A DNA stretch of 64,000 bases from Candidatus Kapaibacterium sp. (lineage in GTDB: Bacteria > Bacteroidota > Ignavibacteria > Kapaibacteriales > UBA2268), in assembly GCA_026418625.1 (NCBI GenBank), contig JAOABA010000015.1:11017-75016 (forward strand), in the 5' to 3' direction. The notes under the pieces were generated by a model. That model did not search any database. It had not been told where the DNA came from and saw nothing but the letters and a program-made list of their open reading frames with translations. Shown piece after piece: positions 1 to 64,000 of this stretch. The translations under genes were made by a program, and so were the position numbers. How positions within the stretch are numbered: position 1 is the first letter of the stretch; every line of letters begins with the position of its first letter.

Positions 1-1764
1 ATGAGTAGCGTTCCTTCGGGTCGTATAAATGGTCAAATTGCACCTAAAACTGGAAATTGGTATGAAGGTGCTGTTGGTGACACACTTGCTTTGACTAATA
101 AGCTCGTTACAATACCTACTACATCTCCTATAACCATAAATATTGAATTCGAAAATAATGGAGCAAGCGGAAAAGTAAAGACAAAAATTGTTTCAACTCA
201 GAATTTCAGCGGTTTGAAATTAAGAATAGTAATTGTCGAAAAAGAGCATTATTATGAAAATGCAGGTAATAATGGTGAAAAACTCTTCCCCGATATCGCT
301 CGTGTTATGCTTCCCGACCACAATGGCACTACTGTCAATCTTCAAGCAAATGTCGAACAAAATTTTGAATTCGATTATAACCTTAAACCAGAAGTAAATT
401 TTGAATTGAAAGCAGTTGTTTTCCTGCAAGATGATAATACTAAGGAAATACTCCAATCTGGTGTCGTATTCAAAAAGCCTACAATAACATTGAGTGCAAC
501 TGGTGCTTTACTTAAAGTTGGAGATCAAGCTAATCCATTTGTAAAAACATACTCTCTTGAGAATGGCGGAGCTTCTGATGTATCATTTAATTTTAAGGCT
601 GAAAAAACAGCCAGAACCCCAGCTGATTGGAATGCTGTTGTTAACAACGCTGGTCCTATAGTCGTCCCTGCTGGAGGAAAAGCAGATATTAACTTGACTT
701 TTACTCCCGGTTCAACTCCCGGTATTGGTGATGCTTACATTGTTGCTACAAAGACCGATGACCCAAATTCGAAATTGACCTCGAACAATATCACAATGCT
801 ATCATCAAATATTCAGTCTATTCATGTCAATGACAATGAATCAACCTATGACATAAATCCAGCTATTATGGTAGGTCATCAACCGTTTGACTACATTAAC
901 TTAAAACCATCCGAATTTGTAGAGCTTGGTAATGACCTAAAAAATTTAAAATATTTAATTTGGAGCACAGGCGCAGGGAACCAATTTAATGCCGCTCAAG
1001 CAAGTTTTCTGACAACAATTGTCAATAAAAATGTTAATACTATGGTTGTTGGAAATCTTTCAGTGGCTTCACTTAGTAGTGCAAATGCACTTGGATTATT
1101 TGGTGTTGAATATCTTGGATGGAATATGGAAGGTTATGGTTATTCTCCTTACACAGTTTGGCTTGCTGGTATCGAGGGTGAAGAAATTTCAGAATTTCTT
1201 GGAACAAATGTTCAGGGAAGTTTAAAGAGCTACCTCTTACCGGTTCTAAAAATTATTGATAATAATACTGATCCTATTCTCCGATTCAGAAGCGACGGAA
1301 GATATGTAAATTGGAAAAACAGAACTGATACTGTCAACATAAAGGGTGAAAATGCAATTATTGCAGCAAAATATTCTTTTGGAGATAATAGAAGAATCAT
1401 TATGGGGTTCACCCCGTTCGTTTTTGTCAATCAATCTCAAAGGGATGAGTTTATAAGAAGAGCAGTTCAATGGCTGGAATTAGGAGCATTAAGTGTTGAT
1501 AATGATCTTTTGTCAAATAATGATATTATTCTAACACCAAACCCTGCGAGTGATTATTTGAAGCTTGATTTAGCTACTCTGAGTGCTTCAAATGTTAATA
1601 TTTCGATTATTGATATGCTTGGTAATAAGGTTATATCTCAATTTTTTGATGAAATGGGAATATCAGAAGTAATTGATGTTTCAGGTTTAGCTTCTGGAAG
1701 CTATATACTGCAATTAGTCTCAGGTAAAAATCAAATTACAAAACCTTTTGTAATTGTTAAATAA
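1..1764 (+). CDS. Secreted protein with a type IX secretion (T9SS) C-terminal sorting domain. The 5' end is cut off by the window edge, so the true start is upstream.
   Basis: Open frame from base 1 with no start codon. The last ~80 aa (LTPNPASDYLKLDL...GSYILQLVSGKNQITKPFVIVK) match the Por/T9SS C-terminal domain pattern. A terminator hairpin follows the stop. Confidence 0.6.
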   Translation: MSSVPSGRINGQIAPKTGNWYEGAVGDTLALTNKLVTIPTTSPITINIEFENNGASGKVKTKIVSTQNFSGLKLRIVIVEKEHYYENAGNNGEKLFPDIARVMLPDHNGTTVNLQANVEQNFEFDYNLKPEVNFELKAVVFLQDDNTKEILQSGVVFKKPTITLSATGALLKVGDQANPFVKTYSLENGGASDVSFNFKAEKTARTPADWNAVVNNAGPIVVPAGGKADINLTFTPGSTPGIGDAYIVATKTDDPNSKLTSNNITMLSSNIQSIHVNDNESTYDINPAIMVGHQPFDYINLKPSEFVELGNDLKNLKYLIWSTGAGNQFNAAQASFLTTIVNKNVNTMVVGNLSVASLSSANALGLFGVEYLGWNMEGYGYSPYTVWLAGIEGEEISEFLGTNVQGSLKSYLLPVLKIIDNNTDPILRFRSDGRYVNWKNRTDTVNIKGENAIIAAKYSFGDNRRIIMGFTPFVFVNQSQRDEFIRRAVQWLELGALSVDNDLLSNNDIILTPNPASDYLKLDLATLSASNVNISIIDMLGNKVISQFFDEMGISEVIDVSGLASGSYILQLVSGKNQITKPFVIVK

Positions 1765-1833
1765 TATTGTTTTAGATTTGCTTAACTTGCTTAATAGCAA
1801 TTTACTCTTATCTAAGTAAAATTTTTATTATTT

Positions 1834-1882
1834 AAAGCTTTACATTCATTGAATTTTCATCAGCGAGTGTAAAGCTTTTTTA
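1834..1882 (+). terminator. Rho-independent terminator after the T9SS-protein gene.
   Basis: Inverted repeat aaagctttaca (1834-1844) and tgtaaagcttt (1868-1878), followed by a T-run (ttttttatt). Confidence 0.5.
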
Positions 1883-1939
1883 TTAACTCATATTATTAAA
1901 AATTTCTAACAATCCCTTATTATCTATTAAGAAATAAAA

Positions 1940-2830
1940 AACATTTTAAAGTCATACTGAACGAAGTGAAGCATCTTTTTTAAATTTTAGAATAATTAAG
2001 TCTAAACTTTGCGTTCTTTATGAATCCTCTGCGTCCTTTGCGTGAAATTCTTTTTATTTCTCGCAGAGTTCGCAAAGTCACCCGCAGAGTTCGCAGAGAT
2101 TTTTTTGCTTACATTTTTCAATGAACATTTTTTGAATGAGAAACACTTATTTCAAATCATAATGGATTCTTCAAAAGTTCGATTCTTAAAATGACCAGAA
2201 ATATAATTACTTCAAACATTTCTTTCTAATTTTTTAGAATAATTATGTTTAAAACTCTGCGTTCTCTTTGAATCCTCTGCGTCCTTTGCGCGAAATTCTT
2301 TTTATTTCTCGCAGAGTTCGCAAAGTCACCCGCAGAGTCCGCAGAGATTTTTTTGCTTACATTTTTCAATGAACATTTTTAAAATTGAAACACTTATTTC
2401 AAATCATAATGGATTCTTCAAAAGTTCGATTCTTAAAATGACCAGAAATATAATTACTTCAAATATTTATTTCCTTTTTTTATTAATTTAGTTTAAAACT
2501 CTGCGTTCTCCTTGAATCCTCTGCGCCCTTTGCGTGAAATTCTTTTTATTTCTCGCAGAGTTTGCAGATTTTTTTTTCTTACATTTTTCAATGAACATTT
2601 TTTGAATAAGAAACACCTATTTCAAATTATAATAGGACCTTCCAAACTTTTTTTGTCAGGTTGACAAAGAAAAATAATTACTTCAAATATTTTTCCCAAT
2701 TTTTAGAATAATATGTTTAAAACTCTGCGTTCTCTTTAAATTCTCTGCGTCCTTTGCGTGAAATTCTTTTTATTTCTCGCAGAGTTCGCAAAGTTTTTTA
2801 AGAACTTCAGATTTTTACTTAAGAGTTGAA
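1940..2830. repeat. Tandem array of about 3.6 copies of a ~245-bp structured repeat, here called orientation A. It fills the gap between two convergent genes.
   Basis: Units start near 1983, 2228, 2476 and 2700 and are over 90% identical across most of their length. Each unit carries nested CTTTGCG/CGCAAAG and CTCTGCG/CGCAGAG inverted repeats, ending in CGCAGAG + attttttt. The same family recurs inverted at 52030-52925 and degenerate at 31729-31900. Confidence 0.85.
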
Positions 2831-2844
2831 TTTGGAAAATTAGA

Positions 2845-3939
2845 TTATTTTATTGGAATCAAAACTTTAACGACAGTTTGCTTATCAGGTTCACTATCAA
2901 TTGTAAGTTTACCATTATAAATTTCAGTAATCTTCTTAACAATTGCAAGACCGAGACCCAAGCCCTGCTGTTCAAATTCTCGTCTATTAAATTGTTGAAA
3001 AGCTCCAATTGCATTTATTTCTTCTGCTGTCATTCCTCTGCCGAAATTTGTAACTTCTATTATCAAATTATTATCATAAACCCTAACTTTAAGCTCAACG
3101 TTTGTATCCCTTTGAGAAAATTTAAATCCATTATGAACTAATTCCTCAATGATTTTAAGAAAGTGCTCGCTTGATATTTTACCTTTGATAACACCGAGAT
3201 TAATAACTAAGTCGTTTTTTCTTCGATAAATGTCAGCTATATTATTACACATATTAATAATCATATCATCGGTAACATTGAGCATTTGCTCCTCTTTTTC
3301 TGAAATAATATGTTCATTTGCCAGTAATTTTGTATAAAAAATATAGTTCACAATAAGTCTTAAAAGTCTCAAACCCGCATCGTGAATGTTATCAAAAATA
3401 GTCTGTAGTTCTTGCTCTTCCATTTCTTTATAACCCGAACGCAATATTTGAGAAAAGCCAAGAATAGTATTCAATGGAGTTCTTAACTCATGGGGTATAG
3501 ATGTTGTTATATTTAATATTAGATTTTCAAGTTGTTTATCGTAGAAATCATAAGCCTTTTTCTTGTATTCAAGTCTTGTATTAATTGAATTAATAATATC
3601 TGTATAGTCAAAAGGTTTAGTAATATAATCATCAGCACCAAGTTCCATTCCCCGTCTTAAATCATTTTTTTCACTTTTAGCCGTAAGGAAAATAAATGGA
3701 GTGGAGAATGTCTTCGGATTAGAACGAACAAATTGAAGAACTTCATAACCATTTTTTTCTGGCATAGTAACATCACAAATAATAAGATCCGGATTACTAA
3801 TATTTAATAAATCAATTCCAACCAAGCCGTTATTTGCTGTCTGGACCTGATGGTTTTCAAGTTCGAGGATTTCTACAATATTTTCTGTAACTTCAGGATC
3901 GTCTTCAATTAATAATATTCTTGCCATTGATTTTATCAT
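2845..3939 (-). CDS. Hybrid two-component protein: N-terminal response-regulator receiver (REC) domain fused to HisKA and HATPase_c kinase domains.
   Basis: REC signature (LLIEDD...DLIICDVTMPEKNGYEV...FLTAKSEKND...GADDYITKP). H-box HELRTPLNTILGFSQIL. C-terminal G-box GLGLGLAIVKKITEIYNGKLTI. Its start overlaps the stop of the upstream kinase gene by 35 nt. Confidence 0.85.
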   Translation of the reverse strand: MIKSMARILLIEDDPEVTENIVEILELENHQVQTANNGLVGIDLLNISNPDLIICDVTMPEKNGYEVLQFVRSNPKTFSTPFIFLTAKSEKNDLRRGMELGADDYITKPFDYTDIINSINTRLEYKKKAYDFYDKQLENLILNITTSIPHELRTPLNTILGFSQILRSGYKEMEEQELQTIFDNIHDAGLRLLRLIVNYIFYTKLLANEHIISEKEEQMLNVTDDMIINMCNNIADIYRRKNDLVINLGVIKGKISSEHFLKIIEELVHNGFKFSQRDTNVELKVRVYDNNLIIEVTNFGRGMTAEEINAIGAFQQFNRREFEQQGLGLGLAIVKKITEIYNGKLTIDSEPDKQTVVKVLIPIK

Positions 3940-6754
3940 TATTGATAAACATAATTGTAAATTCAGAACCTTCGTTAATCTTACTTTTTACATAAATTGT
4001 TCCGTTGATTGCATTAAGACAGCTTTTTACTATAGCTAATCCAAGTCCTGTTCCAGGATAAAGTTCTACATTTTTTGACCTATAAAAAGGTTCAAATAAA
4101 TTAAGTTGATCTTCATCGGGAATTCCAATACCTCGGTCAATTATCTTTATGCCCATAATATCATTTTGTGCTGACAATTCAATTGTAATTAAATTGTTAT
4201 TAGGTGAATATTTTACTGCATTGCTAAGTAAATTAAAAAGTATTTTTTTCAATAAAAGTTTATCTGTAAAAATAAATTTGATATTCTTATCATTTATTAT
4301 CTCAAACGTATGGTTTGAATTATAAATAATTTTTAAGTCTTCGAAAATTTCATCAAATAACTCAAATAAATCAAATTTTTCTGGAGAAAATTTAATCTTT
4401 CCAGCTTCACTTTTTGAAATAGTAACAACATTTTCAAGAAGATTGACTAACGATTTAACTGAAGTTTTTATTTTTGTTAAATGTTTGTCCAAACTATCAT
4501 AACTACTTCTTTTGATGTATTCCTCTATCAAATGGACTGATGAGTTTATTATAGTTAATGGAGTGCGATATTCGTGGGAAACCATATTAATGAAACTTGA
4601 TTTGAGTTCGTTCAGTTCTTTTTCTTTATCTAATGCTAATGAGAGATTATCTTTGATTGCAAGTAGTTCTAATTCTGTTCTTTTTCTTTCTTCGTTTTCA
4701 AAAGTTAGCTCTTCATAGGCTTGTTGGAGTTGATGGGTACGTTCTTTGACTTTTTCCTCTAAAATTTGATTCATATTTTCCAACTTATGCTTAGCAACAA
4801 CTCTATCAGACACATCTGAAAGTATTACAGCACATTTATTTTTTTCGGGTGAAAAGAATGATAAATCAAAATATGCTTCATCTGAAAATTTTACCTCTTC
4901 CAAAAAATAATTTTTTCCATTAATAGCAACATCATAAGCAATTTTATCAAATCCTTGAAATTTATCATAAACTTGTGATGCTTTCTTCCCTATTATATCT
5001 TTTTTACTGATATTTAAAAACTTTTCAGCCGTTGGATTAATATCCACAAAAGCAAAATCATACGTTCCATCATCTTCAAATATGATTTCGCAAAGAATCA
5101 ACCCTTCTAACATCATATTAAATAAGTTCCTGTATTTTGCCTCGCTAATCTGAAGGGCTTTTTCCTTTTCTCTCATATAAGTGATATCGGAAATAAAGCC
5201 TTCGAGCGCCAAAACCTGATTGTTTTCTTCGTCAAAAATTGCCCTTCCTCTTTCCCAAAGCCATTTGATTTCTTTATTCTTAGATAATATTCTATAACTC
5301 AGAGTATAGCTGGAACCATCTTGAATAGCTTTTTGGATAGTATCCCATACGTATTGTCTGTCATCTGGTAATATGAGGTCATTATATGAAATTTTTTTAT
5401 TACCAACTATTTCACTGGAATGATAACCTGTTATTTCATAGCAGCCGTCACTTATAAATTGCATTGTCCAATGTCTGTCATTAAGGCATCTATATGCCAT
5501 ACCGGGCAAATTGCTTATTAATGTTTTTAATTTTCTCTCATTCTCTTTAATTAACTCGTTTGCTTTTTTAATCTCAGTTATGTCTCTTGCTGTTCCTAAA
5601 ATTACCTGAAATCCATTTAACTTAATAACGTGATTAGAAAATTCAACAAATCTAATCAATCCACTTTTTTTTATTATCCTAATTTCAAAAGGGTTATAAT
5701 CTGGAGACCTCAATATTCCGGTTTGCAAATAAAGCTTTAATTTATGTTTATCATCCGGATGGATAATATTCAAAATATTCATTCCAAACAGTTCTTCTTT
5801 GGAATAGCCAGTAATTTCACTTGCGACGGAGTTAGAGAAAATGATAATATTGCTTTTTGTAATATAAATTGCTTCCTTTATATTCTCAACCACAGTCCTA
5901 TAAAGTAATTCGCTTTCTCTTAAAGCTGTTTCTGCTTTTTTTCTCTCTGTGAAGTCGTCAATTATACCTTGATAGCCTATCGTCTGCCCTTGAGCAGATT
6001 TTATCTCAATAGAATTCAACAAAGCAATTATTGTTTCCCCGTTTTTCTTCTTTAGCTCGACTTCAAAATCCTTAACATAGCCATTTACTGCTATCTCTGC
6101 TTGAAAAAGAACTCTATGAGATGGATCTTTATATAAATCAACTGAATTTATGTTAAATAATTCGTCTCTTGAGTAGCCAAGTAATTTCTCAAATGATTTA
6201 TTGAAGTCAATTATAGTTCCATCAACAAGGGAATAGTAAACAGCATCAACTGAATTTTGAAAAAGAACCTGATATTTTTCTTTTATTTCGTGGTGTTGAT
6301 TTTCTAAAGTGTTGAGTTTTCTTCTTTTTTCTATTATTGATAATGAATTTTCTAATATTTTTTCAATTAACTCATTATCAAAATTTTCAGATGTATCAAG
6401 AAAGCAATCTAAAGCATTATATTCTAATTTAGCTAATATAAATTCCCTTGTATAAACTTTTGAATAAAGAATAAAATTAAGTCCAATAAAATTCAGTATT
6501 GATACTATCTTGTCTAATATATCAAATTCAATATCATAATTTACTATTGCAATTTCGAATTGATTTAAAATGTGTGAGTTTCTGATTATATAGCTTTCAT
6601 CTGCATTAGTAATATTGAAAAGAGATTTATTGAGATTTTTGGTGATTCTAATAAAACCATCTTCATTAAAACCTATAAGGATAATTTCGTATTTATTTTC
6701 GGCTTCTTTTTTGGTAGAATAATATTTTAAAACGGTATTTAACTGCTCGTTCAT
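3905..6754 (-). CDS. Soluble multi-PAS sensor histidine kinase.
   Basis: No N-terminal transmembrane segment. Several PAS-like blocks are followed by an H-box (SHEYRTPLTIINSS) and an HATPase_c G-box (GTGLGLAIVKSCLNAINGTIYV). Translationally coupled to the REC-kinase hybrid downstream. Confidence 0.85.
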   Translation of the reverse strand: MNEQLNTVLKYYSTKKEAENKYEIILIGFNEDGFIRITKNLNKSLFNITNADESYIIRNSHILNQFEIAIVNYDIEFDILDKIVSILNFIGLNFILYSKVYTREFILAKLEYNALDCFLDTSENFDNELIEKILENSLSIIEKRRKLNTLENQHHEIKEKYQVLFQNSVDAVYYSLVDGTIIDFNKSFEKLLGYSRDELFNINSVDLYKDPSHRVLFQAEIAVNGYVKDFEVELKKKNGETIIALLNSIEIKSAQGQTIGYQGIIDDFTERKKAETALRESELLYRTVVENIKEAIYITKSNIIIFSNSVASEITGYSKEELFGMNILNIIHPDDKHKLKLYLQTGILRSPDYNPFEIRIIKKSGLIRFVEFSNHVIKLNGFQVILGTARDITEIKKANELIKENERKLKTLISNLPGMAYRCLNDRHWTMQFISDGCYEITGYHSSEIVGNKKISYNDLILPDDRQYVWDTIQKAIQDGSSYTLSYRILSKNKEIKWLWERGRAIFDEENNQVLALEGFISDITYMREKEKALQISEAKYRNLFNMMLEGLILCEIIFEDDGTYDFAFVDINPTAEKFLNISKKDIIGKKASQVYDKFQGFDKIAYDVAINGKNYFLEEVKFSDEAYFDLSFFSPEKNKCAVILSDVSDRVVAKHKLENMNQILEEKVKERTHQLQQAYEELTFENEERKRTELELLAIKDNLSLALDKEKELNELKSSFINMVSHEYRTPLTIINSSVHLIEEYIKRSSYDSLDKHLTKIKTSVKSLVNLLENVVTISKSEAGKIKFSPEKFDLFELFDEIFEDLKIIYNSNHTFEIINDKNIKFIFTDKLLLKKILFNLLSNAVKYSPNNNLITIELSAQNDIMGIKIIDRGIGIPDEDQLNLFEPFYRSKNVELYPGTGLGLAIVKSCLNAINGTIYVKSKINEGSEFTIMFINNDKINGKNIIN

Positions 6755-6772
6755 AATTTTTCCCCAATAGCA

Positions 6773-8083
6773 TCATAAATTATCGGAATAGAAGCCAGAT
6801 TTCATTAACCAACCACGAATTTTGTTCGAGATAGCATCCTTTTTCTTGTGTAATTTCAGAAATTGCTCAAAGTCCTGAGCTGCTAAATGGTATTTTTCTA
6901 ATTTTCTAAAAACAACAGCACGATTTAAATAAGATTTTGCATAGTCTGGTTTAATTTCTATAGCGTTTGTAAATTCTTCAATTGCTTTGTCATAAGCTTT
7001 CAATTTATAGTAAATAGTTGCTTTGGCGAATAAAGCACTAATGAAATTGGGAGAGATTTTAAGTGCTTTTGTAAGGTCGCTTAAAGCTTCTTTATATTGA
7101 CTGAGATGGATATAAGCATTGCCTCGCCCAAAATATGCTTGTGCTGAGGATGAATCCAATTCTATTGCTTTATCAAAATCAATAATGGCTTCTATATAAT
7201 TGCCCATTTTAATATTGGTATTGCCCCTATTAACATAAATTTGGGAGGAATTTGTTAATAACAACAAAGCTCTGTCGTAATTTTCTAATGCTAATTCATA
7301 TTCCTTTAGTCCGAAATATGCTATGCCACGATTATTATAATAATTCCCATCATTAGGTTCAAGAGAAATAACCGCATTAAAATCATCCAGTGCTGCTTTA
7401 TACTGCTTTAATATCAAATAAATCATCCCCCTGTAATTTCTTGCAATGGCTGATTCAGGTGATAATGTTACTGCTGCATTAAAGTCAGCCAAAGCCTCCT
7501 TAAACATTTTCAATTTTGAGTGAACAAGTCCCCTTGATATATATGCTTTTTCGTAGCGTGGATTGAGGGATAAAGCTTTATGATAATCTTGAAGTGATTG
7601 ATGATAGTTTTCAAGTTCAAAATTTGAGGAAGCTCTATAAAAATATGAAAGCATATATTCCGGATTTAATTCAATAGCTTTATCAAAATTTTCAATTGCT
7701 TCTGCAAACTTGCTCAAACGAAATAAAGCCAGACCTTTCCTATAATATGCATAAGAAAAATCAGGATTATATTTAATTGCACTATTAAAATCTTTTATGG
7801 CTCTGTCATATTGATTAAGCTCTAATAGAGCAATACCCCTTTTGAAATAAGCAAAAGCAAATTCAGTGTTAAGAAGGATTGCATTATTGAAATAAACAAT
7901 AGCTTCCTGAAAATTTCCTTTGTCGGATAGAGCGTTTCCACATTTGAAATGAGCAAAAGAAGCTCTTGAATTGACTTCAATTGCAGATTTATAGGCTTCA
8001 ATAGCTTTATCGAGTTCTCCCGATTTATATGCTATATCGCCTTCCTCGACCCACTCTTCGACAGTTTTCGATTTAACATCCAT
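6773..8083 (-). CDS. Tetratricopeptide (TPR) repeat protein.
   Basis: About 12 consecutive 34-residue repeats with the A/Y/F...A..(Y/F)...A....P pattern (for example AIEAYKSAIEVNSRASFAHFKCGNAL). Confidence 0.8.
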   Translation of the reverse strand: MDVKSKTVEEWVEEGDIAYKSGELDKAIEAYKSAIEVNSRASFAHFKCGNALSDKGNFQEAIVYFNNAILLNTEFAFAYFKRGIALLELNQYDRAIKDFNSAIKYNPDFSYAYYRKGLALFRLSKFAEAIENFDKAIELNPEYMLSYFYRASSNFELENYHQSLQDYHKALSLNPRYEKAYISRGLVHSKLKMFKEALADFNAAVTLSPESAIARNYRGMIYLILKQYKAALDDFNAVISLEPNDGNYYNNRGIAYFGLKEYELALENYDRALLLLTNSSQIYVNRGNTNIKMGNYIEAIIDFDKAIELDSSSAQAYFGRGNAYIHLSQYKEALSDLTKALKISPNFISALFAKATIYYKLKAYDKAIEEFTNAIEIKPDYAKSYLNRAVVFRKLEKYHLAAQDFEQFLKLHKKKDAISNKIRGWLMKSGFYSDNL

Positions 8084-8194
8084 GTTATTTATTTAATTAT
8101 CTCTACAATTTTATATTATCGGTTTTGCTCTTTTCAACTAAAGTTTTTTTGATAAATTTGTTATTACTAAAATAAATAAAATTAAATTTCATTT

Positions 8195-8941
8195 ATGATA
8201 AAAAACAAAAAGATTGTTGTTGTTCTTCCAGCATACAATGCAGAAAAAACCCTTGAAAAAACATATAGCGAAATCCCGATGGATATTGTTGACGAGGTAT
8301 TATTGGTTGATGATGCAAGCAATGACAAAACAGTCGAAATAGCAAAGAAATTAGGAATTAAATATTTACAACACAGCGATAATCTCGGTTATGGTGCCAA
8401 TCAAAAAACTTGTTATTCAAAGGCACTTGAGCTTGGTGCTGATATAATTATTATGCTACATCCAGACTATCAATATACTCCAAAGTTAATACATTCAATG
8501 GCTTACATAATTGCAAACGACATTTACCCAGTTGTTTTTGGATCGAGGATTTTAGGAAAAGGTGCTTTAAAAGGTGGTATGCCAATTTATAAATATATCG
8601 CAAATAGGATTCTTACTTTATTACAAAATATAATTATTAGCCAAAAATTATCAGAATACCACACTGGTTATCGTGCATACTCATCAGAGGTATTGAGAAA
8701 AATTAATTATCTAAATAATTCTAATGATTTTATCTTTGATAATGAAGTTGTTGCACAAATATTTATGGCTGGATACGAAATTGCAGAAATAACCTGCCCA
8801 ACAAAATATTTCAAAGACGCTTCCTCAATTAATTTCATAAGAAGTATTAAATATGGGTTTGGGGTTTTGAGAGTATCTCTTTTGTATTTTTTACATAAGT
8901 TGGGCATAAAAAAAATAAAACTATTTAAGATGAATAATTAA
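8195..8941 (+). CDS. Family 2 glycosyltransferase, resembling dolichyl-phosphate sugar transferases.
   Basis: N-terminal GT-A signature VVLPAYNAEKTL...LLVDDASNDKT, with D-x-D-like motifs. Confidence 0.75.
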   Translation: MIKNKKIVVVLPAYNAEKTLEKTYSEIPMDIVDEVLLVDDASNDKTVEIAKKLGIKYLQHSDNLGYGANQKTCYSKALELGADIIIMLHPDYQYTPKLIHSMAYIIANDIYPVVFGSRILGKGALKGGMPIYKYIANRILTLLQNIIISQKLSEYHTGYRAYSSEVLRKINYLNNSNDFIFDNEVVAQIFMAGYEIAEITCPTKYFKDASSINFIRSIKYGFGVLRVSLLYFLHKLGIKKIKLFKMNN

Positions 8942-8998
8942 TTACTTCGTCAATTCTAATTCTTAATTATAATTTTAACGAAACTATAGCTTTAAATA

Positions 8999-10003
8999 AT
9001 GGGATTATTCGATAAATTTAAGGAAAAAATTGCTTCTGCAGTTCAATCAACTACTGAAGCCCTTGGTTTTAATAAAGTTCAGAAAGGGTTAGAGAAAACA
9101 CGGTCAAACTTCTTTCAAAAATTTCAATCAATACTCGGCATCGGTAGAAAAATTGACCAATCACTTTTGAATGACATTGAGGATATATTAATTTCATCTG
9201 ATATTGGTATTAAATCCACTGAAAAAATTATCAAAGCTTTAAAGGAAAGAATTAAAAAAGAAGGTTTCGAGGACTCAAGTGATGTCATACTTATCTTAAA
9301 GGAAGAAATCCAAAAGATACTCGTAGAATCGCCGTCTGCCAATGTAGATAGAGAATATAAAATTGATGAAAATAATAAGCCTCACACAATTTTAGTAATT
9401 GGCGTGAATGGTGTTGGTAAGACAACAACTATCGGGAAACTTGCTTATAACTATAAACAGGTTGGGAGGAAAGTTCTTATCGGTGCGGCAGATACTTTCA
9501 GAGCCGCTGCAAACGAACAATTGGAAATTTGGGCTGAAAGAGCGGGTGTTCCTATTGTGCAGCAAAAGCAAGGCGCCGACCCAGCATCTGTTGCATACGA
9601 TACTCTTAATTCAGCTATCTCTAAAGGTTTCGATGTAGTTATTATTGACACAGCTGGAAGACTACACAATAAAACGAATCTAATGGCAGAGCTTGAAAAA
9701 ATTTCGAGGGTTATGAAAAAACTTAAAGCTGATGCTCCAAACGACGTTTTTCTTGTTCTTGATGCAACAACTGGTCAAAATGCTATTCAACAGGCTAAGG
9801 AATTTTCTAAAGTTGCTCAAATTACTGGTATTATATTAACAAAGTTAGACGGCACTGCAAAGGGAGGCGTTGTCATACCTATCGCTGATGAACTTGGAAT
9901 CCCTGTCCGATATATTGGTGTAGGAGAAAAAATTGATGATTTGCAGGTTTTCGACCCAGTGCTTTTCGTTGAAGCATTATTTGATAATAATGAAACAAAC
10001 TAA
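8999..10003 (+). CDS. ftsY: Signal recognition particle receptor FtsY.
   Basis: SRP GTPase NG domain: GVNGVGKTTTIGKLA, DTFRAAA, DTAGR, TKLDG. The N-terminal acidic domain is short. Confidence 0.9.
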   Translation: MGLFDKFKEKIASAVQSTTEALGFNKVQKGLEKTRSNFFQKFQSILGIGRKIDQSLLNDIEDILISSDIGIKSTEKIIKALKERIKKEGFEDSSDVILILKEEIQKILVESPSANVDREYKIDENNKPHTILVIGVNGVGKTTTIGKLAYNYKQVGRKVLIGAADTFRAAANEQLEIWAERAGVPIVQQKQGADPASVAYDTLNSAISKGFDVVIIDTAGRLHNKTNLMAELEKISRVMKKLKADAPNDVFLVLDATTGQNAIQQAKEFSKVAQITGIILTKLDGTAKGGVVIPIADELGIPVRYIGVGEKIDDLQVFDPVLFVEALFDNNETN

Positions 10004-10014
10004 ACATATTAATT

Positions 10015-11310
10015 ATGAAAGTTAATTCAAAATATAGATTTGTTCCTTCGAATGGAAAAAATCAATTAAAAAATAATGAAGTAATTTATTCAAAAACTAT
10101 TCTTCCAAACGGATTGAAAATTATTTCGGAAGAAATAAAAACAGCAAGCACATTTGCACTTGGTATTTTTATTAATGCTGGTTCAAATCGTGATTACAAA
10201 AATCGTGATGGTTTAGCCCATTTCGTTGAGCATGCCTCCTTCAGAAAAACAAGAAAAATTTCAGGAAGAAAACTGAACACAGCCTTTGAATCAATCGGTG
10301 CTTATACAAACGCTTTTACCACAAAAGAAGTTACCTGCTATTATGTTAGAGCTATGCAAGAGCATTTTAAGCCTTGTGTTAGATTATTATCAGAAATAAT
10401 TCTCTATCCTGTTTATCTCGATAAAGACATTGAAAAAGAGAGAGCCATAATAATGGAAGAGATTAAATCCTATGAAGATGAGCCTGAAGAAGTCATTTTT
10501 GATTATGGAGACATAACATTATTCGACAAGCACCCTTTATCTCATCCTATTGTTGGAAATCAGAAATCAGTCAAACAAATTCTTTCAATTGATATACAAA
10601 ATTTTCATAATCAGTTTTATTCACCCAATAACATAGTCATTTCTTATGCCGGACCGCTTGAACATAATAAATTAGTGGATATAGTGTGGCAGTTCTTTTA
10701 TAATTCACCCAAAAACGAAAACGACTTTACCGAAATTTTAGATTTCTCTAATTTAGGGAAAGAGCCCACCACAAGAATATACAAAAAAAGGTTTAACCAA
10801 ACTCATTTACTTTTGAATAGAGCAGTTGAAGGAATGAATTCAAATGACCGGTATAAAATTTCAGCCCTCAACTTCATTCTTGGCGAAGGATTAAGCTCAC
10901 GTTTGCATAAAAAACTGAGAGAAGATAAAAGCTTGGTTTATACTGTTTACTCATCTCTTCAGCTTTTTAAAACTATTGGTTCTCTATCAATTTATGCTGC
11001 TGGAGAGAAAAATAAATATGAGGAAATAAAATCTAACATCGAAAATGAGCTTAATAATTTAGCTGAAAATGGCATTACCAAACTTGAATTGAAAATTGCC
11101 AAAGAACAACTAAAATCGAATACCATTATGGCATTGGAAAGCCTTTCAGCCAGAATACAAAATCTCGCTAAATCCGAATTGACTCTTGGAAGAAATGAGT
11201 CTATTAAAGAAATTATTGATAATATAGACTCAATAACACAAGATGAATTAAATTATCTTTCAAATATCTATTTTCATCCGGAAAAATGGAATAAAATAAT
11301 TTTTATTTGA
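10015..11310 (+). CDS. M16-family (pitrilysin/insulinase-like) zinc peptidase.
   Basis: Inverted zinc motif HFVEHASF (HxxEH) with downstream glutamates. Length is typical of an M16 subunit. Starts 12 nt after ftsY. Confidence 0.8.
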   Translation: MKVNSKYRFVPSNGKNQLKNNEVIYSKTILPNGLKIISEEIKTASTFALGIFINAGSNRDYKNRDGLAHFVEHASFRKTRKISGRKLNTAFESIGAYTNAFTTKEVTCYYVRAMQEHFKPCVRLLSEIILYPVYLDKDIEKERAIIMEEIKSYEDEPEEVIFDYGDITLFDKHPLSHPIVGNQKSVKQILSIDIQNFHNQFYSPNNIVISYAGPLEHNKLVDIVWQFFYNSPKNENDFTEILDFSNLGKEPTTRIYKKRFNQTHLLLNRAVEGMNSNDRYKISALNFILGEGLSSRLHKKLREDKSLVYTVYSSLQLFKTIGSLSIYAAGEKNKYEEIKSNIENELNNLAENGITKLELKIAKEQLKSNTIMALESLSARIQNLAKSELTLGRNESIKEIIDNIDSITQDELNYLSNIYFHPEKWNKIIFI

Positions 11311-11353
11311 TTTTTTTTGTTATTTTGCTATAAAAATAATTAATGAGGGAAAA

Positions 11354-11944
11354 ATGAATGTTGTCTTGGTTATTATTGTTATGCTTTTTTTATTTATTTC
11401 TTGCAACAATGAAAAAGAAGATAGCATTGAATTAACGCCAGATGAAGCAAAAGAGTATTTAGATTTGGGTGAGGCAATTGTTAAAGAATCTTTTGATAGT
11501 TTGCAGACTAATATTATCCGTGCTATCAAGGAAACAGGAATTAAGGGAGCTTTAAAATACTGCAGTTTGAATGCTCATCCTATTATCTATCATCTTGAAA
11601 AGAAAAAGAATGTTAAAATTCGCAGAGCCAGTCAGAAATTTCGTAACCCAGCCAATCAACCTGATAGTATGGAAAATTCTATAATAGATATCTATGCTGA
11701 TTTGTTGAGTAAGGGAGAAAAAACAGAACCAATAATTAGAACTGTTAAAAAAGAGATTCATTACTTTAAACCTATCATTGTAAAAGATTTATGCCTTAAT
11801 TGTCACGGCAAAGTTGGTGAAGAAATAACAGAGGAAAACTATAAAGTCATTACGGAGTTATATCCTTTGGATAATGCAACGGGTTACAAACAAGGAGATT
11901 TGAGAGGGATTTGGCACATTGTTGCTAAATACACCAAAAAATAA
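11354..11944 (+). CDS. Small secreted DUF3365-like protein with a CxxCH heme c binding motif.
   Basis: N-terminal signal or lipoprotein-like sequence (LFLFISCNN). CLNCHG motif near the C-terminus. Overall resemblance to the Tll0287/DUF3365 sensor fold, judged by eye. Confidence 0.5.
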   Translation: MNVVLVIIVMLFLFISCNNEKEDSIELTPDEAKEYLDLGEAIVKESFDSLQTNIIRAIKETGIKGALKYCSLNAHPIIYHLEKKKNVKIRRASQKFRNPANQPDSMENSIIDIYADLLSKGEKTEPIIRTVKKEIHYFKPIIVKDLCLNCHGKVGEEITEENYKVITELYPLDNATGYKQGDLRGIWHIVAKYTKK

Positions 11945-13171
11945 CTACTTAAACCTTATCGCTTGGATTGTATTTATTTTGGTTGCTATATATGAGGGAA
12001 TTAACGTTGATATTAGTGCTAATGTTAAAGAAATGATTATTACTGTAATATAATGCCAAATGTCAATGCTAACTGGTAAGGTGTCAAGAAAATAAACTTC
12101 ACCACGTAAATTAATCAAACCAAAATTTTTTTGTAAAAAAGTGAATAATAGTGCGAGAGAACAACCAATAAGATTGCCAATAACTGCTATTGATAAGCCC
12201 TGAAAAATAAAAATTTTAATAATATCTTTCGAAGTAACACCCAATGCTCTGAGAATGCCTATTGAGCGAGTTTTCTCCACTACAGTTATCAGAAGTATAG
12301 TAAGAATATTTGAAACAGCAACTAAACTGATTAATCCCAGCACAATAGGTATAGGGTCTTTTTGTAGTTCAATCCAAGCAAAAGCTGAACTGTTCATTTC
12401 GAAGACTGTTAATGTGTAATATTTGTATCCTATCACAGATTGAATTTTTTCAGATAGAGATTGCACAAGATTCAAGTCGCTTACCATTATTTCCAAAGAT
12501 GTCGCACTATTTTCAGGGATTTGAAAAACTCTATATGCTGTAAAAAAAGGGATGAAAACTATTGCATCATCATATTTAGCAAAACCTGTTTGATAAATTC
12601 CGATTATTTTAAATTTATCAATATCAGGATAGGCGAGGTTTCCAGCGGGTGATTCTCTCATCGAATAAAGAATCAAATTATCACCAATTGATACATTCAA
12701 CTTCTCCGACATTCTTTTGCTAATAACAATTTCTTTAGAAAATTTATCAGAAAATTCAAAAGTCCCCTTAATTAAGTTGGATTTAATATTAGTAATGTCA
12801 TTTTTTGAATCATATCCTTTAATCAGAACTGCTTCCAAAGTATTTTTTGATTTAAGTAAGCCTTGCCTTTCGATAGATGGATGTAGTGAGCTAATTCCGT
12901 GAATGAATCTTCTTAAATTATTAATTATCTCAGGTGTGTTATTAATAATTTTTCTTTCGAATGCATTAACAGTAATATGCGAGTTAAACTTGACAGCATT
13001 TTCAAATAATGCTTTTTCAAATCCTTGCAACACTGACAAAGAAATTATCAAAGCCATTGAGCCCAAAGTAATGCTAATAAGGGCAACAACTCTAACAAAT
13101 CCCAAAAAAGACCTATCTTCTGCTGGCTTAGATAACCTTTTTGAAATAAACTTATAAACTTTAAAATCCAT
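11945..13171 (-). CDS. FtsX-family ABC transporter permease of the LolC/E-MacB type.
   Basis: One N-terminal transmembrane helix, a large periplasmic domain, and three C-terminal helices with the FtsX signature (GILRALG...). No ATPase gene sits next to it. Confidence 0.75.
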   Translation of the reverse strand: MDFKVYKFISKRLSKPAEDRSFLGFVRVVALISITLGSMALIISLSVLQGFEKALFENAVKFNSHITVNAFERKIINNTPEIINNLRRFIHGISSLHPSIERQGLLKSKNTLEAVLIKGYDSKNDITNIKSNLIKGTFEFSDKFSKEIVISKRMSEKLNVSIGDNLILYSMRESPAGNLAYPDIDKFKIIGIYQTGFAKYDDAIVFIPFFTAYRVFQIPENSATSLEIMVSDLNLVQSLSEKIQSVIGYKYYTLTVFEMNSSAFAWIELQKDPIPIVLGLISLVAVSNILTILLITVVEKTRSIGILRALGVTSKDIIKIFIFQGLSIAVIGNLIGCSLALLFTFLQKNFGLINLRGEVYFLDTLPVSIDIWHYITVIIISLTLALISTLIPSYIATKINTIQAIRFK

Positions 13172-13324
13172 AAGTGCAAATTAATAATTCAAAACAAAAA
13201 TTTATACGACCAGAAAAAAATTATTAATTTAGTATTTTAAATGGGTTTAACATCAATATTTATCAATTAAAAACGTAAAATAAGTTTTTATTTTTCAAAA
13301 AATTTAATCTTATTCGAGGTAAAA

Positions 13325-15214
13325 ATGCGCAAATGGCGTATTGAAGACTCTATAGAGCTTTATAACATCAATGGATGGGGACAAAACTACTTTTCAATTA
13401 ACGAAAAAGGAAATGTTGTTGTTACTCCATCATCAAATGGTGTTCAAATTGATTTAAAAGAACTCATTGACGAACTACTCATCAGAGATGTCTCCTTGCC
13501 AGTTCTTTTAAGATTTCCAGATATATTAGATAATAGAATTGAAACAATATCCAGCTGCTTCGATAAAGCTTCGCAGGAATATGGTTTCAAGGGTAGTTAT
13601 TTTAATATTTATCCTATCAAAGTCAATCAGGTTCGTCCCGTTGTCGAAGAGATTATGCGGTATGGGAAGAAGTTTAATATCGGTTTGGAAGCTGGCTCGA
13701 AACCAGAGTTACACGCCGTTTTGGCAATCACTCAAAATCCCGAAGCTTTAATAATTTGTAATGGCTATAAAGACGAAAGTTTTATTGAACTGGCTTTGTT
13801 AGCTCAAAAAATGGGCAAAAGAATTTATCTTGTTGTCGAAAAGCTAAATGAACTCAAACAAATAATTAATATCTCGAAAAGATTAAAAGTTAAACCAAAT
13901 ATCGGTATAAGAATCAAACTCGCAAGTTCAGGAAGCGGAAAATGGGAGGAGTCTGGTGGCGACCAAAGCAAATTCGGTTTGAATGCAAGTGAACTCATTG
14001 AAGCCATTGAAATAGCAAAGAACAATAAAATATTAGACTTAATAAAATTGATACATTTTCATTTAGGCAGTCAAATTACAAATATTCGAAAAATAAAAAA
14101 TGCCTTGCGTGAATGTGCTCAGTTTTATGTTCAAATGAAAAAGCTTGGTTGTGGTGTTGAATTTGTTGATATTGGCGGTGGACTTGGAGTTGATTACGAC
14201 GGAACAAGGTCCTTTTCTCCAAGCAGTATTAATTATTCGATACAAGAATATGTTAATGACGCAATTTATATGCTGCAGGACGCAAGCGATAAGAATAATC
14301 TGCCCCATCCAAATATAATCACTGAATCTGGTAGATCACTTACAGCCCATCATTCTGTCCTCGTCTTTGATGTTTTGGAAACCACAAATATTCCGGAATG
14401 GGACTATAATTATAAGATAACCGATAATGACCACGAAAACGTAAAGGAACTTTATTCTCTGCTTGAAAAATTAACACATACTACTATGTTTGAAACTTGG
14501 CACGATGCCCAACAAATCAGAGAAGACTCACTTGATTTATTTAGCCTTGGAATGATTGATTTAAAGACACGTGCTTTGATTGAAAGACTATTTTGGAGCA
14601 TAGCAAGGGAAGTTTATCAATTAAGTCTTGAATTGAAACATCAACCAGAAGAATATCGCCCTCTATCAAAAATGTTAGCAGATAAATATTTCTGTAATTT
14701 TTCTCTATTTCAATCACTGCCTGACTCTTGGGCAATTGACCAAATATTCCCGATTATGCCGATTCACCGCTTAAACGAAAAACCAACAAGAGTAGGAACC
14801 ATTCAGGATATCACTTGTGATTCCGATGGAAAAATTGATAATTTCATTGGAAGCCGAAACTACTCACACTATCTTCCTTTGCACGAGTTTAAAGAAAGTG
14901 ACCCTTATTACATCGGCGTCTTTCTTGTTGGAGCGTATCAGGAGATTCTTGGCGATTTGCATAATTTATTCGGTGATACTAATGCAGTTCATATTGTTGT
15001 TGAAGACGATGAATATAAGATTAAACAAATAATTGATGGTGAGACTGTTGCTGAAGTCCTTGACTACGTTCAATATAATGCTAAATCTCTGGTTAGAACT
15101 ATGGAGACTTGGGTTACTGCATCAGTTAAGCAAGGAAAAATTACTGCCGAAGAAGGAAAAGAATTCCTTTCCAATTACCGCTCTGGTCTCTATGGATACA
15201 CATATTTGGAGTAA
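13325..15214 (+). CDS. speA: Biosynthetic arginine decarboxylase.
   Basis: Full-length similarity to SpeA: MRKWRIEDSIELYNINGWG..., the PLP-fold region HFHLGSQI, and C-terminal blocks. Confidence 0.9.
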   Translation: MRKWRIEDSIELYNINGWGQNYFSINEKGNVVVTPSSNGVQIDLKELIDELLIRDVSLPVLLRFPDILDNRIETISSCFDKASQEYGFKGSYFNIYPIKVNQVRPVVEEIMRYGKKFNIGLEAGSKPELHAVLAITQNPEALIICNGYKDESFIELALLAQKMGKRIYLVVEKLNELKQIINISKRLKVKPNIGIRIKLASSGSGKWEESGGDQSKFGLNASELIEAIEIAKNNKILDLIKLIHFHLGSQITNIRKIKNALRECAQFYVQMKKLGCGVEFVDIGGGLGVDYDGTRSFSPSSINYSIQEYVNDAIYMLQDASDKNNLPHPNIITESGRSLTAHHSVLVFDVLETTNIPEWDYNYKITDNDHENVKELYSLLEKLTHTTMFETWHDAQQIREDSLDLFSLGMIDLKTRALIERLFWSIAREVYQLSLELKHQPEEYRPLSKMLADKYFCNFSLFQSLPDSWAIDQIFPIMPIHRLNEKPTRVGTIQDITCDSDGKIDNFIGSRNYSHYLPLHEFKESDPYYIGVFLVGAYQEILGDLHNLFGDTNAVHIVVEDDEYKIKQIIDGETVAEVLDYVQYNAKSLVRTMETWVTASVKQGKITAEEGKEFLSNYRSGLYGYTYLE

Positions 15215-15217
15215 GCG

Positions 15218-15412
15218 ATGTTGAATAAAATGGACAATCATTCTAAAGCAATCCTTTACGTTGGTATCGGAAACTTTATAGCATTTTTACTTTTTTTAAT
15301 CGCTTATTTCATCACAAAGGAAATGTGGTATTTAATTGCTGCAATAATAAATTTATTAACCATTTTTGTCGTTTTTATGTTAATAAAAACAATGCAAAAT
15401 AAAATAAAGTGA
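15218..15412 (+). CDS. Small hypothetical membrane protein with two predicted transmembrane helices.
   Basis: A 64-aa ORF starting 4 nt after the speA stop, with two hydrophobic segments. No recognisable family. Confidence 0.35.
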   Translation: MLNKMDNHSKAILYVGIGNFIAFLLFLIAYFITKEMWYLIAAIINLLTIFVVFMLIKTMQNKIK

Positions 15413-15419
15413 TACTTTT

Positions 15420-16658
15420 ATGAATTATAATGAAAATGAAGATTTTTTACTGCCAAAATTAAGAGAAGACTTGGCTTTTGAGGTAATCGAAAATCAGGAT
15501 GATAAACAAATTATTCTGTATGACCCTAATGGATATGCTAAACAACCAATTCAAATTCCAATATCTCTAATTCCATTATTACAAATGCTTGATGGCTCCT
15601 TTAGAAAAAGCGACATTATTAGAGCTTTAAAGGATGAAAATGATAACCAAATAGAAGAACTAATTGAACCAATTTTTAATTTAGTTTATTTTCTTGATCA
15701 ACTTGGGTTTCTTGAAACAGAAACATATTATAATTTAAAAAATAGCTTGGATGAATACTTAAACTCACCAGTCAGAAAGCCAGTTTGTGCGGGAAATACT
15801 TATAGCGACGATCCTAATCATTTAAGGGCTCAACTAAGAGCATTAATGAACACTCGAAATTCTGATAATATCAGGACAGGTGCAAAAATGATTATTGTGC
15901 CGCATATTGATTTCAGAGTTGGAATTGGTGCTTTAAAAACCTACGCTGCTGCTTATCATTCTATCAAAAATGAAAATCCCGAATTGATTGTGATTTTTGG
16001 AACTTCGCATTATGCATCAAGTGATTATTTTATGTTTACTCGCAAAAATTTTGAAACTCCTCTTGGAGTCGTTCAAACTGACAATGATGTGATTGAAAAA
16101 TTAATTGAACTTAGTAATGGAAATATCAAAATTGACGATTTAGCTCACAAAGATGAGCATTCCATTGAACTTCAACTTGTTATTTTGCAATATCTTTTTG
16201 GTGATAAATTTAAAATTCTGCCAGTTCTTGTTGGTTCTTTTCATAATTTTATCTATAGCGCCTCACTTCCGAAAGATGATGAGCATTTCAATAATCTCAT
16301 TAACTATTTAAAAGAAGCCATTGAAAAAACCGGCAAGAAGACTATTTTCGTAGCAAGCGTTGATTTCGCTCATATCGGTCGAAAATTTGGAGATGATTTC
16401 GATGCTGCACCTGAACTTGAAATTTTAAAAGAGGAAGACAAAGTGCTTATTAATCATTTAATTCACTTTGAAACTGACGAATTTTTTAAAACTGTGGCTA
16501 AAAATAAAGATCAAAGAAAAATATGTGGGCTATCTCCAATTTATTCCATTATGCAGATGAACAAATTGAAAGAAGGAAAATTCTTGGAATACAGTCAATG
16601 GAATGAAACTGAAACAAAATCTGCTGTTTCTTTTGCCAGTCTTGCTTTTTATGAATAA
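15420..16658 (+). CDS. MEMO1-family (AmmeMemoRadiSam system B-like) protein with a ~130-aa N-terminal extension that resembles a PqqD/RRE peptide-binding domain.
   Basis: MEMO blocks VPHIDFRVG, GTSHYA, DEHSIELQLVILQYLF and DFAHIG. The N-terminal region has an LLQMLDGSFRKSDIIRALKDE...FLDQLGFLE pattern typical of PqqD-like domains. Confidence 0.6.
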   Translation: MNYNENEDFLLPKLREDLAFEVIENQDDKQIILYDPNGYAKQPIQIPISLIPLLQMLDGSFRKSDIIRALKDENDNQIEELIEPIFNLVYFLDQLGFLETETYYNLKNSLDEYLNSPVRKPVCAGNTYSDDPNHLRAQLRALMNTRNSDNIRTGAKMIIVPHIDFRVGIGALKTYAAAYHSIKNENPELIVIFGTSHYASSDYFMFTRKNFETPLGVVQTDNDVIEKLIELSNGNIKIDDLAHKDEHSIELQLVILQYLFGDKFKILPVLVGSFHNFIYSASLPKDDEHFNNLINYLKEAIEKTGKKTIFVASVDFAHIGRKFGDDFDAAPELEILKEEDKVLINHLIHFETDEFFKTVAKNKDQRKICGLSPIYSIMQMNKLKEGKFLEYSQWNETETKSAVSFASLAFYE

Positions 16659-16668
16659 ATATTGAAAA

Positions 16669-18015
16669 CTACTTTGCTACAATCACAATTTCGGTTCTTC
16701 GATTGAGGCGTCGCCCAAATTCCGTATCATTATCAGCGATAGGTTTTCTTTTTCCATAACCAGTAGTTTGAATTCTGTTTGCTTTTATACCTTTTTTGAG
16801 CAGGTAACGTTTAACGCTCTCAGCTCTTTCGAGCGAAAGTCTGTCATTAAGAGCGTGGCTGCCTCTGTTATCAGTATGACCTTCTACTAATATTACCACA
16901 CTCGGTTTATTCTTCATAAATTCAGTAAGAACTTCTAATTCTGGCACTGAATCAGATAAAGCTGCGCTATTTGTTTCGTAAAGCAAGTTCTCAATAATCA
17001 ATTTTCTTCCAAGTTCAACTATTGGAATTGTCTTTCGAACAAGTTCCTTTCTTTTCTCATTAAGCAGTGCAATATTGATAGAATCAGGTATTGCTGGTTT
17101 GGAAGTTTTGTATTTTATAGCATAAAGATTTGTTAATTGAGAAGAGAAATTATCCAAAATGGTTGAAAATGGATAGTCAATATCATAATTCCTGCCTCTT
17201 GTTTTTTCTGAAATAAGCTTATAATCCTTTAGTTTTGGGGGCGTTATTGTAAAAATTCTGTAATCATTATTGACCATCTCTTTGATAATAGCCGAGGTTG
17301 TATAAAAAGTTTGTCCATCACCCTTTTCACCTGCTTGATGATATGGAGCGTCGGTTATCAATATACCAACCCTATTAGCAGCAGGTCTGAATTGTATATT
17401 TCTTAATTCTCTCAAAGCCTCCAAAGCATTTTCTTTCTCATCTCCACCTCCAGATGCCCTAACAGGGTTTAACCAAGATAGAAATGTAACCACATTATCA
17501 GTCAGTTGAAAAGTTTTTTCAACGTAATCAGAAAAAAGAATAAGTCCCAAACGATAATCTATCCCACGCCTTATTAGATTTGTAGCAAAATTTGAAATAT
17601 AGTTTTTTACAGCATCAATATGCTTCTGCATTGAACCGGTGATATCAATAATAAAAACAAAATCAACTGGCACTCTCTCGTTGACTGATATTTTTTCGAC
17701 AGATAAAATTTCTTTCTCTTCGTTATTTTCCATCACCTTAAGACTTCGTGGGTAAAGTGTATCCAATGGTTCGCCGGTTTTATTATATGCTTCGACAATT
17801 ATTTTTACTATGGGAAATCGGGCAATGTCAACGTTGCGTATTGTAATTTCAACATTTGATTCTTTATATTTCACCGTTGCCTCTTGTAAAAGTTGCTTTG
17901 CTTTTGCAATAGAGTCCTCGGGTGTTGTTTGAATTGGTTCTTTAGATAATAAATTTAAATTAAAAAATAATATCAAAATAAAAATTAGGATAATATTTGT
18001 TTTTCTTAAATACAT
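16669..18015 (-). CDS. Periplasmic protein combining a von Willebrand factor A (vWA) domain with a C-terminal OmpA-like peptidoglycan-binding domain.
   Basis: Signal peptide. vWA MIDAS motif DFVFIIDITGSM. OmpA_C signature VVILVEGHTDNRGSHALNDRLSLERAESVKRYL...RRTEIVI. Confidence 0.8.
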   Translation of the reverse strand: MYLRKTNIILIFILILFFNLNLLSKEPIQTTPEDSIAKAKQLLQEATVKYKESNVEITIRNVDIARFPIVKIIVEAYNKTGEPLDTLYPRSLKVMENNEEKEILSVEKISVNERVPVDFVFIIDITGSMQKHIDAVKNYISNFATNLIRRGIDYRLGLILFSDYVEKTFQLTDNVVTFLSWLNPVRASGGGDEKENALEALRELRNIQFRPAANRVGILITDAPYHQAGEKGDGQTFYTTSAIIKEMVNNDYRIFTITPPKLKDYKLISEKTRGRNYDIDYPFSTILDNFSSQLTNLYAIKYKTSKPAIPDSINIALLNEKRKELVRKTIPIVELGRKLIIENLLYETNSAALSDSVPELEVLTEFMKNKPSVVILVEGHTDNRGSHALNDRLSLERAESVKRYLLKKGIKANRIQTTGYGKRKPIADNDTEFGRRLNRRTEIVIVAK

Positions 18016-18057
18016 TTTTTATAACGATTTAATTATGAAAGAAAATTAATATTTTTA

Positions 18058-18096
18058 ATAAATGAAAACCCTCTGAGTAATTAAATTATCAGAGGG
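18058..18096 (-). terminator. Hairpin between the 481-aa gene and the vWA-OmpA gene. It could act as a minus-strand terminator or attenuator.
   Basis: ccctctga (18069-18076) pairs with tcagaggg (18089-18096). On the minus strand the hairpin is followed by ttttcatttatt. Confidence 0.4.
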
Positions 18097-18126
18097 CAAT
18101 CTTACATATTCTACATTATTCTTATA

Positions 18127-19572
18127 TTATATTGTCAATCTTAAAACTGGTGAAATCATAAAGAAATTCTTTGTTTCATAAGGTCTCAAACCTCTTAAAG
18201 GTGTTGAATGCTTGCCCTCGAGATAGAGCCAATTACCAAACAAAGGTATATAAATTCTACTTAATAATATCTGATTGGAATACTGCATACTAAAGCCAAA
18301 GGGCCAAGTTGATTGACTTCTGTATTCAGCTTTGAGAAAAACCCAATCTCCAAATTCGTTTGGTTTATAAGTATTTAGTCCTGTTAACCCATAAGGAGTC
18401 AAAAACTTATCATTATATAAACCAACTTCTCTGACCTCTGAATAAGAAATACCAACATCAAATCTAATATAATGCTCTGGATTTGGTTTGTGTTTATCAA
18501 TCCACCAGTTGTAAAATACAGTAGCTTGCCCAGTTGAACGAAGTAGTGGAACTATTCCATCAAGTCTTCCTTTTTCTTCACCTTCCCATAGAACATCATC
18601 TCTGACAGGGGTAAAACCATAATCACCGGGTTTAATAATTTCATCTTGCATCTCTCTTAACACAATTTCTGTATTAATATGGACTCCAACCAAAGGATAA
18701 AAAGGCATATAAAAATCTAAGCCGGCAACTAATTTTCCACCCGGTCCCTGATTCAGAACTCTTGAAGAAACCCAATTAAGTATTGTTCCCTTATTGTCAA
18801 TTCCACCTGTAATCCTATAAGCACCGCCTAAATAAGCATCAATCAAAAATGGAATACCTTTGCTTGTGGCTGGATCGTAATTAACATAAAGTGGTCGTTT
18901 CAATACTACTTTTGATTCTCCTGCTGACCAGAAAGGATAACCAATATCATCGGTCCCAATCATATTTTTCAGCCAAAAGCCTGTTTCCCCAATTTTCAAA
19001 GCCTGATCAAAAAGGGATAGCGTAAATGCGTGATCAACATTTGTTGGGTATAGATAGCTAACTATAGTTGCTGCCTGAGTTTCTGTTACAGGAATCTCTG
19101 GTGGAATATCCTGATAACAGTAATCTCGTTTAAAATCATTTTTACCTTTTTTATAACTTGCAAATGCATATGACCCATTCAACATATTTATTAAATTCAC
19201 ACCTAAATTTGCATCCATTTCGGAAGAATTCATACTGACTTTTCCACAGGAAATCAGTAATAATTCATAAGGATTGGATTCAGGATATGGATTAGGCGCT
19301 GATAGTATTTCTATCTCTGACATATTTAATAACTTTTCATTATAACCTAAGAGTTGAAAAGCTCGATAGATTTGAATTTGCAAATCAGTTTCACAAACTC
19401 TCCACCTTGGAAAATACTTTCTGATTTCAGGGTCAATTGTTGTTAATGAATCAATTATGGCTTTTCTGTCAAATGATTGAGCTTTTGAAAAACTTACAAA
19501 TGACAATAATAACAAAACTAAAAATAATATCTTTTTCATATTTATATGCCTGTTAATCCTTTGAATTTTCAT
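18127..19572 (-). CDS. Hypothetical secreted protein, probably in the outer membrane.
   Basis: Signal peptide (KKILFLVLLLLSFVSFSKAQS). Rich in aromatic and Gly residues. No recognisable family. Tightly linked to its neighbours. Confidence 0.5.
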   Translation of the reverse strand: MKIQRINRHINMKKILFLVLLLLSFVSFSKAQSFDRKAIIDSLTTIDPEIRKYFPRWRVCETDLQIQIYRAFQLLGYNEKLLNMSEIEILSAPNPYPESNPYELLLISCGKVSMNSSEMDANLGVNLINMLNGSYAFASYKKGKNDFKRDYCYQDIPPEIPVTETQAATIVSYLYPTNVDHAFTLSLFDQALKIGETGFWLKNMIGTDDIGYPFWSAGESKVVLKRPLYVNYDPATSKGIPFLIDAYLGGAYRITGGIDNKGTILNWVSSRVLNQGPGGKLVAGLDFYMPFYPLVGVHINTEIVLREMQDEIIKPGDYGFTPVRDDVLWEGEEKGRLDGIVPLLRSTGQATVFYNWWIDKHKPNPEHYIRFDVGISYSEVREVGLYNDKFLTPYGLTGLNTYKPNEFGDWVFLKAEYRSQSTWPFGFSMQYSNQILLSRIYIPLFGNWLYLEGKHSTPLRGLRPYETKNFFMISPVLRLTI

Positions 19573-19599
19573 TGTTTTAGCTCTTTAATTGTGGTCAAT

Positions 19600-21327
19600 C
19601 TAAAAATTAATTATCAAGCGAGCTGATGGAACAAATACGCTCTTGCTTTCCCATTGATGGGGCTGACTTTTGAATGCTGAAAAGAATCCTTTGGCATCCA
19701 ACCTCAAAGCAAGTGTCTTTTCAATGATTGGTATTTGTAACCATAAACCTGCGCTCATTGATTCATCGAAATATTGAACAAAAGCTCCAAATGGTGTAAT
19801 AATATTTTTTGCCATAAACTCTATTCTGCCTGAAATTCCTCCAACAGTTTCATCATCAAATTTTCTGAATTTTAATTTATTAATATCTCCCGATGTATCA
19901 AGGTCATTATACCATCTTTCGACATTGTAGATTGTTCCACCAACACCAAATCTAAACCAATAATCTTCATCAACAGATATAGCAAATGTGTAGTGAAGTT
20001 GAGCGTTTAAACGCACGAGATAATCGAAATCCTGAAATAATAGAGTCAAATTCGGATCATAGTTGTTTGGATCAATCTTACGGTTCTTATATTTGGATTC
20101 ATTGGCATCGCCGAACACATAACCAAAATTAAATTTAAATATACCGCTTTTAGGAATCACTTTGAATGGGAAATCAAAGCTACCTGTTACACCGAAACCA
20201 CCATAGGTTAATTTTCTATCAATATTATAAACATCTTTACCCATAGAAGCCCATCCGTCTGTCGGAAGTATCAAACCAAGTTTAACACTTTCCCAGATGG
20301 CACTCAAACTCATTCTTTCGCTCCAAAATGATGGATAGTTAATGTCTTCGATGCCATAACGTAATTCAAGTCCAAATTTAGGAAGGTTTACATTACTGTT
20401 ACCTAATGAATCCACAACTGAATTCATTCCATCCCAATATCTTGGTTTGTCATAACGTTTCCAGCTCAACAAATCAGGACTTACAATTACTTCATTTTCT
20501 TTTAATCCATATCCTAATGCCTGTCCTTCGGATATTCTTACAAAATTTTGGATATCATAAGAAACAGCATCATTTTCCATACTAATTAGCGAAGATGACC
20601 TTCCGAATTTCCTTGGGGCAAACCATTCAGGATTTCCTATTCCTTGTGCTTCTAATGTTTTATTCTCGACGTTCCTTTGAATAAGTGAGTTAACCATCAA
20701 ATCATAAAGGTTATCTGAAGTAAAAGTCGAATCTAACTTAAAAGCTTTTAATTCATCGTAAGTATAAATATTCGCAGGTGATGGACCTCTAAGGTTCTTG
20801 GCAATATTTTCCTCGGATTCAGTGGTAACAATAAGTGCAATGATTGTATTGGGAATATTATTTTCCGATGCTCTCGTAGTTATTAAATAACAGTTTTCAA
20901 TTCCAGCCCCTGCTTCACCTTTTGATTTGAAAAAATTAAAAATTGATTCTAAAATAGGTTGGTCTGGAGGTATTTTACCTAAGTCTTCAATGATTGTTGT
21001 TGTTATAGCTTCTAAATTTTTACCCCCTTTAGCGCCTCTCTCAATAACTCCCAGAATTTCTTGGTCAACTGCTTTTAGTAACGCTTCATCTATTTGAACA
21101 CCCTTAGCAGCTTCTTCTTGCTTTTTAATAGCTCTTTTTATATCATCATTCTTTTTAATTTTATAGATGGATACAGTCCCAAATCTATAATTTATGAATT
21201 TGTTTAAAACCATCTCTAAATCTGTTTTAGAGGGTTCATATCTTTGTCCAAACAGAAAGAATGGCAGTAGTATTAAACCTTGAATCAAAACTAATAACTT
21301 TTTCATTTTAAATCCTCTTATTTTCAT
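19600..21327 (-). CDS. Putative outer-membrane beta-barrel protein.
   Basis: Signal peptide. Alternating amphipathic C-terminal half that ends in a terminal Phe (...ARLIINF), as outer-membrane proteins typically do. No recognisable family. Confidence 0.5.
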   Translation of the reverse strand: MKIRGFKMKKLLVLIQGLILLPFFLFGQRYEPSKTDLEMVLNKFINYRFGTVSIYKIKKNDDIKRAIKKQEEAAKGVQIDEALLKAVDQEILGVIERGAKGGKNLEAITTTIIEDLGKIPPDQPILESIFNFFKSKGEAGAGIENCYLITTRASENNIPNTIIALIVTTESEENIAKNLRGPSPANIYTYDELKAFKLDSTFTSDNLYDLMVNSLIQRNVENKTLEAQGIGNPEWFAPRKFGRSSSLISMENDAVSYDIQNFVRISEGQALGYGLKENEVIVSPDLLSWKRYDKPRYWDGMNSVVDSLGNSNVNLPKFGLELRYGIEDINYPSFWSERMSLSAIWESVKLGLILPTDGWASMGKDVYNIDRKLTYGGFGVTGSFDFPFKVIPKSGIFKFNFGYVFGDANESKYKNRKIDPNNYDPNLTLLFQDFDYLVRLNAQLHYTFAISVDEDYWFRFGVGGTIYNVERWYNDLDTSGDINKLKFRKFDDETVGGISGRIEFMAKNIITPFGAFVQYFDESMSAGLWLQIPIIEKTLALRLDAKGFFSAFKSQPHQWESKSVFVPSARLIINF

Positions 21328-21348
21328 AAATTAAAACATTAATATATT

Positions 21349-23688
21349 TTATCTTCTTCCACCTCTTGGTGGCTGTTGTCCACCTCCGCCTCCGGGAGTT
21401 CTGATTTGAGGACCTTTTTCAATTTCAAATGAAACAGGAACAGAGAAATTTTCCTCCGCAACTGATGATGTTTTACCATTACATCTGTTTATTGCTTCAG
21501 CTTTTAAAGTTACAGATGCACTTCCATCTATTTTTTCCATACCTCTTGGCAAATTAAATGTCAGTTCAAAAATAATATTGTATTTATCGCCATCAGTTTC
21601 TATAATTGGATCTGATGAAACAGATGCATAAGGTTCAATTTTTGAATCAAGTTTCACATTCTGCGATGGATAAACGTTTACATCAGCAAATGTTTCTTTA
21701 TCCTTTTCACGTCCATCCTTTGGTTTTTCAATATAGATTCCCTTAATCAAATACCTTTTCTTAACTTGTGTTATTGTTTTGACATCGGGTTGGAAAGTAA
21801 GAGATATTGTTGGTCTTTTTTGCCTAATATCAACAGTCTTAGCGGGAAATATATCTAATTCAGCACCCGTTAATGGCTGAACCCAAGTAGCTCTGAAGGT
21901 TGCTGTTTTCGCTTTGCAATCCATAAACAAAGCATTCTCTCTGGTTATTGAAAACCCTTTAACAGGTTCCCTTTGGGATTCAATATCAGATAAAAGATAA
22001 ATTCTAAATTGTTCGGAACGTATTTTTCCACCAGAATTCGGTTGAAGGTTAACCAACAAGAAGTAGTCACCGTAACCGACATTACCTAATCTAAAGTTAA
22101 TCAATTTTTCATTTTCAGGGACTAATCCTGTCTTAAATACATCCAATTCAACTTCTGCTGAGGCCGCAGGCATACTACCGAGTCTATGAGTCATAACAAT
22201 TGTATATTTTCCTTCGGGCAATTCTCTATCCACAATAGCCCTGTAAGTTCTTTTACCGCCGGGAGTCGGTTTTGCTGCTGTTGCAACAATTTCATCCAAT
22301 GGTCTTAAATTTGCCCTTGCGACAGTTGAACCTGATTCATCTTTAACAACTGCTTCGACTTGATTGGAACCTGCCCCTTGATATGGTGCGATAGCAAATT
22401 CAAACGCTGCAGGTAACTTATCAAATGTTGCTATTGAAGCATCAGGCGGGAATACTTCAGGCTTTGATATTTGTGTTTTTGGAGTAATAACCCTGATATT
22501 AAATTCAATGCTTCCTCTGTTCTGAGCAAAATTCGAAGACATACCGGGTGCAAGTAGAGTTGCAATATAACCGTAAAGTTCAATTTTGCTGATATCTTCG
22601 GTTGGGTTATCGCCCTGAGCAGCTAATTTCTTTGAATTTTCAAGCATTTCATTGAACTTTTCAACATTTCCTTCTACGCTCAATATCTCAGACGGAGGAA
22701 GGTTATATCTTTCGAGCTTGGAAACCAATTCTTTACGAACTTTCATTAAATCTTTGACAGTCAAAGTAACCGTTCCAATATTTACTTTTGTATCTTCTCG
22801 AATATTCACCGGATTTTCATCGGCACGAACACCAAGGATTCTATTAGTTCGAGAGGCAAATCGCAACTTATACCAACCGGCACGGTTTGGTGGCTGAAAG
22901 TTTACAACAAATGCACGTTTTTTGAGAGCAGAACCACTAAGACCAACTCTCTTCAATGATTCTTCTTTGGAATAGAAAAAGACACTGTCTTCTTTATTGG
23001 CTGGTGCATAACTTGGACCAATTACCAACTCAGATTCACGTGGGTAAACAGGCTCCAAAGACTCAACTGTAACATTGCTTAAATCTATTCTTCGCATAGT
23101 TTCAGTTTTATCGAGAATAAGCTTTCTCAAAGAAAGGAATTCCCATTCGCCACCATCGGGAGCGGATACTTTTTGTCCGGGTTGGAATTTGTCGAACTGA
23201 ATACCTGCTTTTCGTATTTCTTCGTCAGTTGGAAACAAAGGTGCGTTTTCGGGATCTTGATTGCTGCTATAGAAAATCTGATACTCAAGTTCCTGAACGT
23301 TGCTCAATTGAATGTATTTTTCAATTCGCTCGACGTATTCTTTTTCACTTTCACCCTCTCGCCGTTTGATTTCTGCTGTAACGTCGGTAACACCAACTTC
23401 AACAATATATTTTCTGTAGGATTTAATATCAGCCCCCATAACTTCTCTGATGTTAACACCGCTTGGCGGAATGGTTATTTCGTCCTGAGGTCTGGTATTG
23501 ATTCCTTCAGTTCCAGCGCCAGATTGCAACTGAGAAAGAATACTTTCAACTATTTTCATAGTTTCACGCTGTTTTTGAATTAAGCTTTGCTCTGCTTCGT
23601 CACGCTCAACAATTATAATGAGCAATTCGAGCACAACTGCAAGATACAATACGAAATATACCTTGCCGGCACCTCCTCCTTTACCCAT
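21349..23688 (-). CDS. Large membrane-anchored protein that is mostly periplasmic or extracytoplasmic. First gene of a four-gene envelope operon.
   Basis: Short Gly-rich N-terminus (MGKGGGAGK) followed by one transmembrane helix (VYFVLYLAVVLELLIIIV). Large soluble region, then a Gly/Pro/Arg-rich tail (TPGGGGGQQPPRGGRR). No recognisable family. Confidence 0.5.
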   Translation of the reverse strand: MGKGGGAGKVYFVLYLAVVLELLIIIVERDEAEQSLIQKQRETMKIVESILSQLQSGAGTEGINTRPQDEITIPPSGVNIREVMGADIKSYRKYIVEVGVTDVTAEIKRREGESEKEYVERIEKYIQLSNVQELEYQIFYSSNQDPENAPLFPTDEEIRKAGIQFDKFQPGQKVSAPDGGEWEFLSLRKLILDKTETMRRIDLSNVTVESLEPVYPRESELVIGPSYAPANKEDSVFFYSKEESLKRVGLSGSALKKRAFVVNFQPPNRAGWYKLRFASRTNRILGVRADENPVNIREDTKVNIGTVTLTVKDLMKVRKELVSKLERYNLPPSEILSVEGNVEKFNEMLENSKKLAAQGDNPTEDISKIELYGYIATLLAPGMSSNFAQNRGSIEFNIRVITPKTQISKPEVFPPDASIATFDKLPAAFEFAIAPYQGAGSNQVEAVVKDESGSTVARANLRPLDEIVATAAKPTPGGKRTYRAIVDRELPEGKYTIVMTHRLGSMPAASAEVELDVFKTGLVPENEKLINFRLGNVGYGDYFLLVNLQPNSGGKIRSEQFRIYLLSDIESQREPVKGFSITRENALFMDCKAKTATFRATWVQPLTGAELDIFPAKTVDIRQKRPTISLTFQPDVKTITQVKKRYLIKGIYIEKPKDGREKDKETFADVNVYPSQNVKLDSKIEPYASVSSDPIIETDGDKYNIIFELTFNLPRGMEKIDGSASVTLKAEAINRCNGKTSSVAEENFSVPVSFEIEKGPQIRTPGGGGGQQPPRGGRR

Positions 23689-24086
23689 TGTTATATCCTT
23701 TAATTATTTTGAAATTTCGTGAATTATGGAAAAACTTTTTTAATTCGGTAGATGTGTGTTTTATTATAAGTTTCTCCTTGTTTACAATATATTTTATATA
23801 ATTGTTATTTAATACCATTTTTAATAAATTTTTTTTAGTGATAAACTAAAATACAAATTATTGTAATTTTTTTTTAAATTTTTTCGATTTTTTTTCACTT
23901 TTGATTTTAACTCAACAACAATATAAATTTTTTCGATTTGTTAAGTTATAGTTCAATTTACTATTTTTTTGTAGTTCAATTTAAGTTAAAAATGTAGTGT
24001 TAGCAACTACAAATTTTATTTTTTTCCTAAATATGTTTTTATTGTTTTAATTTGCAAATGACAGTAAATGCATTACGGAATTATCG

Positions 24087-25175
24087 ATGACAAAAATAGC
24101 TTTGATACTTGCAGGTGGAACAGGGACCAAGCTTTGGCCTAAAAGCAGGGAAAAACAACCTAAGCAATTTGTTCATTTCGTAGGCGAAGGGACAATGTTG
24201 ATGAACACTTACCTTCGTTTGCTTCCCCTTTTTCCACTTGAAAATATATTTGTTGTAACGCCCAGTTATTTCAAGCATTTTGTTGAAGAGCAATTGCCAG
24301 AATTGCCTAATGAAAATATTATTACTGAACCATTTCCAAGGAATACTGCACCTTGCATTGCTCTTGCAATGACACAGCTTTCTAAAAAATTCGATAAAAA
24401 TACAGTTGTCGCTGCTTTCCCTTCTGATCAGGTTATTTTCAATATTAGAGAATTTCACCATAGCCTTGAAATAGCAATGAGTGTTGCCAATGAACTTAAT
24501 GGTATTGTAACGCTTGGAATAAAACCAACACGACCCGCAACTTCTTACGGTTACATTCAGGTTAAACAAAATTCACGGGACCTCGGTTTTCTTTATGATA
24601 ATGGTGTTAGATATACAACAACCTTTGCAGAAAAACCCGATTTGGAAACTGCTAAAAGGTTTATTGAAACTGGTGACTTCCTTTGGAATAGCGGTATTTT
24701 TGTCTGGAAATTTGATGAATTCTGGATAGCTTTCGATTTATATCTGCCAGATCAAAGCAAAATATTCAAGGTTCTAAAAAAATTCGTTGGTAAAGATTCA
24801 TTCCAGATGGCAGTGGAAGATGCTTACAAAAAAATAGATTCCGTCTCAATTGATTATGCAATCTTAGAAAAAGCCCAAAATGTTTTTGTTGTAGAGTCTT
24901 CATTTGGTTGGAGTGATTTAAGCAATTGGGATGAGGTTTATAGGTTATCAATGAAAGACGGTAGAGATAATTTCATCGAAGGAGATGTTATTACAGTCAA
25001 TGTCTCTAATTCTTACATTTTATCAGAGGATAAACTGGTAGCTATTTCAGATTTGGATAATATTATTGTAATTCACACCAAAGATGCACTTTTAATTTGT
25101 AAACGTGGCAAATCTGAAAATGTTCAGGAAATCATTGATTATATGAAAAGGAAACAAATTGTAAGATTTCTATAA
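24087..25175 (+). CDS. Mannose-1-phosphate guanylyltransferase (GDP-mannose pyrophosphorylase)-like nucleotidyltransferase.
   Basis: LILAGGTGTKLWPKSREKQPKQF N-terminal NTP-transferase motif. Length and blocks are typical of ManC-type enzymes without the isomerase domain. Confidence 0.8.
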   Translation: MTKIALILAGGTGTKLWPKSREKQPKQFVHFVGEGTMLMNTYLRLLPLFPLENIFVVTPSYFKHFVEEQLPELPNENIITEPFPRNTAPCIALAMTQLSKKFDKNTVVAAFPSDQVIFNIREFHHSLEIAMSVANELNGIVTLGIKPTRPATSYGYIQVKQNSRDLGFLYDNGVRYTTTFAEKPDLETAKRFIETGDFLWNSGIFVWKFDEFWIAFDLYLPDQSKIFKVLKKFVGKDSFQMAVEDAYKKIDSVSIDYAILEKAQNVFVVESSFGWSDLSNWDEVYRLSMKDGRDNFIEGDVITVNVSNSYILSEDKLVAISDLDNIIVIHTKDALLICKRGKSENVQEIIDYMKRKQIVRFL

Positions 25176-25187
25176 ATTTTACCATTA

Positions 25188-25619
25188 ATGAAAAATATCT
25201 TAAAGCTGCTAATTTACTCCGTCTTAGCAATTTTCTTTGTTTCTTGTGGCAGCACGAAAAACACAAAAGAAAAAATTTTTGATAAAACTAACCAAGAATG
25301 GAACAATAATACCCAAGATGATATACCTTTTGAAGTTGGTATTGCTTCATATTATTCTTCTGTCTTTGAAGGTAAAGCAACAGCTTCAGGAGAAATTTAT
25401 TCAGGAAGTGAATTAACTGCTGCCCATAAAACTTTGCCTTTCGGAACAATTGTAAAGGTTAGAAATCTCAAAAACAATAAATCAGTAGTTGTTCGCATTA
25501 ATGACCGTGGTCCTTCGAAAACTGAAAGAGTTATTGATTTGTCATATCGAGCCGCTGAAATTTTGGATATGATAAGAGACGGAATTGTTAAGGTTGAAAT
25601 AATTATCATCAAAAAATGA
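25188..25619 (+). CDS. RlpA-like lipoprotein with a double-psi beta-barrel (DPBB) domain.
   Basis: Lipobox (FFVSCGS). DPBB signature [59 protein letters not shown]. Confidence 0.8.
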
Positions 25620-25638
25620 TATATTTGAAGTTTTTCAA

Positions 25639-27867
25639 TTGGTTAAAATTAAAATGAAAAGGACATTAGTTACTTCTGCATTACCTTATGCAAATGGCTT
25701 CATTCATTTGGGTCATTGTGCTGGTGCTTATCTTCCGGCTGATATTTACGTCAGGTATTTAAGGCTTTCAGGAAGAGAAGTTCTTTGGGTTTGCGGCTCG
25801 GATGAACACGGAGTTGCCATAACAATAGCTGCAGATAAGGAAAAAACTTCACCGCAGCAAATTATTGATAAATATCATATAGCAAATAAGGAAGCCTTTG
25901 CAAGATTTGGAATGTCCTTTGATATCTATTCAAGAACATCATTGCCCATACATCATAACACTGCTCGAGAATTTTTCGAAGATTTTTTAAAAAAAGGGAT
26001 ATTAGAGGAAAAGGAGGAAGAGCAATTTTTTGATGCAGATGCCAAAATTTTCTTGCCTGACAGATATGTTGAAGGAATATGTCCAAATTGTGGGTATGAT
26101 CACGCAAGAGGCGACCAATGTGATAATTGCGGAGCATATTATAATCAATTAGAATTGAAAAACCCAATTAGTCTTGTCTCAGGGAAAAAGCCCGAAGTAA
26201 AAAAAACAACTCATTGGTATTTTAAATTTAACGAGTTTCAGGATTTCCTCGATAATTATATTGAGTCACACTCGAAAGACTGGAAAGATAATGTCCTTCA
26301 GCAAACAAGAAGTTGGCTTAAGCAAGGGATAAACCCACGCCCAATAACAAGAGATCTCTCTTGGGGAGTAAAAATTGATGGAATTGATGATTTACCACCT
26401 GAAAAGACTAACGGAAAAGTTCTTTATGTCTGGTTCGAAGCCGTCCTTGGTTACATTTCTATTACCAAAACATATTATTTCGAAAGAGAATACAAGGGAT
26501 TAGAAAAAGCCGATGATTGGAAAAAATGGTGGCGCGACAACGAAACCCGTTATATAGCATTTATAGGAAAAGATAATATAGTTTTCCATACATTGATATT
26601 CCCTGCTCTACTCAAAGCAAGAGGAAATAATTACATACTTCCGGATAATGTCCCAGCAAATGAATTTTTAAACCTTGAAGGACAGAAATTTTCGAAATCG
26701 AGAAATTGGAGCATTGACCTGAAAGATTTTATAGAGGATTTCCCCGAACCATCTTTTATTGATGCTTTACGTTATACCCTTGCAATGAATTTCCCGGAAA
26801 CAAGGGATTCGGATTTTACTTGGAAGGATTTTCAATCAAGAAATAATAACGAGCTATCGGCTATTTTTGGAAATTTTGTCAATAGAACCCTACAATTTAT
26901 TGCTAAAAACTTTGATAGCGAGGTTCCTTGTTTGCCTGATAAATATAAAGATTTGAAGGATGATTGGAAATCATTAATTTTTAGTCTTTGTAAGAATTAC
27001 AGTCAAGACACTGAATTCTTCGATAATATTGATGAAAGCTTTAAGCAAACTTATGGAGAAAATGACTATAATCTTCTTGTTTCTCTTTGTTCTGGCATAA
27101 AAAAAATTAGCGAGAATTATGAAAAATTCAGATTTCGTGATGCAATCACAGAGACAATGAATGTTGCTCGTGCTGCTAATAAATATTTCAATGATGAAGA
27201 ACCTTGGAAAACTCTAAAAACCGATCCTGATAAATGTGCAAAAACACTCTATGTTTGCTCGCAGCTTGTTTATACGTTGTCAGTCCTATTTTCGCCAATT
27301 GTTCCGTTCAGTTGTAACGAGATAAAAACATTGCTTGGGAATGACACCTATACCGGCGAGCCATCAGAAATCTATAAAAACACGAATTTTTGGAATGAGT
27401 CAATAATGCCTAATCTTCCCGAAGGTTTAAAAATCAATAGTCCCAAAATTCTCTTTAAGAAAATTGAGGATGATGTTATTGAAAAGCAAATAAGTAAATT
27501 AGGCGATAAGCAACAAAAGCCTTCAGCAGAAGAAGAGGAATTAATCACAATTGATTATTTCAAAAAAGTGAAGCTGCGCACTGCAAAAGTCATTTCCGCT
27601 GAAAATGTCAAAAAATCCAAAAAATTGATTAAGCTTCAAGTTGAGATTTCCGGAGAAATAAGGCAGATAGTAGCAGGAATCGCTGAGCATTATAAACCCG
27701 AAGAACTTATTGGAAAAACAATAGTTGTTGTCGCTAATCTCGAACCGGCAAAGCTAATGGGAGAGGAATCCCGTGGTATGCTTCTTGCTGCAAATTCACC
27801 AGACGGAAAACTATCTGTTGTTACAATAAACGATGATGGCATACCAACCGGAGCCGAAGTAAGATAG
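25639..27867 (+). CDS. metG: Methionyl-tRNA synthetase with a C-terminal tRNA-binding (EMAP-like) domain.
   Basis: HIGH-type motif (FIHLGHCAG). Zinc knuckles (CPNCG...CDNCG). KMSKS motif (KFSKSRN). C-terminal Trbp111-like domain (KVKLRTAKVISAE...). Confidence 0.95.
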   Translation: MVKIKMKRTLVTSALPYANGFIHLGHCAGAYLPADIYVRYLRLSGREVLWVCGSDEHGVAITIAADKEKTSPQQIIDKYHIANKEAFARFGMSFDIYSRTSLPIHHNTAREFFEDFLKKGILEEKEEEQFFDADAKIFLPDRYVEGICPNCGYDHARGDQCDNCGAYYNQLELKNPISLVSGKKPEVKKTTHWYFKFNEFQDFLDNYIESHSKDWKDNVLQQTRSWLKQGINPRPITRDLSWGVKIDGIDDLPPEKTNGKVLYVWFEAVLGYISITKTYYFEREYKGLEKADDWKKWWRDNETRYIAFIGKDNIVFHTLIFPALLKARGNNYILPDNVPANEFLNLEGQKFSKSRNWSIDLKDFIEDFPEPSFIDALRYTLAMNFPETRDSDFTWKDFQSRNNNELSAIFGNFVNRTLQFIAKNFDSEVPCLPDKYKDLKDDWKSLIFSLCKNYSQDTEFFDNIDESFKQTYGENDYNLLVSLCSGIKKISENYEKFRFRDAITETMNVARAANKYFNDEEPWKTLKTDPDKCAKTLYVCSQLVYTLSVLFSPIVPFSCNEIKTLLGNDTYTGEPSEIYKNTNFWNESIMPNLPEGLKINSPKILFKKIEDDVIEKQISKLGDKQQKPSAEEEELITIDYFKKVKLRTAKVISAENVKKSKKLIKLQVEISGEIRQIVAGIAEHYKPEELIGKTIVVVANLEPAKLMGEESRGMLLAANSPDGKLSVVTINDDGIPTGAEVR

Positions 27868-28092
27868 GATTATTAGCCTGATATAATATTCTTATTAACA
27901 ATAAATCTAAACTTATGCTTTTAAGTCAATAGCTTAACCTAAATTTGGTTAGCTTGATACCCTATTTTTGATTACTAAATTTGTTAAGGTACTCATAATC
28001 TTTGCTTAATCTTCAGTTAATTCATTTTTAGTAGATATATGCTTATTAAATTGCGACTTTTTATTTGAAAAAGTCAATTTTAAAGGTTAATT

Positions 28093-29421
28093 ATGAGAAA
28101 GTTGGTAATATTACTAATAATTGTTTTTTCTTTTGTCCAAATCAAAGCACAAAAGGAACTTCTTATGTCCGGTCCAATGCTTGGCTATTCAGAAATGCGT
28201 GAAGTTTTAATTTGGGTTCAAACAAAACAGGAAGCTGAAGTAAAATTCGAATATTGGAAGCAAGGGGATAATGTTAAGTATTTTTCTGAAACAAAGAGGA
28301 CAAGCCCGATTGATGGCTTTACTGCTAAAATTAAATTATCTAATCTTGAACCGGGAACAAATTATGATTATTCACTTTATATAAATAACAAAAGAATTAA
28401 TTTTAATTATCCTTTGAAATTTCAAACACAAAAACTTTGGCAATACAGAGAAGAACCACCTTCTGTTAAAATAGCAATGGGAAGTTGTGCTTATATTAAT
28501 GATAGTCTATATGACAGACCCGGCAAACCCTATGGTGGTGAGTATAAAATTTTCAATTCGATTTATTCAAAAAAACCCGATATAATGCTATGGCTTGGAG
28601 ATAATATTTATTACCGTGAAGTTGACTGGTTTTCCCGAAGTGGAATGATATATCGAAATTCTCACAGCCGTGCAATTCCTGAACTTCAGCCATTGCTTGC
28701 TTCAGTTCATCATTATGCAATCTGGGACGATCACGATTATGGTCCGAATAATAGTGACCGATCTTTTCGTAATAAAAACGAAGCTTTGGATGTTTTTCAA
28801 TTATTCTGGGGAAATCCAACTTATGGATTTTACGATGAGAAATGTGCCGTTACAATGTTTAAATGGGCTGATATTGATTTTTTCCTTTTGGATAACCGCT
28901 GGTTCAGGTCTTCAAATAATCGTAAATTCAGCGAGAAAGAAATTTTAGGAAATAAGCAAATTGACTGGCTTATCAACGCACTTACCTTCAGCGAAGCAAG
29001 ATTCAAGATAATTATCATTGGCGGTCAGGTCCTAAATCCTGTAGCCAATTATGAGAATTATTCAACCTTTCCTGAAGAACAATCCTATCTGATAAATTCA
29101 ATTTCTAAAGAAAATATAAAAGGAGTCATTTTTATTTCGGGCGACCGTCACTTTTCTGAACTAACTTCCTTACCACGAGAAGGAACATATCCTTTGCTTG
29201 ATTTCACTGTTTCTCCTCTTACATCAGGACCGTTTACAGATGCTTGTTCAAAAGAAAATAATTACCTAAGAGTTCCCGGAACTTGTTACGACAAAAGAAA
29301 CTTTGGTATGATTGAAATTACGGGCAAAAGAACCGAAAGAACGCTCAAGTTCCTCTTATTCGATACTGATGGCAATAGAATTTGGGAAAAAAGTTATTCT
29401 GACAAAGATTTAGGGTGGTAA
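28093..29421 (+). CDS. PhoD-like phosphatase (metallophosphoesterase).
   Basis: Signal peptide. GDNIYY and AIWDDHDYGPNN motifs typical of alkaline phosphatase D. Confidence 0.75.
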   Translation: MRKLVILLIIVFSFVQIKAQKELLMSGPMLGYSEMREVLIWVQTKQEAEVKFEYWKQGDNVKYFSETKRTSPIDGFTAKIKLSNLEPGTNYDYSLYINNKRINFNYPLKFQTQKLWQYREEPPSVKIAMGSCAYINDSLYDRPGKPYGGEYKIFNSIYSKKPDIMLWLGDNIYYREVDWFSRSGMIYRNSHSRAIPELQPLLASVHHYAIWDDHDYGPNNSDRSFRNKNEALDVFQLFWGNPTYGFYDEKCAVTMFKWADIDFFLLDNRWFRSSNNRKFSEKEILGNKQIDWLINALTFSEARFKIIIIGGQVLNPVANYENYSTFPEEQSYLINSISKENIKGVIFISGDRHFSELTSLPREGTYPLLDFTVSPLTSGPFTDACSKENNYLRVPGTCYDKRNFGMIEITGKRTERTLKFLLFDTDGNRIWEKSYSDKDLGW

Positions 29422-29485
29422 AAAAATTCGTTTAATCATTCATAAATATATTATATTGCAATTTTTAATTTAAACTAAATTATTT

Positions 29486-30370
29486 ATGAGTGATAAGCTT
29501 AGCTATTGGGATTATGTCGGCGTTGACACACTTCTGAATTTACAAAAACCCAAAACTGATTTTGAAGACGAACATATTTTTATTATATATCATCAGATAA
29601 GTGAACTCTTTTTTAGATTGATTATAAATGAGTTAAAATTATTAACTGATGATAATAAAAAAGAATTTTTGGACTATCGTAACTGGATAAAAAGGTTAGG
29701 CAGAGTAATTAATAATTTTAATATTTTGACTAATAGCATTAGCATTTTGATGCCTGAATTTTCTGTATTTAGTAAAGCTCATCAGATTTTAAATGATTCC
29801 GAAATTTCAACAATATCTGTCAGTTGTTTTGATAATCAGCAGTTTCTGAAATTTCGGCAGGCATTGGTTCCTGCAAGTGGTTTCCAAAGCTTTCAATATA
29901 GAACTATCGAAATTATGTCCACCCAGCTTCAAAACCTTGTCCATCCATCGAAAAAAGATGATTTAAAAAATGAGAATGATATAGAAAATATATACCAAAA
30001 TTTATATTGGAAGTATGGTGCAAGAATAGTAAAAGATGATAATTTATCAAATCCAGACTTGCTCGAAAAAGCCGAAACTTTGATAGAATTTGAGAATAAG
30101 TATGATAGCTATTTCCTTGATTTAGCAAAGGAATACGAAAACAAAAACCTTCTTTCTTTATATCAAAAATATATTACAGATATTAATAGTGAAAATTCTA
30201 AAAAAGTTCGTGATGTTCTTAAATATTACGACACAATAGTCAACCGACATTATAAAGGTGTTCACTATGGCTTGGCTTATGCTCATTTGAAAGATACAAC
30301 GGGCACAGGAGGCACAAACTGGCATCAATATCTATCAATCAGCAAAAATGAAATTAGTTTTTTTGAATAA
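29486..30370 (+). CDS. kynA: Tryptophan 2,3-dioxygenase.
   Basis: LSYWDYVGVDTLLNLQKP...DEHIFIIYHQISELFFRLIINEL matches the conserved TDO N-terminal blocks. About 294 aa, as in bacterial TDOs. Confidence 0.8.
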   Translation: MSDKLSYWDYVGVDTLLNLQKPKTDFEDEHIFIIYHQISELFFRLIINELKLLTDDNKKEFLDYRNWIKRLGRVINNFNILTNSISILMPEFSVFSKAHQILNDSEISTISVSCFDNQQFLKFRQALVPASGFQSFQYRTIEIMSTQLQNLVHPSKKDDLKNENDIENIYQNLYWKYGARIVKDDNLSNPDLLEKAETLIEFENKYDSYFLDLAKEYENKNLLSLYQKYITDINSENSKKVRDVLKYYDTIVNRHYKGVHYGLAYAHLKDTTGTGGTNWHQYLSISKNEISFFE

Positions 30371-30372
30371 TT

Positions 30373-31533
30373 ATGTATAAGCAATATTTTTCTAAATTTT
30401 TAGCCGAAAACAAAGAAAAACTGCATTTTGCAGCTCATAGTCATCATTACTGGCTTGATATCACCAGAGAAGCTGTTCTTGATTATTGGGACAATTCTGC
30501 AAAATACAGTGATGAAAAATGGGAACTTATTCTTGGTAAAGTAATTCCAGAAGCACAGAAAAACATAGCTGAAATTCTGGATATTGATTATCCTGAGCAG
30601 ATTGCTTTTGCACCAAATACACACGAATTTGTTTTTCGGCTAATAAGCTGCTTTGATTGGTTTAAAAAGTTAAAAATACTCTCAACCGATAGTGAATTTC
30701 ACTCTTTTACTCGACAGACAGCAAGATTAGAAGAAGTTGGGAAAATAAATGTTAATCGTGTTGAAACATTTCCTTTCGAGTCATTTTTGGAAAGGTTCTT
30801 GAAGGAATTAGAAAAGTCTCAGTATGATATTGTTTTTCTGAGTAATGTCTTTTTCAATTCCGGATTTTATATTAAAGACCTTACAGAAATAGTTGAGAAA
30901 ACGCCCGAGGAAACGATGATAGTAATAGACGGTTATCATTCGTTTATGGCAATACCTCAATCAATCAGGAAGCATCAATCAAGGATATTTTTACTTGGAG
31001 GTGGTTATAAGTATGCTATGAGCGGAGAAGGTGTCTGTTTTATGTTTGCTCCAAAAAATAATACTTACAGACCAATTCATACCGGATGGTTTGCTACTTT
31101 TGGCTCTCTAACTGAAAACCAAACAAATTTGGTTGCCTATTCCAATGATGCCTATAAATTTTGGGGCTCAACTTTTGACCCAACGGGTATTTATCGCTTT
31201 AACTCCGTCTGTAAGTTTCTGAAATCAATAAACTTAGATGTTCCAAAAATTCATAATTATGTAATTAATCTACAAAATCTTTTTCTTGATGAATTGAAGA
31301 AAATAAATTCAGATGTTTTCAATTTATCCAACCTTTTAACACCTATTACTGACTCTAATAGGGGGCATTTCCTGACTTTTCAATTACCTAATGCAGCTAT
31401 CTTTCATAAAAAGTTAAGGGAACAAAATGTTATTACTGATTACCGTGGTGACCGGCTCCGTTTCGGTTTCGGAATCTATCAAAACGAAAATGATATTATT
31501 CAGTTTTCGAGAGTTTTAAGTAAGATAAAATGA
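30373..31533 (+). CDS. kynU: Kynureninase (PLP-dependent).
   Basis: Blocks resembling kynureninase: YKYAMSGEGVCFMF (compare YKYLNGGPG) and a C-terminal DYRGDRLRFGFGIYQNE. Starts 3 nt after kynA. Confidence 0.7.
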   Translation: MYKQYFSKFLAENKEKLHFAAHSHHYWLDITREAVLDYWDNSAKYSDEKWELILGKVIPEAQKNIAEILDIDYPEQIAFAPNTHEFVFRLISCFDWFKKLKILSTDSEFHSFTRQTARLEEVGKINVNRVETFPFESFLERFLKELEKSQYDIVFLSNVFFNSGFYIKDLTEIVEKTPEETMIVIDGYHSFMAIPQSIRKHQSRIFLLGGGYKYAMSGEGVCFMFAPKNNTYRPIHTGWFATFGSLTENQTNLVAYSNDAYKFWGSTFDPTGIYRFNSVCKFLKSINLDVPKIHNYVINLQNLFLDELKKINSDVFNLSNLLTPITDSNRGHFLTFQLPNAAIFHKKLREQNVITDYRGDRLRFGFGIYQNENDIIQFSRVLSKIK

Positions 31534-31728
31534 ATTTAAACCATATCATTAAATGGAAATTTAGTTTCATAAATGTTAGCTGAAATGATTGTAAAGGTTC
31601 CATTTAAAAAAGGCTTTCAAACTTCTCTTACCAGACTGACCGAAAAAAATTTATATCATACGCAATTCATTTTTTATTATTATTTCAAGTTAAATTATAA
31701 GTTGCTTTTTTTTGATTTAATTATTTCT

Positions 31729-31900
31729 CGCAAAGACCGCAGAGTCTAACGCTGAGTTCGCAGAGATTTTTTTTAGAAAATTGAATTTTTTTCCATATTG
31801 TTTAAAATCTTAATGATAATTAATAAGCTCTGCGTTCTCTGCGATTAATCTATTTTTAAATTTATGACATTGTTCACTGCGAGCTTTGCGTGAAACAAAT
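31729..31900. repeat. Degenerate, partial copy of the ~245-bp repeat family.
   Basis: ttatttctcgcaaagaccgcagagt...gagttcgcagagatttttttt matches the core of the repeat. A second fragment, ctctgcgttctctgcg...gctttgcgtgaaa, matches the 5' part of the unit. Confidence 0.6.
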
Positions 31901-32030
31901 TAAAGTAAGGAAAATCAAGGCTTCAAATTAATTCCTTTTTTTTGGAATAATTATGATTTAGCGAAAAATTTAAAAATGCCATAAACATTATTACGTTTCA
32001 ATAACTTTTAATACAAAGGATAATTATAGA

Positions 32031-33122
32031 ATGAAGCAATTAATTATATATTTATTACTCATTTTTGCCACAGGATTTTCTTATGGCAAAATTTTAATGA
32101 AACCATACCTTCAAGCTTTGAGTAATAATTCAGTTATTGTTATGGTCGAAACTGATAATAATTCTCCAGTAACCGTTAATTATGGACAAACCAGAAACAC
32201 CGAACTGACAGCAACAACGAATTATTATGTGGAAACTGAAAAAAGAAGAAATAATACATTCGTTCATCGTATTAAACTTGAAAATTTAAAGAGCAATAGT
32301 GCTTATTTTTACAAAGCAGTTCATAATAATGATGAGTCTGACATTTTAAAATTTCGAACACCACCTCAAGAAAACTCACCAATTTTATTTGCTGTGATGG
32401 GGGACAATAGATCTAATCCATTCGATCACTCGAGAAAGTCAAAAAAAATGAAAAGATTTGAACCCTTATTTTCTATCTATACTGGCGATTTATGTTTCGA
32501 TGGAAGATATGAAACTTGGAAATCGGAATTTTTCACTGCAGATGAATTGAATTTGATTTCCGAAGTCCCATTCTTCAACTCAATAGGAAATCACGAAGGT
32601 ATGGGACAAAATTCAAAAGCGTTTTTGGAACCAGCTAATAAAAACTCTGGAAATGACTTCTATTATTCATTTGATATTGGCAATATACATTTCTTAGTTC
32701 TCAACACAGAACAGAGCGTTAAGAAAGGCTCCAACCAATGGAAATTTGCTGAAGAAGACCTAAAGAACAGTAATAAAAAATGGAAAATAGCTGTATTTCA
32801 TATTCCCGCTTACTCTAGTGGTGGTCATAGCGGAAGTAAAGATATGATTAAAATGACAAATGAGTTATTCGAAAAATATGGTGTTGATATTTGTCTGACC
32901 GGTCATAATCATTATTATCAAAGAAATTATGTAAATAAAATTTACCATTTGGTCTTCGGTGGAGGCGGAGCTCCTTTGTATGAACCTAAAACTGAAAATT
33001 ATACACAAATCAGCGTAAAAGATTTTAACTATGGGATTTTTGAAGTTTTTGATGATAAAATTAATGTAAGTGTATATAATCTGAAAGATGAAAAAATTGA
33101 TAGCTTTATGATAAGCAAGTAA
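32031..33122 (+). CDS. Purple-acid-phosphatase-like metallophosphoesterase.
   Basis: Signal peptide. PAP N-terminal beta-sandwich (VTVNYGQT...AYFYK). Calcineurin-like motifs GDNRSN, GDLCFDG, GNHEG, GHNHYYQR. Confidence 0.8.
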   Translation: MKQLIIYLLLIFATGFSYGKILMKPYLQALSNNSVIVMVETDNNSPVTVNYGQTRNTELTATTNYYVETEKRRNNTFVHRIKLENLKSNSAYFYKAVHNNDESDILKFRTPPQENSPILFAVMGDNRSNPFDHSRKSKKMKRFEPLFSIYTGDLCFDGRYETWKSEFFTADELNLISEVPFFNSIGNHEGMGQNSKAFLEPANKNSGNDFYYSFDIGNIHFLVLNTEQSVKKGSNQWKFAEEDLKNSNKKWKIAVFHIPAYSSGGHSGSKDMIKMTNELFEKYGVDICLTGHNHYYQRNYVNKIYHLVFGGGGAPLYEPKTENYTQISVKDFNYGIFEVFDDKINVSVYNLKDEKIDSFMISK

Positions 33123-33144
33123 GAAAATCTTTAATTAATATAAA

Positions 33145-33202
33145 GTCTGTTCTACTGCATTATACCTAATTAAAAAAAGTATAAATCAGCAGTAGAACAG
33201 AC
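33145..33202. terminator. Long perfect hairpin between two convergent genes. Likely a bidirectional terminator.
   Basis: gtctgttctactgc (33145-33158) pairs perfectly with gcagtagaacagac (33189-33202), leaving a 30-nt AT-rich loop. Confidence 0.5.
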
Positions 33203-33210
33203 AGTAGAAA

Positions 33211-34401
33211 TCAAACGAGAGTTAAAATTGGTATTACTTTTTCCTGAATTGCTCCAGAGACTTCAACTTTACCTTCATCAGTAACAAAAACATCAATTTC
33301 AGTTCTGAATCCAATCTTTTCGTGTTCCATATAAATTCCCGGTTCAACAGAAAAGCAAGTTCCGGGGATAATTAACCTTTCATCTTTGGTTTCGAGGTTG
33401 TCAATATTAACTCCATTACCGTGGACTTCCTCGCCAATGTTATGACCAGTGCGATGAGTAAAGTATTCGGCAAGACCGGCTTCCCTAATAACATTTCTAC
33501 AAGCATCATCAACTTCCCAGCCGTAGAGAGGTTCACCACGGGAAAATCGTCTTTTCACTAAATTTAAAGCAGTATCTCTCGCATTTCTGGCAATTTGAAA
33601 AATATTCTCAATTTTTTCGGGAACTGTCTCTCCAATGAAACCCATCCAAGTGATGTCATAATATATACTTCTTGGTTTATCGAGTTTTGCCCAAAGGTCT
33701 ATCAAAACCAAATCACCCTCTTTCATCTTAAAGGTATTTGCGGGTGTTGGCTCAAAATGAGGGTCTGCTGCGTGCTCATTAACTGCAACTATAGGACCAT
33801 CATTAAAAGTTAGACCATTTGACTTCATAAGATTTACCATAAATTCATAAATCTCATATTCTGTGGGATTTTGACCCGATTTTATCCTTTTGCAAATCTC
33901 TTTGAATGCCTCATCTTTAACCATTTGAAGGATTTTACCTGCTTCGACGTGGCTTTGCCAATCCTCCATTGATAAATGAGACTCAAATTTACTGACTAAA
34001 TCAGCACTTGAAACTATTTCAACTCCAAAACTTTTAATTAATTGATATGTTCCAGCGTCAACTATTGAAACATAAGGTATAGCATTCATAGGTGAATACT
34101 GCATTGCAATTTTCTTTGCCCATTTCAGAATATCTCTTAATAATCTATGCTGCTCCTGCCAAGGTAAATAAACGTGTTTCTCACCGGGAAGATGATCGCA
34201 TCTCCAAGGCTCTATCCTATGAACGAGTTTTTGTGGTTCGCCTTCAGCTGGAATATAATAAAACCATCTTCGGGAGGCAAAGCGTTTAGTGTCCATATTT
34301 AGTATTCTGGCAGCTATCATATCGCGATTATGAAAATCATAAAACAACCAACCATCGAGACCGGCTTCTTTAAGTGCTTCTTGAATTGCTTTTAAATCCA
34401 T
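33211..34401 (-). CDS. M24-family metallopeptidase (Xaa-Pro aminopeptidase or prolidase-like).
   Basis: Creatinase/prolidase-fold blocks: DLVLIDLWAK, HRTGHNIGEEVHGNG, GTCFSVEPGIY. Confidence 0.8.
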   Translation of the reverse strand: MDLKAIQEALKEAGLDGWLFYDFHNRDMIAARILNMDTKRFASRRWFYYIPAEGEPQKLVHRIEPWRCDHLPGEKHVYLPWQEQHRLLRDILKWAKKIAMQYSPMNAIPYVSIVDAGTYQLIKSFGVEIVSSADLVSKFESHLSMEDWQSHVEAGKILQMVKDEAFKEICKRIKSGQNPTEYEIYEFMVNLMKSNGLTFNDGPIVAVNEHAADPHFEPTPANTFKMKEGDLVLIDLWAKLDKPRSIYYDITWMGFIGETVPEKIENIFQIARNARDTALNLVKRRFSRGEPLYGWEVDDACRNVIREAGLAEYFTHRTGHNIGEEVHGNGVNIDNLETKDERLIIPGTCFSVEPGIYMEHEKIGFRTEIDVFVTDEGKVEVSGAIQEKVIPILTLV

Positions 34402-34414
34402 TAACTTTCCTTTC

Positions 34415-37400
34415 TTATTTTAGATGAATAATCTTAATTACAAATATTTCTTTATGAGTTTTTATTTCGATGAAATAAACACCTGAATTTATATTATTCG
34501 GTTCCCATTTTATTGAGTGTTTTCCTTGGGATTGGTAATCACTGAACAATTTTTCGATTTCAATTCCAATATCGTTTCGAATTGTTATTGTAACAAAACT
34601 ATCAAACTGTAAATCATAATTGATATTCACAATTTTTGTGAAGGGATTGGGATAAGCAGAAAAATCTCTTAAACTTATGTCAGCAAGTTCAACACTCAAT
34701 TCCTCGACCGTTTCAAACTGCCAAGTATCTGAGAACTCACTTTCTCCTTTATCATAAAAGGCTTTGACCTTCCAATAATATTTTGTTTTGAAATCAAGAT
34801 TTGAAAATTCAAACTGAGTAGTCTCTATTGAATCAATAACTCTAACGATATTTTGAAAATTAAAATCCTTAGCAAGATAAAGTTTATAGTATTTAGCACC
34901 ACTTACACGCTTCCAATTTAATGTTACATCCAGTGGTATATTATTTGAATTATTCAAAGGATAGCTCAACTCAGGCTTTGCAAGACCGGTGCTAAATGTT
35001 CTATAGCTAGCCCATAATCCATCGTAATTATTAACCTTTATCCTAACTCTCCAGAAATATGTTTTATAGAATGCCAAGTCAGGAATTGTTACGCTTATTG
35101 TATCAAGTGAAGTAAACTCTTTGACAATAGAATTAAAGTTTCTGTCCTCTGATAATTGGAAATGATATGCAGTAGCTTTTGCATAAGGCTCCCACTGAAA
35201 TGTTACAGTTGTTTTCATATTTTCCTCATTATCATAAGGATATGTAAGAATCGGGGCTTCAATAACAGTAATGAATTTCCAAGGAGTTGACCAGTCACTT
35301 TGTCCGTAATCATCTTTTGCTCTGACTCTCCAGTAATATTCAGTGAAATATTCGAGCAATTTTGATTGATGGTTTGAGATAGTCTGGGTCTCGCCATCAA
35401 ATATCATTTGTTCGAAATCAATATCTTTTGCAATTTGTATTTCATAACCTGTTGCTCCAGTGCTTGGATTCCATTCAAAGTTGACAATAGTGGGATGCCC
35501 ATAGCTATTATTAGCAGGTGAGCGATTTACTGGTGGTTTCAATCTTGTAATAAAGCTCCAAGTTTCGGACCACTCACTATTATTTTTATTTGCTCTTGCC
35601 TGAACACGCCAATAATATGTTGTATATAACTCTAAGCCCTTGACTTCTGCAGTTGTATCAGTAAAGTCTTTATTTAAAATTAATGTTCCACTAAAATTTT
35701 TATCTTTTGAAACTTGAACAGTGTAAGAACCAGCACCATCCACTTTTTTCCAAACAAGTTTAGTAGTTACCGGGTGTCCGCCAGTGTTATTTTGGGGATA
35801 AACCAAAATCGGAGGTGCAATTATTGTAGTGAACATCCAAGGTTGACTCCAAGCTCCAAGTGATTTGTTTGTCCTTGAACGGACTCTCCAATAATATGTA
35901 GTATTATAATCAAGTGTTGAATTTATTTTTCTTTGTGTTGGGCTATGAGTAATTGATTCTATGTTGTTGCTGAATGAAAATTCTTTTGAAATTTGAAATT
36001 CATACATATCTGCTCTTGCAACGCTATTCCAAACAAAGGTAGGAGTTAAAGTAATTCCTCCAGAGCCATAAGCGGGTGAACTTAATTCCGGAATAAGTAA
36101 ATCTTCAGGTTCAATATATCTATAAAGTGAATTAGTTGCAACAAAAAGGAAGCCATCACCACTCAGCGTCATAGATTCTATTTTCGATGACCTGATTGCC
36201 CCTGAAATGAGAGTGTCCCAAGTCGAACCGTTATTAGTCGAAAATCTTAAACCTTCGTCATAGCTCATACCAATGAAAATGTGGTTTCTTCGATTAATGT
36301 TTATAAATTGAACCCCTGAATATTGAACTCCAAAAGTTATGTTAGTCCAACTTGCTCCGTTATTTGTTGAAAGGTATAACCCGCTTGTCATAGTTCCAAC
36401 AAAAATATGATTATTGCTATTAAAAGCGATGCATTGAGGGGTTTGAGCAGTTGGTAAATAAGTAGTCCAATTAACGCCGTCGTTAGTTGAACGCATAACC
36501 GTATCCTCAGAAATGAGCCAAATATGCCCATTATAATTCACTCCTATCGCTATAAATCCTGACAGTGCTCTTGTGTGAACATTAAGAATTTGCCAAGTTC
36601 CACCCATATCCGTTGTTGTTATTAAATTAGTTCTTATAGCATTTGGATTCATTTGGTCTGAGGGTGGAAATCTTAGTGCGGCAAACAATCTGCCATCCGG
36701 TTTAACTGCTAATGCAGTTACCATTGTGTCTGTAAAAGTTCTCATAGCAGACCAAGTCAAACCCTGATTCGCTGAGACATAAAGAATACTACCTGATGAA
36801 GAAACCCCGGAGGCATAAGCATTTCCAACGGAATCGAAAGCAAAGCATAAAATAGTTGTTCCGGGTAAAATTGCTTGAGACCAAGTATTTCCATTATCAG
36901 TTGAGCGGTATATACCCTTATTTTTGTTTGATGCAAGAACTAAGCCATTTTTGTAAGCAAGCATTGGTCTCATCGAAGAATCAGTCTTGTGAGAAACATA
37001 GGTCCAAGTTCTTCCAGAATCCAAACTTTTAAAAATTCCCTCAAAGGCAATTGAGGCAAAAAGAACACCTTGTGAATTTCTTGCCAATGCGTTTATACCG
37101 GGGTATCTCACATTTGTTCTAACCCAATCATCCATTACTTTGCTATCATATCTGAAAATTCCTCTGTCGTCAGTGCCAACAATTGGATCAGCAGTAATAG
37201 GAAATGTAAGTGCTGTTACATTTCTGAAAAAATTGTTTTTTTTATATTCTGACCAACTGACCCCAGAATTCACTGAAAAATTGAGACCTCCACCAAGGGT
37301 TCCGCAAAACATTTCACCCAATTGACTAATTCCAAAACAGGTGATATTTTTACTATTGATTCCGCCATTGGAAGATCTCCACGTTAATGCATTGTCTGAT

Positions 37401-37987
37401 GATCTATATATTCCCCCTCCGTTTGTTCCCGCAACCACATCACCATCTGCAGTTACAAATAAAGCGGTAATATCCCAAAACCAAATCCCAATATTTGATT
37501 CAGTCCAATTCCCACCAGAATTTGTAGAGCGAAAAACGCCTCCTCCCTTAGTTCCAACAAATATATGAGTGTTTCCTTTGAATGCAATAGCTTTTACATA
37601 AAGATTAGTCAGCCCATTATTTACTGCTGTCCAACTCAATCCATTGTTAGAGGATCGAAATAAACCTCCACCATTAGTTCCTGCATAAATAACACCCGAA
37701 GAATCAAATTCAATGGCATTGATGAAAAGGTTTGTTAAACCGAAATTTATTTCGGTCCAAGTTTGCCCGCTATTGAATGATCTAAATATACCACCACCCC
37801 AAGTTCCAATATAAAGTGTGTTGTTTCTATCGATTTTTAGCACTCTGACATCGGGAGCTGTTGGTCCGCTAATCAAACCCCAATAAGGAGCAAGAGTGTC
37901 AATGTCCTGAGAATATGCGGGATTTTGCCCAAATACCACAAAAGATAGAAGGGTTATAAATAGTAACTTAAAATTAATTTTCATCAA
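34415..37987 (-). CDS. Giant secreted protein: BNR/Asp-box beta-propeller, then several fibronectin type III domains, then a T9SS C-terminal sorting domain.
   Basis: Signal peptide. At least 11 S-x-(D/N)-x-G-x-(T/S)-W repeats. FN3-like repeats with YYWRV motifs. C-terminal AYPNPFTKIVNINY...GVYFIEIKT...IIHLK T9SS domain. Confidence 0.8.
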   Translation of the reverse strand: MMKINFKLLFITLLSFVVFGQNPAYSQDIDTLAPYWGLISGPTAPDVRVLKIDRNNTLYIGTWGGGIFRSFNSGQTWTEINFGLTNLFINAIEFDSSGVIYAGTNGGGLFRSSNNGLSWTAVNNGLTNLYVKAIAFKGNTHIFVGTKGGGVFRSTNSGGNWTESNIGIWFWDITALFVTADGDVVAGTNGGGIYRSSDNALTWRSSNGGINSKNITCFGISQLGEMFCGTLGGGLNFSVNSGVSWSEYKKNNFFRNVTALTFPITADPIVGTDDRGIFRYDSKVMDDWVRTNVRYPGINALARNSQGVLFASIAFEGIFKSLDSGRTWTYVSHKTDSSMRPMLAYKNGLVLASNKNKGIYRSTDNGNTWSQAILPGTTILCFAFDSVGNAYASGVSSSGSILYVSANQGLTWSAMRTFTDTMVTALAVKPDGRLFAALRFPPSDQMNPNAIRTNLITTTDMGGTWQILNVHTRALSGFIAIGVNYNGHIWLISEDTVMRSTNDGVNWTTYLPTAQTPQCIAFNSNNHIFVGTMTSGLYLSTNNGASWTNITFGVQYSGVQFININRRNHIFIGMSYDEGLRFSTNNGSTWDTLISGAIRSSKIESMTLSGDGFLFVATNSLYRYIEPEDLLIPELSSPAYGSGGITLTPTFVWNSVARADMYEFQISKEFSFSNNIESITHSPTQRKINSTLDYNTTYYWRVRSRTNKSLGAWSQPWMFTTIIAPPILVYPQNNTGGHPVTTKLVWKKVDGAGSYTVQVSKDKNFSGTLILNKDFTDTTAEVKGLELYTTYYWRVQARANKNNSEWSETWSFITRLKPPVNRSPANNSYGHPTIVNFEWNPSTGATGYEIQIAKDIDFEQMIFDGETQTISNHQSKLLEYFTEYYWRVRAKDDYGQSDWSTPWKFITVIEAPILTYPYDNEENMKTTVTFQWEPYAKATAYHFQLSEDRNFNSIVKEFTSLDTISVTIPDLAFYKTYFWRVRIKVNNYDGLWASYRTFSTGLAKPELSYPLNNSNNIPLDVTLNWKRVSGAKYYKLYLAKDFNFQNIVRVIDSIETTQFEFSNLDFKTKYYWKVKAFYDKGESEFSDTWQFETVEELSVELADISLRDFSAYPNPFTKIVNINYDLQFDSFVTITIRNDIGIEIEKLFSDYQSQGKHSIKWEPNNINSGVYFIEIKTHKEIFVIKIIHLK

Positions 37988-38054
37988 AATACCCCTTATT
38001 TGATTTATTTAATGTTATAATAACACATATTACTAAAAAAAATTTCACTTGAAA

Positions 38055-38891
38055 TTAACTTTCTGAAATTTTTTTTGGTTCCGGCAACATAAAAGACTCA
38101 ATAGAAATAGCTTTTCCGTTATTAGGATTTATTTTGATATTTACTCCACAGAGTCTAACATCATCAACAGCTAATTCATATTTGAAAGGTGTTTGAAAAA
38201 TAAATCTTTTCAATGCAATTTCTTTCTTTAATCCAACAACGGAGTCGTAGGGTCCAGTCATACCAACATCAGTAATATAAGCAGAACCTTGTGGCAAAAT
38301 ACACGCATCTGCTGTTTGAATATGAGTGTGTGTGCCTATGATAGCAGAAACTTTACCATCAAGGTGCCATCCCATTGCTACTTTCTCTGCGGAGGCATCT
38401 GCATGAAAATCTACGATTATTATTTTTGTTCTTTCCTGAATTGACTTCAAGGCATTATCAGCAGAACGAAACGGACAGTCAATAGCTTGCATATATGTCC
38501 GCCCCTGAATGTTCAGAACAGCCACTTCTGTTTGATTTTCAAGGGAAAAAAAAGTGTAGCCTCGTCCTGCATTTCCCGGTGGATAGTTCAGTGGTCTAAT
38601 AACCTTTTGATTAGCCGAAAGAAGAGGTCTCGACTTCCAGTTATCCCAGACGTGATTACCTGAAGTCAAAATATCTATTCCTAAAGCAAACAAACGGTTG
38701 GCTTCTTCCTCAGTCAATCCTTTTCCTGCGGCTGCATTTTCACCGTTTGCAATAATAAAATCAGGCTGATATTTTTCTATCAATGACGGTAGTTTTTCTT
38801 CTACTGCTTTGATTCCACAATCACCAACAATATCACCTATAAAGAGAACATCTATATTTTTTTCCAAGTTATTTTCCTTAAATAAATGCAA
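38055..38891 (-). CDS. YmdB-family metallophosphoesterase (2',3'-cyclic-nucleotide phosphodiesterase-like).
   Basis: TIGR00282-like blocks LFIGDIVG, IIANGENAAAGKG, ILTSGNHVWD. Confidence 0.85.
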   Translation of the reverse strand: MHLFKENNLEKNIDVLFIGDIVGDCGIKAVEEKLPSLIEKYQPDFIIANGENAAAGKGLTEEEANRLFALGIDILTSGNHVWDNWKSRPLLSANQKVIRPLNYPPGNAGRGYTFFSLENQTEVAVLNIQGRTYMQAIDCPFRSADNALKSIQERTKIIIVDFHADASAEKVAMGWHLDGKVSAIIGTHTHIQTADACILPQGSAYITDVGMTGPYDSVVGLKKEIALKRFIFQTPFKYELAVDDVRLCGVNIKINPNNGKAISIESFMLPEPKKISES

Positions 38892-38989
38892 TTTAACAAA
38901 AACTTGTTTAGTAAATAAAAATCATATTTGATATAAAAAATGGTTTAATTAATTTTGAATATTATTATCAATTTTCTTTATAGGAAAAT

Positions 38990-39556
38990 ATGAAAATTTA
39001 CACAAAAACTGGTGACGACGGAACAACGGGGCTTTTCTCCGGAAAAAGAGTATCAAAATCTGACCTCAGAGTCGAAACTTATGGCACTGTTGATGAGTTA
39101 AATTCAATCATAGGAATAATTTTAACCTATGATTTGCCAAAATCTACATACACACATCTTACTATTTTGAGTAATTTGCTTTTCATAATGGGTTCAGATC
39201 TTGCTACTCCTGCTGATGCAAATATTGTCAAATACAAATTAGATAGAATTGAAGAAAAACACATTGAATGGTTGGAAAAATTGATTGATAAATATTCGGA
39301 GGATCTTCCAGAGCTTAAAAACTTTATTCTACCTGGTGGAACAAGAGTCGCTGCTCTTTGCCATCTTGCAAGAACGGTTTGCAGACGTGCCGAAAGATTG
39401 GCAGTCGCTCTAAAAAAGAATGAGCCAATTAGTAATAATGTCGTTGTTTTTCTAAATAGACTTTCCGATTTTCTCTTTACAACTGCAAGGTATATAAACC
39501 ACCTTAGTGGAATTAAAGACGTTATAAAAAATAACAATATCGAATTAAAAATTTAA
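38990..39556 (+). CDS. PduO-type ATP:cob(I)alamin adenosyltransferase.
   Basis: MKIYTKTGDDGTTGLFSGKRVSKSDLRVETYGTVDELNS N-terminal signature. About 188 aa. Confidence 0.85.
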   Translation: MKIYTKTGDDGTTGLFSGKRVSKSDLRVETYGTVDELNSIIGIILTYDLPKSTYTHLTILSNLLFIMGSDLATPADANIVKYKLDRIEEKHIEWLEKLIDKYSEDLPELKNFILPGGTRVAALCHLARTVCRRAERLAVALKKNEPISNNVVVFLNRLSDFLFTTARYINHLSGIKDVIKNNNIELKI

Positions 39557-39557
39557 A

Positions 39558-40733
39558 TTATTTTATTTTTACAAATAAAAAATAAACAGAACAAAGAAAA
39601 GCAACAATACCCGATAGCAAAAATGGCGCTGTCGGGTTAATTGCTGACCATAAAATTCCTGCTATAGAGCTTGCCAATAACGTGGCAAGGCTTTGAAAAC
39701 TTGTCAGGAAACCAATTGCTGTTGCAGTTTCTTCTTTACTTGCTATATTTGATATTAATGCCTTTGAGTTACCTTCTATTGCAGATATTGCTATTCCATA
39801 AACTGAAAATAATAAATAATATAACCACTCTGAACTAACAAAAGGAATAAAAATATATACAATACTGAACAAAAAGATACCCAGAATAAGGCTGTTTTTC
39901 AATTTAATTTTATCTCCAAGCCAACCCATCGGTGCTGAAAATAATGCATAAACTAAATTGTAAAATATATACAGAGTAATAACGGTTGAATCTGATAACC
40001 CGTGATGTTTGACTAATAACAACAAAAACATATCCGAGCTATTTATAGCCGTGAATACAATTAGTCCAATGACTGTTTTCTTGAAATTTTTTGATGATTT
40101 TTTCCAATATGATAAAAATTCCAAAAATTTAGTTTTTGTATGATTATTCGTTATTTCTATTGACTTTTTGTCCTTTAAAAAAAATGTAAATAAAATTCCT
40201 ATCAACCCGGGAATAAAAGCCAAAATAAATAAAGTAACATAATTTTCAGGATAATAATAAAGATAAATTAAAGCTAATATTGGTCCAATAGCAGCTCCTA
40301 AGGTATCGAATGCCCTATGAAAACCAAACACTCTCCCTTTAAATTCCTTTGTTGTTTCAGAGGAAAGAATAGCATCTCTTGCTGCAGTTCTTACTCCTTT
40401 ACCAAGCCTATCCATTGTTCTCAAGAAGAAAACTATTACAGGAGTTGCAAAAAGCCCTATTAAAGGTTTGGAAATGGAACTTAAAGTATAACCAATTCTC
40501 ACAAAGGGGACCCTTTTTCCAATTTTGTCGGACATTCTGCCAAAATATCCTTTTGAAAAACCAGCTATTGCTTCCGCAAAACCCTCCAAAATTCCAATCC
40601 ATAAAACTGAGAACCCGATACTTTTCAAAAACATCGGTAATATTGGATAAAGCATCTCACTCGATATGTCAGTCATCATACTGATGATTGAAAGAATAAC
40701 AATAGTTTTTGTTAAGTATTTCATAACATTCAC
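39558..40733 (-). CDS. Major facilitator superfamily (MFS) transporter.
   Basis: About 12 hydrophobic helices. MFS loop motif GRMSDKIGKR. Confidence 0.75.
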   Translation of the reverse strand: MNVMKYLTKTIVILSIISMMTDISSEMLYPILPMFLKSIGFSVLWIGILEGFAEAIAGFSKGYFGRMSDKIGKRVPFVRIGYTLSSISKPLIGLFATPVIVFFLRTMDRLGKGVRTAARDAILSSETTKEFKGRVFGFHRAFDTLGAAIGPILALIYLYYYPENYVTLFILAFIPGLIGILFTFFLKDKKSIEITNNHTKTKFLEFLSYWKKSSKNFKKTVIGLIVFTAINSSDMFLLLLVKHHGLSDSTVITLYIFYNLVYALFSAPMGWLGDKIKLKNSLILGIFLFSIVYIFIPFVSSEWLYYLLFSVYGIAISAIEGNSKALISNIASKEETATAIGFLTSFQSLATLLASSIAGILWSAINPTAPFLLSGIVAFLCSVYFLFVKIK

Positions 40734-40789
40734 AAAAATTTGTAATTTGTGTGTTCAACTTACAAATAATTATAATATAAAACAGAAAA

Positions 40790-41329
40790 ATGAAAAGACC
40801 GGATTGGGATCAATTATATATTACTATGTGCTATCTCGTTGGGATGAGAAGCAGAGACGACAAAACACACGTTGGTTCAGTTATTGTAGACCCTGACAAT
40901 GTTCTTGTTTCGACTGGTTATAATTCTCTACCCCGTAATATTGAAATTGATAAAGACTCATCAAGACTTTCAAGGGAAGGTGGGGAAAAATATTATTGGA
41001 TTGAACACGCTGAGAGAAACGCCATTTATAATGCTGCAAGACGTGGGACAGTCCTAAAAGGTTGTAAAATTTATGTCCCTTGGCTCCCTTGTGCTGATTG
41101 TGCAAGAGCAATCATTCAAACGGGTATTTCTGAGGTAATTATTCATAGAAATGGGCAGGATTTTTATGATCAGCATACTAACGGCAAATGGGTTGATTCA
41201 CACAAACGAACTACAGATATGTTCCTCGAAGCTGGTGTCAGGCTCAGATATGTAACTTGCAACGTTGTTGTTCCGGAAATTTATATGAATGGACAAATTC
41301 ACGATGCTGTAGAGTTTTTGAACAAGTAA
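40790..41329 (+). CDS. Deoxycytidylate (dCMP) deaminase or cytidine-deaminase-like zinc enzyme.
   Basis: HAERNAI and PCADCARAI zinc-binding motifs. Confidence 0.8.
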   Translation: MKRPDWDQLYITMCYLVGMRSRDDKTHVGSVIVDPDNVLVSTGYNSLPRNIEIDKDSSRLSREGGEKYYWIEHAERNAIYNAARRGTVLKGCKIYVPWLPCADCARAIIQTGISEVIIHRNGQDFYDQHTNGKWVDSHKRTTDMFLEAGVRLRYVTCNVVVPEIYMNGQIHDAVEFLNK

Positions 41330-41334
41330 TATCA

Positions 41335-42339
41335 TTACTTTTCAATTAATTCAATAGCTGTAAAAAGAACTTTATCAAAATTAATTAAATTCATATCGTC
41401 CTGATTATTTTTTCCTTTTGAATCTGGTGTAACGCAGACTGAGTCCTTTGAATATGGTCCCCATCTTTTTGGACTTAGATGCGGTGAATTTGGATATAAA
41501 CCAAGAACCTTAATGCCTAAAGCAGCCGCAATATGAACTACCCCAGTAGAGTTTGCTACTAATAATTTTGAAAAGCTAATCAGCGTTATTAATTCTTCAA
41601 GGGTTAATTGAGAGCATAAATTTATAGACGTTTCTGAAATTATCGAAACAATATTGCATTTAGGTTCATCTAATTTGTTTCCGGTTATCACGATTTTTAA
41701 GCCAGTTCTCTCAAATATTTTCTTTGCCAAGCTTCCAAAATTTTCAGCTTTCCACTCATAAGCCGAACCCCCGCTTCCCGGATGGATGATGATAAAATTT
41801 TCTGGAGTTAAATTGTGTTTTTTTAATAAGGTTTCAATTGTTCTTTTATCGCTGTCATTAATATTTGGTTTTACTAATTCTGTTTTTAATTTTTTTTCAG
41901 TGAGATTTTCAATCATATTGACATTATATTCTGCTTCGTGCATTTCTGCTGTTTTCCGGTGTGAATAAATTTTAAAGTTAAATAAAAAGGAATACCAGCG
42001 ATAGGCTGAGCCAACTCTAAGTTTTTGTCCTGTTAGAAAAGCACTTAGGCATTCATTGAATCTCGGTCTTGGAAAAAAAACGACATCAAATTTTTCATTA
42101 TTAAATATTCCATTTATTCCATCATTGAAATCCTCTAAAAAAAACTTCTTATCAATACATTTGAGATTTTCAAGTAAAGGTTTTGTATATTTAGAAGAAA
42201 TGAGAGTAATGTACTTATCGGGAAATGTTTCTTTGATTGCTTTAGCCATAGGTAAGGTTAGAACCATATCACCTAACTTATCAGTTCTTACAATGGCTAT
42301 TTTTTTTGAATTAAAAAAAAACTCCCTTTTATCTTTCAT
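41335..42339 (-). CDS. Family 9 glycosyltransferase (LPS heptosyltransferase-like).
   Basis: N-terminal IAIVRTDKLGDMVLTLP. C-terminal HPGSGGSA...ANSTGVVHIAAALG, typical of GT9. Confidence 0.75.
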   Translation of the reverse strand: MKDKREFFFNSKKIAIVRTDKLGDMVLTLPMAKAIKETFPDKYITLISSKYTKPLLENLKCIDKKFFLEDFNDGINGIFNNEKFDVVFFPRPRFNECLSAFLTGQKLRVGSAYRWYSFLFNFKIYSHRKTAEMHEAEYNVNMIENLTEKKLKTELVKPNINDSDKRTIETLLKKHNLTPENFIIIHPGSGGSAYEWKAENFGSLAKKIFERTGLKIVITGNKLDEPKCNIVSIISETSINLCSQLTLEELITLISFSKLLVANSTGVVHIAAALGIKVLGLYPNSPHLSPKRWGPYSKDSVCVTPDSKGKNNQDDMNLINFDKVLFTAIELIEK

Positions 42340-42412
42340 AATAAAATATTTGATTATTCTTTTTTATAATTTGCATTATGTTCCAGAAAAAATTACAAAA
42401 AAGATATTACAA

Positions 42413-43279
42413 ATGAGAAGATTGGTTCACATATTTTTCATAACCTCTATAATTGGATTGATTTCAATCAGTCTATTAGGTGGAAATAGCGTCTCTTCTC
42501 ATTTAATAAATAAAAATATTCACAACAAAAATGTGTTTTTCCCTTACCTTCCCCAGCAGGACACTATTTATGTTCTTGGAGATACATATATTGAAGTCTG
42601 TATTAAAAGGCAATATGCTTTCTTGTATCAAAGGAATGATTCAATATTCAAATTTAGAATATCATCTGGAACCTCAAAAATTAAAGAAGGTTTAGACACA
42701 CCACCGGGGCTTTTCACAGTGCAGAATAAAACGCCATTAGCAATTTCAAAACAATTCAATAATGCAGAGCTTTTTAATTGGATTGGCTTTCGAGGTAATA
42801 TTGGCTTTCACGGATTAAAAGGTTCAGGATATTACGGTCATCTTGGATTTAGACCTTCATCTCACGGATGTATTCGTATTTCAAGAGAAGATGGTGATTT
42901 TTTGTATAAAAAAGTTAAAGTGGGGACTCCAGTTCTTGTTTATGAAACAGAGCCAGCTATAACCCTTAGTTTTGCTAACTTGGATGATTTTGATTATACC
43001 GAAGATGAAATCATTGACCGCAGCGATGCATATTTTAAAAATTTAATGAATTTTAGGATTAATAATTTATATTCTGGTTCGGCATACAGGCTCAATCAAG
43101 GTAGAGTATTTCTTGATGGAAAGGTTGCTCTTAGGGTTGGTGGACTGCCAATCGGTGAAAAATCCAAAATTGCTAAATTTCAAAAAATTCCAGTCCTGTT
43201 CGAAAGACACTTTTTTGCTTACGACAAATTAAGGACAAATTTCAAATTGACACATCAAGATTCTTTAATCAAAAATTAA
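42413..43279 (+). CDS. L,D-transpeptidase (YkuD-domain) protein.
   Basis: N-terminal transmembrane or signal segment. Catalytic HGLKGSGYYGHLGFRPSSHGCIRIS motif. The ORF-track start at 42056 overlaps the convergent GT9 gene, so the ATG at 42413 is preferred. Confidence 0.75.
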   Translation: MRRLVHIFFITSIIGLISISLLGGNSVSSHLINKNIHNKNVFFPYLPQQDTIYVLGDTYIEVCIKRQYAFLYQRNDSIFKFRISSGTSKIKEGLDTPPGLFTVQNKTPLAISKQFNNAELFNWIGFRGNIGFHGLKGSGYYGHLGFRPSSHGCIRISREDGDFLYKKVKVGTPVLVYETEPAITLSFANLDDFDYTEDEIIDRSDAYFKNLMNFRINNLYSGSAYRLNQGRVFLDGKVALRVGGLPIGEKSKIAKFQKIPVLFERHFFAYDKLRTNFKLTHQDSLIKN

Positions 43280-43297
43280 GAGATTAGTTTGTTTAAA

Positions 43298-44443
43298 TCA
43301 ATATCCTGTTAATTCAACATAGCCTTTACCACTTATGTCTTTTCCTTTGAATTTCCCTTTCAATCGGACTGCGCCTTCCCAATAGCGGAATGAATGTTGA
43401 TGTTCTTGATTTTTAATGAAAGGCTCTATTTCGAGCTTTATTTCCTTTTTGGGAATATTTATTATCCAACCGGAAGGATATTTCCTTCCATCAGGGCTTT
43501 TCCAATAGTCAGTTACTGAAAGTTGAACTTGACCAGCTATAATCCTGTCATAAGTTCCCTGAGGATTTACTATTGTTCCGCTGCTGAATTCATCAAACGA
43601 GCCATCTTTTTTTCTTAAAGCATAGAACATAATTTCGTAATCATTATCCAACTGCAAGGAAAACCAATCCCAACCAATCTGATTTGTATCCAAAGAACTT
43701 GTGCTCCATTCTCTATCGAACCAAGAATAACCATTTAATTTGAAATCCTGCCCTTTAACCTTTATTTTTCCAGTTGTTTTTAGTTTAGTAATGGAAAAAT
43801 AATAAGATGCATTTCCCTTTGTTCCGCTCTTTTGGCTTAATCCTTCATTTCCCTGAAGCACGATTGGTTTTTGGCTTACGAGCGAAAGAGACATTTCTAT
43901 ATCATCAGCAAAAGCATATATTTCAAAATCTGTTTGTTTTGTCAAGGGGTTATAATTAAAGTTAAAATAGAAATTTTCAACATTTATTTTATTTTGAGAA
44001 GAATCGAAAGTCGCCAGTGGGTTCAAAGCTCTTGAAATTTTCTCGAAGGAATAGAACTTGCTTTCTGAAATATCGGTTATAGCAAAATGACACATATAAA
44101 TATCACTACTCTCCCAGTTTTTCATCGGATAAAGAGCTTTAAAAAGCGAATTTCTGAAAATAGTGAACTGATAACCGAACTGCCGCCCATTTTCAGCTTC
44201 AAGATTACCGGTAAAATACCACCATTCATTTCGGAAGTCAGGCTTAGGATAAAAATCTTCAGGGAATTTAAAAACCCTCTTGTCTATTGCTTTTTTGAAG
44301 ATAGTATCATTGTTTCCCGTTAAGACGGAAGTAATCTCGATGAAACTACTTTTACTATCTTTAGCCTTATTTTCATTATTAAAATACAAAATAACGATAG
44401 AAGCCAGAATCATTGCTAAAATTATAATGATAATCCTTAACAT
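43298..44443 (-). CDS. AttH/CrtC-like lipocalin-domain protein.
   Basis: Signal/transmembrane N-terminus. EWWYFTGNLEAENGRQFGYQFTIFR block characteristic of the CrtC/AttH family. Sits directly downstream of the MacB-type ABC genes, as AttH does in AttEFGH. Confidence 0.65.
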   Translation of the reverse strand: MLRIIIIILAMILASIVILYFNNENKAKDSKSSFIEITSVLTGNNDTIFKKAIDKRVFKFPEDFYPKPDFRNEWWYFTGNLEAENGRQFGYQFTIFRNSLFKALYPMKNWESSDIYMCHFAITDISESKFYSFEKISRALNPLATFDSSQNKINVENFYFNFNYNPLTKQTDFEIYAFADDIEMSLSLVSQKPIVLQGNEGLSQKSGTKGNASYYFSITKLKTTGKIKVKGQDFKLNGYSWFDREWSTSSLDTNQIGWDWFSLQLDNDYEIMFYALRKKDGSFDEFSSGTIVNPQGTYDRIIAGQVQLSVTDYWKSPDGRKYPSGWIINIPKKEIKLEIEPFIKNQEHQHSFRYWEGAVRLKGKFKGKDISGKGYVELTGY

Positions 44444-44445
44444 AT

Positions 44446-46983
44446 TTATTCCTCCCTCAGAGCAATTGATGGAGAAATTCGGGACATTTTGTAAGCAGGA
44501 TAAATCGAAGCGAGAATTGCTGATATTATGCCAACCAAAACAGCTTCAATCAATAATTCAGGTATAATATTGAATTGCAAAGTCCAGCCGAATGACCTTT
44601 TATTGATTACATAGATAAGCACCAATGCTAAGATATTTCCCAGAGGAATAGATAAAATTCCAGCAATCAAGCCCATAATCCCCGTTTGGAGATTTAAATA
44701 TTTCCAAATATCCCTTGGTGTCATCCCGTTTGCCCTGTAAATAGCAATTTCCTTTGTTCTTTCAAGCTGTAGCGACATTAGAGCTGACAAAACACCAATG
44801 AAAGCTACTATTATCGCAAGAATCTGCAGAACATTTGTTACAATAAAAGTTCTGTCGAATACCTCAATAGATGATTTGAGCAAGTCTTTGTTCGATCTGA
44901 CAATTATCTCTTGGTCTGTCCCGACTAAATTGCGGATCTTATTTATTGTCTCTTGCACATCATAACCTTCCTTGAGAAATACTCCTAAACCTGATAGTTT
45001 CCTATCATCCCAGAATTTTCGGTAAGTTTCTATCTCCATAAAGATCAAGCCAATATCCGAGCCATAGTCATAGTGAACACCTGCAATTCTGAATTTTTTC
45101 ATTCCCTTGTCTGTCAATACATCTACTGAATCGCCAACACCCTTGTTTGTCCTATATGAATAAGGTTCAGTAACCATTACTTCGCCCTGTTTTAGTTTAG
45201 TCCATATTTGCTTTGGATCTCCTTCTTTGAAAACATACATTGACGAAGGATCTTCGGGAAAGCTGCTTCCGATAAGGTGAATCATATTATTTCCTTCAGT
45301 GATTCTCAATTCCCTGTAAAGAGTTAAATTTTTGACTTCGGGCAATTTTTCAAGTAATGTGTCAAGTCCATCGGGAATTGTTGCATCATTAAATCTTGAA
45401 ATTAATGTTGGAACTGAGATATAGATGTCTTTTTGAAGCCTTGTTTCGAGCCAGTTCACAACTGTTATCCTGAAGCTATTAACCATTGTTCCAACTCCTA
45501 TGGCTGCTGCAAGAGAAATTGCAAGGGCTGATATGGCAATACCTATTCTACTTAGTGAATTTGCTAAACCTTTAGAAGCCATCGCTCCAATAACTCCGAA
45601 TACTCTTTTGGCGAGTGGCTTTATGATATTAGTAAAAAATATTACCAAAGCAGGTGTGAACATAGTAAAGCCAACCATCAAGGGAAGCACCCCGATAAAG
45701 CTTAATAAAACATTTTTTCCTGAAACAGCGAAAATCAAAATTGAAAGTCCTATTGAGGCAAGTCCATAAAGTATGAGAATAAATCTCTTACGTTTATATT
45801 CACTCTCCACAAAAGAGCGAAGAACAACAAGCCTTGGCGGTGTTTTGGTTGACTCATAAGCTGGTTTGAGAGCTGAAATAACAGTGGCAAGAATCCCAAG
45901 GAAGACTGTCTTCAAAATTGTTTCCTGCGAGACATAGATATCACGAACGGTAATAACAAAATAAAGGTCGTTGATTGATTGAGTAACCAAGCCAAGCAAA
46001 TAGTTTCCCAATAAAATACCAAGGAATATGCCAATAATTGTTCCAATCAATCCAATAGCTAAGGACTCAAGCATAACAGTAGTAAAAATTTCCCTCCTTG
46101 TAATGCCCAATGACCTTAATAATCCGATATGCTTTCTTCGCTGAACAACCGAAAAAGTCATTGTATTATAAATCAAGAACATACCAACAATCAGAGCAAG
46201 AAGGCTCATTGCTGTCAAATTCAAATTGAAAGCTGAAATCATCTGAGTTGATATTTTTGTTCTTGTTTCCGACCTTGTTAGCTGAACATTTTCGGGTAGC
46301 ATTTCAGCTATTTCTTTTTCATCATATTTTGATTTGTCATCAATTATAAGGTCAATCCTCGATAAAAGCGAATCCATCAAAAAAATCCGCTTAGCAGTCG
46401 AAATATCAGTAATAGCCAAAGATTCATACTTTTTTGGGTTATTCTTATCCTTCAAAATGCCCACAATATTCAAAATAAAATATTCTCCGCCGTGCTTGAC
46501 TTTCAAGGTGTCGTCAATTGATTTTCCGGTCTGCTGAGAGAATGAATAAGATACAAGGACAGAATTCGGAACAGAGAGCAGCTTCCCATAAATCTCTCCG
46601 ATAGGAACATCTGCATTATCAATAAAATCCCGAAAATCTTTTTCTGCAAAAACATCAACTCCAAGCAGGTTCAATGTAAATGGGGGATTTGTTTGTGTAA
46701 TGATATTCTGCTCTACAACTGGTGCAATTTTGTCCAGTTTTCTATTTAATTTCAGATAATAATAAATAGAGTCAGGTATTCCTGCAGGTGAACCGTGAAT
46801 TATTTGAGTTGTTTTTCCCGTAATTCCATCCATTGACATTTCGAAAGCCTTCATTGCACTATTGCTCGAAATATCAATAGAAATAACGACAGCAACACCA
46901 ATAGCCACACCAATAATCGAAAGGACTAATTGAATCGGGTGTTTCAAAAGATATCTGAGGCTCGATTTTTCGTGTTGCTTCAT
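44446..46983 (-). CDS. ABC transporter permease with duplicated FtsX domains (MacB/YbbP-like).
   Basis: 845 aa. Two 4-transmembrane FtsX modules, each preceded by a large periplasmic domain (GLLRSLGITRRE and IAIYRANGMTPRD motifs). Confidence 0.8.
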   Translation of the reverse strand: MKQHEKSSLRYLLKHPIQLVLSIIGVAIGVAVVISIDISSNSAMKAFEMSMDGITGKTTQIIHGSPAGIPDSIYYYLKLNRKLDKIAPVVEQNIITQTNPPFTLNLLGVDVFAEKDFRDFIDNADVPIGEIYGKLLSVPNSVLVSYSFSQQTGKSIDDTLKVKHGGEYFILNIVGILKDKNNPKKYESLAITDISTAKRIFLMDSLLSRIDLIIDDKSKYDEKEIAEMLPENVQLTRSETRTKISTQMISAFNLNLTAMSLLALIVGMFLIYNTMTFSVVQRRKHIGLLRSLGITRREIFTTVMLESLAIGLIGTIIGIFLGILLGNYLLGLVTQSINDLYFVITVRDIYVSQETILKTVFLGILATVISALKPAYESTKTPPRLVVLRSFVESEYKRKRFILILYGLASIGLSILIFAVSGKNVLLSFIGVLPLMVGFTMFTPALVIFFTNIIKPLAKRVFGVIGAMASKGLANSLSRIGIAISALAISLAAAIGVGTMVNSFRITVVNWLETRLQKDIYISVPTLISRFNDATIPDGLDTLLEKLPEVKNLTLYRELRITEGNNMIHLIGSSFPEDPSSMYVFKEGDPKQIWTKLKQGEVMVTEPYSYRTNKGVGDSVDVLTDKGMKKFRIAGVHYDYGSDIGLIFMEIETYRKFWDDRKLSGLGVFLKEGYDVQETINKIRNLVGTDQEIIVRSNKDLLKSSIEVFDRTFIVTNVLQILAIIVAFIGVLSALMSLQLERTKEIAIYRANGMTPRDIWKYLNLQTGIMGLIAGILSIPLGNILALVLIYVINKRSFGWTLQFNIIPELLIEAVLVGIISAILASIYPAYKMSRISPSIALREE

Positions 46984-46987
46984 TTTT

Positions 46988-47674
46988 TTAATTTGGGTTA
47001 AGTGTTTGAATTGAGCCGTCCTTTATTTGCAGGATTCTGTCTGCTATTCCAATCACTTCACGGCTGTGAGTAGCCATTATGAGTGTCTTATTATTCTTCC
47101 TTACGAGGTTGTCCAAAAGATTTATTACTGCTTTGCCGTTCTCGTAATCAAGATTACCGGTTGGTTCATCGGCAAGAATAATATCCGGATTATGAATCAA
47201 AGCTCTTGCAATGGCAATTCTTTGCTGCTCTCCTCCAGAAAGTATATCTGGATAGCTTTTCCATCGGCTCAACAAACCAACTTCTTCGAGCAATTCATTA
47301 GCTTTTTCTTTAAATCCATTTGTATTTTTGAAGTTTAATTCATAAGGAAGAAGCAAGTTTTCTTCAACTGTCAGCGTTGGAATTAAATTGAAAAACTGGA
47401 ATATAAAACCAATTTTTTTTCTTCGATATAACGTTCGGTTATGTTCTGATTGCTCGGTTATTTTCAAATCATCAACTATTATTTCACCTTTGTCGGGCAA
47501 ATCAATTCCACTAATCAGGTTTAAAAGAGTGGATTTTCCCGAGCCGCTCTTTCCAAGCAAAATTACAATCTCGCCTTGGCTGAGACTTAGGTTTATCCCT
47601 TTCAGGACATCATAGACAGAGAGACCTTCCTTATATGATTTATGAATGTTGATAAGCTCAATTTTAAAACTCAT
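46988..47674 (-). CDS. ABC transporter ATP-binding protein (LolD/MacB-type).
   Basis: Walker A GKSGSGKST. Signature LSGGEQQRIAIARAL. Walker B ILADEPTGNLD. Confidence 0.9.
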   Translation of the reverse strand: MSFKIELINIHKSYKEGLSVYDVLKGINLSLSQGEIVILLGKSGSGKSTLLNLISGIDLPDKGEIIVDDLKITEQSEHNRTLYRRKKIGFIFQFFNLIPTLTVEENLLLPYELNFKNTNGFKEKANELLEEVGLLSRWKSYPDILSGGEQQRIAIARALIHNPDIILADEPTGNLDYENGKAVINLLDNLVRKNNKTLIMATHSREVIGIADRILQIKDGSIQTLNPN

Positions 47675-48143
47675 TTTTACTGGATTTCATTAAAATTTTA
47701 CTGAAACGAAATATAAACTCTTTTGTTGAAAATGGTAAAATTAGTAAATTGAAAATCTAAATATTATCGGATAAAATTAATATTACTTAATAATTGTTAA
47801 GAAAAATTAGTTTGTTTTTTTCGAAAAAGATTTATAAGTTTTAGTGAACTAAAAAATATTTTTTAGTTAATGTTGTTTAATTTACTTGATTATATTTACC
47901 TGAATATTTTTGATATCCTTGTAAATTCAATGTTTACAAAATTTTATCAAAAAAGTAAAGCAATATTAGTCAAGAAAATGGAGGAAAATGGAGGTTTTTA
48001 GAAAAAATAATCTTTTTTATTTTAGAACCTCATTATAATAGAATTTTTAAGTTTTTACTTTATTTTTTGAATTATATACTTATGAAATTAATGTTACAAG
48101 CAAAAAATACCGGTTCAGATACAAGGAAAAAGGTATTTTCAAT

Positions 48144-48161
48144 ATACCAAAAATCTGGTAT
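48144..48161. promoter_or_regulatory. Palindromic candidate operator upstream of the beta-helix T9SS gene.
   Basis: ATACCA-N6-TGGTAT perfect palindrome. A second pair, AATACC (48106-48111) and GGTATT (48132-48137), sits just upstream. About 140 nt from the start codon. Confidence 0.25.
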
Positions 48162-48302
48162 TTCCCAGTTAATACTGCAATTATATTTTTGCACTTGTAA
48201 TTAATTTGATTTCATAAGTTATTCTCAGTTGAAAAAATGTTTATAATAAAAAACAAAGGATTGAAAAACAATTTGTTCAATATTCAACAAAGGAGTGACT
48301 TT

Positions 48303-51300
48303 ATGAAAAAACAAATATCTCATCTACTTCTTTTACTGACGGTTTTTTTAGTCAGTGCAGGAAGTATATTCGCAACAACATATTATGTTGACGGCACAAC
48401 TGGAAATGATGCCAATGACGGTTTAACTCCAGCTACTGCGTTCGCGACAATTCAATATGCCATAAATACTGCAAGCAACGGAGATGTTATTCAAGTTGCT
48501 GCTGCTACTTATAATGAAGACTTAACGGTCAATAAGCAATTACAGATAATTGGTGCCAACAAATCAACAACTATAATTGATGGTGCTAATCCTACAACAA
48601 TAGTTGTTGACATCACAAGCTCAAATGTGGTAATCAAGAATTTTACAATTCAAAACATAATTAGAACAACTGGTGGTGTTAATAAAAATCTAATTAAAAT
48701 CGCTCCGGGATTATCTTACATAACTATTGAGAACAATCTTATAGGTCCAAACTCAAATTCAAGTTTTTCGATTGACTATAATATCTCACAAGCCGATAAT
48801 ATTTACATTGATGCCTCCACAGCAGTCTCACACATTACCATTAAAGACAATGAAATTTTCTCTGCTTATGGAAATGGTAGTGGTATAATGATTTATGCTC
48901 CTTATAATTCAGGTGTTGGTGGTGCCTCTCATTTCACAATTGATGCTAATTTGGTTTATGATAATGCCAGAAATGGTGTCGAAATTCAAGGTGAATTTAA
49001 TAGTTCTTGTATAACTGAAAATAAGATTTATGGTAACGCATACATTAGGTCACCTTATAACATCACTGGAACAAGATACGGTAATGGACTTGTTATGATG
49101 CAAGTCAACGGACATAGTGGAGCAACAAATGGTTTCTATGATGTTTGCATAGATTTAAACAGCTTTTTCTATAATTACCACTCAGGTTTTTACATTTATG
49201 GTAAAATGAATAACATTGACTTTGTCAATAATGACTCTTGGGGTAATACCGATGGAGCCGTATTTAATGTTGACGCAAATCAATGGGTTCATCCTTTTCG
49301 TCCTCTTTCATCAACAACAGATGATAATTTAACTGATGTTGTTGCTAAAGATAATTTATTCTATGCAAACGCTCGCTTTGGAATGTATAATACTTCAAGC
49401 TACGTCATAAATGCCGAAAGATGCTATTGGGAAGAACCACCACACTATATTTTAGGTGGACAAAATTCAAACAGAGCGGGACATACATATTCGTGGGGTC
49501 CACAAGTTGCAAGAGGATCTTTTACTGACGATGGTTCACCCTTCGATGGAACTTGGCTTGATGGAGGAAGGGATTATTTCTTACCTAATGATGCAACTCC
49601 AAATAATTTCGGTGCTGATGAATCCGATGTTGATGCCTATACATCAACAATTTGGGGAAAAATTGACTTTTCACCTTATGTAACTGATATGAATTCCGCC
49701 TCGACTTGGGCTTCTTTAACACTCAGAAACATTACAGTTGATAATGCTAATGTTTCGATGCCAAATCCACCATATTCATTGGGTATTCATAACGAATTCG
49801 ATAATATTCAAAATGCTATTGATGCCGCACAGGAAGGCGATATCATCGAGGTAGTTGATAATGGAACAGGCTTTGATTATGCCGAAAATATCGTCATTGA
49901 TAAAGGCTTAACAATTAAAGCCAAAAATGGTTCACCAGTTTTAAAACCAAGTAGTGGTGTTAATATCACATCGACAACAGCTTCAAACAGTGCAGTTATC
50001 GGACTAAAAATTGTTAGAAACACTTCTCCAACAACAAATATGTTTGGAGTTGCTACAAATACCGGTAATGTTCAGACCTGCGGTAGCACATATTGGAACG
50101 GAGCAACACAGCTCTTTACATATTCTTCAATTGATCCATTCGTAGAGGATGGTGATAATAACGCACCAGTTGGAAATAACAACAGCACAAATGATAATAA
50201 CACACTGGGTATATTTATTATTTGCACTAATCCTCCACAAAATAATCTTGTTCTTTGGCTCGATGCAACTCAAATGGGATATAGTCTAAGTGATGGACAA
50301 CAGCTTGCTTTAGCACCTCCAGCAAGTTTTGCTTGGGAAGATCAAGCTGGAAATAATGACCGTGCTATGCAGGGTAACAATAATATGCGTCCAACTTATA
50401 ACACTAATATTATTAACAGCTTACCAGCAGTCAGATTCACCAAGACAAGTAGTCCATTTACATCCAAATATTTATGGATTGATTATAATTCATCGAGCAA
50501 CAGACCAAATGCTCTTACTGATAAAATGTTATTTGTTCTTTTCAAAACTCCATCGAGTATCACTGGAACTGATCCTCAAATGGTTTTTGAATTAGGTGGA
50601 GTAACAAGCGGTATGAATGCCTATATACTTCCCGGAACTCCTCCAAAAATCGGCTTAGGTATTTGGAGAACTACCACTCCAATTCAGAGAAGATATTTCG
50701 AATTTAACGCTGCTACTAACACCGTCTATTTAGCAAGAGCTTACTATGATGGAACAAACTTCCAGGCATTCTTAAACGGTTCATCTTCAAGCACAATTTC
50801 TTTTGCTGGTCTAACAGCGGATGCTTTCAGCTCTCGAACTGGTGTTGGTGCAGCTGTCAATGGAACAAGATATTCTTGGGGTTCATTTAATATGACTCAA
50901 GGTCATCATTTTGATGGTTATTTAGGTGAAGTTCTTTTATATAATGATTATGATGCAACAGATTGGTCTGATGCAAAGAATTACCTTGGTGCAAAATGGG
51001 GACTTAGCGGTTACTTCTTCTTCCCAAGAAATGATGGTTGGGAACTCATCAGCGAAGATTCTGATTTGAGCGGTGATGTTCAACTAATCCCAGCTTATCC
51101 AAACCCATTCTCAACTTCAACATCATTTGACTTTGCTGTTGCAGAGACTCAAAATGTAACTGTTGAGCTATATGATGCTCTTGGTCAAAAAGTTGGAACC
51201 TTGTTCTCTGGTGTAGTGAATAAAAATGAAGTAAATACTATAAATATTGACGGAACAAACTTATCATCCGGTTTATACGTTTATAGAATTCTTGGTGAAA

Positions 51301-51338
51301 CATTTACCGAATCTGGTAAAGTTATTTTAAATAAGTAA
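48303..51338 (+). CDS. Secreted right-handed parallel beta-helix protein with a LamG-like lectin domain and a T9SS C-terminal sorting domain.
   Basis: GGAG Shine-Dalgarno-like motif 7 nt upstream of the ATG at 48303, and a signal peptide. Beta-helix N-terminal motif (TTYYVDGTTGNDANDGLTPATAFATIQYAINTASNGDVIQVAAATYNE). LamG-like block (FDGYLGEVLLYNDYDATDW). C-terminal AYPNPFSTSTSFDFAV...GLYVYRILG...ILNK. Confidence 0.75.
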   Translation: MKKQISHLLLLLTVFLVSAGSIFATTYYVDGTTGNDANDGLTPATAFATIQYAINTASNGDVIQVAAATYNEDLTVNKQLQIIGANKSTTIIDGANPTTIVVDITSSNVVIKNFTIQNIIRTTGGVNKNLIKIAPGLSYITIENNLIGPNSNSSFSIDYNISQADNIYIDASTAVSHITIKDNEIFSAYGNGSGIMIYAPYNSGVGGASHFTIDANLVYDNARNGVEIQGEFNSSCITENKIYGNAYIRSPYNITGTRYGNGLVMMQVNGHSGATNGFYDVCIDLNSFFYNYHSGFYIYGKMNNIDFVNNDSWGNTDGAVFNVDANQWVHPFRPLSSTTDDNLTDVVAKDNLFYANARFGMYNTSSYVINAERCYWEEPPHYILGGQNSNRAGHTYSWGPQVARGSFTDDGSPFDGTWLDGGRDYFLPNDATPNNFGADESDVDAYTSTIWGKIDFSPYVTDMNSASTWASLTLRNITVDNANVSMPNPPYSLGIHNEFDNIQNAIDAAQEGDIIEVVDNGTGFDYAENIVIDKGLTIKAKNGSPVLKPSSGVNITSTTASNSAVIGLKIVRNTSPTTNMFGVATNTGNVQTCGSTYWNGATQLFTYSSIDPFVEDGDNNAPVGNNNSTNDNNTLGIFIICTNPPQNNLVLWLDATQMGYSLSDGQQLALAPPASFAWEDQAGNNDRAMQGNNNMRPTYNTNIINSLPAVRFTKTSSPFTSKYLWIDYNSSSNRPNALTDKMLFVLFKTPSSITGTDPQMVFELGGVTSGMNAYILPGTPPKIGLGIWRTTTPIQRRYFEFNAATNTVYLARAYYDGTNFQAFLNGSSSSTISFAGLTADAFSSRTGVGAAVNGTRYSWGSFNMTQGHHFDGYLGEVLLYNDYDATDWSDAKNYLGAKWGLSGYFFFPRNDGWELISEDSDLSGDVQLIPAYPNPFSTSTSFDFAVAETQNVTVELYDALGQKVGTLFSGVVNKNEVNTINIDGTNLSSGLYVYRILGETFTESGKVILNK

Positions 51339-51389
51339 ATTAGTTTTAATTATATTTTATTTGTTTTATTATTTTTTAGGAGTCTTTAT

Positions 51390-51968
51390 ATGAAAAAATT
51401 ATTTGCAATCGCAGCACTTGTTTTTGCTTTCGCTTTCGCGTTCAATAACGCTTCCGCACAATCTTTTGGTATAGATGAGGGAACAAACTGGTTCGAAGTA
51501 TATGTTTATCAGCCAATCATTGTTACCCCACTTGATATGGATCCAAATCCCGGTATCACCAGCAGAATTTTAGGAGCAATCGCACCTGGAACAACAAAAA
51601 CTTATACCTCTCCAAGTTTAGTTGACATTCAGTTTTCTGTTGAGGGTGGCGTCGGTGCTGACTATAAAGTTGATGTTGATGTTGTTCATCAGATTTCTAC
51701 AAGTGGAAATCCACCACTTGATAACTTAACTCTCAATGGTTTAACCTGGCAAGTTGATTACGATGTTGTAGCCCCCGGATATTTTTCAACTGTCGATGGC
51801 CTAGATCCCGGTTCAACAAATGGTGACTATACAGGGTGGGGACCTCATACATTTACTGGAGCAGGTAGAGATATTTTTAGGGTTTTCCCAACTTCATTGA
51901 CAGCTGGTCCTTTAGCAGCAATGGGATATCATAGCTTTGCTGTAACTTTGACTGCTTATTATATCTAA
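51390..51968 (+). CDS. Small secreted hypothetical protein.
   Basis: AGGAG upstream. Signal peptide (AFAFAFNNASAQS). Gly/Thr/Asp-rich. No recognisable family. Followed by a strong terminator. Confidence 0.5.
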   Translation: MKKLFAIAALVFAFAFAFNNASAQSFGIDEGTNWFEVYVYQPIIVTPLDMDPNPGITSRILGAIAPGTTKTYTSPSLVDIQFSVEGGVGADYKVDVDVVHQISTSGNPPLDNLTLNGLTWQVDYDVVAPGYFSTVDGLDPGSTNGDYTGWGPHTFTGAGRDIFRVFPTSLTAGPLAAMGYHSFAVTLTAYYI

Positions 51969-51987
51969 ACTTTAGAAAAAAATTCAC

Positions 51988-52024
51988 AAACCCTATGGGC
52001 TTAATCCATAGGGTTTTTTTATTT
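51988..52024 (+). terminator. Rho-independent terminator.
   Basis: aaaccctatggg (51988-51999) pairs with cccatagggttt (52005-52016), followed by ttttttattttt. Confidence 0.7.
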
Positions 52025-52029
52025 TTAAC

Positions 52030-52925
52030 CCAAACTTTTCTAAAAAATTGGGATGAGATATTTGAAGATATTTTTTTCTTGCTCATTCCTACAAATGAAG
52101 TATAGAAAAATCCATTAAGATTTGAAATAGGTGTTTTTCATTCAAAAAATGTTCATTGAAAAATGTAAGCAAAAAAAATCTCTGCGAACTCTGCGTTTTA
52201 CTTTGCGAACTCTGCGAGGAATAAAAAGAATTTCACGCAAAGTACGCAGGGGATTCAAAGAGAACGCAGAGTTTTAAATATAATTATTCTAAAAAATTGG
52301 AAAGAGATATTTGAAGTAATTATTTTTTTTTGTCAACCTGACAAACGTAGCTTGGAAGGTGCCATTATAATTTGAAATAAGTGTTTCTTAATCAAAAAAT
52401 GTTCATTGAAAAATGTAAGCAAAAAATCTCTAGGAACTTTGCGGGTGACTTAGCGAACTCTACGAGAAAAAAAAAAGAGTTTCACGCAGAGAACGCAGAG
52501 GATTCAAAGAGAACGCAAAGTTTTAAATATAATTATTCTAAAAAATTTAGAAAGAGATATTTGAAGTGATTATTTTTATTGGTTATTCTTACAAACGTAG
52601 CTTGGAAGGTGCCATTATGATTTGAAATATATGTTTTACTTTTAAAAATGTTCATTGAAAAATGTAAGCAAAAAAAATCTCTGCGATCTTTGCGGGTGAC
52701 TTTGCGAACTCTGCGAGAAATAAAAAGAATTACACGCAAAGGTCGCAGAGGATTCAAAGAGAACGCAAAGTTTTAAAATTAATTATTCTAAAGAATGGAA
52801 AGAAATATTTTAAGCAATTATATTTCTCGGTCATTCTGACAAACGAAGTTTGGAAGAATCCATTAAGCAAAAAAATATCTTAAACCTTTGGTTTTGCCTA
52901 ACACTTTAGAATCTAAAATTTTTTG
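52030..52925. repeat. Second tandem array (about 3.6 copies) of the ~245-bp repeat family, in the reverse-complement orientation relative to 1940-2830.
   Basis: Units ...ttcattgaaaaatgtaagcaaaaaaaatctctgcgaactctgcg...cgcagagttttaaatataattattctaaaaaatt... are the reverse complement of the first array. Lies between convergent genes. Confidence 0.85.
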
Positions 52926-52955
52926 TGAAAAATTGTCTTACAAAATTTCTGGAGG

Positions 52956-53663
52956 TTATTTATACTCTCCATAACCTTTTCTGGTTGGGATTTTTGAAGA
53001 TAATATGGGGTGGTTTTCCCTAACAAACAGAAGTTCCCATCCATAGAAATAACCTTTTTCGGTTAAGAGTTCCTTCCGGAATTCATTAGCAATATAAATT
53101 AAATCCGCTTTTGTTAAATTTTCTTTATTATAATGCTCTAAATCATATTCACTTTCGAGCCACATCCAATCTTCAGCCCATTCTCTGACTTTGTAAGGCA
53201 CAAAGCCATTTCTTTTCATCAGTTCAATCATTGATTCTTTGGTAAAATCATTAATATGTCCCCCTCCGTCAGGATGAACCAAACGATAAAAACAATCAGT
53301 GAAATTCTCAGAGTCAGGTATGCCAATATGAAGAAAACCATCGGGCTTAAGAATATGCTTGATTGATAGTGTTAATTCATCAGTATTTTTTTTATGAGAG
53401 TAGATATTATCGGCAATAACTAAATCGTATTTTTCCTTTAATTCATCAATTTTGTAAAGTTTTGTAAAATCCTTTTTAAAGAAATTAAATTTAGAACTAT
53501 TTAAACTGAATCCTTCGTTTGGAATATTAAAATCATAGCCATCAATAATGCAATTTGCAGGTAAATGTCTAAACCACAATGGCTCATTAGTTCCACATTC
53601 TAAATAAGCAATTTTAAAACCTGTTTTTACTATTTGAGTGAATAATAAACTGTTCAGATGCAT
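52956..53663 (-). CDS. Putative class I SAM-dependent methyltransferase-fold protein.
   Basis: Weak motif I (YLECGTNE), acidic motif II (VIADNIY) and post-III LKPDGFLHIGIPD. The match is weak. Confidence 0.45.
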   Translation of the reverse strand: MHLNSLLFTQIVKTGFKIAYLECGTNEPLWFRHLPANCIIDGYDFNIPNEGFSLNSSKFNFFKKDFTKLYKIDELKEKYDLVIADNIYSHKKNTDELTLSIKHILKPDGFLHIGIPDSENFTDCFYRLVHPDGGGHINDFTKESMIELMKRNGFVPYKVREWAEDWMWLESEYDLEHYNKENLTKADLIYIANEFRKELLTEKGYFYGWELLFVRENHPILSSKIPTRKGYGEYK

Positions 53664-53692
53664 TATTTCATAGAAAGAGTGTTGGAATCAAT

Positions 53693-54706
53693 TTACTCAT
53701 TAAGATATTTTTCAAGCAAGTCAACTTCTTCAACGCTACCTGCATAAAATGGAACACGTTGATGAATAGATTCGGGTTTGATATCTAAAATTCTTCTACG
53801 TCCGTCAGTTGCTTTTCCTCCTGCTTGTTCAATTATCATAGCAAGGGGATTAGCTTCATATACTAATCTGATTTTCCCGTTTGGCATTTTCGTGTCAGGT
53901 GGATACATATATATTCCGCCATAATGTAATGTTCGATGTATATCTGCAACAGCAGTTGCAATATAACGCAAGGAATAGGAGTCCTTTCCATTACCAAAGG
54001 ATTTAAGATAATTGACAAAATTTTGAACTTTTTTGTCCCAACGATAATAATAACCTTCGTTGACACTATAATAACTACCTCTTTTGGGTATTTTTAAATT
54101 TTCGAATGTTAAAATGAATTCTCCTATTGTCGGGTCGTAAGTGAAGACATTCAAGCCGTTTCCGCTTGTATAAACAAAAATTGTGCTACTTCCAAAAAGA
54201 AAATACCCTGCAGCAACCTGATTAATCCCTTTTTGCAAAATATCATCGAGTGTTCCATCAGATTCCGAAAGTGGATCTAATCGTCTATAAATCGAAAATA
54301 CAGTTCCAATGGGTGCGTTAACATCAATATTAGTTGAGCCGTCCAATGGGTCGAAAACAAGAACATACTTCCCTTTTTTGAATTTTTCAGGAATTTTAAT
54401 CATTCCCTGAGATTCTTCGGAAGCCATCACACAGAAATGACCGCTATGATCCATAGCTCTATTGATAATACTATTGGCATATTCATCAAGCTTTCGAACT
54501 TTCTCACCGTGAACATTAGTGCTTTCCGTTAATCCAAGAATATCGTTAATACCGGCTCTGCGGACTTCCCAAGCAATTATTCTCATTGCAAGAGTCAAAT
54601 CACTTATTAGACTTGTAAATTTACCGGTTGCTTCGGGATAAAGGGCTTCCTCTCTTGCTATATGAGCATTAATTGTAACAAGCCCAGATATATTAATCAT
54701 TGCCAT
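53693..54706 (-). CDS. fbp: Fructose-1,6-bisphosphatase, class 1.
   Basis: Full-length class I FBPase blocks (DPLDGSTN, GSSTIFVY, YMYPPD). Confidence 0.9.
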   Translation of the reverse strand: MAMINISGLVTINAHIAREEALYPEATGKFTSLISDLTLAMRIIAWEVRRAGINDILGLTESTNVHGEKVRKLDEYANSIINRAMDHSGHFCVMASEESQGMIKIPEKFKKGKYVLVFDPLDGSTNIDVNAPIGTVFSIYRRLDPLSESDGTLDDILQKGINQVAAGYFLFGSSTIFVYTSGNGLNVFTYDPTIGEFILTFENLKIPKRGSYYSVNEGYYYRWDKKVQNFVNYLKSFGNGKDSYSLRYIATAVADIHRTLHYGGIYMYPPDTKMPNGKIRLVYEANPLAMIIEQAGGKATDGRRRILDIKPESIHQRVPFYAGSVEEVDLLEKYLNE

Positions 54707-54711
54707 TTTGT

Positions 54712-55935
54712 TTAATCCCTTCTATATGGTTTGAACCATATTTCACCTATACTGACATCAATGTTCAATCTCCCAAAAATTTCTTTGAGCAATCCATTTT
54801 CAGTTGTTCCTCTGCTCCCAAAAGTTATTGCACTGTTTAGTATAGCAGTTCCTACTATTGGTATTTCAAAACCGAATGAACCGTAAATTTCATTGATGTC
54901 TTTTGTTGATATATTGTAATATAATTGATTATAACCAAAGCCGATGTTATAAGTTATCCTGTCAGCTAATTCAGCTGATGATGATTTTGTTCCTAATCTT
55001 TTAATTCCAAAAGAGATAGATGAATAATTCTTGAACTTTACTGCGGGTCCACCCTTATAATCAAAATTGGAAAAATCCTGCTGAATATAGTCAAATCCAA
55101 CTAAAATTTTACCGGTCGTGTAAGACAATCCTAAGCCAAATCTTGAAGGTAAATTTGTAGATAAATTCAGCGAACTCGATGAATCGCTTACTAATTGGGA
55201 GTAGTAAGACATCTTTCGTTGGTAATCAAGGTTTGGATTAGATTCATAAAACAAACCAATGCCTGTATTGTTGATTGGCTTTAAATAAATTCCTGCTTTA
55301 TATCCAACCCCTGAAAAATAATCTTCGAAAAGCGTTTCGGAGGAATAACCATAATAATCATAAAAAATTGTCCTGATAGAATTACTTATCTTTCCAAAAG
55401 CTGCTAAACCCATAACGCCTATTGATGCAAAATCAGTAAGCTTTATTGAGGCTCCCAGAAAAGCTTGGGAAAGCCCACCGCTACCACTATAATAATTTTG
55501 CCCTCTGAGTTCGAGACCGTCTATATTTTTGAAAACAGGTGTTGAAATTAAATAATTTACTGAGCTATAAGGCAGAACTCCGAATGTTGCAGATATTCCC
55601 AAAGAAGTATCAATGGAGAATAAAGCTTTAACCCCATCAATTTTTCCATTGTTCTGATATAAGGAAAAGTTTTGGCTTTCGATATAATTTTGATTGAATC
55701 TATAACCTGCACTCAACCGTGTATGAGTGACGAAGCTCCAGAGAGCCGGATTATTTGTATTTATGGTATAGTCCGAAGGAATTGCTATCGAAGTTCCGGC
55801 TATACCATCATAGGCAGCTCCTATGGATTTGATTTGATCCCCTATGCCAAATATGGAATAATTTGAGCCACCCTGTGAGAATGCGTTACTTATTAAAAAA
55901 CCAATAAATACTAATATTTGAACAATCTTTTTCAT
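54712..55935 (-). CDS. Outer-membrane beta-barrel protein resembling FadL/PorV.
   Basis: Signal peptide. NPALW (NPA-type) N-terminal motif seen in FadL/TodX-like barrels. Gly/aromatic-rich alternating strands. Confidence 0.45.
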   Translation of the reverse strand: MKKIVQILVFIGFLISNAFSQGGSNYSIFGIGDQIKSIGAAYDGIAGTSIAIPSDYTINTNNPALWSFVTHTRLSAGYRFNQNYIESQNFSLYQNNGKIDGVKALFSIDTSLGISATFGVLPYSSVNYLISTPVFKNIDGLELRGQNYYSGSGGLSQAFLGASIKLTDFASIGVMGLAAFGKISNSIRTIFYDYYGYSSETLFEDYFSGVGYKAGIYLKPINNTGIGLFYESNPNLDYQRKMSYYSQLVSDSSSSLNLSTNLPSRFGLGLSYTTGKILVGFDYIQQDFSNFDYKGGPAVKFKNYSSISFGIKRLGTKSSSAELADRITYNIGFGYNQLYYNISTKDINEIYGSFGFEIPIVGTAILNSAITFGSRGTTENGLLKEIFGRLNIDVSIGEIWFKPYRRD

Positions 55936-55938
55936 TCT

Positions 55939-57153
55939 TTATTTCTTTAATTGAGGTCTGATTGAGTAAATTACCCTGATTTTAGGAACGAGGTTGCTAT
56001 CTTGGTCGTTAATATTATAAAAGGTGTATCTATCTAGCTTTCTATATGCATTAAGTCCATCAAGGGAAATTACAATTTCACCACTTCCGCTTCCACGAAC
56101 CCACGATTCAATCAATTGAGCCAAAGCCGGAAATAAATATCTGTTAGAATTCTGAAACCTAAAGCCATAAATCGAACGATATGGCATCGAGTCAATTTTT
56201 CTGTCTCTATAATCCCCTGCAAATAAAATTGAATCAATATAAGCATTCCCAAATCTTGATTTACCTCGATTTAACCATAATTCTAATTCAGCCTTATGAA
56301 CAGAAGAATTTTTTGGTATTATACTAAAATCGAATTTTAATTTTGGATAATAAATTATCCCCCCTTGGAATGTTAAAGAATTCGGATCCGGTCTATCCCC
56401 ATCAATATATGATGATTCAATATTCGATAAATAAGCAATAGAATCTGTTTTGCCTGAACCATTACTGAAATAAATTCTTAAAACTGGTCGAAGTCGTGTT
56501 TCTGTAACCATCTGGCTCGAAAACAAATTGATGATGCTTGAATTATCGTCGGGAATCAAAGCCAGCCCCCAAGGATCAACTGTATCAGGTTTGAAATTTA
56601 ACCAATCACTTATTACTGAAGGATCAAGCTTTATTCTGATATCTGGCATCGTGTCTCGTAGCTTCAATCTTTGATTATAAGTCCCAAGTATTTTAGCATC
56701 AAAGTAAGCGGTGTTACCAGCTGCATCAAATATGCTATCCCAAGTTGTCTTATTCGACCAGAATTGAGTTACGGCTTTAATTTTAAATGAAAAATTACCA
56801 TTTATTGTATCGCCGAAAGCATATCTTAGAGGAAATAAAGTCAATGAAACGGAATCAATCCGATAATTTTTTAAGGAGTCAGCCGGTCTGGAAAATCTTA
56901 GGAAAGTGATTGCTTTTAAACTGTCGGATTTCCCGACAAAAATAGCTCCAATATTAAAAAGTGACTCCCGATTAAGAATTGTTTCTCCGTTAGTAATCAG
57001 ATTTTGCTCGGTTGAAGTAGTGCCAACAACGGTTATTGTATCGTAGAGCAAAGTAAAGCCTAAATCGGTAGGCTTTTCATTACAAGAATTACAAATAAAA
57101 AGTAAAAAAGAAAAGATACTGAAAAAGCCAAAAATTTTTATTTTTCTTAACAT
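55939..57153 (-). CDS. Hypothetical lipoprotein.
   Basis: Lipobox (LFICNSC). No recognisable family. Confidence 0.5.
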   Translation of the reverse strand: MLRKIKIFGFFSIFSFLLFICNSCNEKPTDLGFTLLYDTITVVGTTSTEQNLITNGETILNRESLFNIGAIFVGKSDSLKAITFLRFSRPADSLKNYRIDSVSLTLFPLRYAFGDTINGNFSFKIKAVTQFWSNKTTWDSIFDAAGNTAYFDAKILGTYNQRLKLRDTMPDIRIKLDPSVISDWLNFKPDTVDPWGLALIPDDNSSIINLFSSQMVTETRLRPVLRIYFSNGSGKTDSIAYLSNIESSYIDGDRPDPNSLTFQGGIIYYPKLKFDFSIIPKNSSVHKAELELWLNRGKSRFGNAYIDSILFAGDYRDRKIDSMPYRSIYGFRFQNSNRYLFPALAQLIESWVRGSGSGEIVISLDGLNAYRKLDRYTFYNINDQDSNLVPKIRVIYSIRPQLKK

Positions 57154-57204
57154 CCAAATAATTATTTATCAAGTTTATGTAGTCAGTATAACGGTTAAGC
57201 TTAA

Positions 57205-58677
57205 TCAATCTTTTAGAATAGTTCTATAAATTTCATCATACTTTTTCAAGGACTGAGTCCAAGAGGTGTCAATCTGCATTATACGAAGTGCTAAGTCTTC
57301 CCATTCAGTTCTAATTTTAAAAACCTCAAGAGCTGATGCCAAGCTTTTAAACAAACTATCTGGCTTAAAGTCATTAAAGAGAAAGCCGCTGCCATTTGAT
57401 TTGTCAGACAGATAATCTTTAATGAATTCGAGGTTTGCACCGGTTGCTCTTGCTACAGGAACTGTCCCATAAGATAAGGAGGTCAAAGCTTTCCATCCAT
57501 TAGATTCGTATTTTGAAGGAATTAAAAAGATGTCAGAACCAGCAAAGATTTGGTGCAAGGTGGCATTATCCAAGCCAATTTTCAATGCAAATTTTGTTGG
57601 ATAATCTTTAGCAACTTTTTTTAATTTATTTTTTATTTCATTATCCCCATCAGCAATCATAACAATTTTCAGATCCTGACTTAATATTTTAGGAATTGCT
57701 TCAAGGAAAATAGAAATCCCACTACTTTCAGTTAAATTACTGACCATACCAATGAGCGGTTCATCACCATATTCCAATCCGAATTTGTTTAATAACTCTT
57801 TTTTATTTGTAACTTTATAACTAAAAAAGTCAGTCTCAAATTTTTGTTTGATATCGTTATCGTGATTGGGTTTCCAAACCCATTGATCAACACCAATATT
57901 CAAACCTAAAGCCTTGCTTTCTTTCTCCATTAAGTTTTTGTTCAAACTATTGCTGTATGTTGAACTTTGCAGAATTTCCTGTAAATATGCCGGGCTATGA
58001 GTTGTTATAAAATCAGCATATTCAATTCCACCCTTGAGGAAGTTAAATTTATTTTTATGAAGAAACTTTGATTTAACATCAGCTGGTAAAAGTGTTTTAT
58101 CGAAAGTATTTTCAGGGAAAACACCCTGATCCTGAAAATTATTAATACTTAATAAAATTTTAGTCCTTTTGAATTTATTTGGAAATAAAACTTTTGCATA
58201 AGCGGCTATCAAGCTCGTTTGCCAGTCATTGCAATGAATTATATCAGGAAACCAACCAAGAATTAAGCAGGTTTCTATCACACTTCTGCAAAAGAAAATG
58301 AATCTTTCGTCATTTTCTGCGATTGGTTTTCCGGTTTTTGGGTCATCGAATACTGCTTTTAATTGATCATAATAACAAAGATTGCAGGTAATATAAGCTT
58401 GAACTTTAGCTCGAGGGTTATTAATTGAGCTTGATTTAACAGTAGCAAGTTCAACCTTGTTGCCAATAGGTATTGGCATATCTCTCAATCTATTAATTTC
58501 GTGTATTCTGTTTTTTCTCTCTGATATTACCCCATATTTTGGGAACATTACCCTAACGTCATTACCAAATTCCCGCATTGCAAGGGTGTAGGAATGTGAT
58601 ATATCACCAAGTTCACCAACTCTGATAAAAGGAAAGACTTCACTCGTTACAAACAAAATACTTAAACTTTTTGCCAT
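57205..58677 (-). CDS. glgA: Glycogen/starch synthase (GT5).
   Basis: N-terminal ILFVTSEVFPFIRVGELGDI (compare KILFVSSEVAPFAKTGGLADV). C-terminal FLIPSKYESNGWKALTSLSYGTVPVARATG. Confidence 0.85.
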   Translation of the reverse strand: MAKSLSILFVTSEVFPFIRVGELGDISHSYTLAMREFGNDVRVMFPKYGVISERKNRIHEINRLRDMPIPIGNKVELATVKSSSINNPRAKVQAYITCNLCYYDQLKAVFDDPKTGKPIAENDERFIFFCRSVIETCLILGWFPDIIHCNDWQTSLIAAYAKVLFPNKFKRTKILLSINNFQDQGVFPENTFDKTLLPADVKSKFLHKNKFNFLKGGIEYADFITTHSPAYLQEILQSSTYSNSLNKNLMEKESKALGLNIGVDQWVWKPNHDNDIKQKFETDFFSYKVTNKKELLNKFGLEYGDEPLIGMVSNLTESSGISIFLEAIPKILSQDLKIVMIADGDNEIKNKLKKVAKDYPTKFALKIGLDNATLHQIFAGSDIFLIPSKYESNGWKALTSLSYGTVPVARATGANLEFIKDYLSDKSNGSGFLFNDFKPDSLFKSLASALEVFKIRTEWEDLALRIMQIDTSWTQSLKKYDEIYRTILKD

Positions 58678-58930
58678 TGTTTTTTATAGGAAATTTAAGA
58701 AATTGAATTTATTCAACTACAAAAATAATCAATTTTTCCTGATTTTTTTCATTTTGTTTTAATTAAGTCCTTAATAGATTTTGTTTATATGCTAATAATA
58801 ATTCTCAATCCAGCTTTTCTAAAGCATTTATATAATAAATATTTATTTAATTTCATTTTCTTCAATATTTATTCACTTTTTTTTATTGTATCACGTCAAT
58901 CATTTTGATGAAAAAAATAACGGAAAAAAA

Positions 58931-59755
58931 ATGGATGGCTATGCAGATTTACATCTTCATACTACATATTCTGATGGGGTTTTTACCCCAGAACAACTCC
59001 TGAAAAAAGTTTCTGAAGTTGGTATATCAGCTATTAGTATAACAGACCACGACTCAGTTGATGGTTATATTCAAGCACTAAAATATCTCGATAAATACAA
59101 CATCCAGCTTATTCCGGGCATTGAACTTAGTTGCATTGAAAATGGAAAGGAAATTCATTTATTAGGCTATAATATTGACCCAGATAATAAAATTCTTAAA
59201 AACCACCTTCAAGATTTTCGAAATGGCAGATATAAAAGAGCTGAACAAATTCTGCAAAAATTAAAAAACCTGCAAAGACCTGTGAATTTTTCTTTAGTCC
59301 TCGAAAAAGCCGGAGAAGCTCCAATAACACGTCCTCATATTGCTATGGCTATGACTGAATTGGGTTATACATCTAATCTTAAAGAAGCCTTTGTTCTTTA
59401 TCTCGGCGATGATAAACCTGCTTACGTTTCAAAAGCAAACTTTTCAATTGAACGTGGTATTAAACTGATTAACCAGTCTGGCGGTTTAGCTGTTTTGGCT
59501 CATCCCGCCCGAATGATACAGCCTGACACTTTGTATAAGCTAATAAAATCAGGTCTTGATGGCATTGAAATAATCCATCCCACTCACGATTTAGCCACTC
59601 AGAAATACTATCAATCTATAGCTTCCCAGTATTGGCTTCTTGAAACTGGCGGCTCGGATTTTCACGGAAATCGAGAATATGACGAAGAAAATCTTGGTAA
59701 ATTCATTGTTCCGCTCTCCACCGTTGAATCCATAAAAATTCACTCAGTAAGATAA
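58931..59755 (+). CDS. PHP-domain metal-dependent phosphoesterase.
   Basis: DLHLHTTYSDG motif right after the ATG at 58931. The ORF track's 58886 start adds an unlikely 15-aa leader. Confidence 0.75.
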   Translation: MDGYADLHLHTTYSDGVFTPEQLLKKVSEVGISAISITDHDSVDGYIQALKYLDKYNIQLIPGIELSCIENGKEIHLLGYNIDPDNKILKNHLQDFRNGRYKRAEQILQKLKNLQRPVNFSLVLEKAGEAPITRPHIAMAMTELGYTSNLKEAFVLYLGDDKPAYVSKANFSIERGIKLINQSGGLAVLAHPARMIQPDTLYKLIKSGLDGIEIIHPTHDLATQKYYQSIASQYWLLETGGSDFHGNREYDEENLGKFIVPLSTVESIKIHSVR

Positions 59756-59824
59756 TCCTCTTCAAGTTTATCGGAAATATCCGATAATTAAACTATGTAT
59801 TTTTAGTTTAATTATGATGATCTT

Positions 59825-60700
59825 ATGTCAGTTATTAGTGAAATAATGGAAATTCAGGAATTTGCTACACTTCCTCCGGTGGCAGCAAAAGTATTAATGT
59901 TACTCGAAAACGATGATGTTGATATTCGTGATATTTCTCACGTTATCGAAACTGATGCATCATTAACGATGAAATTGCTCAGAGTAGCAAATTCACCGAT
60001 TTATGCTATCAGGACTCAGATAAGTAGCATCCATCAGGCAATTTTAACTCTCGGATTGAACAGATTAACAAATATAGTCATTGGTGTTTCTATTTTTTCG
60101 CGTTTTTTGATGAACACTCAAAAACAAGCAATGGAATTTATGGAAAAATTCTGGTGGCATTCTTCCTGCACTGGTGTAGTAGCGAAAGTCTTATCTGGAA
60201 AGCTGAAAAAACAATATAAAGAATACGAATTTATTGGTGGATTGCTCCACGATATCGGTAAGCTGGCTATGGTTCAATACAATTCAGGGTTATACTTAGA
60301 TGTTCTAAGGTTAATCAACGAAGAAAAATATATTGATGTTGATGCCGAAGTAAAAATTTTCGGTGTTGACCATTTGGAAGTCGGTGAGAAAATTTTCCAT
60401 CTCTGGAAACTTCCAGCGGAAATGTCTTATATTGTCTCGCATCACTCTAAAATTGAAGAATTAAACCAATCCCAAGAACTTGTTGCTATAATTAGGGTTG
60501 CCGATTTGCTCTGCGAAATGTGGGGTGCAGAAATTGGCGAGGGCTTGGAGCAAATCAAAATCAGCGAGGATATCTCTTGGAAAATTCTATGTGCAAAAAA
60601 TCCTGATCTCGCTGAAATGGACGTCGAGAAATTCACATTTGATTTAGAAAACGAATTCAAAAAATCGAAAGAGTTCCTAAATCTCCTTGTTCAGGAATAA
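59825..60700 (+). CDS. HDOD-domain signalling protein.
   Basis: HDOD blocks LLRVANSPIYA and GLLHDIGKLAM. Confidence 0.8.
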   Translation: MSVISEIMEIQEFATLPPVAAKVLMLLENDDVDIRDISHVIETDASLTMKLLRVANSPIYAIRTQISSIHQAILTLGLNRLTNIVIGVSIFSRFLMNTQKQAMEFMEKFWWHSSCTGVVAKVLSGKLKKQYKEYEFIGGLLHDIGKLAMVQYNSGLYLDVLRLINEEKYIDVDAEVKIFGVDHLEVGEKIFHLWKLPAEMSYIVSHHSKIEELNQSQELVAIIRVADLLCEMWGAEIGEGLEQIKISEDISWKILCAKNPDLAEMDVEKFTFDLENEFKKSKEFLNLLVQE

Positions 60701-61015
60701 TAGATTTTTTAGTCTGCCATAACAAATAACAACAACTTGCATTAGTTTTATCAATTATATTTGAAAAACAAGCAAGGTTGTTTGTTCCACCTTTTTGAAT
60801 GTCATTCCATTAAAAAATAATCTTTTGAAAAATTATAAGCTTTTAGTAAGTTTGATAGTTATTAATAATTTATATAATAAGTAAAAAAAAATTGCTATAA
60901 TAAATTGGGTTAATAAAAAAGTAGATTTATAAAGTTTGAGCAATAAAATTATTTTTTTTGAATTGAGTATAATTGGGTGTTATAGGTTATTGTAAAACAA
61001 CACGTGTTAAAAAAA

Positions 61016-61987
61016 ATGGCAAAGACATCATTTTGGGATATAATAGAAAAAACAATAGAAAAAGTTGGGACACCCCTTTCTGCAAAAGAAATATGGGAGA
61101 AAGCAAATGAACTTGGAACACTTGGTGACTTTTCAACTACTGGTAAGACTCCTTGGGCGACTATAGCTGCATATTGCTATACAGATATCAATAAGAATGG
61201 TGACAACTCAATTATAATTCAAACTAGTGAAAGGCCTGCTCAGTTCTTTTTAAGACGCCTTGCAAAAAAAATAGACATACATAAAGCCCAAAATCAAAAA
61301 GACACAAAAATTACAAAAAAGGAAAAGCTAGAAACTAAAAAATTCAATGAAAGAGACCTACATCCACTGTTGGTAGCCTATGCTTTTGGAGACAGTCATT
61401 TCAAAGCAAACCTAAAGACAATTTTCCACGAATACTCTTCAAAAGCTACAAAAGGACAAAATGAGTGGTTACATCCTGACTTAGTTGGCGTGTATTTTCC
61501 ATTTCGTGACTACAAGCCTGAAACACTTGAAATCCAAAACCATTTGTCAATAACATCTATAAAGCTGTTTTCTTTTGAATTGAAAGTTTCCTTGAACTTT
61601 GGCAACTTACGACAATCATACTTTCAAGCCGTTTCTAATTCAAGCTGGGCAAATGAAGGGTACTTAGTGACACTTTACATTGACGATGACCCGACTTTTA
61701 AAGATGAAGTAAGACGACTTAACAACGCATTTGGAATTGGAATAATAAGACTAAACCCTGAGAATATTTTTGAGAGTGAAATACTTTTCCCTTCAAGAAT
61801 AAATCAAGAAATTGACTGGGATTCTGTAAACCGACTTGCAAACGAAAACTCGGACTTTAATGACTTTTTAAAATTGATAACAGAGGACTGTAAACTTGGT
61901 AAAGTTAAAAGTCAATACGACAAGGTTATGAAAATGGAAGAACTAACAAAATATATCAAGGACAAAGGAATAAATAACGCAGAATAA
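61016..61987 (+). CDS. HARE-HTH domain protein fused to a putative PD-(D/E)xK nuclease-like C-terminal domain.
   Basis: N-terminus SFWDIIEKTIEKVGTPLSAKEIWEKANELGTL...TTGKTPWATIAAYCYTDINKNGDNSIIIQTSERPAQFFLRRL fits the HARE-HTH pattern. Downstream, HPDLVGV is followed ~35 aa later by SFELKV (PD...E-x-K). Codon usage differs from neighbouring genes. Confidence 0.6.
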   Translation: MAKTSFWDIIEKTIEKVGTPLSAKEIWEKANELGTLGDFSTTGKTPWATIAAYCYTDINKNGDNSIIIQTSERPAQFFLRRLAKKIDIHKAQNQKDTKITKKEKLETKKFNERDLHPLLVAYAFGDSHFKANLKTIFHEYSSKATKGQNEWLHPDLVGVYFPFRDYKPETLEIQNHLSITSIKLFSFELKVSLNFGNLRQSYFQAVSNSSWANEGYLVTLYIDDDPTFKDEVRRLNNAFGIGIIRLNPENIFESEILFPSRINQEIDWDSVNRLANENSDFNDFLKLITEDCKLGKVKSQYDKVMKMEELTKYIKDKGINNAE

Positions 61988-62077
61988 CACGAGTTTCTCG
62001 ATAGGTGGGTTAACGAACAAATTTGATGTTTTTTTATTCTATTAAGGTCCTTATTTGAAAGTGAAGTGCTCCGAAAT

Positions 62078-62109
62078 CCCCTACTGTTACAAGTGGCAAA
62101 CGTTAGGGG
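62078..62109 (+). other. GC-rich hairpin in the intergenic region between the two candidate nuclease genes.
   Basis: ccccta (62078-62083) pairs with tagggg (62104-62109) around a 20-nt loop. The surrounding 160-nt spacer is noticeably richer in GC than typical intergenic DNA here. Confidence 0.25.
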
Positions 62110-62146
62110 CAACTATCGCACGATACTTTAACAATCAAAATATCGA

Positions 62147-63400
62147 ATGACAAGAAAAGGAAATAGAAGAAACGGACAACCAATTTTAATACGTGACAAT
62201 AAGTCAAACGGTCTTGAACGTATTCCATTGGATGCAAAAACATTTAACGAGGACTGGATACAAAAACTTATTAACAACAACCCAGAAATTTTACCGATTA
62301 ATGAAATTGACTCAGCATTTACTCCAGTAATTTCAATCGGCAGAGAAATTTCAACAACTGCTGGTTACATTGACAATTTATTTATTTCCCCAGAAGGTTA
62401 CTTAACGATTGTAGAAACAAAACTTTGGAGAAATCCTGAAGCAAGACGAGAAGTTGTAGGACAAATTCTTGATTACGCAAAAGAGTTAAACAAATGGAGT
62501 TTTACAGACCTTGACAATGCTGTAAAACTTTACAATCAAACATACAACAAGAATTCTGACGGACTTATAACGACAGTGAAAAAATTCAACGAGCTTGATG
62601 AAGCTGACGAGAGTTATTTCATTGACAACGTGAGCAGAAATTTAAAGCGAGGACGTTTTTTGCTTTTAATCGTTGGTGACGGCATTCGTGAAAGTTTGGA
62701 AGAAATGGTTGAGTATTTGACACAGACACCACAACTTTATTTTACGTTAGCATTAGTTGAGTTACTAGTTTACAAACTCAATCAAGACGATAGTTCACTA
62801 ATTGTTATTCCGCAACTCGTTACGCGGACTAGAGAGATTACGAGAGCAATCGTGAAAATTGAAGGCAGCTATACTGCTGACTTGAAAGTAAGCATTAAAA
62901 CTGACTTAGGAACAGAAAGCACTAAGCAACAAAATCAAAGTTACAAGCGGCTTACTATTACAGCAGAGGACTTTTTTGAACAACTTGCATATAACACAAA
63001 CAAAGAAACAGTTGACTTTGCACAACAAGTAATCAAGGACAGCGAAGAACTTGGACTATACATTGAGTGGAACTCTGGCAGTTTCAGTATTAAACTTCCC
63101 GACCCACAAGGAAGTGGAATAAAAATTGGAATTGTAAACATTGACAGAGGAGGACTTTTTTACTTGGGTTATTCAAGAGGACAGTTTGAGAAATTACAAC
63201 TGCCATTAGAAATCTGTTACAGTTTTGCTGCCGACACAGCTAAACTACTTCCGGGCATTAAACAACGTCCTGACAAACCACACATTTGGAACAAGTATTC
63301 AACCATTGGCGACCTCAAAAAAGTTTATCCTCAATTTATGGAAAGAGTAAAGAAATATATTGATGACATTATCAACGAAGGACAGAAAATCAGCCACTGA
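62147..63400 (+). CDS. Protein with a RecB/Cas4-like PD-(D/E)xK nuclease domain near the N-terminus and a ~280-aa C-terminal region of unknown function.
   Basis: GYIDNLFISPEGYLTIVETKLWRNPEARREVVGQILDYAKE gives D...E-x-K followed by Q-x-x-x-Y, the RecB-family arrangement. Codon usage is atypical for the window. Confidence 0.55.
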   Translation: MTRKGNRRNGQPILIRDNKSNGLERIPLDAKTFNEDWIQKLINNNPEILPINEIDSAFTPVISIGREISTTAGYIDNLFISPEGYLTIVETKLWRNPEARREVVGQILDYAKELNKWSFTDLDNAVKLYNQTYNKNSDGLITTVKKFNELDEADESYFIDNVSRNLKRGRFLLLIVGDGIRESLEEMVEYLTQTPQLYFTLALVELLVYKLNQDDSSLIVIPQLVTRTREITRAIVKIEGSYTADLKVSIKTDLGTESTKQQNQSYKRLTITAEDFFEQLAYNTNKETVDFAQQVIKDSEELGLYIEWNSGSFSIKLPDPQGSGIKIGIVNIDRGGLFYLGYSRGQFEKLQLPLEICYSFAADTAKLLPGIKQRPDKPHIWNKYSTIGDLKKVYPQFMERVKKYIDDIINEGQKISH

Positions 63401-63556
63401 CATATGTTTCACATCAGGTTGGGTAACTTGATTCAAATGATAATTTATTGGTTAATTAAATCGCAGATCTTTTTTTTGACAAATTATGCTAAAAAATCCG
63501 CCACTAAGCCAAGAAGTTAATGGTCAATCAAAATATTAAAACAAATAATCAGCTTT

Positions 63557-64000
63557 ATGCCAAAAATAACATTTATATTTATTATAATTTCGTATTTGAC
63601 GGTTAACTTATTTGGACAACAATGTGATTCTTGTAAAAAGGAATTTGATATCCTATTCGTAATTAAAGAAAAGCCGAAAATCAGCCAAACGGATTTGGAG
63701 AACAGTTGGCAGATTACTCAAAAACTCTATGATCTTGGTTACACTGATTACATTGACAGTGTCGCCAATCGAACTTCATTTGTATCTCATAGTCTGACCA
63801 GAACATTTTCTGATATCTGCATAAAGGCTGGAGGCAATTTAGGCGTTGATTATTATTTAAGCTATTTGCTGTTTACCAATGGTTCGGCTGAGGAAGAACG
63901 TTCCTTTGCTCTTGAGAGATTATTTGTGAAATTTCCGGAAATTGTTCTGGAGAAAATAGGGAATGACTATGATTTACTTAACGATTTAACTTGGGGCTTC
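63557..64000 (+). CDS. Hypothetical secreted or lipoprotein-like protein, 3'-truncated by the window edge and absent from the supplied ORF track.
   Basis: The ATG at 63557 opens a frame that runs to the window end without a stop. Translated by hand: MPKITFIFIIISYLTVNLFGQQCDSCKKEF... with a hydrophobic N-terminus. Confidence 0.4.
   Translation, partial: MPKITFIFIIISYLTVNLFGQQCDSCKKEFDILFVIKEKPKISQTDLENSWQITQKLYDLGYTDYIDSVANRTSFVSHSLTRTFSDICIKAGGNLGVDYYLSYLLFTNGSAEEERSFALERLFVKFPEIVLEKIGNDYDLLNDLTWGF

Follow-up and report, generated by a model that had tools for sequence, protein, structure and literature searches.

Two foreign genes for predicted nucleases behind an HDOD gene: probably an islet of single-gene modules and not a two-gene system

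Downstream of an HDOD gene (PF08668) in a Candidatus Kapaibacterium genome lie two same-strand open reading frames, here called A and B, 159 nt apart. A sequence-only reading of this DNA had taken them for an acquired two-gene cassette, and the locus thus raises the question of whether A and B form one defence system or are independent genes that have come to lie side by side. The whole stretch of DNA analysed, 64,000 nucleotides, is referred to as the window. Both co-oriented genes were found as proposed, and their parts and surroundings are collected in Table 1. The start of A was placed at an ATG, which gives the 323-aa product annotated by NCBI, the GTG at 61004 being a mechanical ORF start.

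Table 1. Features of the A/B locus (window positions; aa, residue numbers of the respective protein)
Feature	Position	Strand	Remarks
Gap between HDOD gene and A	60701-61015	.	315 nt, GC 0.21
Host intergenic DNA, outside the acquired genes	60701-60978	.	AT-rich; similarity to closest relative (L123)
Left junction of the insertion	between 60935 and 60978		
Conserved 5' leader of A	60979-61015	+	travels with A; blastn similarity starts at 60979
Gene A	61016-61987	+	323 aa, HrgA/DUF511 family
A, HARE-HTH winged helix	aa ~5-85, nt 61028-61270	+	
A, linker	aa ~86-108		disordered, Lys-rich
A, PD-(D/E)xK nuclease	aa ~110-260		followed by C-terminal helical tail
A, catalytic codons	61349-61585	+	E112 61349-51; P154-D155 61475-80; E188-L-K190 61577-85
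Junction spacer A/B	61988-62097	.	conserved in neither family's loci
Conserved 5' leader of B	62098-62146	+	travels with B; similarity starts at 62098
Gene B	62147-63400	+	417 aa
B, NucS/EndoMS-like PD-(D/E)xK nuclease domain	aa ~35-228, nt 62249-62830	+	
B, catalytic codons	62345-62476	+	E67 62345-47; D76 62372-74; E90-T-K92 62414-22; Q106 62462-64; Y110 62474-76
B, linker	aa 230-269		disordered
B, C-terminal alpha/beta domain	aa 270-417, nt 62954-63397		poorly conserved, no assigned family
Next ORF, cut by window end	63557-64000	+	NAC fraction 0.26, GC 0.345

Both genes are foreign to the host genome. This is shown by their codon signature, by their absence from the host's closest relative and by a synonymous divergence across phyla lower than that of host genes. 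A and B have pooled NAC codon fractions of 0.56 and 0.67, whereas the other genes of the window give 0.247±0.053, with no value above 0.366; GAC/(GAC+GAT) reaches 0.76 and 0.81 (background 0.25), the AAC share 0.50 and 0.59 (0.24) and the CAA share 0.90 and 0.85 (0.69), with T3 z-scores of about -3 for both genes. The deviating codon usage noticed by the sequence-only reading is thus real, but the higher GC reported along with it is not: at 0.343 (z 0.1) for A and 0.363 (z 0.8) for B, GC content lies at the background level (0.340±0.028) and was rejected as a marker of foreignness. Nor is the AT-rich gap of some 300 nt ahead of A special, although it exists, as its GC content is ordinary for the intergenic DNA of the window (range 0.17-0.31). 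In the closest relative (locus L123, HDOD protein 93% identical), synteny covers window positions 57638-60709 at 83% nucleotide identity and ends at 60709; positions 60813-60934 are 75% identical to the spacer that follows its HDOD gene, and neither A nor B is present. On the right, the next ORF has host-like codon usage and so bounds the foreign segment; it has no Pfam match and is absent from L123. B and its Chitinophagales homologue are separated by a dS of 0.36, compared with 0.8-1.2 for host genes and those of the host's own close relative. As A and B carry the same unusual codon signature, they may have been transferred jointly from an unsampled donor.

The N-terminal HARE-HTH and the PD...ELK block that had been recognised in A both stand. 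The former matches PF05066 with 41.6 bits (cutoff 25.9). As for the latter, 50 divergent family representatives (34-50% identical to A) all retain E112, P154, D155 and E188, and at least 90% of them retain K190. The pair had been described as matching no named system, which does not hold for A, whose close homologues carry the NCBI name HrgA and whose architecture had already been described. A equals HrgA (DUF511) in length and in its arrangement of an N-terminal winged helix and a PD-(D/E)xK domain, and the two align end to end: BLASTP against a Helicobacter heilmannii 'HrgA protein' gives 32% identity over aa 3-315 (E 1e-53), and tblastn reaches a coverage of 97%. The motifs ERxLHPLL, PD, FELK and YFQAxSNSSWANEGYLV are common to both, the corresponding FQAVSNSSWAxEGYLV block of A lying within the nuclease fold. 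Judged from these alignments, A is a full-length, bona fide member of the HrgA/DUF511 family. PF04373 (DUF511) matched neither A nor the HrgA-annotated proteins of Helicobacter and Vibrio, the model apparently being missing from the Pfam copy used, and A had no match in PADLOC. The nuclease prediction for HrgA, a protein known since 2002, dates from 2010-2012.

The A clade is tightly conserved, with 85-92% amino acid identity across phyla among Bacteroidota-related lineages, saturated dS and a dN/dS of 0.03, the level of housekeeping genes. For an immune gene, such cross-phylum identity at saturated dS is out of the ordinary. In Helicobacter pylori, hrgA takes the place of the hpyIIIR restriction gene, the two being mutually exclusive alleles exchanged via homologous recombination; HrgA was predicted to combine a wHTH with a PD-(D/E)xK domain, with no methylase neighbour conserved across the family (PMC3045609). 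A differs from that case in belonging to this conserved clade and in sitting in a Kapabacteria chromosome next to an unrelated nuclease gene and not an M.HpyIII-type methylase. A second likeness is to the HARE-HTH-REase fusions of R-M and Dnd neighbourhoods, proposed as modification-discriminating nucleases (Aravind & Iyer 2012, as presented in PMC4738411 and PMC10853773). So far as these secondary accounts describe the fusions, A likewise joins a HARE-HTH to a restriction-endonuclease fold and its family likewise recurs near type I R-M genes and methyltransferases, but the window is without a methyltransferase, hsd or dnd gene and the reading of modified bases by A is a prediction.

A tblastn search of the 64-kb window with HsdR, HsdM, HsdS and two methyltransferases as probes found no methyltransferase or hsd gene. 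As its neighbours (the HDOD gene, B and an ORF of unknown function) include no cognate methyltransferase, A was rejected as a classical type II R-M endonuclease; for the same reason it would most plausibly be a solitary, type-IV-like restriction nuclease, dependent on modification or on DNA context. Its HARE-HTH winged helix, a fold also found in the delta subunit of RNA polymerase, would bind DNA, with a predicted ability to discriminate modified bases, and would position the C-terminal PD-(D/E)xK endonuclease. The type IV (modification-dependent) activity is predicted from a solitary nuclease joined to a HARE-HTH that is itself predicted to read modifications. Elsewhere, relatives of A may serve as accessory nucleases of type I R-M loci.

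B is harder to place. The D-x(n)-E-x-K plus QxxxY core that had been seen in it proved solid, as none of 42 close and 61 distant and diverse family members departs from E67, D76, E90-x-K92 and Q106xxxY110. The nuclease fold extends to about aa 228, so that the unassigned C-terminal domain measures about 150 aa and not the approximately 280 aa without a family first estimated. The B family comprises more than 4,000 clusters at 90% identity and has no Pfam model, and B itself has no Pfam or NCBIfam match. Despite the motifs, it was rejected as a member of the Cas4/RecB family, there being no Pfam or PADLOC membership and no cas or helicase gene next to it. Stand-alone PD-(D/E)xK effectors with a sensor, such as Shedu SduA, Hachiman HamA and Can2/Card1, offer another comparison, but B matches none of their PADLOC models in sequence; its accessory domain, at the C-terminus, is neither a CARF nor the N-terminal domain of Shedu, and no helicase partner accompanies it. 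The sole PADLOC match of B is to the single-gene candidate PDC-S11 (44 bits; aa 33-197 align with positions 23-160 of the 358-position profile). All ten distant relatives of B that were searched (10/10) likewise have this profile as their sole match, with 25-51 bits, always partially and in the N-terminal nuclease region; coverage over B and these relatives runs from about 23 to 160, at most 215, of the 358 positions, leaving the C-terminal half unmatched. From the low scores and the restriction of the match to the nuclease half, the B family is a sister family of PDC-S11 rather than part of it.

The best structural match of B is NucS/EndoMS, with which it shares a RecB-like nuclease fold bearing the E, D, ExK and QxxxY residues, and one could ask whether B is a mismatch or branched-DNA endonuclease, and A a conserved DNA-processing factor, both serving repair or recombination. 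The housekeeping-level dN/dS of A and the position of some homologues among housekeeping genes would fit. However, only the nuclease core (about 104 residues) aligns with the 226-residue NucS, whose N-terminal dimerisation/DNA-binding domain is unmatched by the approximately 34 aa upstream of the nuclease in B. A helical insertion (aa 119-168) and a C-terminal domain of its own further set B apart; it scores 13 bits against the NucS equivalog NF003270 of NCBIfam (cutoff 216), and the Pfam model NucS_C is matched, marginally (E 0.006), by 2 of 61 B-family members. B was accordingly rejected as a NucS/EndoMS, its gene being moreover foreign and non-syntenic. Both A and B are patchy, compositionally foreign, missing from the closest relative and non-syntenic, neither belongs to a housekeeping family with conserved synteny, and both families recur near R-M, CBASS, McrBC, GmrSD and integrase genes. 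A repair role for either gene, although the best of the alternatives, seems unlikely.

R-M, defence or mobile contexts recur around both families, in favour of this side of the sequence-only reading. Among 127 flanking proteins from 73 A-family loci, raw counts are 14 for type I HsdR, 8 for SMODS/CBASS cyclases, 2 each for McrBC, GmrSD and N6_Mtase, and 1 for BrxL; a Clostridium butyricum homologue adjoins two methyltransferases and a restriction endonuclease, and a Vibrio conjugative plasmid carries the order hsdR-SprT-HrgA. The upstream neighbours of the B family are highly variable (87 Pfam families among 95 proteins). N6_Mtase (5), Eco57I (4) and MmeI (3), again as raw counts, are found next to B-family genes, as are HSDR_N, AbiEii, GmrSD, nSTAND3, PARG, integrases and recombinases. 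Several homologues of A and B stand alone among housekeeping genes, and the defence-island signal is to that extent partial. In the accessible literature, no experiment was found that shows either HrgA or the B family to be active as a nuclease or against phages, and sequence searches of PDB chains with both proteins and both family profiles returned nothing useful.

Alternatively, A and B could be selfish or addictive nuclease genes, or remnants of disrupted R-M systems, kept by their own movement or by post-segregational killing and not by benefit to the host. The allelic exchange of hrgA and hpyIIIR in H. pylori (PMC3045609), the movement of both modules as single genes with short leaders and their occurrence on plasmids and on contigs called viral are consistent with this. 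Yet the locus has no transposase or integrase, and a repeat search found direct and inverted repeats around A and B at chance level only, with no att-like or IS-like ends; the window has no Rfam match and no tRNA gene. The catalytic residues are under strong purifying selection, no homologue of either gene was found in 50,697 deposited phage genomes, and PHROGs gave no meaningful match for either. Selfish maintenance seems, on balance, rather improbable, somewhat more so than a repair role.

What remains is the question of whether A and B belong together, a HARE-HTH protein that reads the state of the DNA working with a second nuclease. The genes lie close together on one strand, the spacer between them has no terminator-like site on the + strand (the terminator/sigma-70 scan was uninformative, Bacteroidota-type promoters falling outside it), they share their atypical codon signature and both are missing from the nearest relative. 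Against this stands the distribution of the two families. By tblastn, no A-like gene was found in B-family loci (0/94) and no B-like gene in A-family loci (0/108, with more than 1.5 kb of downstream sequence available in 100 of the 108), so that the families do not co-occur in any of the 202 sampled loci. Many of the A-family loci from the viral collection hold distant relatives with 35-42% identity across the nuclease domain only, and a scan of the genome collection with one protein as query yielded only 5 loci. DNA homology to relatives also stops at the borders of each gene: blastn similarity to loci of A homologues in other taxa (L006-L011, L018, L020, L021) covers 60979-61996, that of the B module 62098-63398 (90% nucleotide identity to the Chitinophagales locus L001, from 62098 on), and the break falls in the spacer, at 61997-62097. 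Finally, each gene has its own conserved leader and is found without the other, under purifying selection (dN/dS 0.11 for B), in many genomes. Close homologues of A are solitary amid housekeeping genes (L012, L114, L115), lie on a plasmid (L102) or adjoin type I hsdM/hsdS (L006-10, L104-113), as is usual for HrgA genes, which are mostly solitary or beside type I R-M or other defence genes; those of B are solitary (L002, L004, L120-122) or, in L119, lie in one island together with genes for MmeI, a resolvase and a transposase. The two-gene cassette was therefore rejected, and a joint system is very improbable. Equally remote is the idea that A acts chiefly by binding DNA, as a regulator or chromatin-type protein, and that its nuclease-like domain is non-catalytic, given the invariance of E112, D155 and E188, the near-invariance of K190, the FQAVSNSSWAxEGYLV block inside the nuclease fold and the link of the family to R-M loci.

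Since A and B are not neighbours in any of the sampled loci, we favour, as the probable explanation, an islet of two stand-alone genes: two unrelated single-gene nuclease modules, each mobile alone, that have come to lie side by side at a variable site downstream of the HDOD gene. Both genes are acquired and encode predicted PD-(D/E)xK nucleases whose catalytic residues are intact, as had been proposed. We infer a defence role for them; that they cleave DNA, and by what mode they would tell self from non-self, are likewise predictions. B would act as a stand-alone NucS/EndoMS-like PD-(D/E)xK nuclease (RecB-type, QxxxY), whose conserved catalytic half is connected through a flexible linker with a C-terminal domain that evolves fast, putatively a specificity or sensor/regulatory module licensing the cleavage of foreign DNA. 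Tentatively, and with something less than even confidence, the B family could be a new single-gene type of defence, in which a NucS/EndoMS-type core is licensed by a fast-diversifying C-terminal sensor/specificity domain, related to PDC-S11 and distinct from it; cooperation with HrgA at this locus is a lesser possibility.

The finding adds members of known or predicted kinds and does not reveal a new system. A and B, both compact and well conserved, are candidates for biochemical work, and the sequence of HrgA is remarkably constrained. Should both prove active, the locus would show defence islets growing from independently mobile single-gene nucleases.

Genes A and B follow a block of housekeeping genes that ends with the HDOD gene, across a spacer whose low GC content is normal for the window, where intergenic DNA ranges from 0.17 to 0.31. 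The 323-aa product of gene A is identical to an NCBI protein of a Candidatus Kapabacteria MAG, and that of gene B matches an NCBI protein (locus tag N2319_03210) from the same 90.8-kb contig. The window contains no tRNA genes and no Rfam matches, and no hsd or methyltransferase genes were detected in it with the probes used.

Features around genes A and B (window positions)
Feature	Position	Strand	Size	Remark
Glycogen/starch synthase	57205-58677			Housekeeping block upstream of genes A and B
PHP phosphoesterase	58886-59755			Housekeeping block upstream of genes A and B
HDOD protein	59825-60700			Last gene of housekeeping block before spacer
Spacer, HDOD to gene A			315 nt	GC 0.21
Gene A	61016-61987	+	323 aa	ATG start at 61016 preferred
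Gene B	62147-63400	+	417 aa	

The unusual codon usage claimed for these genes in the sequence-only reading is qualitatively correct: GAC, AAC and TAC occur two to three times as often as in the window's other 41 genes. The pooled fraction of such codons (NAC) is 0.56 for gene A and 0.67 for gene B, compared with 0.247±0.053 (maximum 0.366) for the other genes, and the ORF after gene B (63557 onward) is host-like (0.26). The higher GC content also attributed to the pair was not found (z 0.1 and 0.8). Neither gene is present in locus L123, from the nearest host relative found (HDOD 93% identical at the amino acid level; nucleotide identity 83% over 57638-60709), where the HDOD gene is followed by an 840-nt spacer and then by ArsR/DUF169 genes. 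As positions 60813-60934 of the window spacer are still homologous to the L123 spacer, the left junction of the insertion lies at 60935-60978. The synonymous divergence of gene B from a Chitinophagales homologue (dS 0.36), set against that of host genes from the host's close relative (0.8-1.2), implies that gene B was acquired by horizontal transfer. Close homologues of gene A hold ~34-35% GC in hosts of 44-54% GC.

A unit of ~250 bp is repeated in the window, in two tandem arrays of ~3.3 copies each located in ORF-free gaps (1985-2799 and 52038-52856, in opposite orientations) and as a degenerate copy near 31721. It contains CTCTGCG...CGCAGAG inverted repeats and matches no Rfam family; the window has 8 copies of its 21-nt core, against 0 expected by chance. 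Another copy (L123 3205-3325, aligning with window positions 2021-2137 and other copies) is found in the L123 spacer directly behind the HDOD gene, the spot occupied in the window by genes A and B. This repeat might mark a putative recombination or insertion hotspot.

Largely real as an observation, the proposed cassette is not supported as a two-gene system. Relatives of A and B occur together in none of the loci collected, either the 94 with B relatives (5 genome and 80 metagenome loci and 5 viral-collection contigs, plus look-ups) or the 108 with A relatives. DNA similarity to A loci is confined to 60979-61996 and that to B loci to 62098-63398, so that each gene travels together with its own leader of ~40-50 nt, and the intervening stretch of ~100 nt is part of neither. 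Close homologues of gene A lie in Seramator between the SIMPL and RsmF genes, elsewhere between Dus and RhuM, next to a rhomboid gene, on a plasmid of Persicobacter and, in a digester Bacteroidales, upstream of type I hsdM/hsdS; those of gene B are solitary, with housekeeping genes around them, or share an island with an MmeI-type R-M, a resolvase and a transposase. In this digester Bacteroidales (L006-L010, L104-L113), HrgA is the leading gene of a type I R-M locus (~8990-12650, locus numbering) in which hsdM and hsdS are separated by small uncharacterised ORFs and a GIY-YIG gene. Many contigs break off within the hsdS region or close to it, suggesting that the specificity locus varies or shuffles.

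Gene A is a new member of the long-known HrgA family. The HARE-HTH domain recognized in the sequence-only reading is confirmed (PF05066, 41.6 bits, cutoff 25.9), and the "PD...ELK" block corresponds to P154-D155 and E188-L-K190, which, with E112, vary little or not at all among 50 representatives that share just 34-50% identity with A. Close homologues are annotated as HrgA protein, and Helicobacter heilmannii HrgA aligns end to end with gene A (32% identity, E 1e-53) and has all motifs in common with it. In the AF2 model (pLDDT 91.8) a winged helix (aa ~5-85) is followed by a disordered linker rich in Lys, then by a PD-(D/E)xK domain and a tail of helices. Laganeckas et al. (PMC3045609) assigned to DUF511/HrgA a winged helix and a canonical PD-(D/E)xK site, with no positionally conserved methylase alongside. 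This is a large family, with 1,426 clusters (50% identity) at E <= 1e-3, and no solved structure is detectable for it by sequence.

Purifying selection acts on both genes, with a dN/dS of ~0.03 in A and ~0.11 in B; the value for gene A equals that of its housekeeping neighbours, and its synonymous sites are saturated. Within the HrgA clade (gene A and proteins P0122-P0240), protein identity is 85-92% across Kapabacteria, Bacteroidales, Flammeovirgaceae and others, at a dS of 1.3 to above 2 and dN/dS ~0.03. Such constraint is unusual for a mobile, presumed defence gene.

The family of gene B, unnamed and uncharacterised, has a known fold and is familiar in kind. The predicted nuclease core holds: E67, D76, E90-x-K92 and Q106xxxY110 are unchanged in all relatives compared, 42 close and 61 distant. 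Gene B has no Pfam or NCBIfam assignment, and its only library match is the PADLOC candidate PDC-S11 (44 bits, confined to aa 33-197 and to positions 23-160 of the 358 in the profile). Ten distant relatives match it alike (25-51 bits); since these matches are low and partial, the B family is sister to PDC-S11 and falls outside it. Gene B scores below the cutoff of the NucS equivalog model (13 vs 216 bits). In the AF2 model (pLDDT 79), an N-terminal nuclease domain (aa ~35-228) is joined by a disordered linker (230-269) to an unassigned C-terminal alpha/beta domain (270-417), for which fold matches are weak. Among 61 diverse members length is steady (~395-425 aa) and the catalytic half highly conserved, only P320 and G336 reaching 90% conservation in the C-terminal domain. 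In the closest homologue (L001 1276-2526, 92% aa identity, from a Chitinophagales MAG contig of ~2.6x coverage), codon 293 is an in-frame TAG and the deposited protein is 292 aa long; this homologue is either a pseudogene or the product of a sequencing error.

A survey of 127 proteins flanking A-family genes at 73 loci of the IMG/VR collection, where many relatives are distant (35-42% identity over the nuclease domain), returned 14 type I HsdR, 8 SMODS/CBASS cyclases, 2 each of McrBC, GmrSD and N6_Mtase, and 1 BrxL. On a Vibrio conjugative plasmid the gene order is hsdR-SprT-HrgA, and on a Clostridium butyricum megaplasmid HrgA adjoins two methyltransferases and a restriction endonuclease. Neighbours of the B family are very diverse (87 Pfam families among 95 upstream proteins, 80 among 88 downstream) and include R-M methylases, HSDR_N, AbiEii, GmrSD, nSTAND3, PARG, integrases and recombinases. 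These neighbour data, which stand without a background rate, are no more than suggestive of a defence association for the two families. No homologues of either protein were found in 50,697 deposited phage genomes. A large IMG/VR group (L133-L192, contigs classed as viral) encodes HrgA-like nuclease-domain proteins of ~313-315 aa whose alignment to A is limited to aa ~110-300. Their genes directly follow type I HsdR genes (~1000 aa) or adjoin SMODS/CBASS cyclases; these loci are possible defence hotspots carried by prophages or satellites. Downstream of distant B relatives (L098, L100), DUF4268 is found in two cases and DUF7718 in two.

Gene A is a solitary gene for a predicted nuclease with intact catalytic residues, a winged helix and no cognate methylase, and on these grounds its product would most plausibly be a type IV-like nuclease, cutting DNA that bears a feature absent from the host. 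The HARE-HTH winged helix has been proposed to read modified bases (PMC4738411, PMC10853773), with doubts raised as to which base (PMC11037411). Alternatively, gene A may act as an accessory nuclease alongside type I R-M genes where these occur. In gene B, a conserved nuclease of RecB/NucS type would be joined to a variable C-terminal domain, in keeping with the common design of single-gene defence nucleases whose accessory domain sets specificity or gates activity. The most useful leads are the gene B family and the puzzling degree to which HrgA is conserved.
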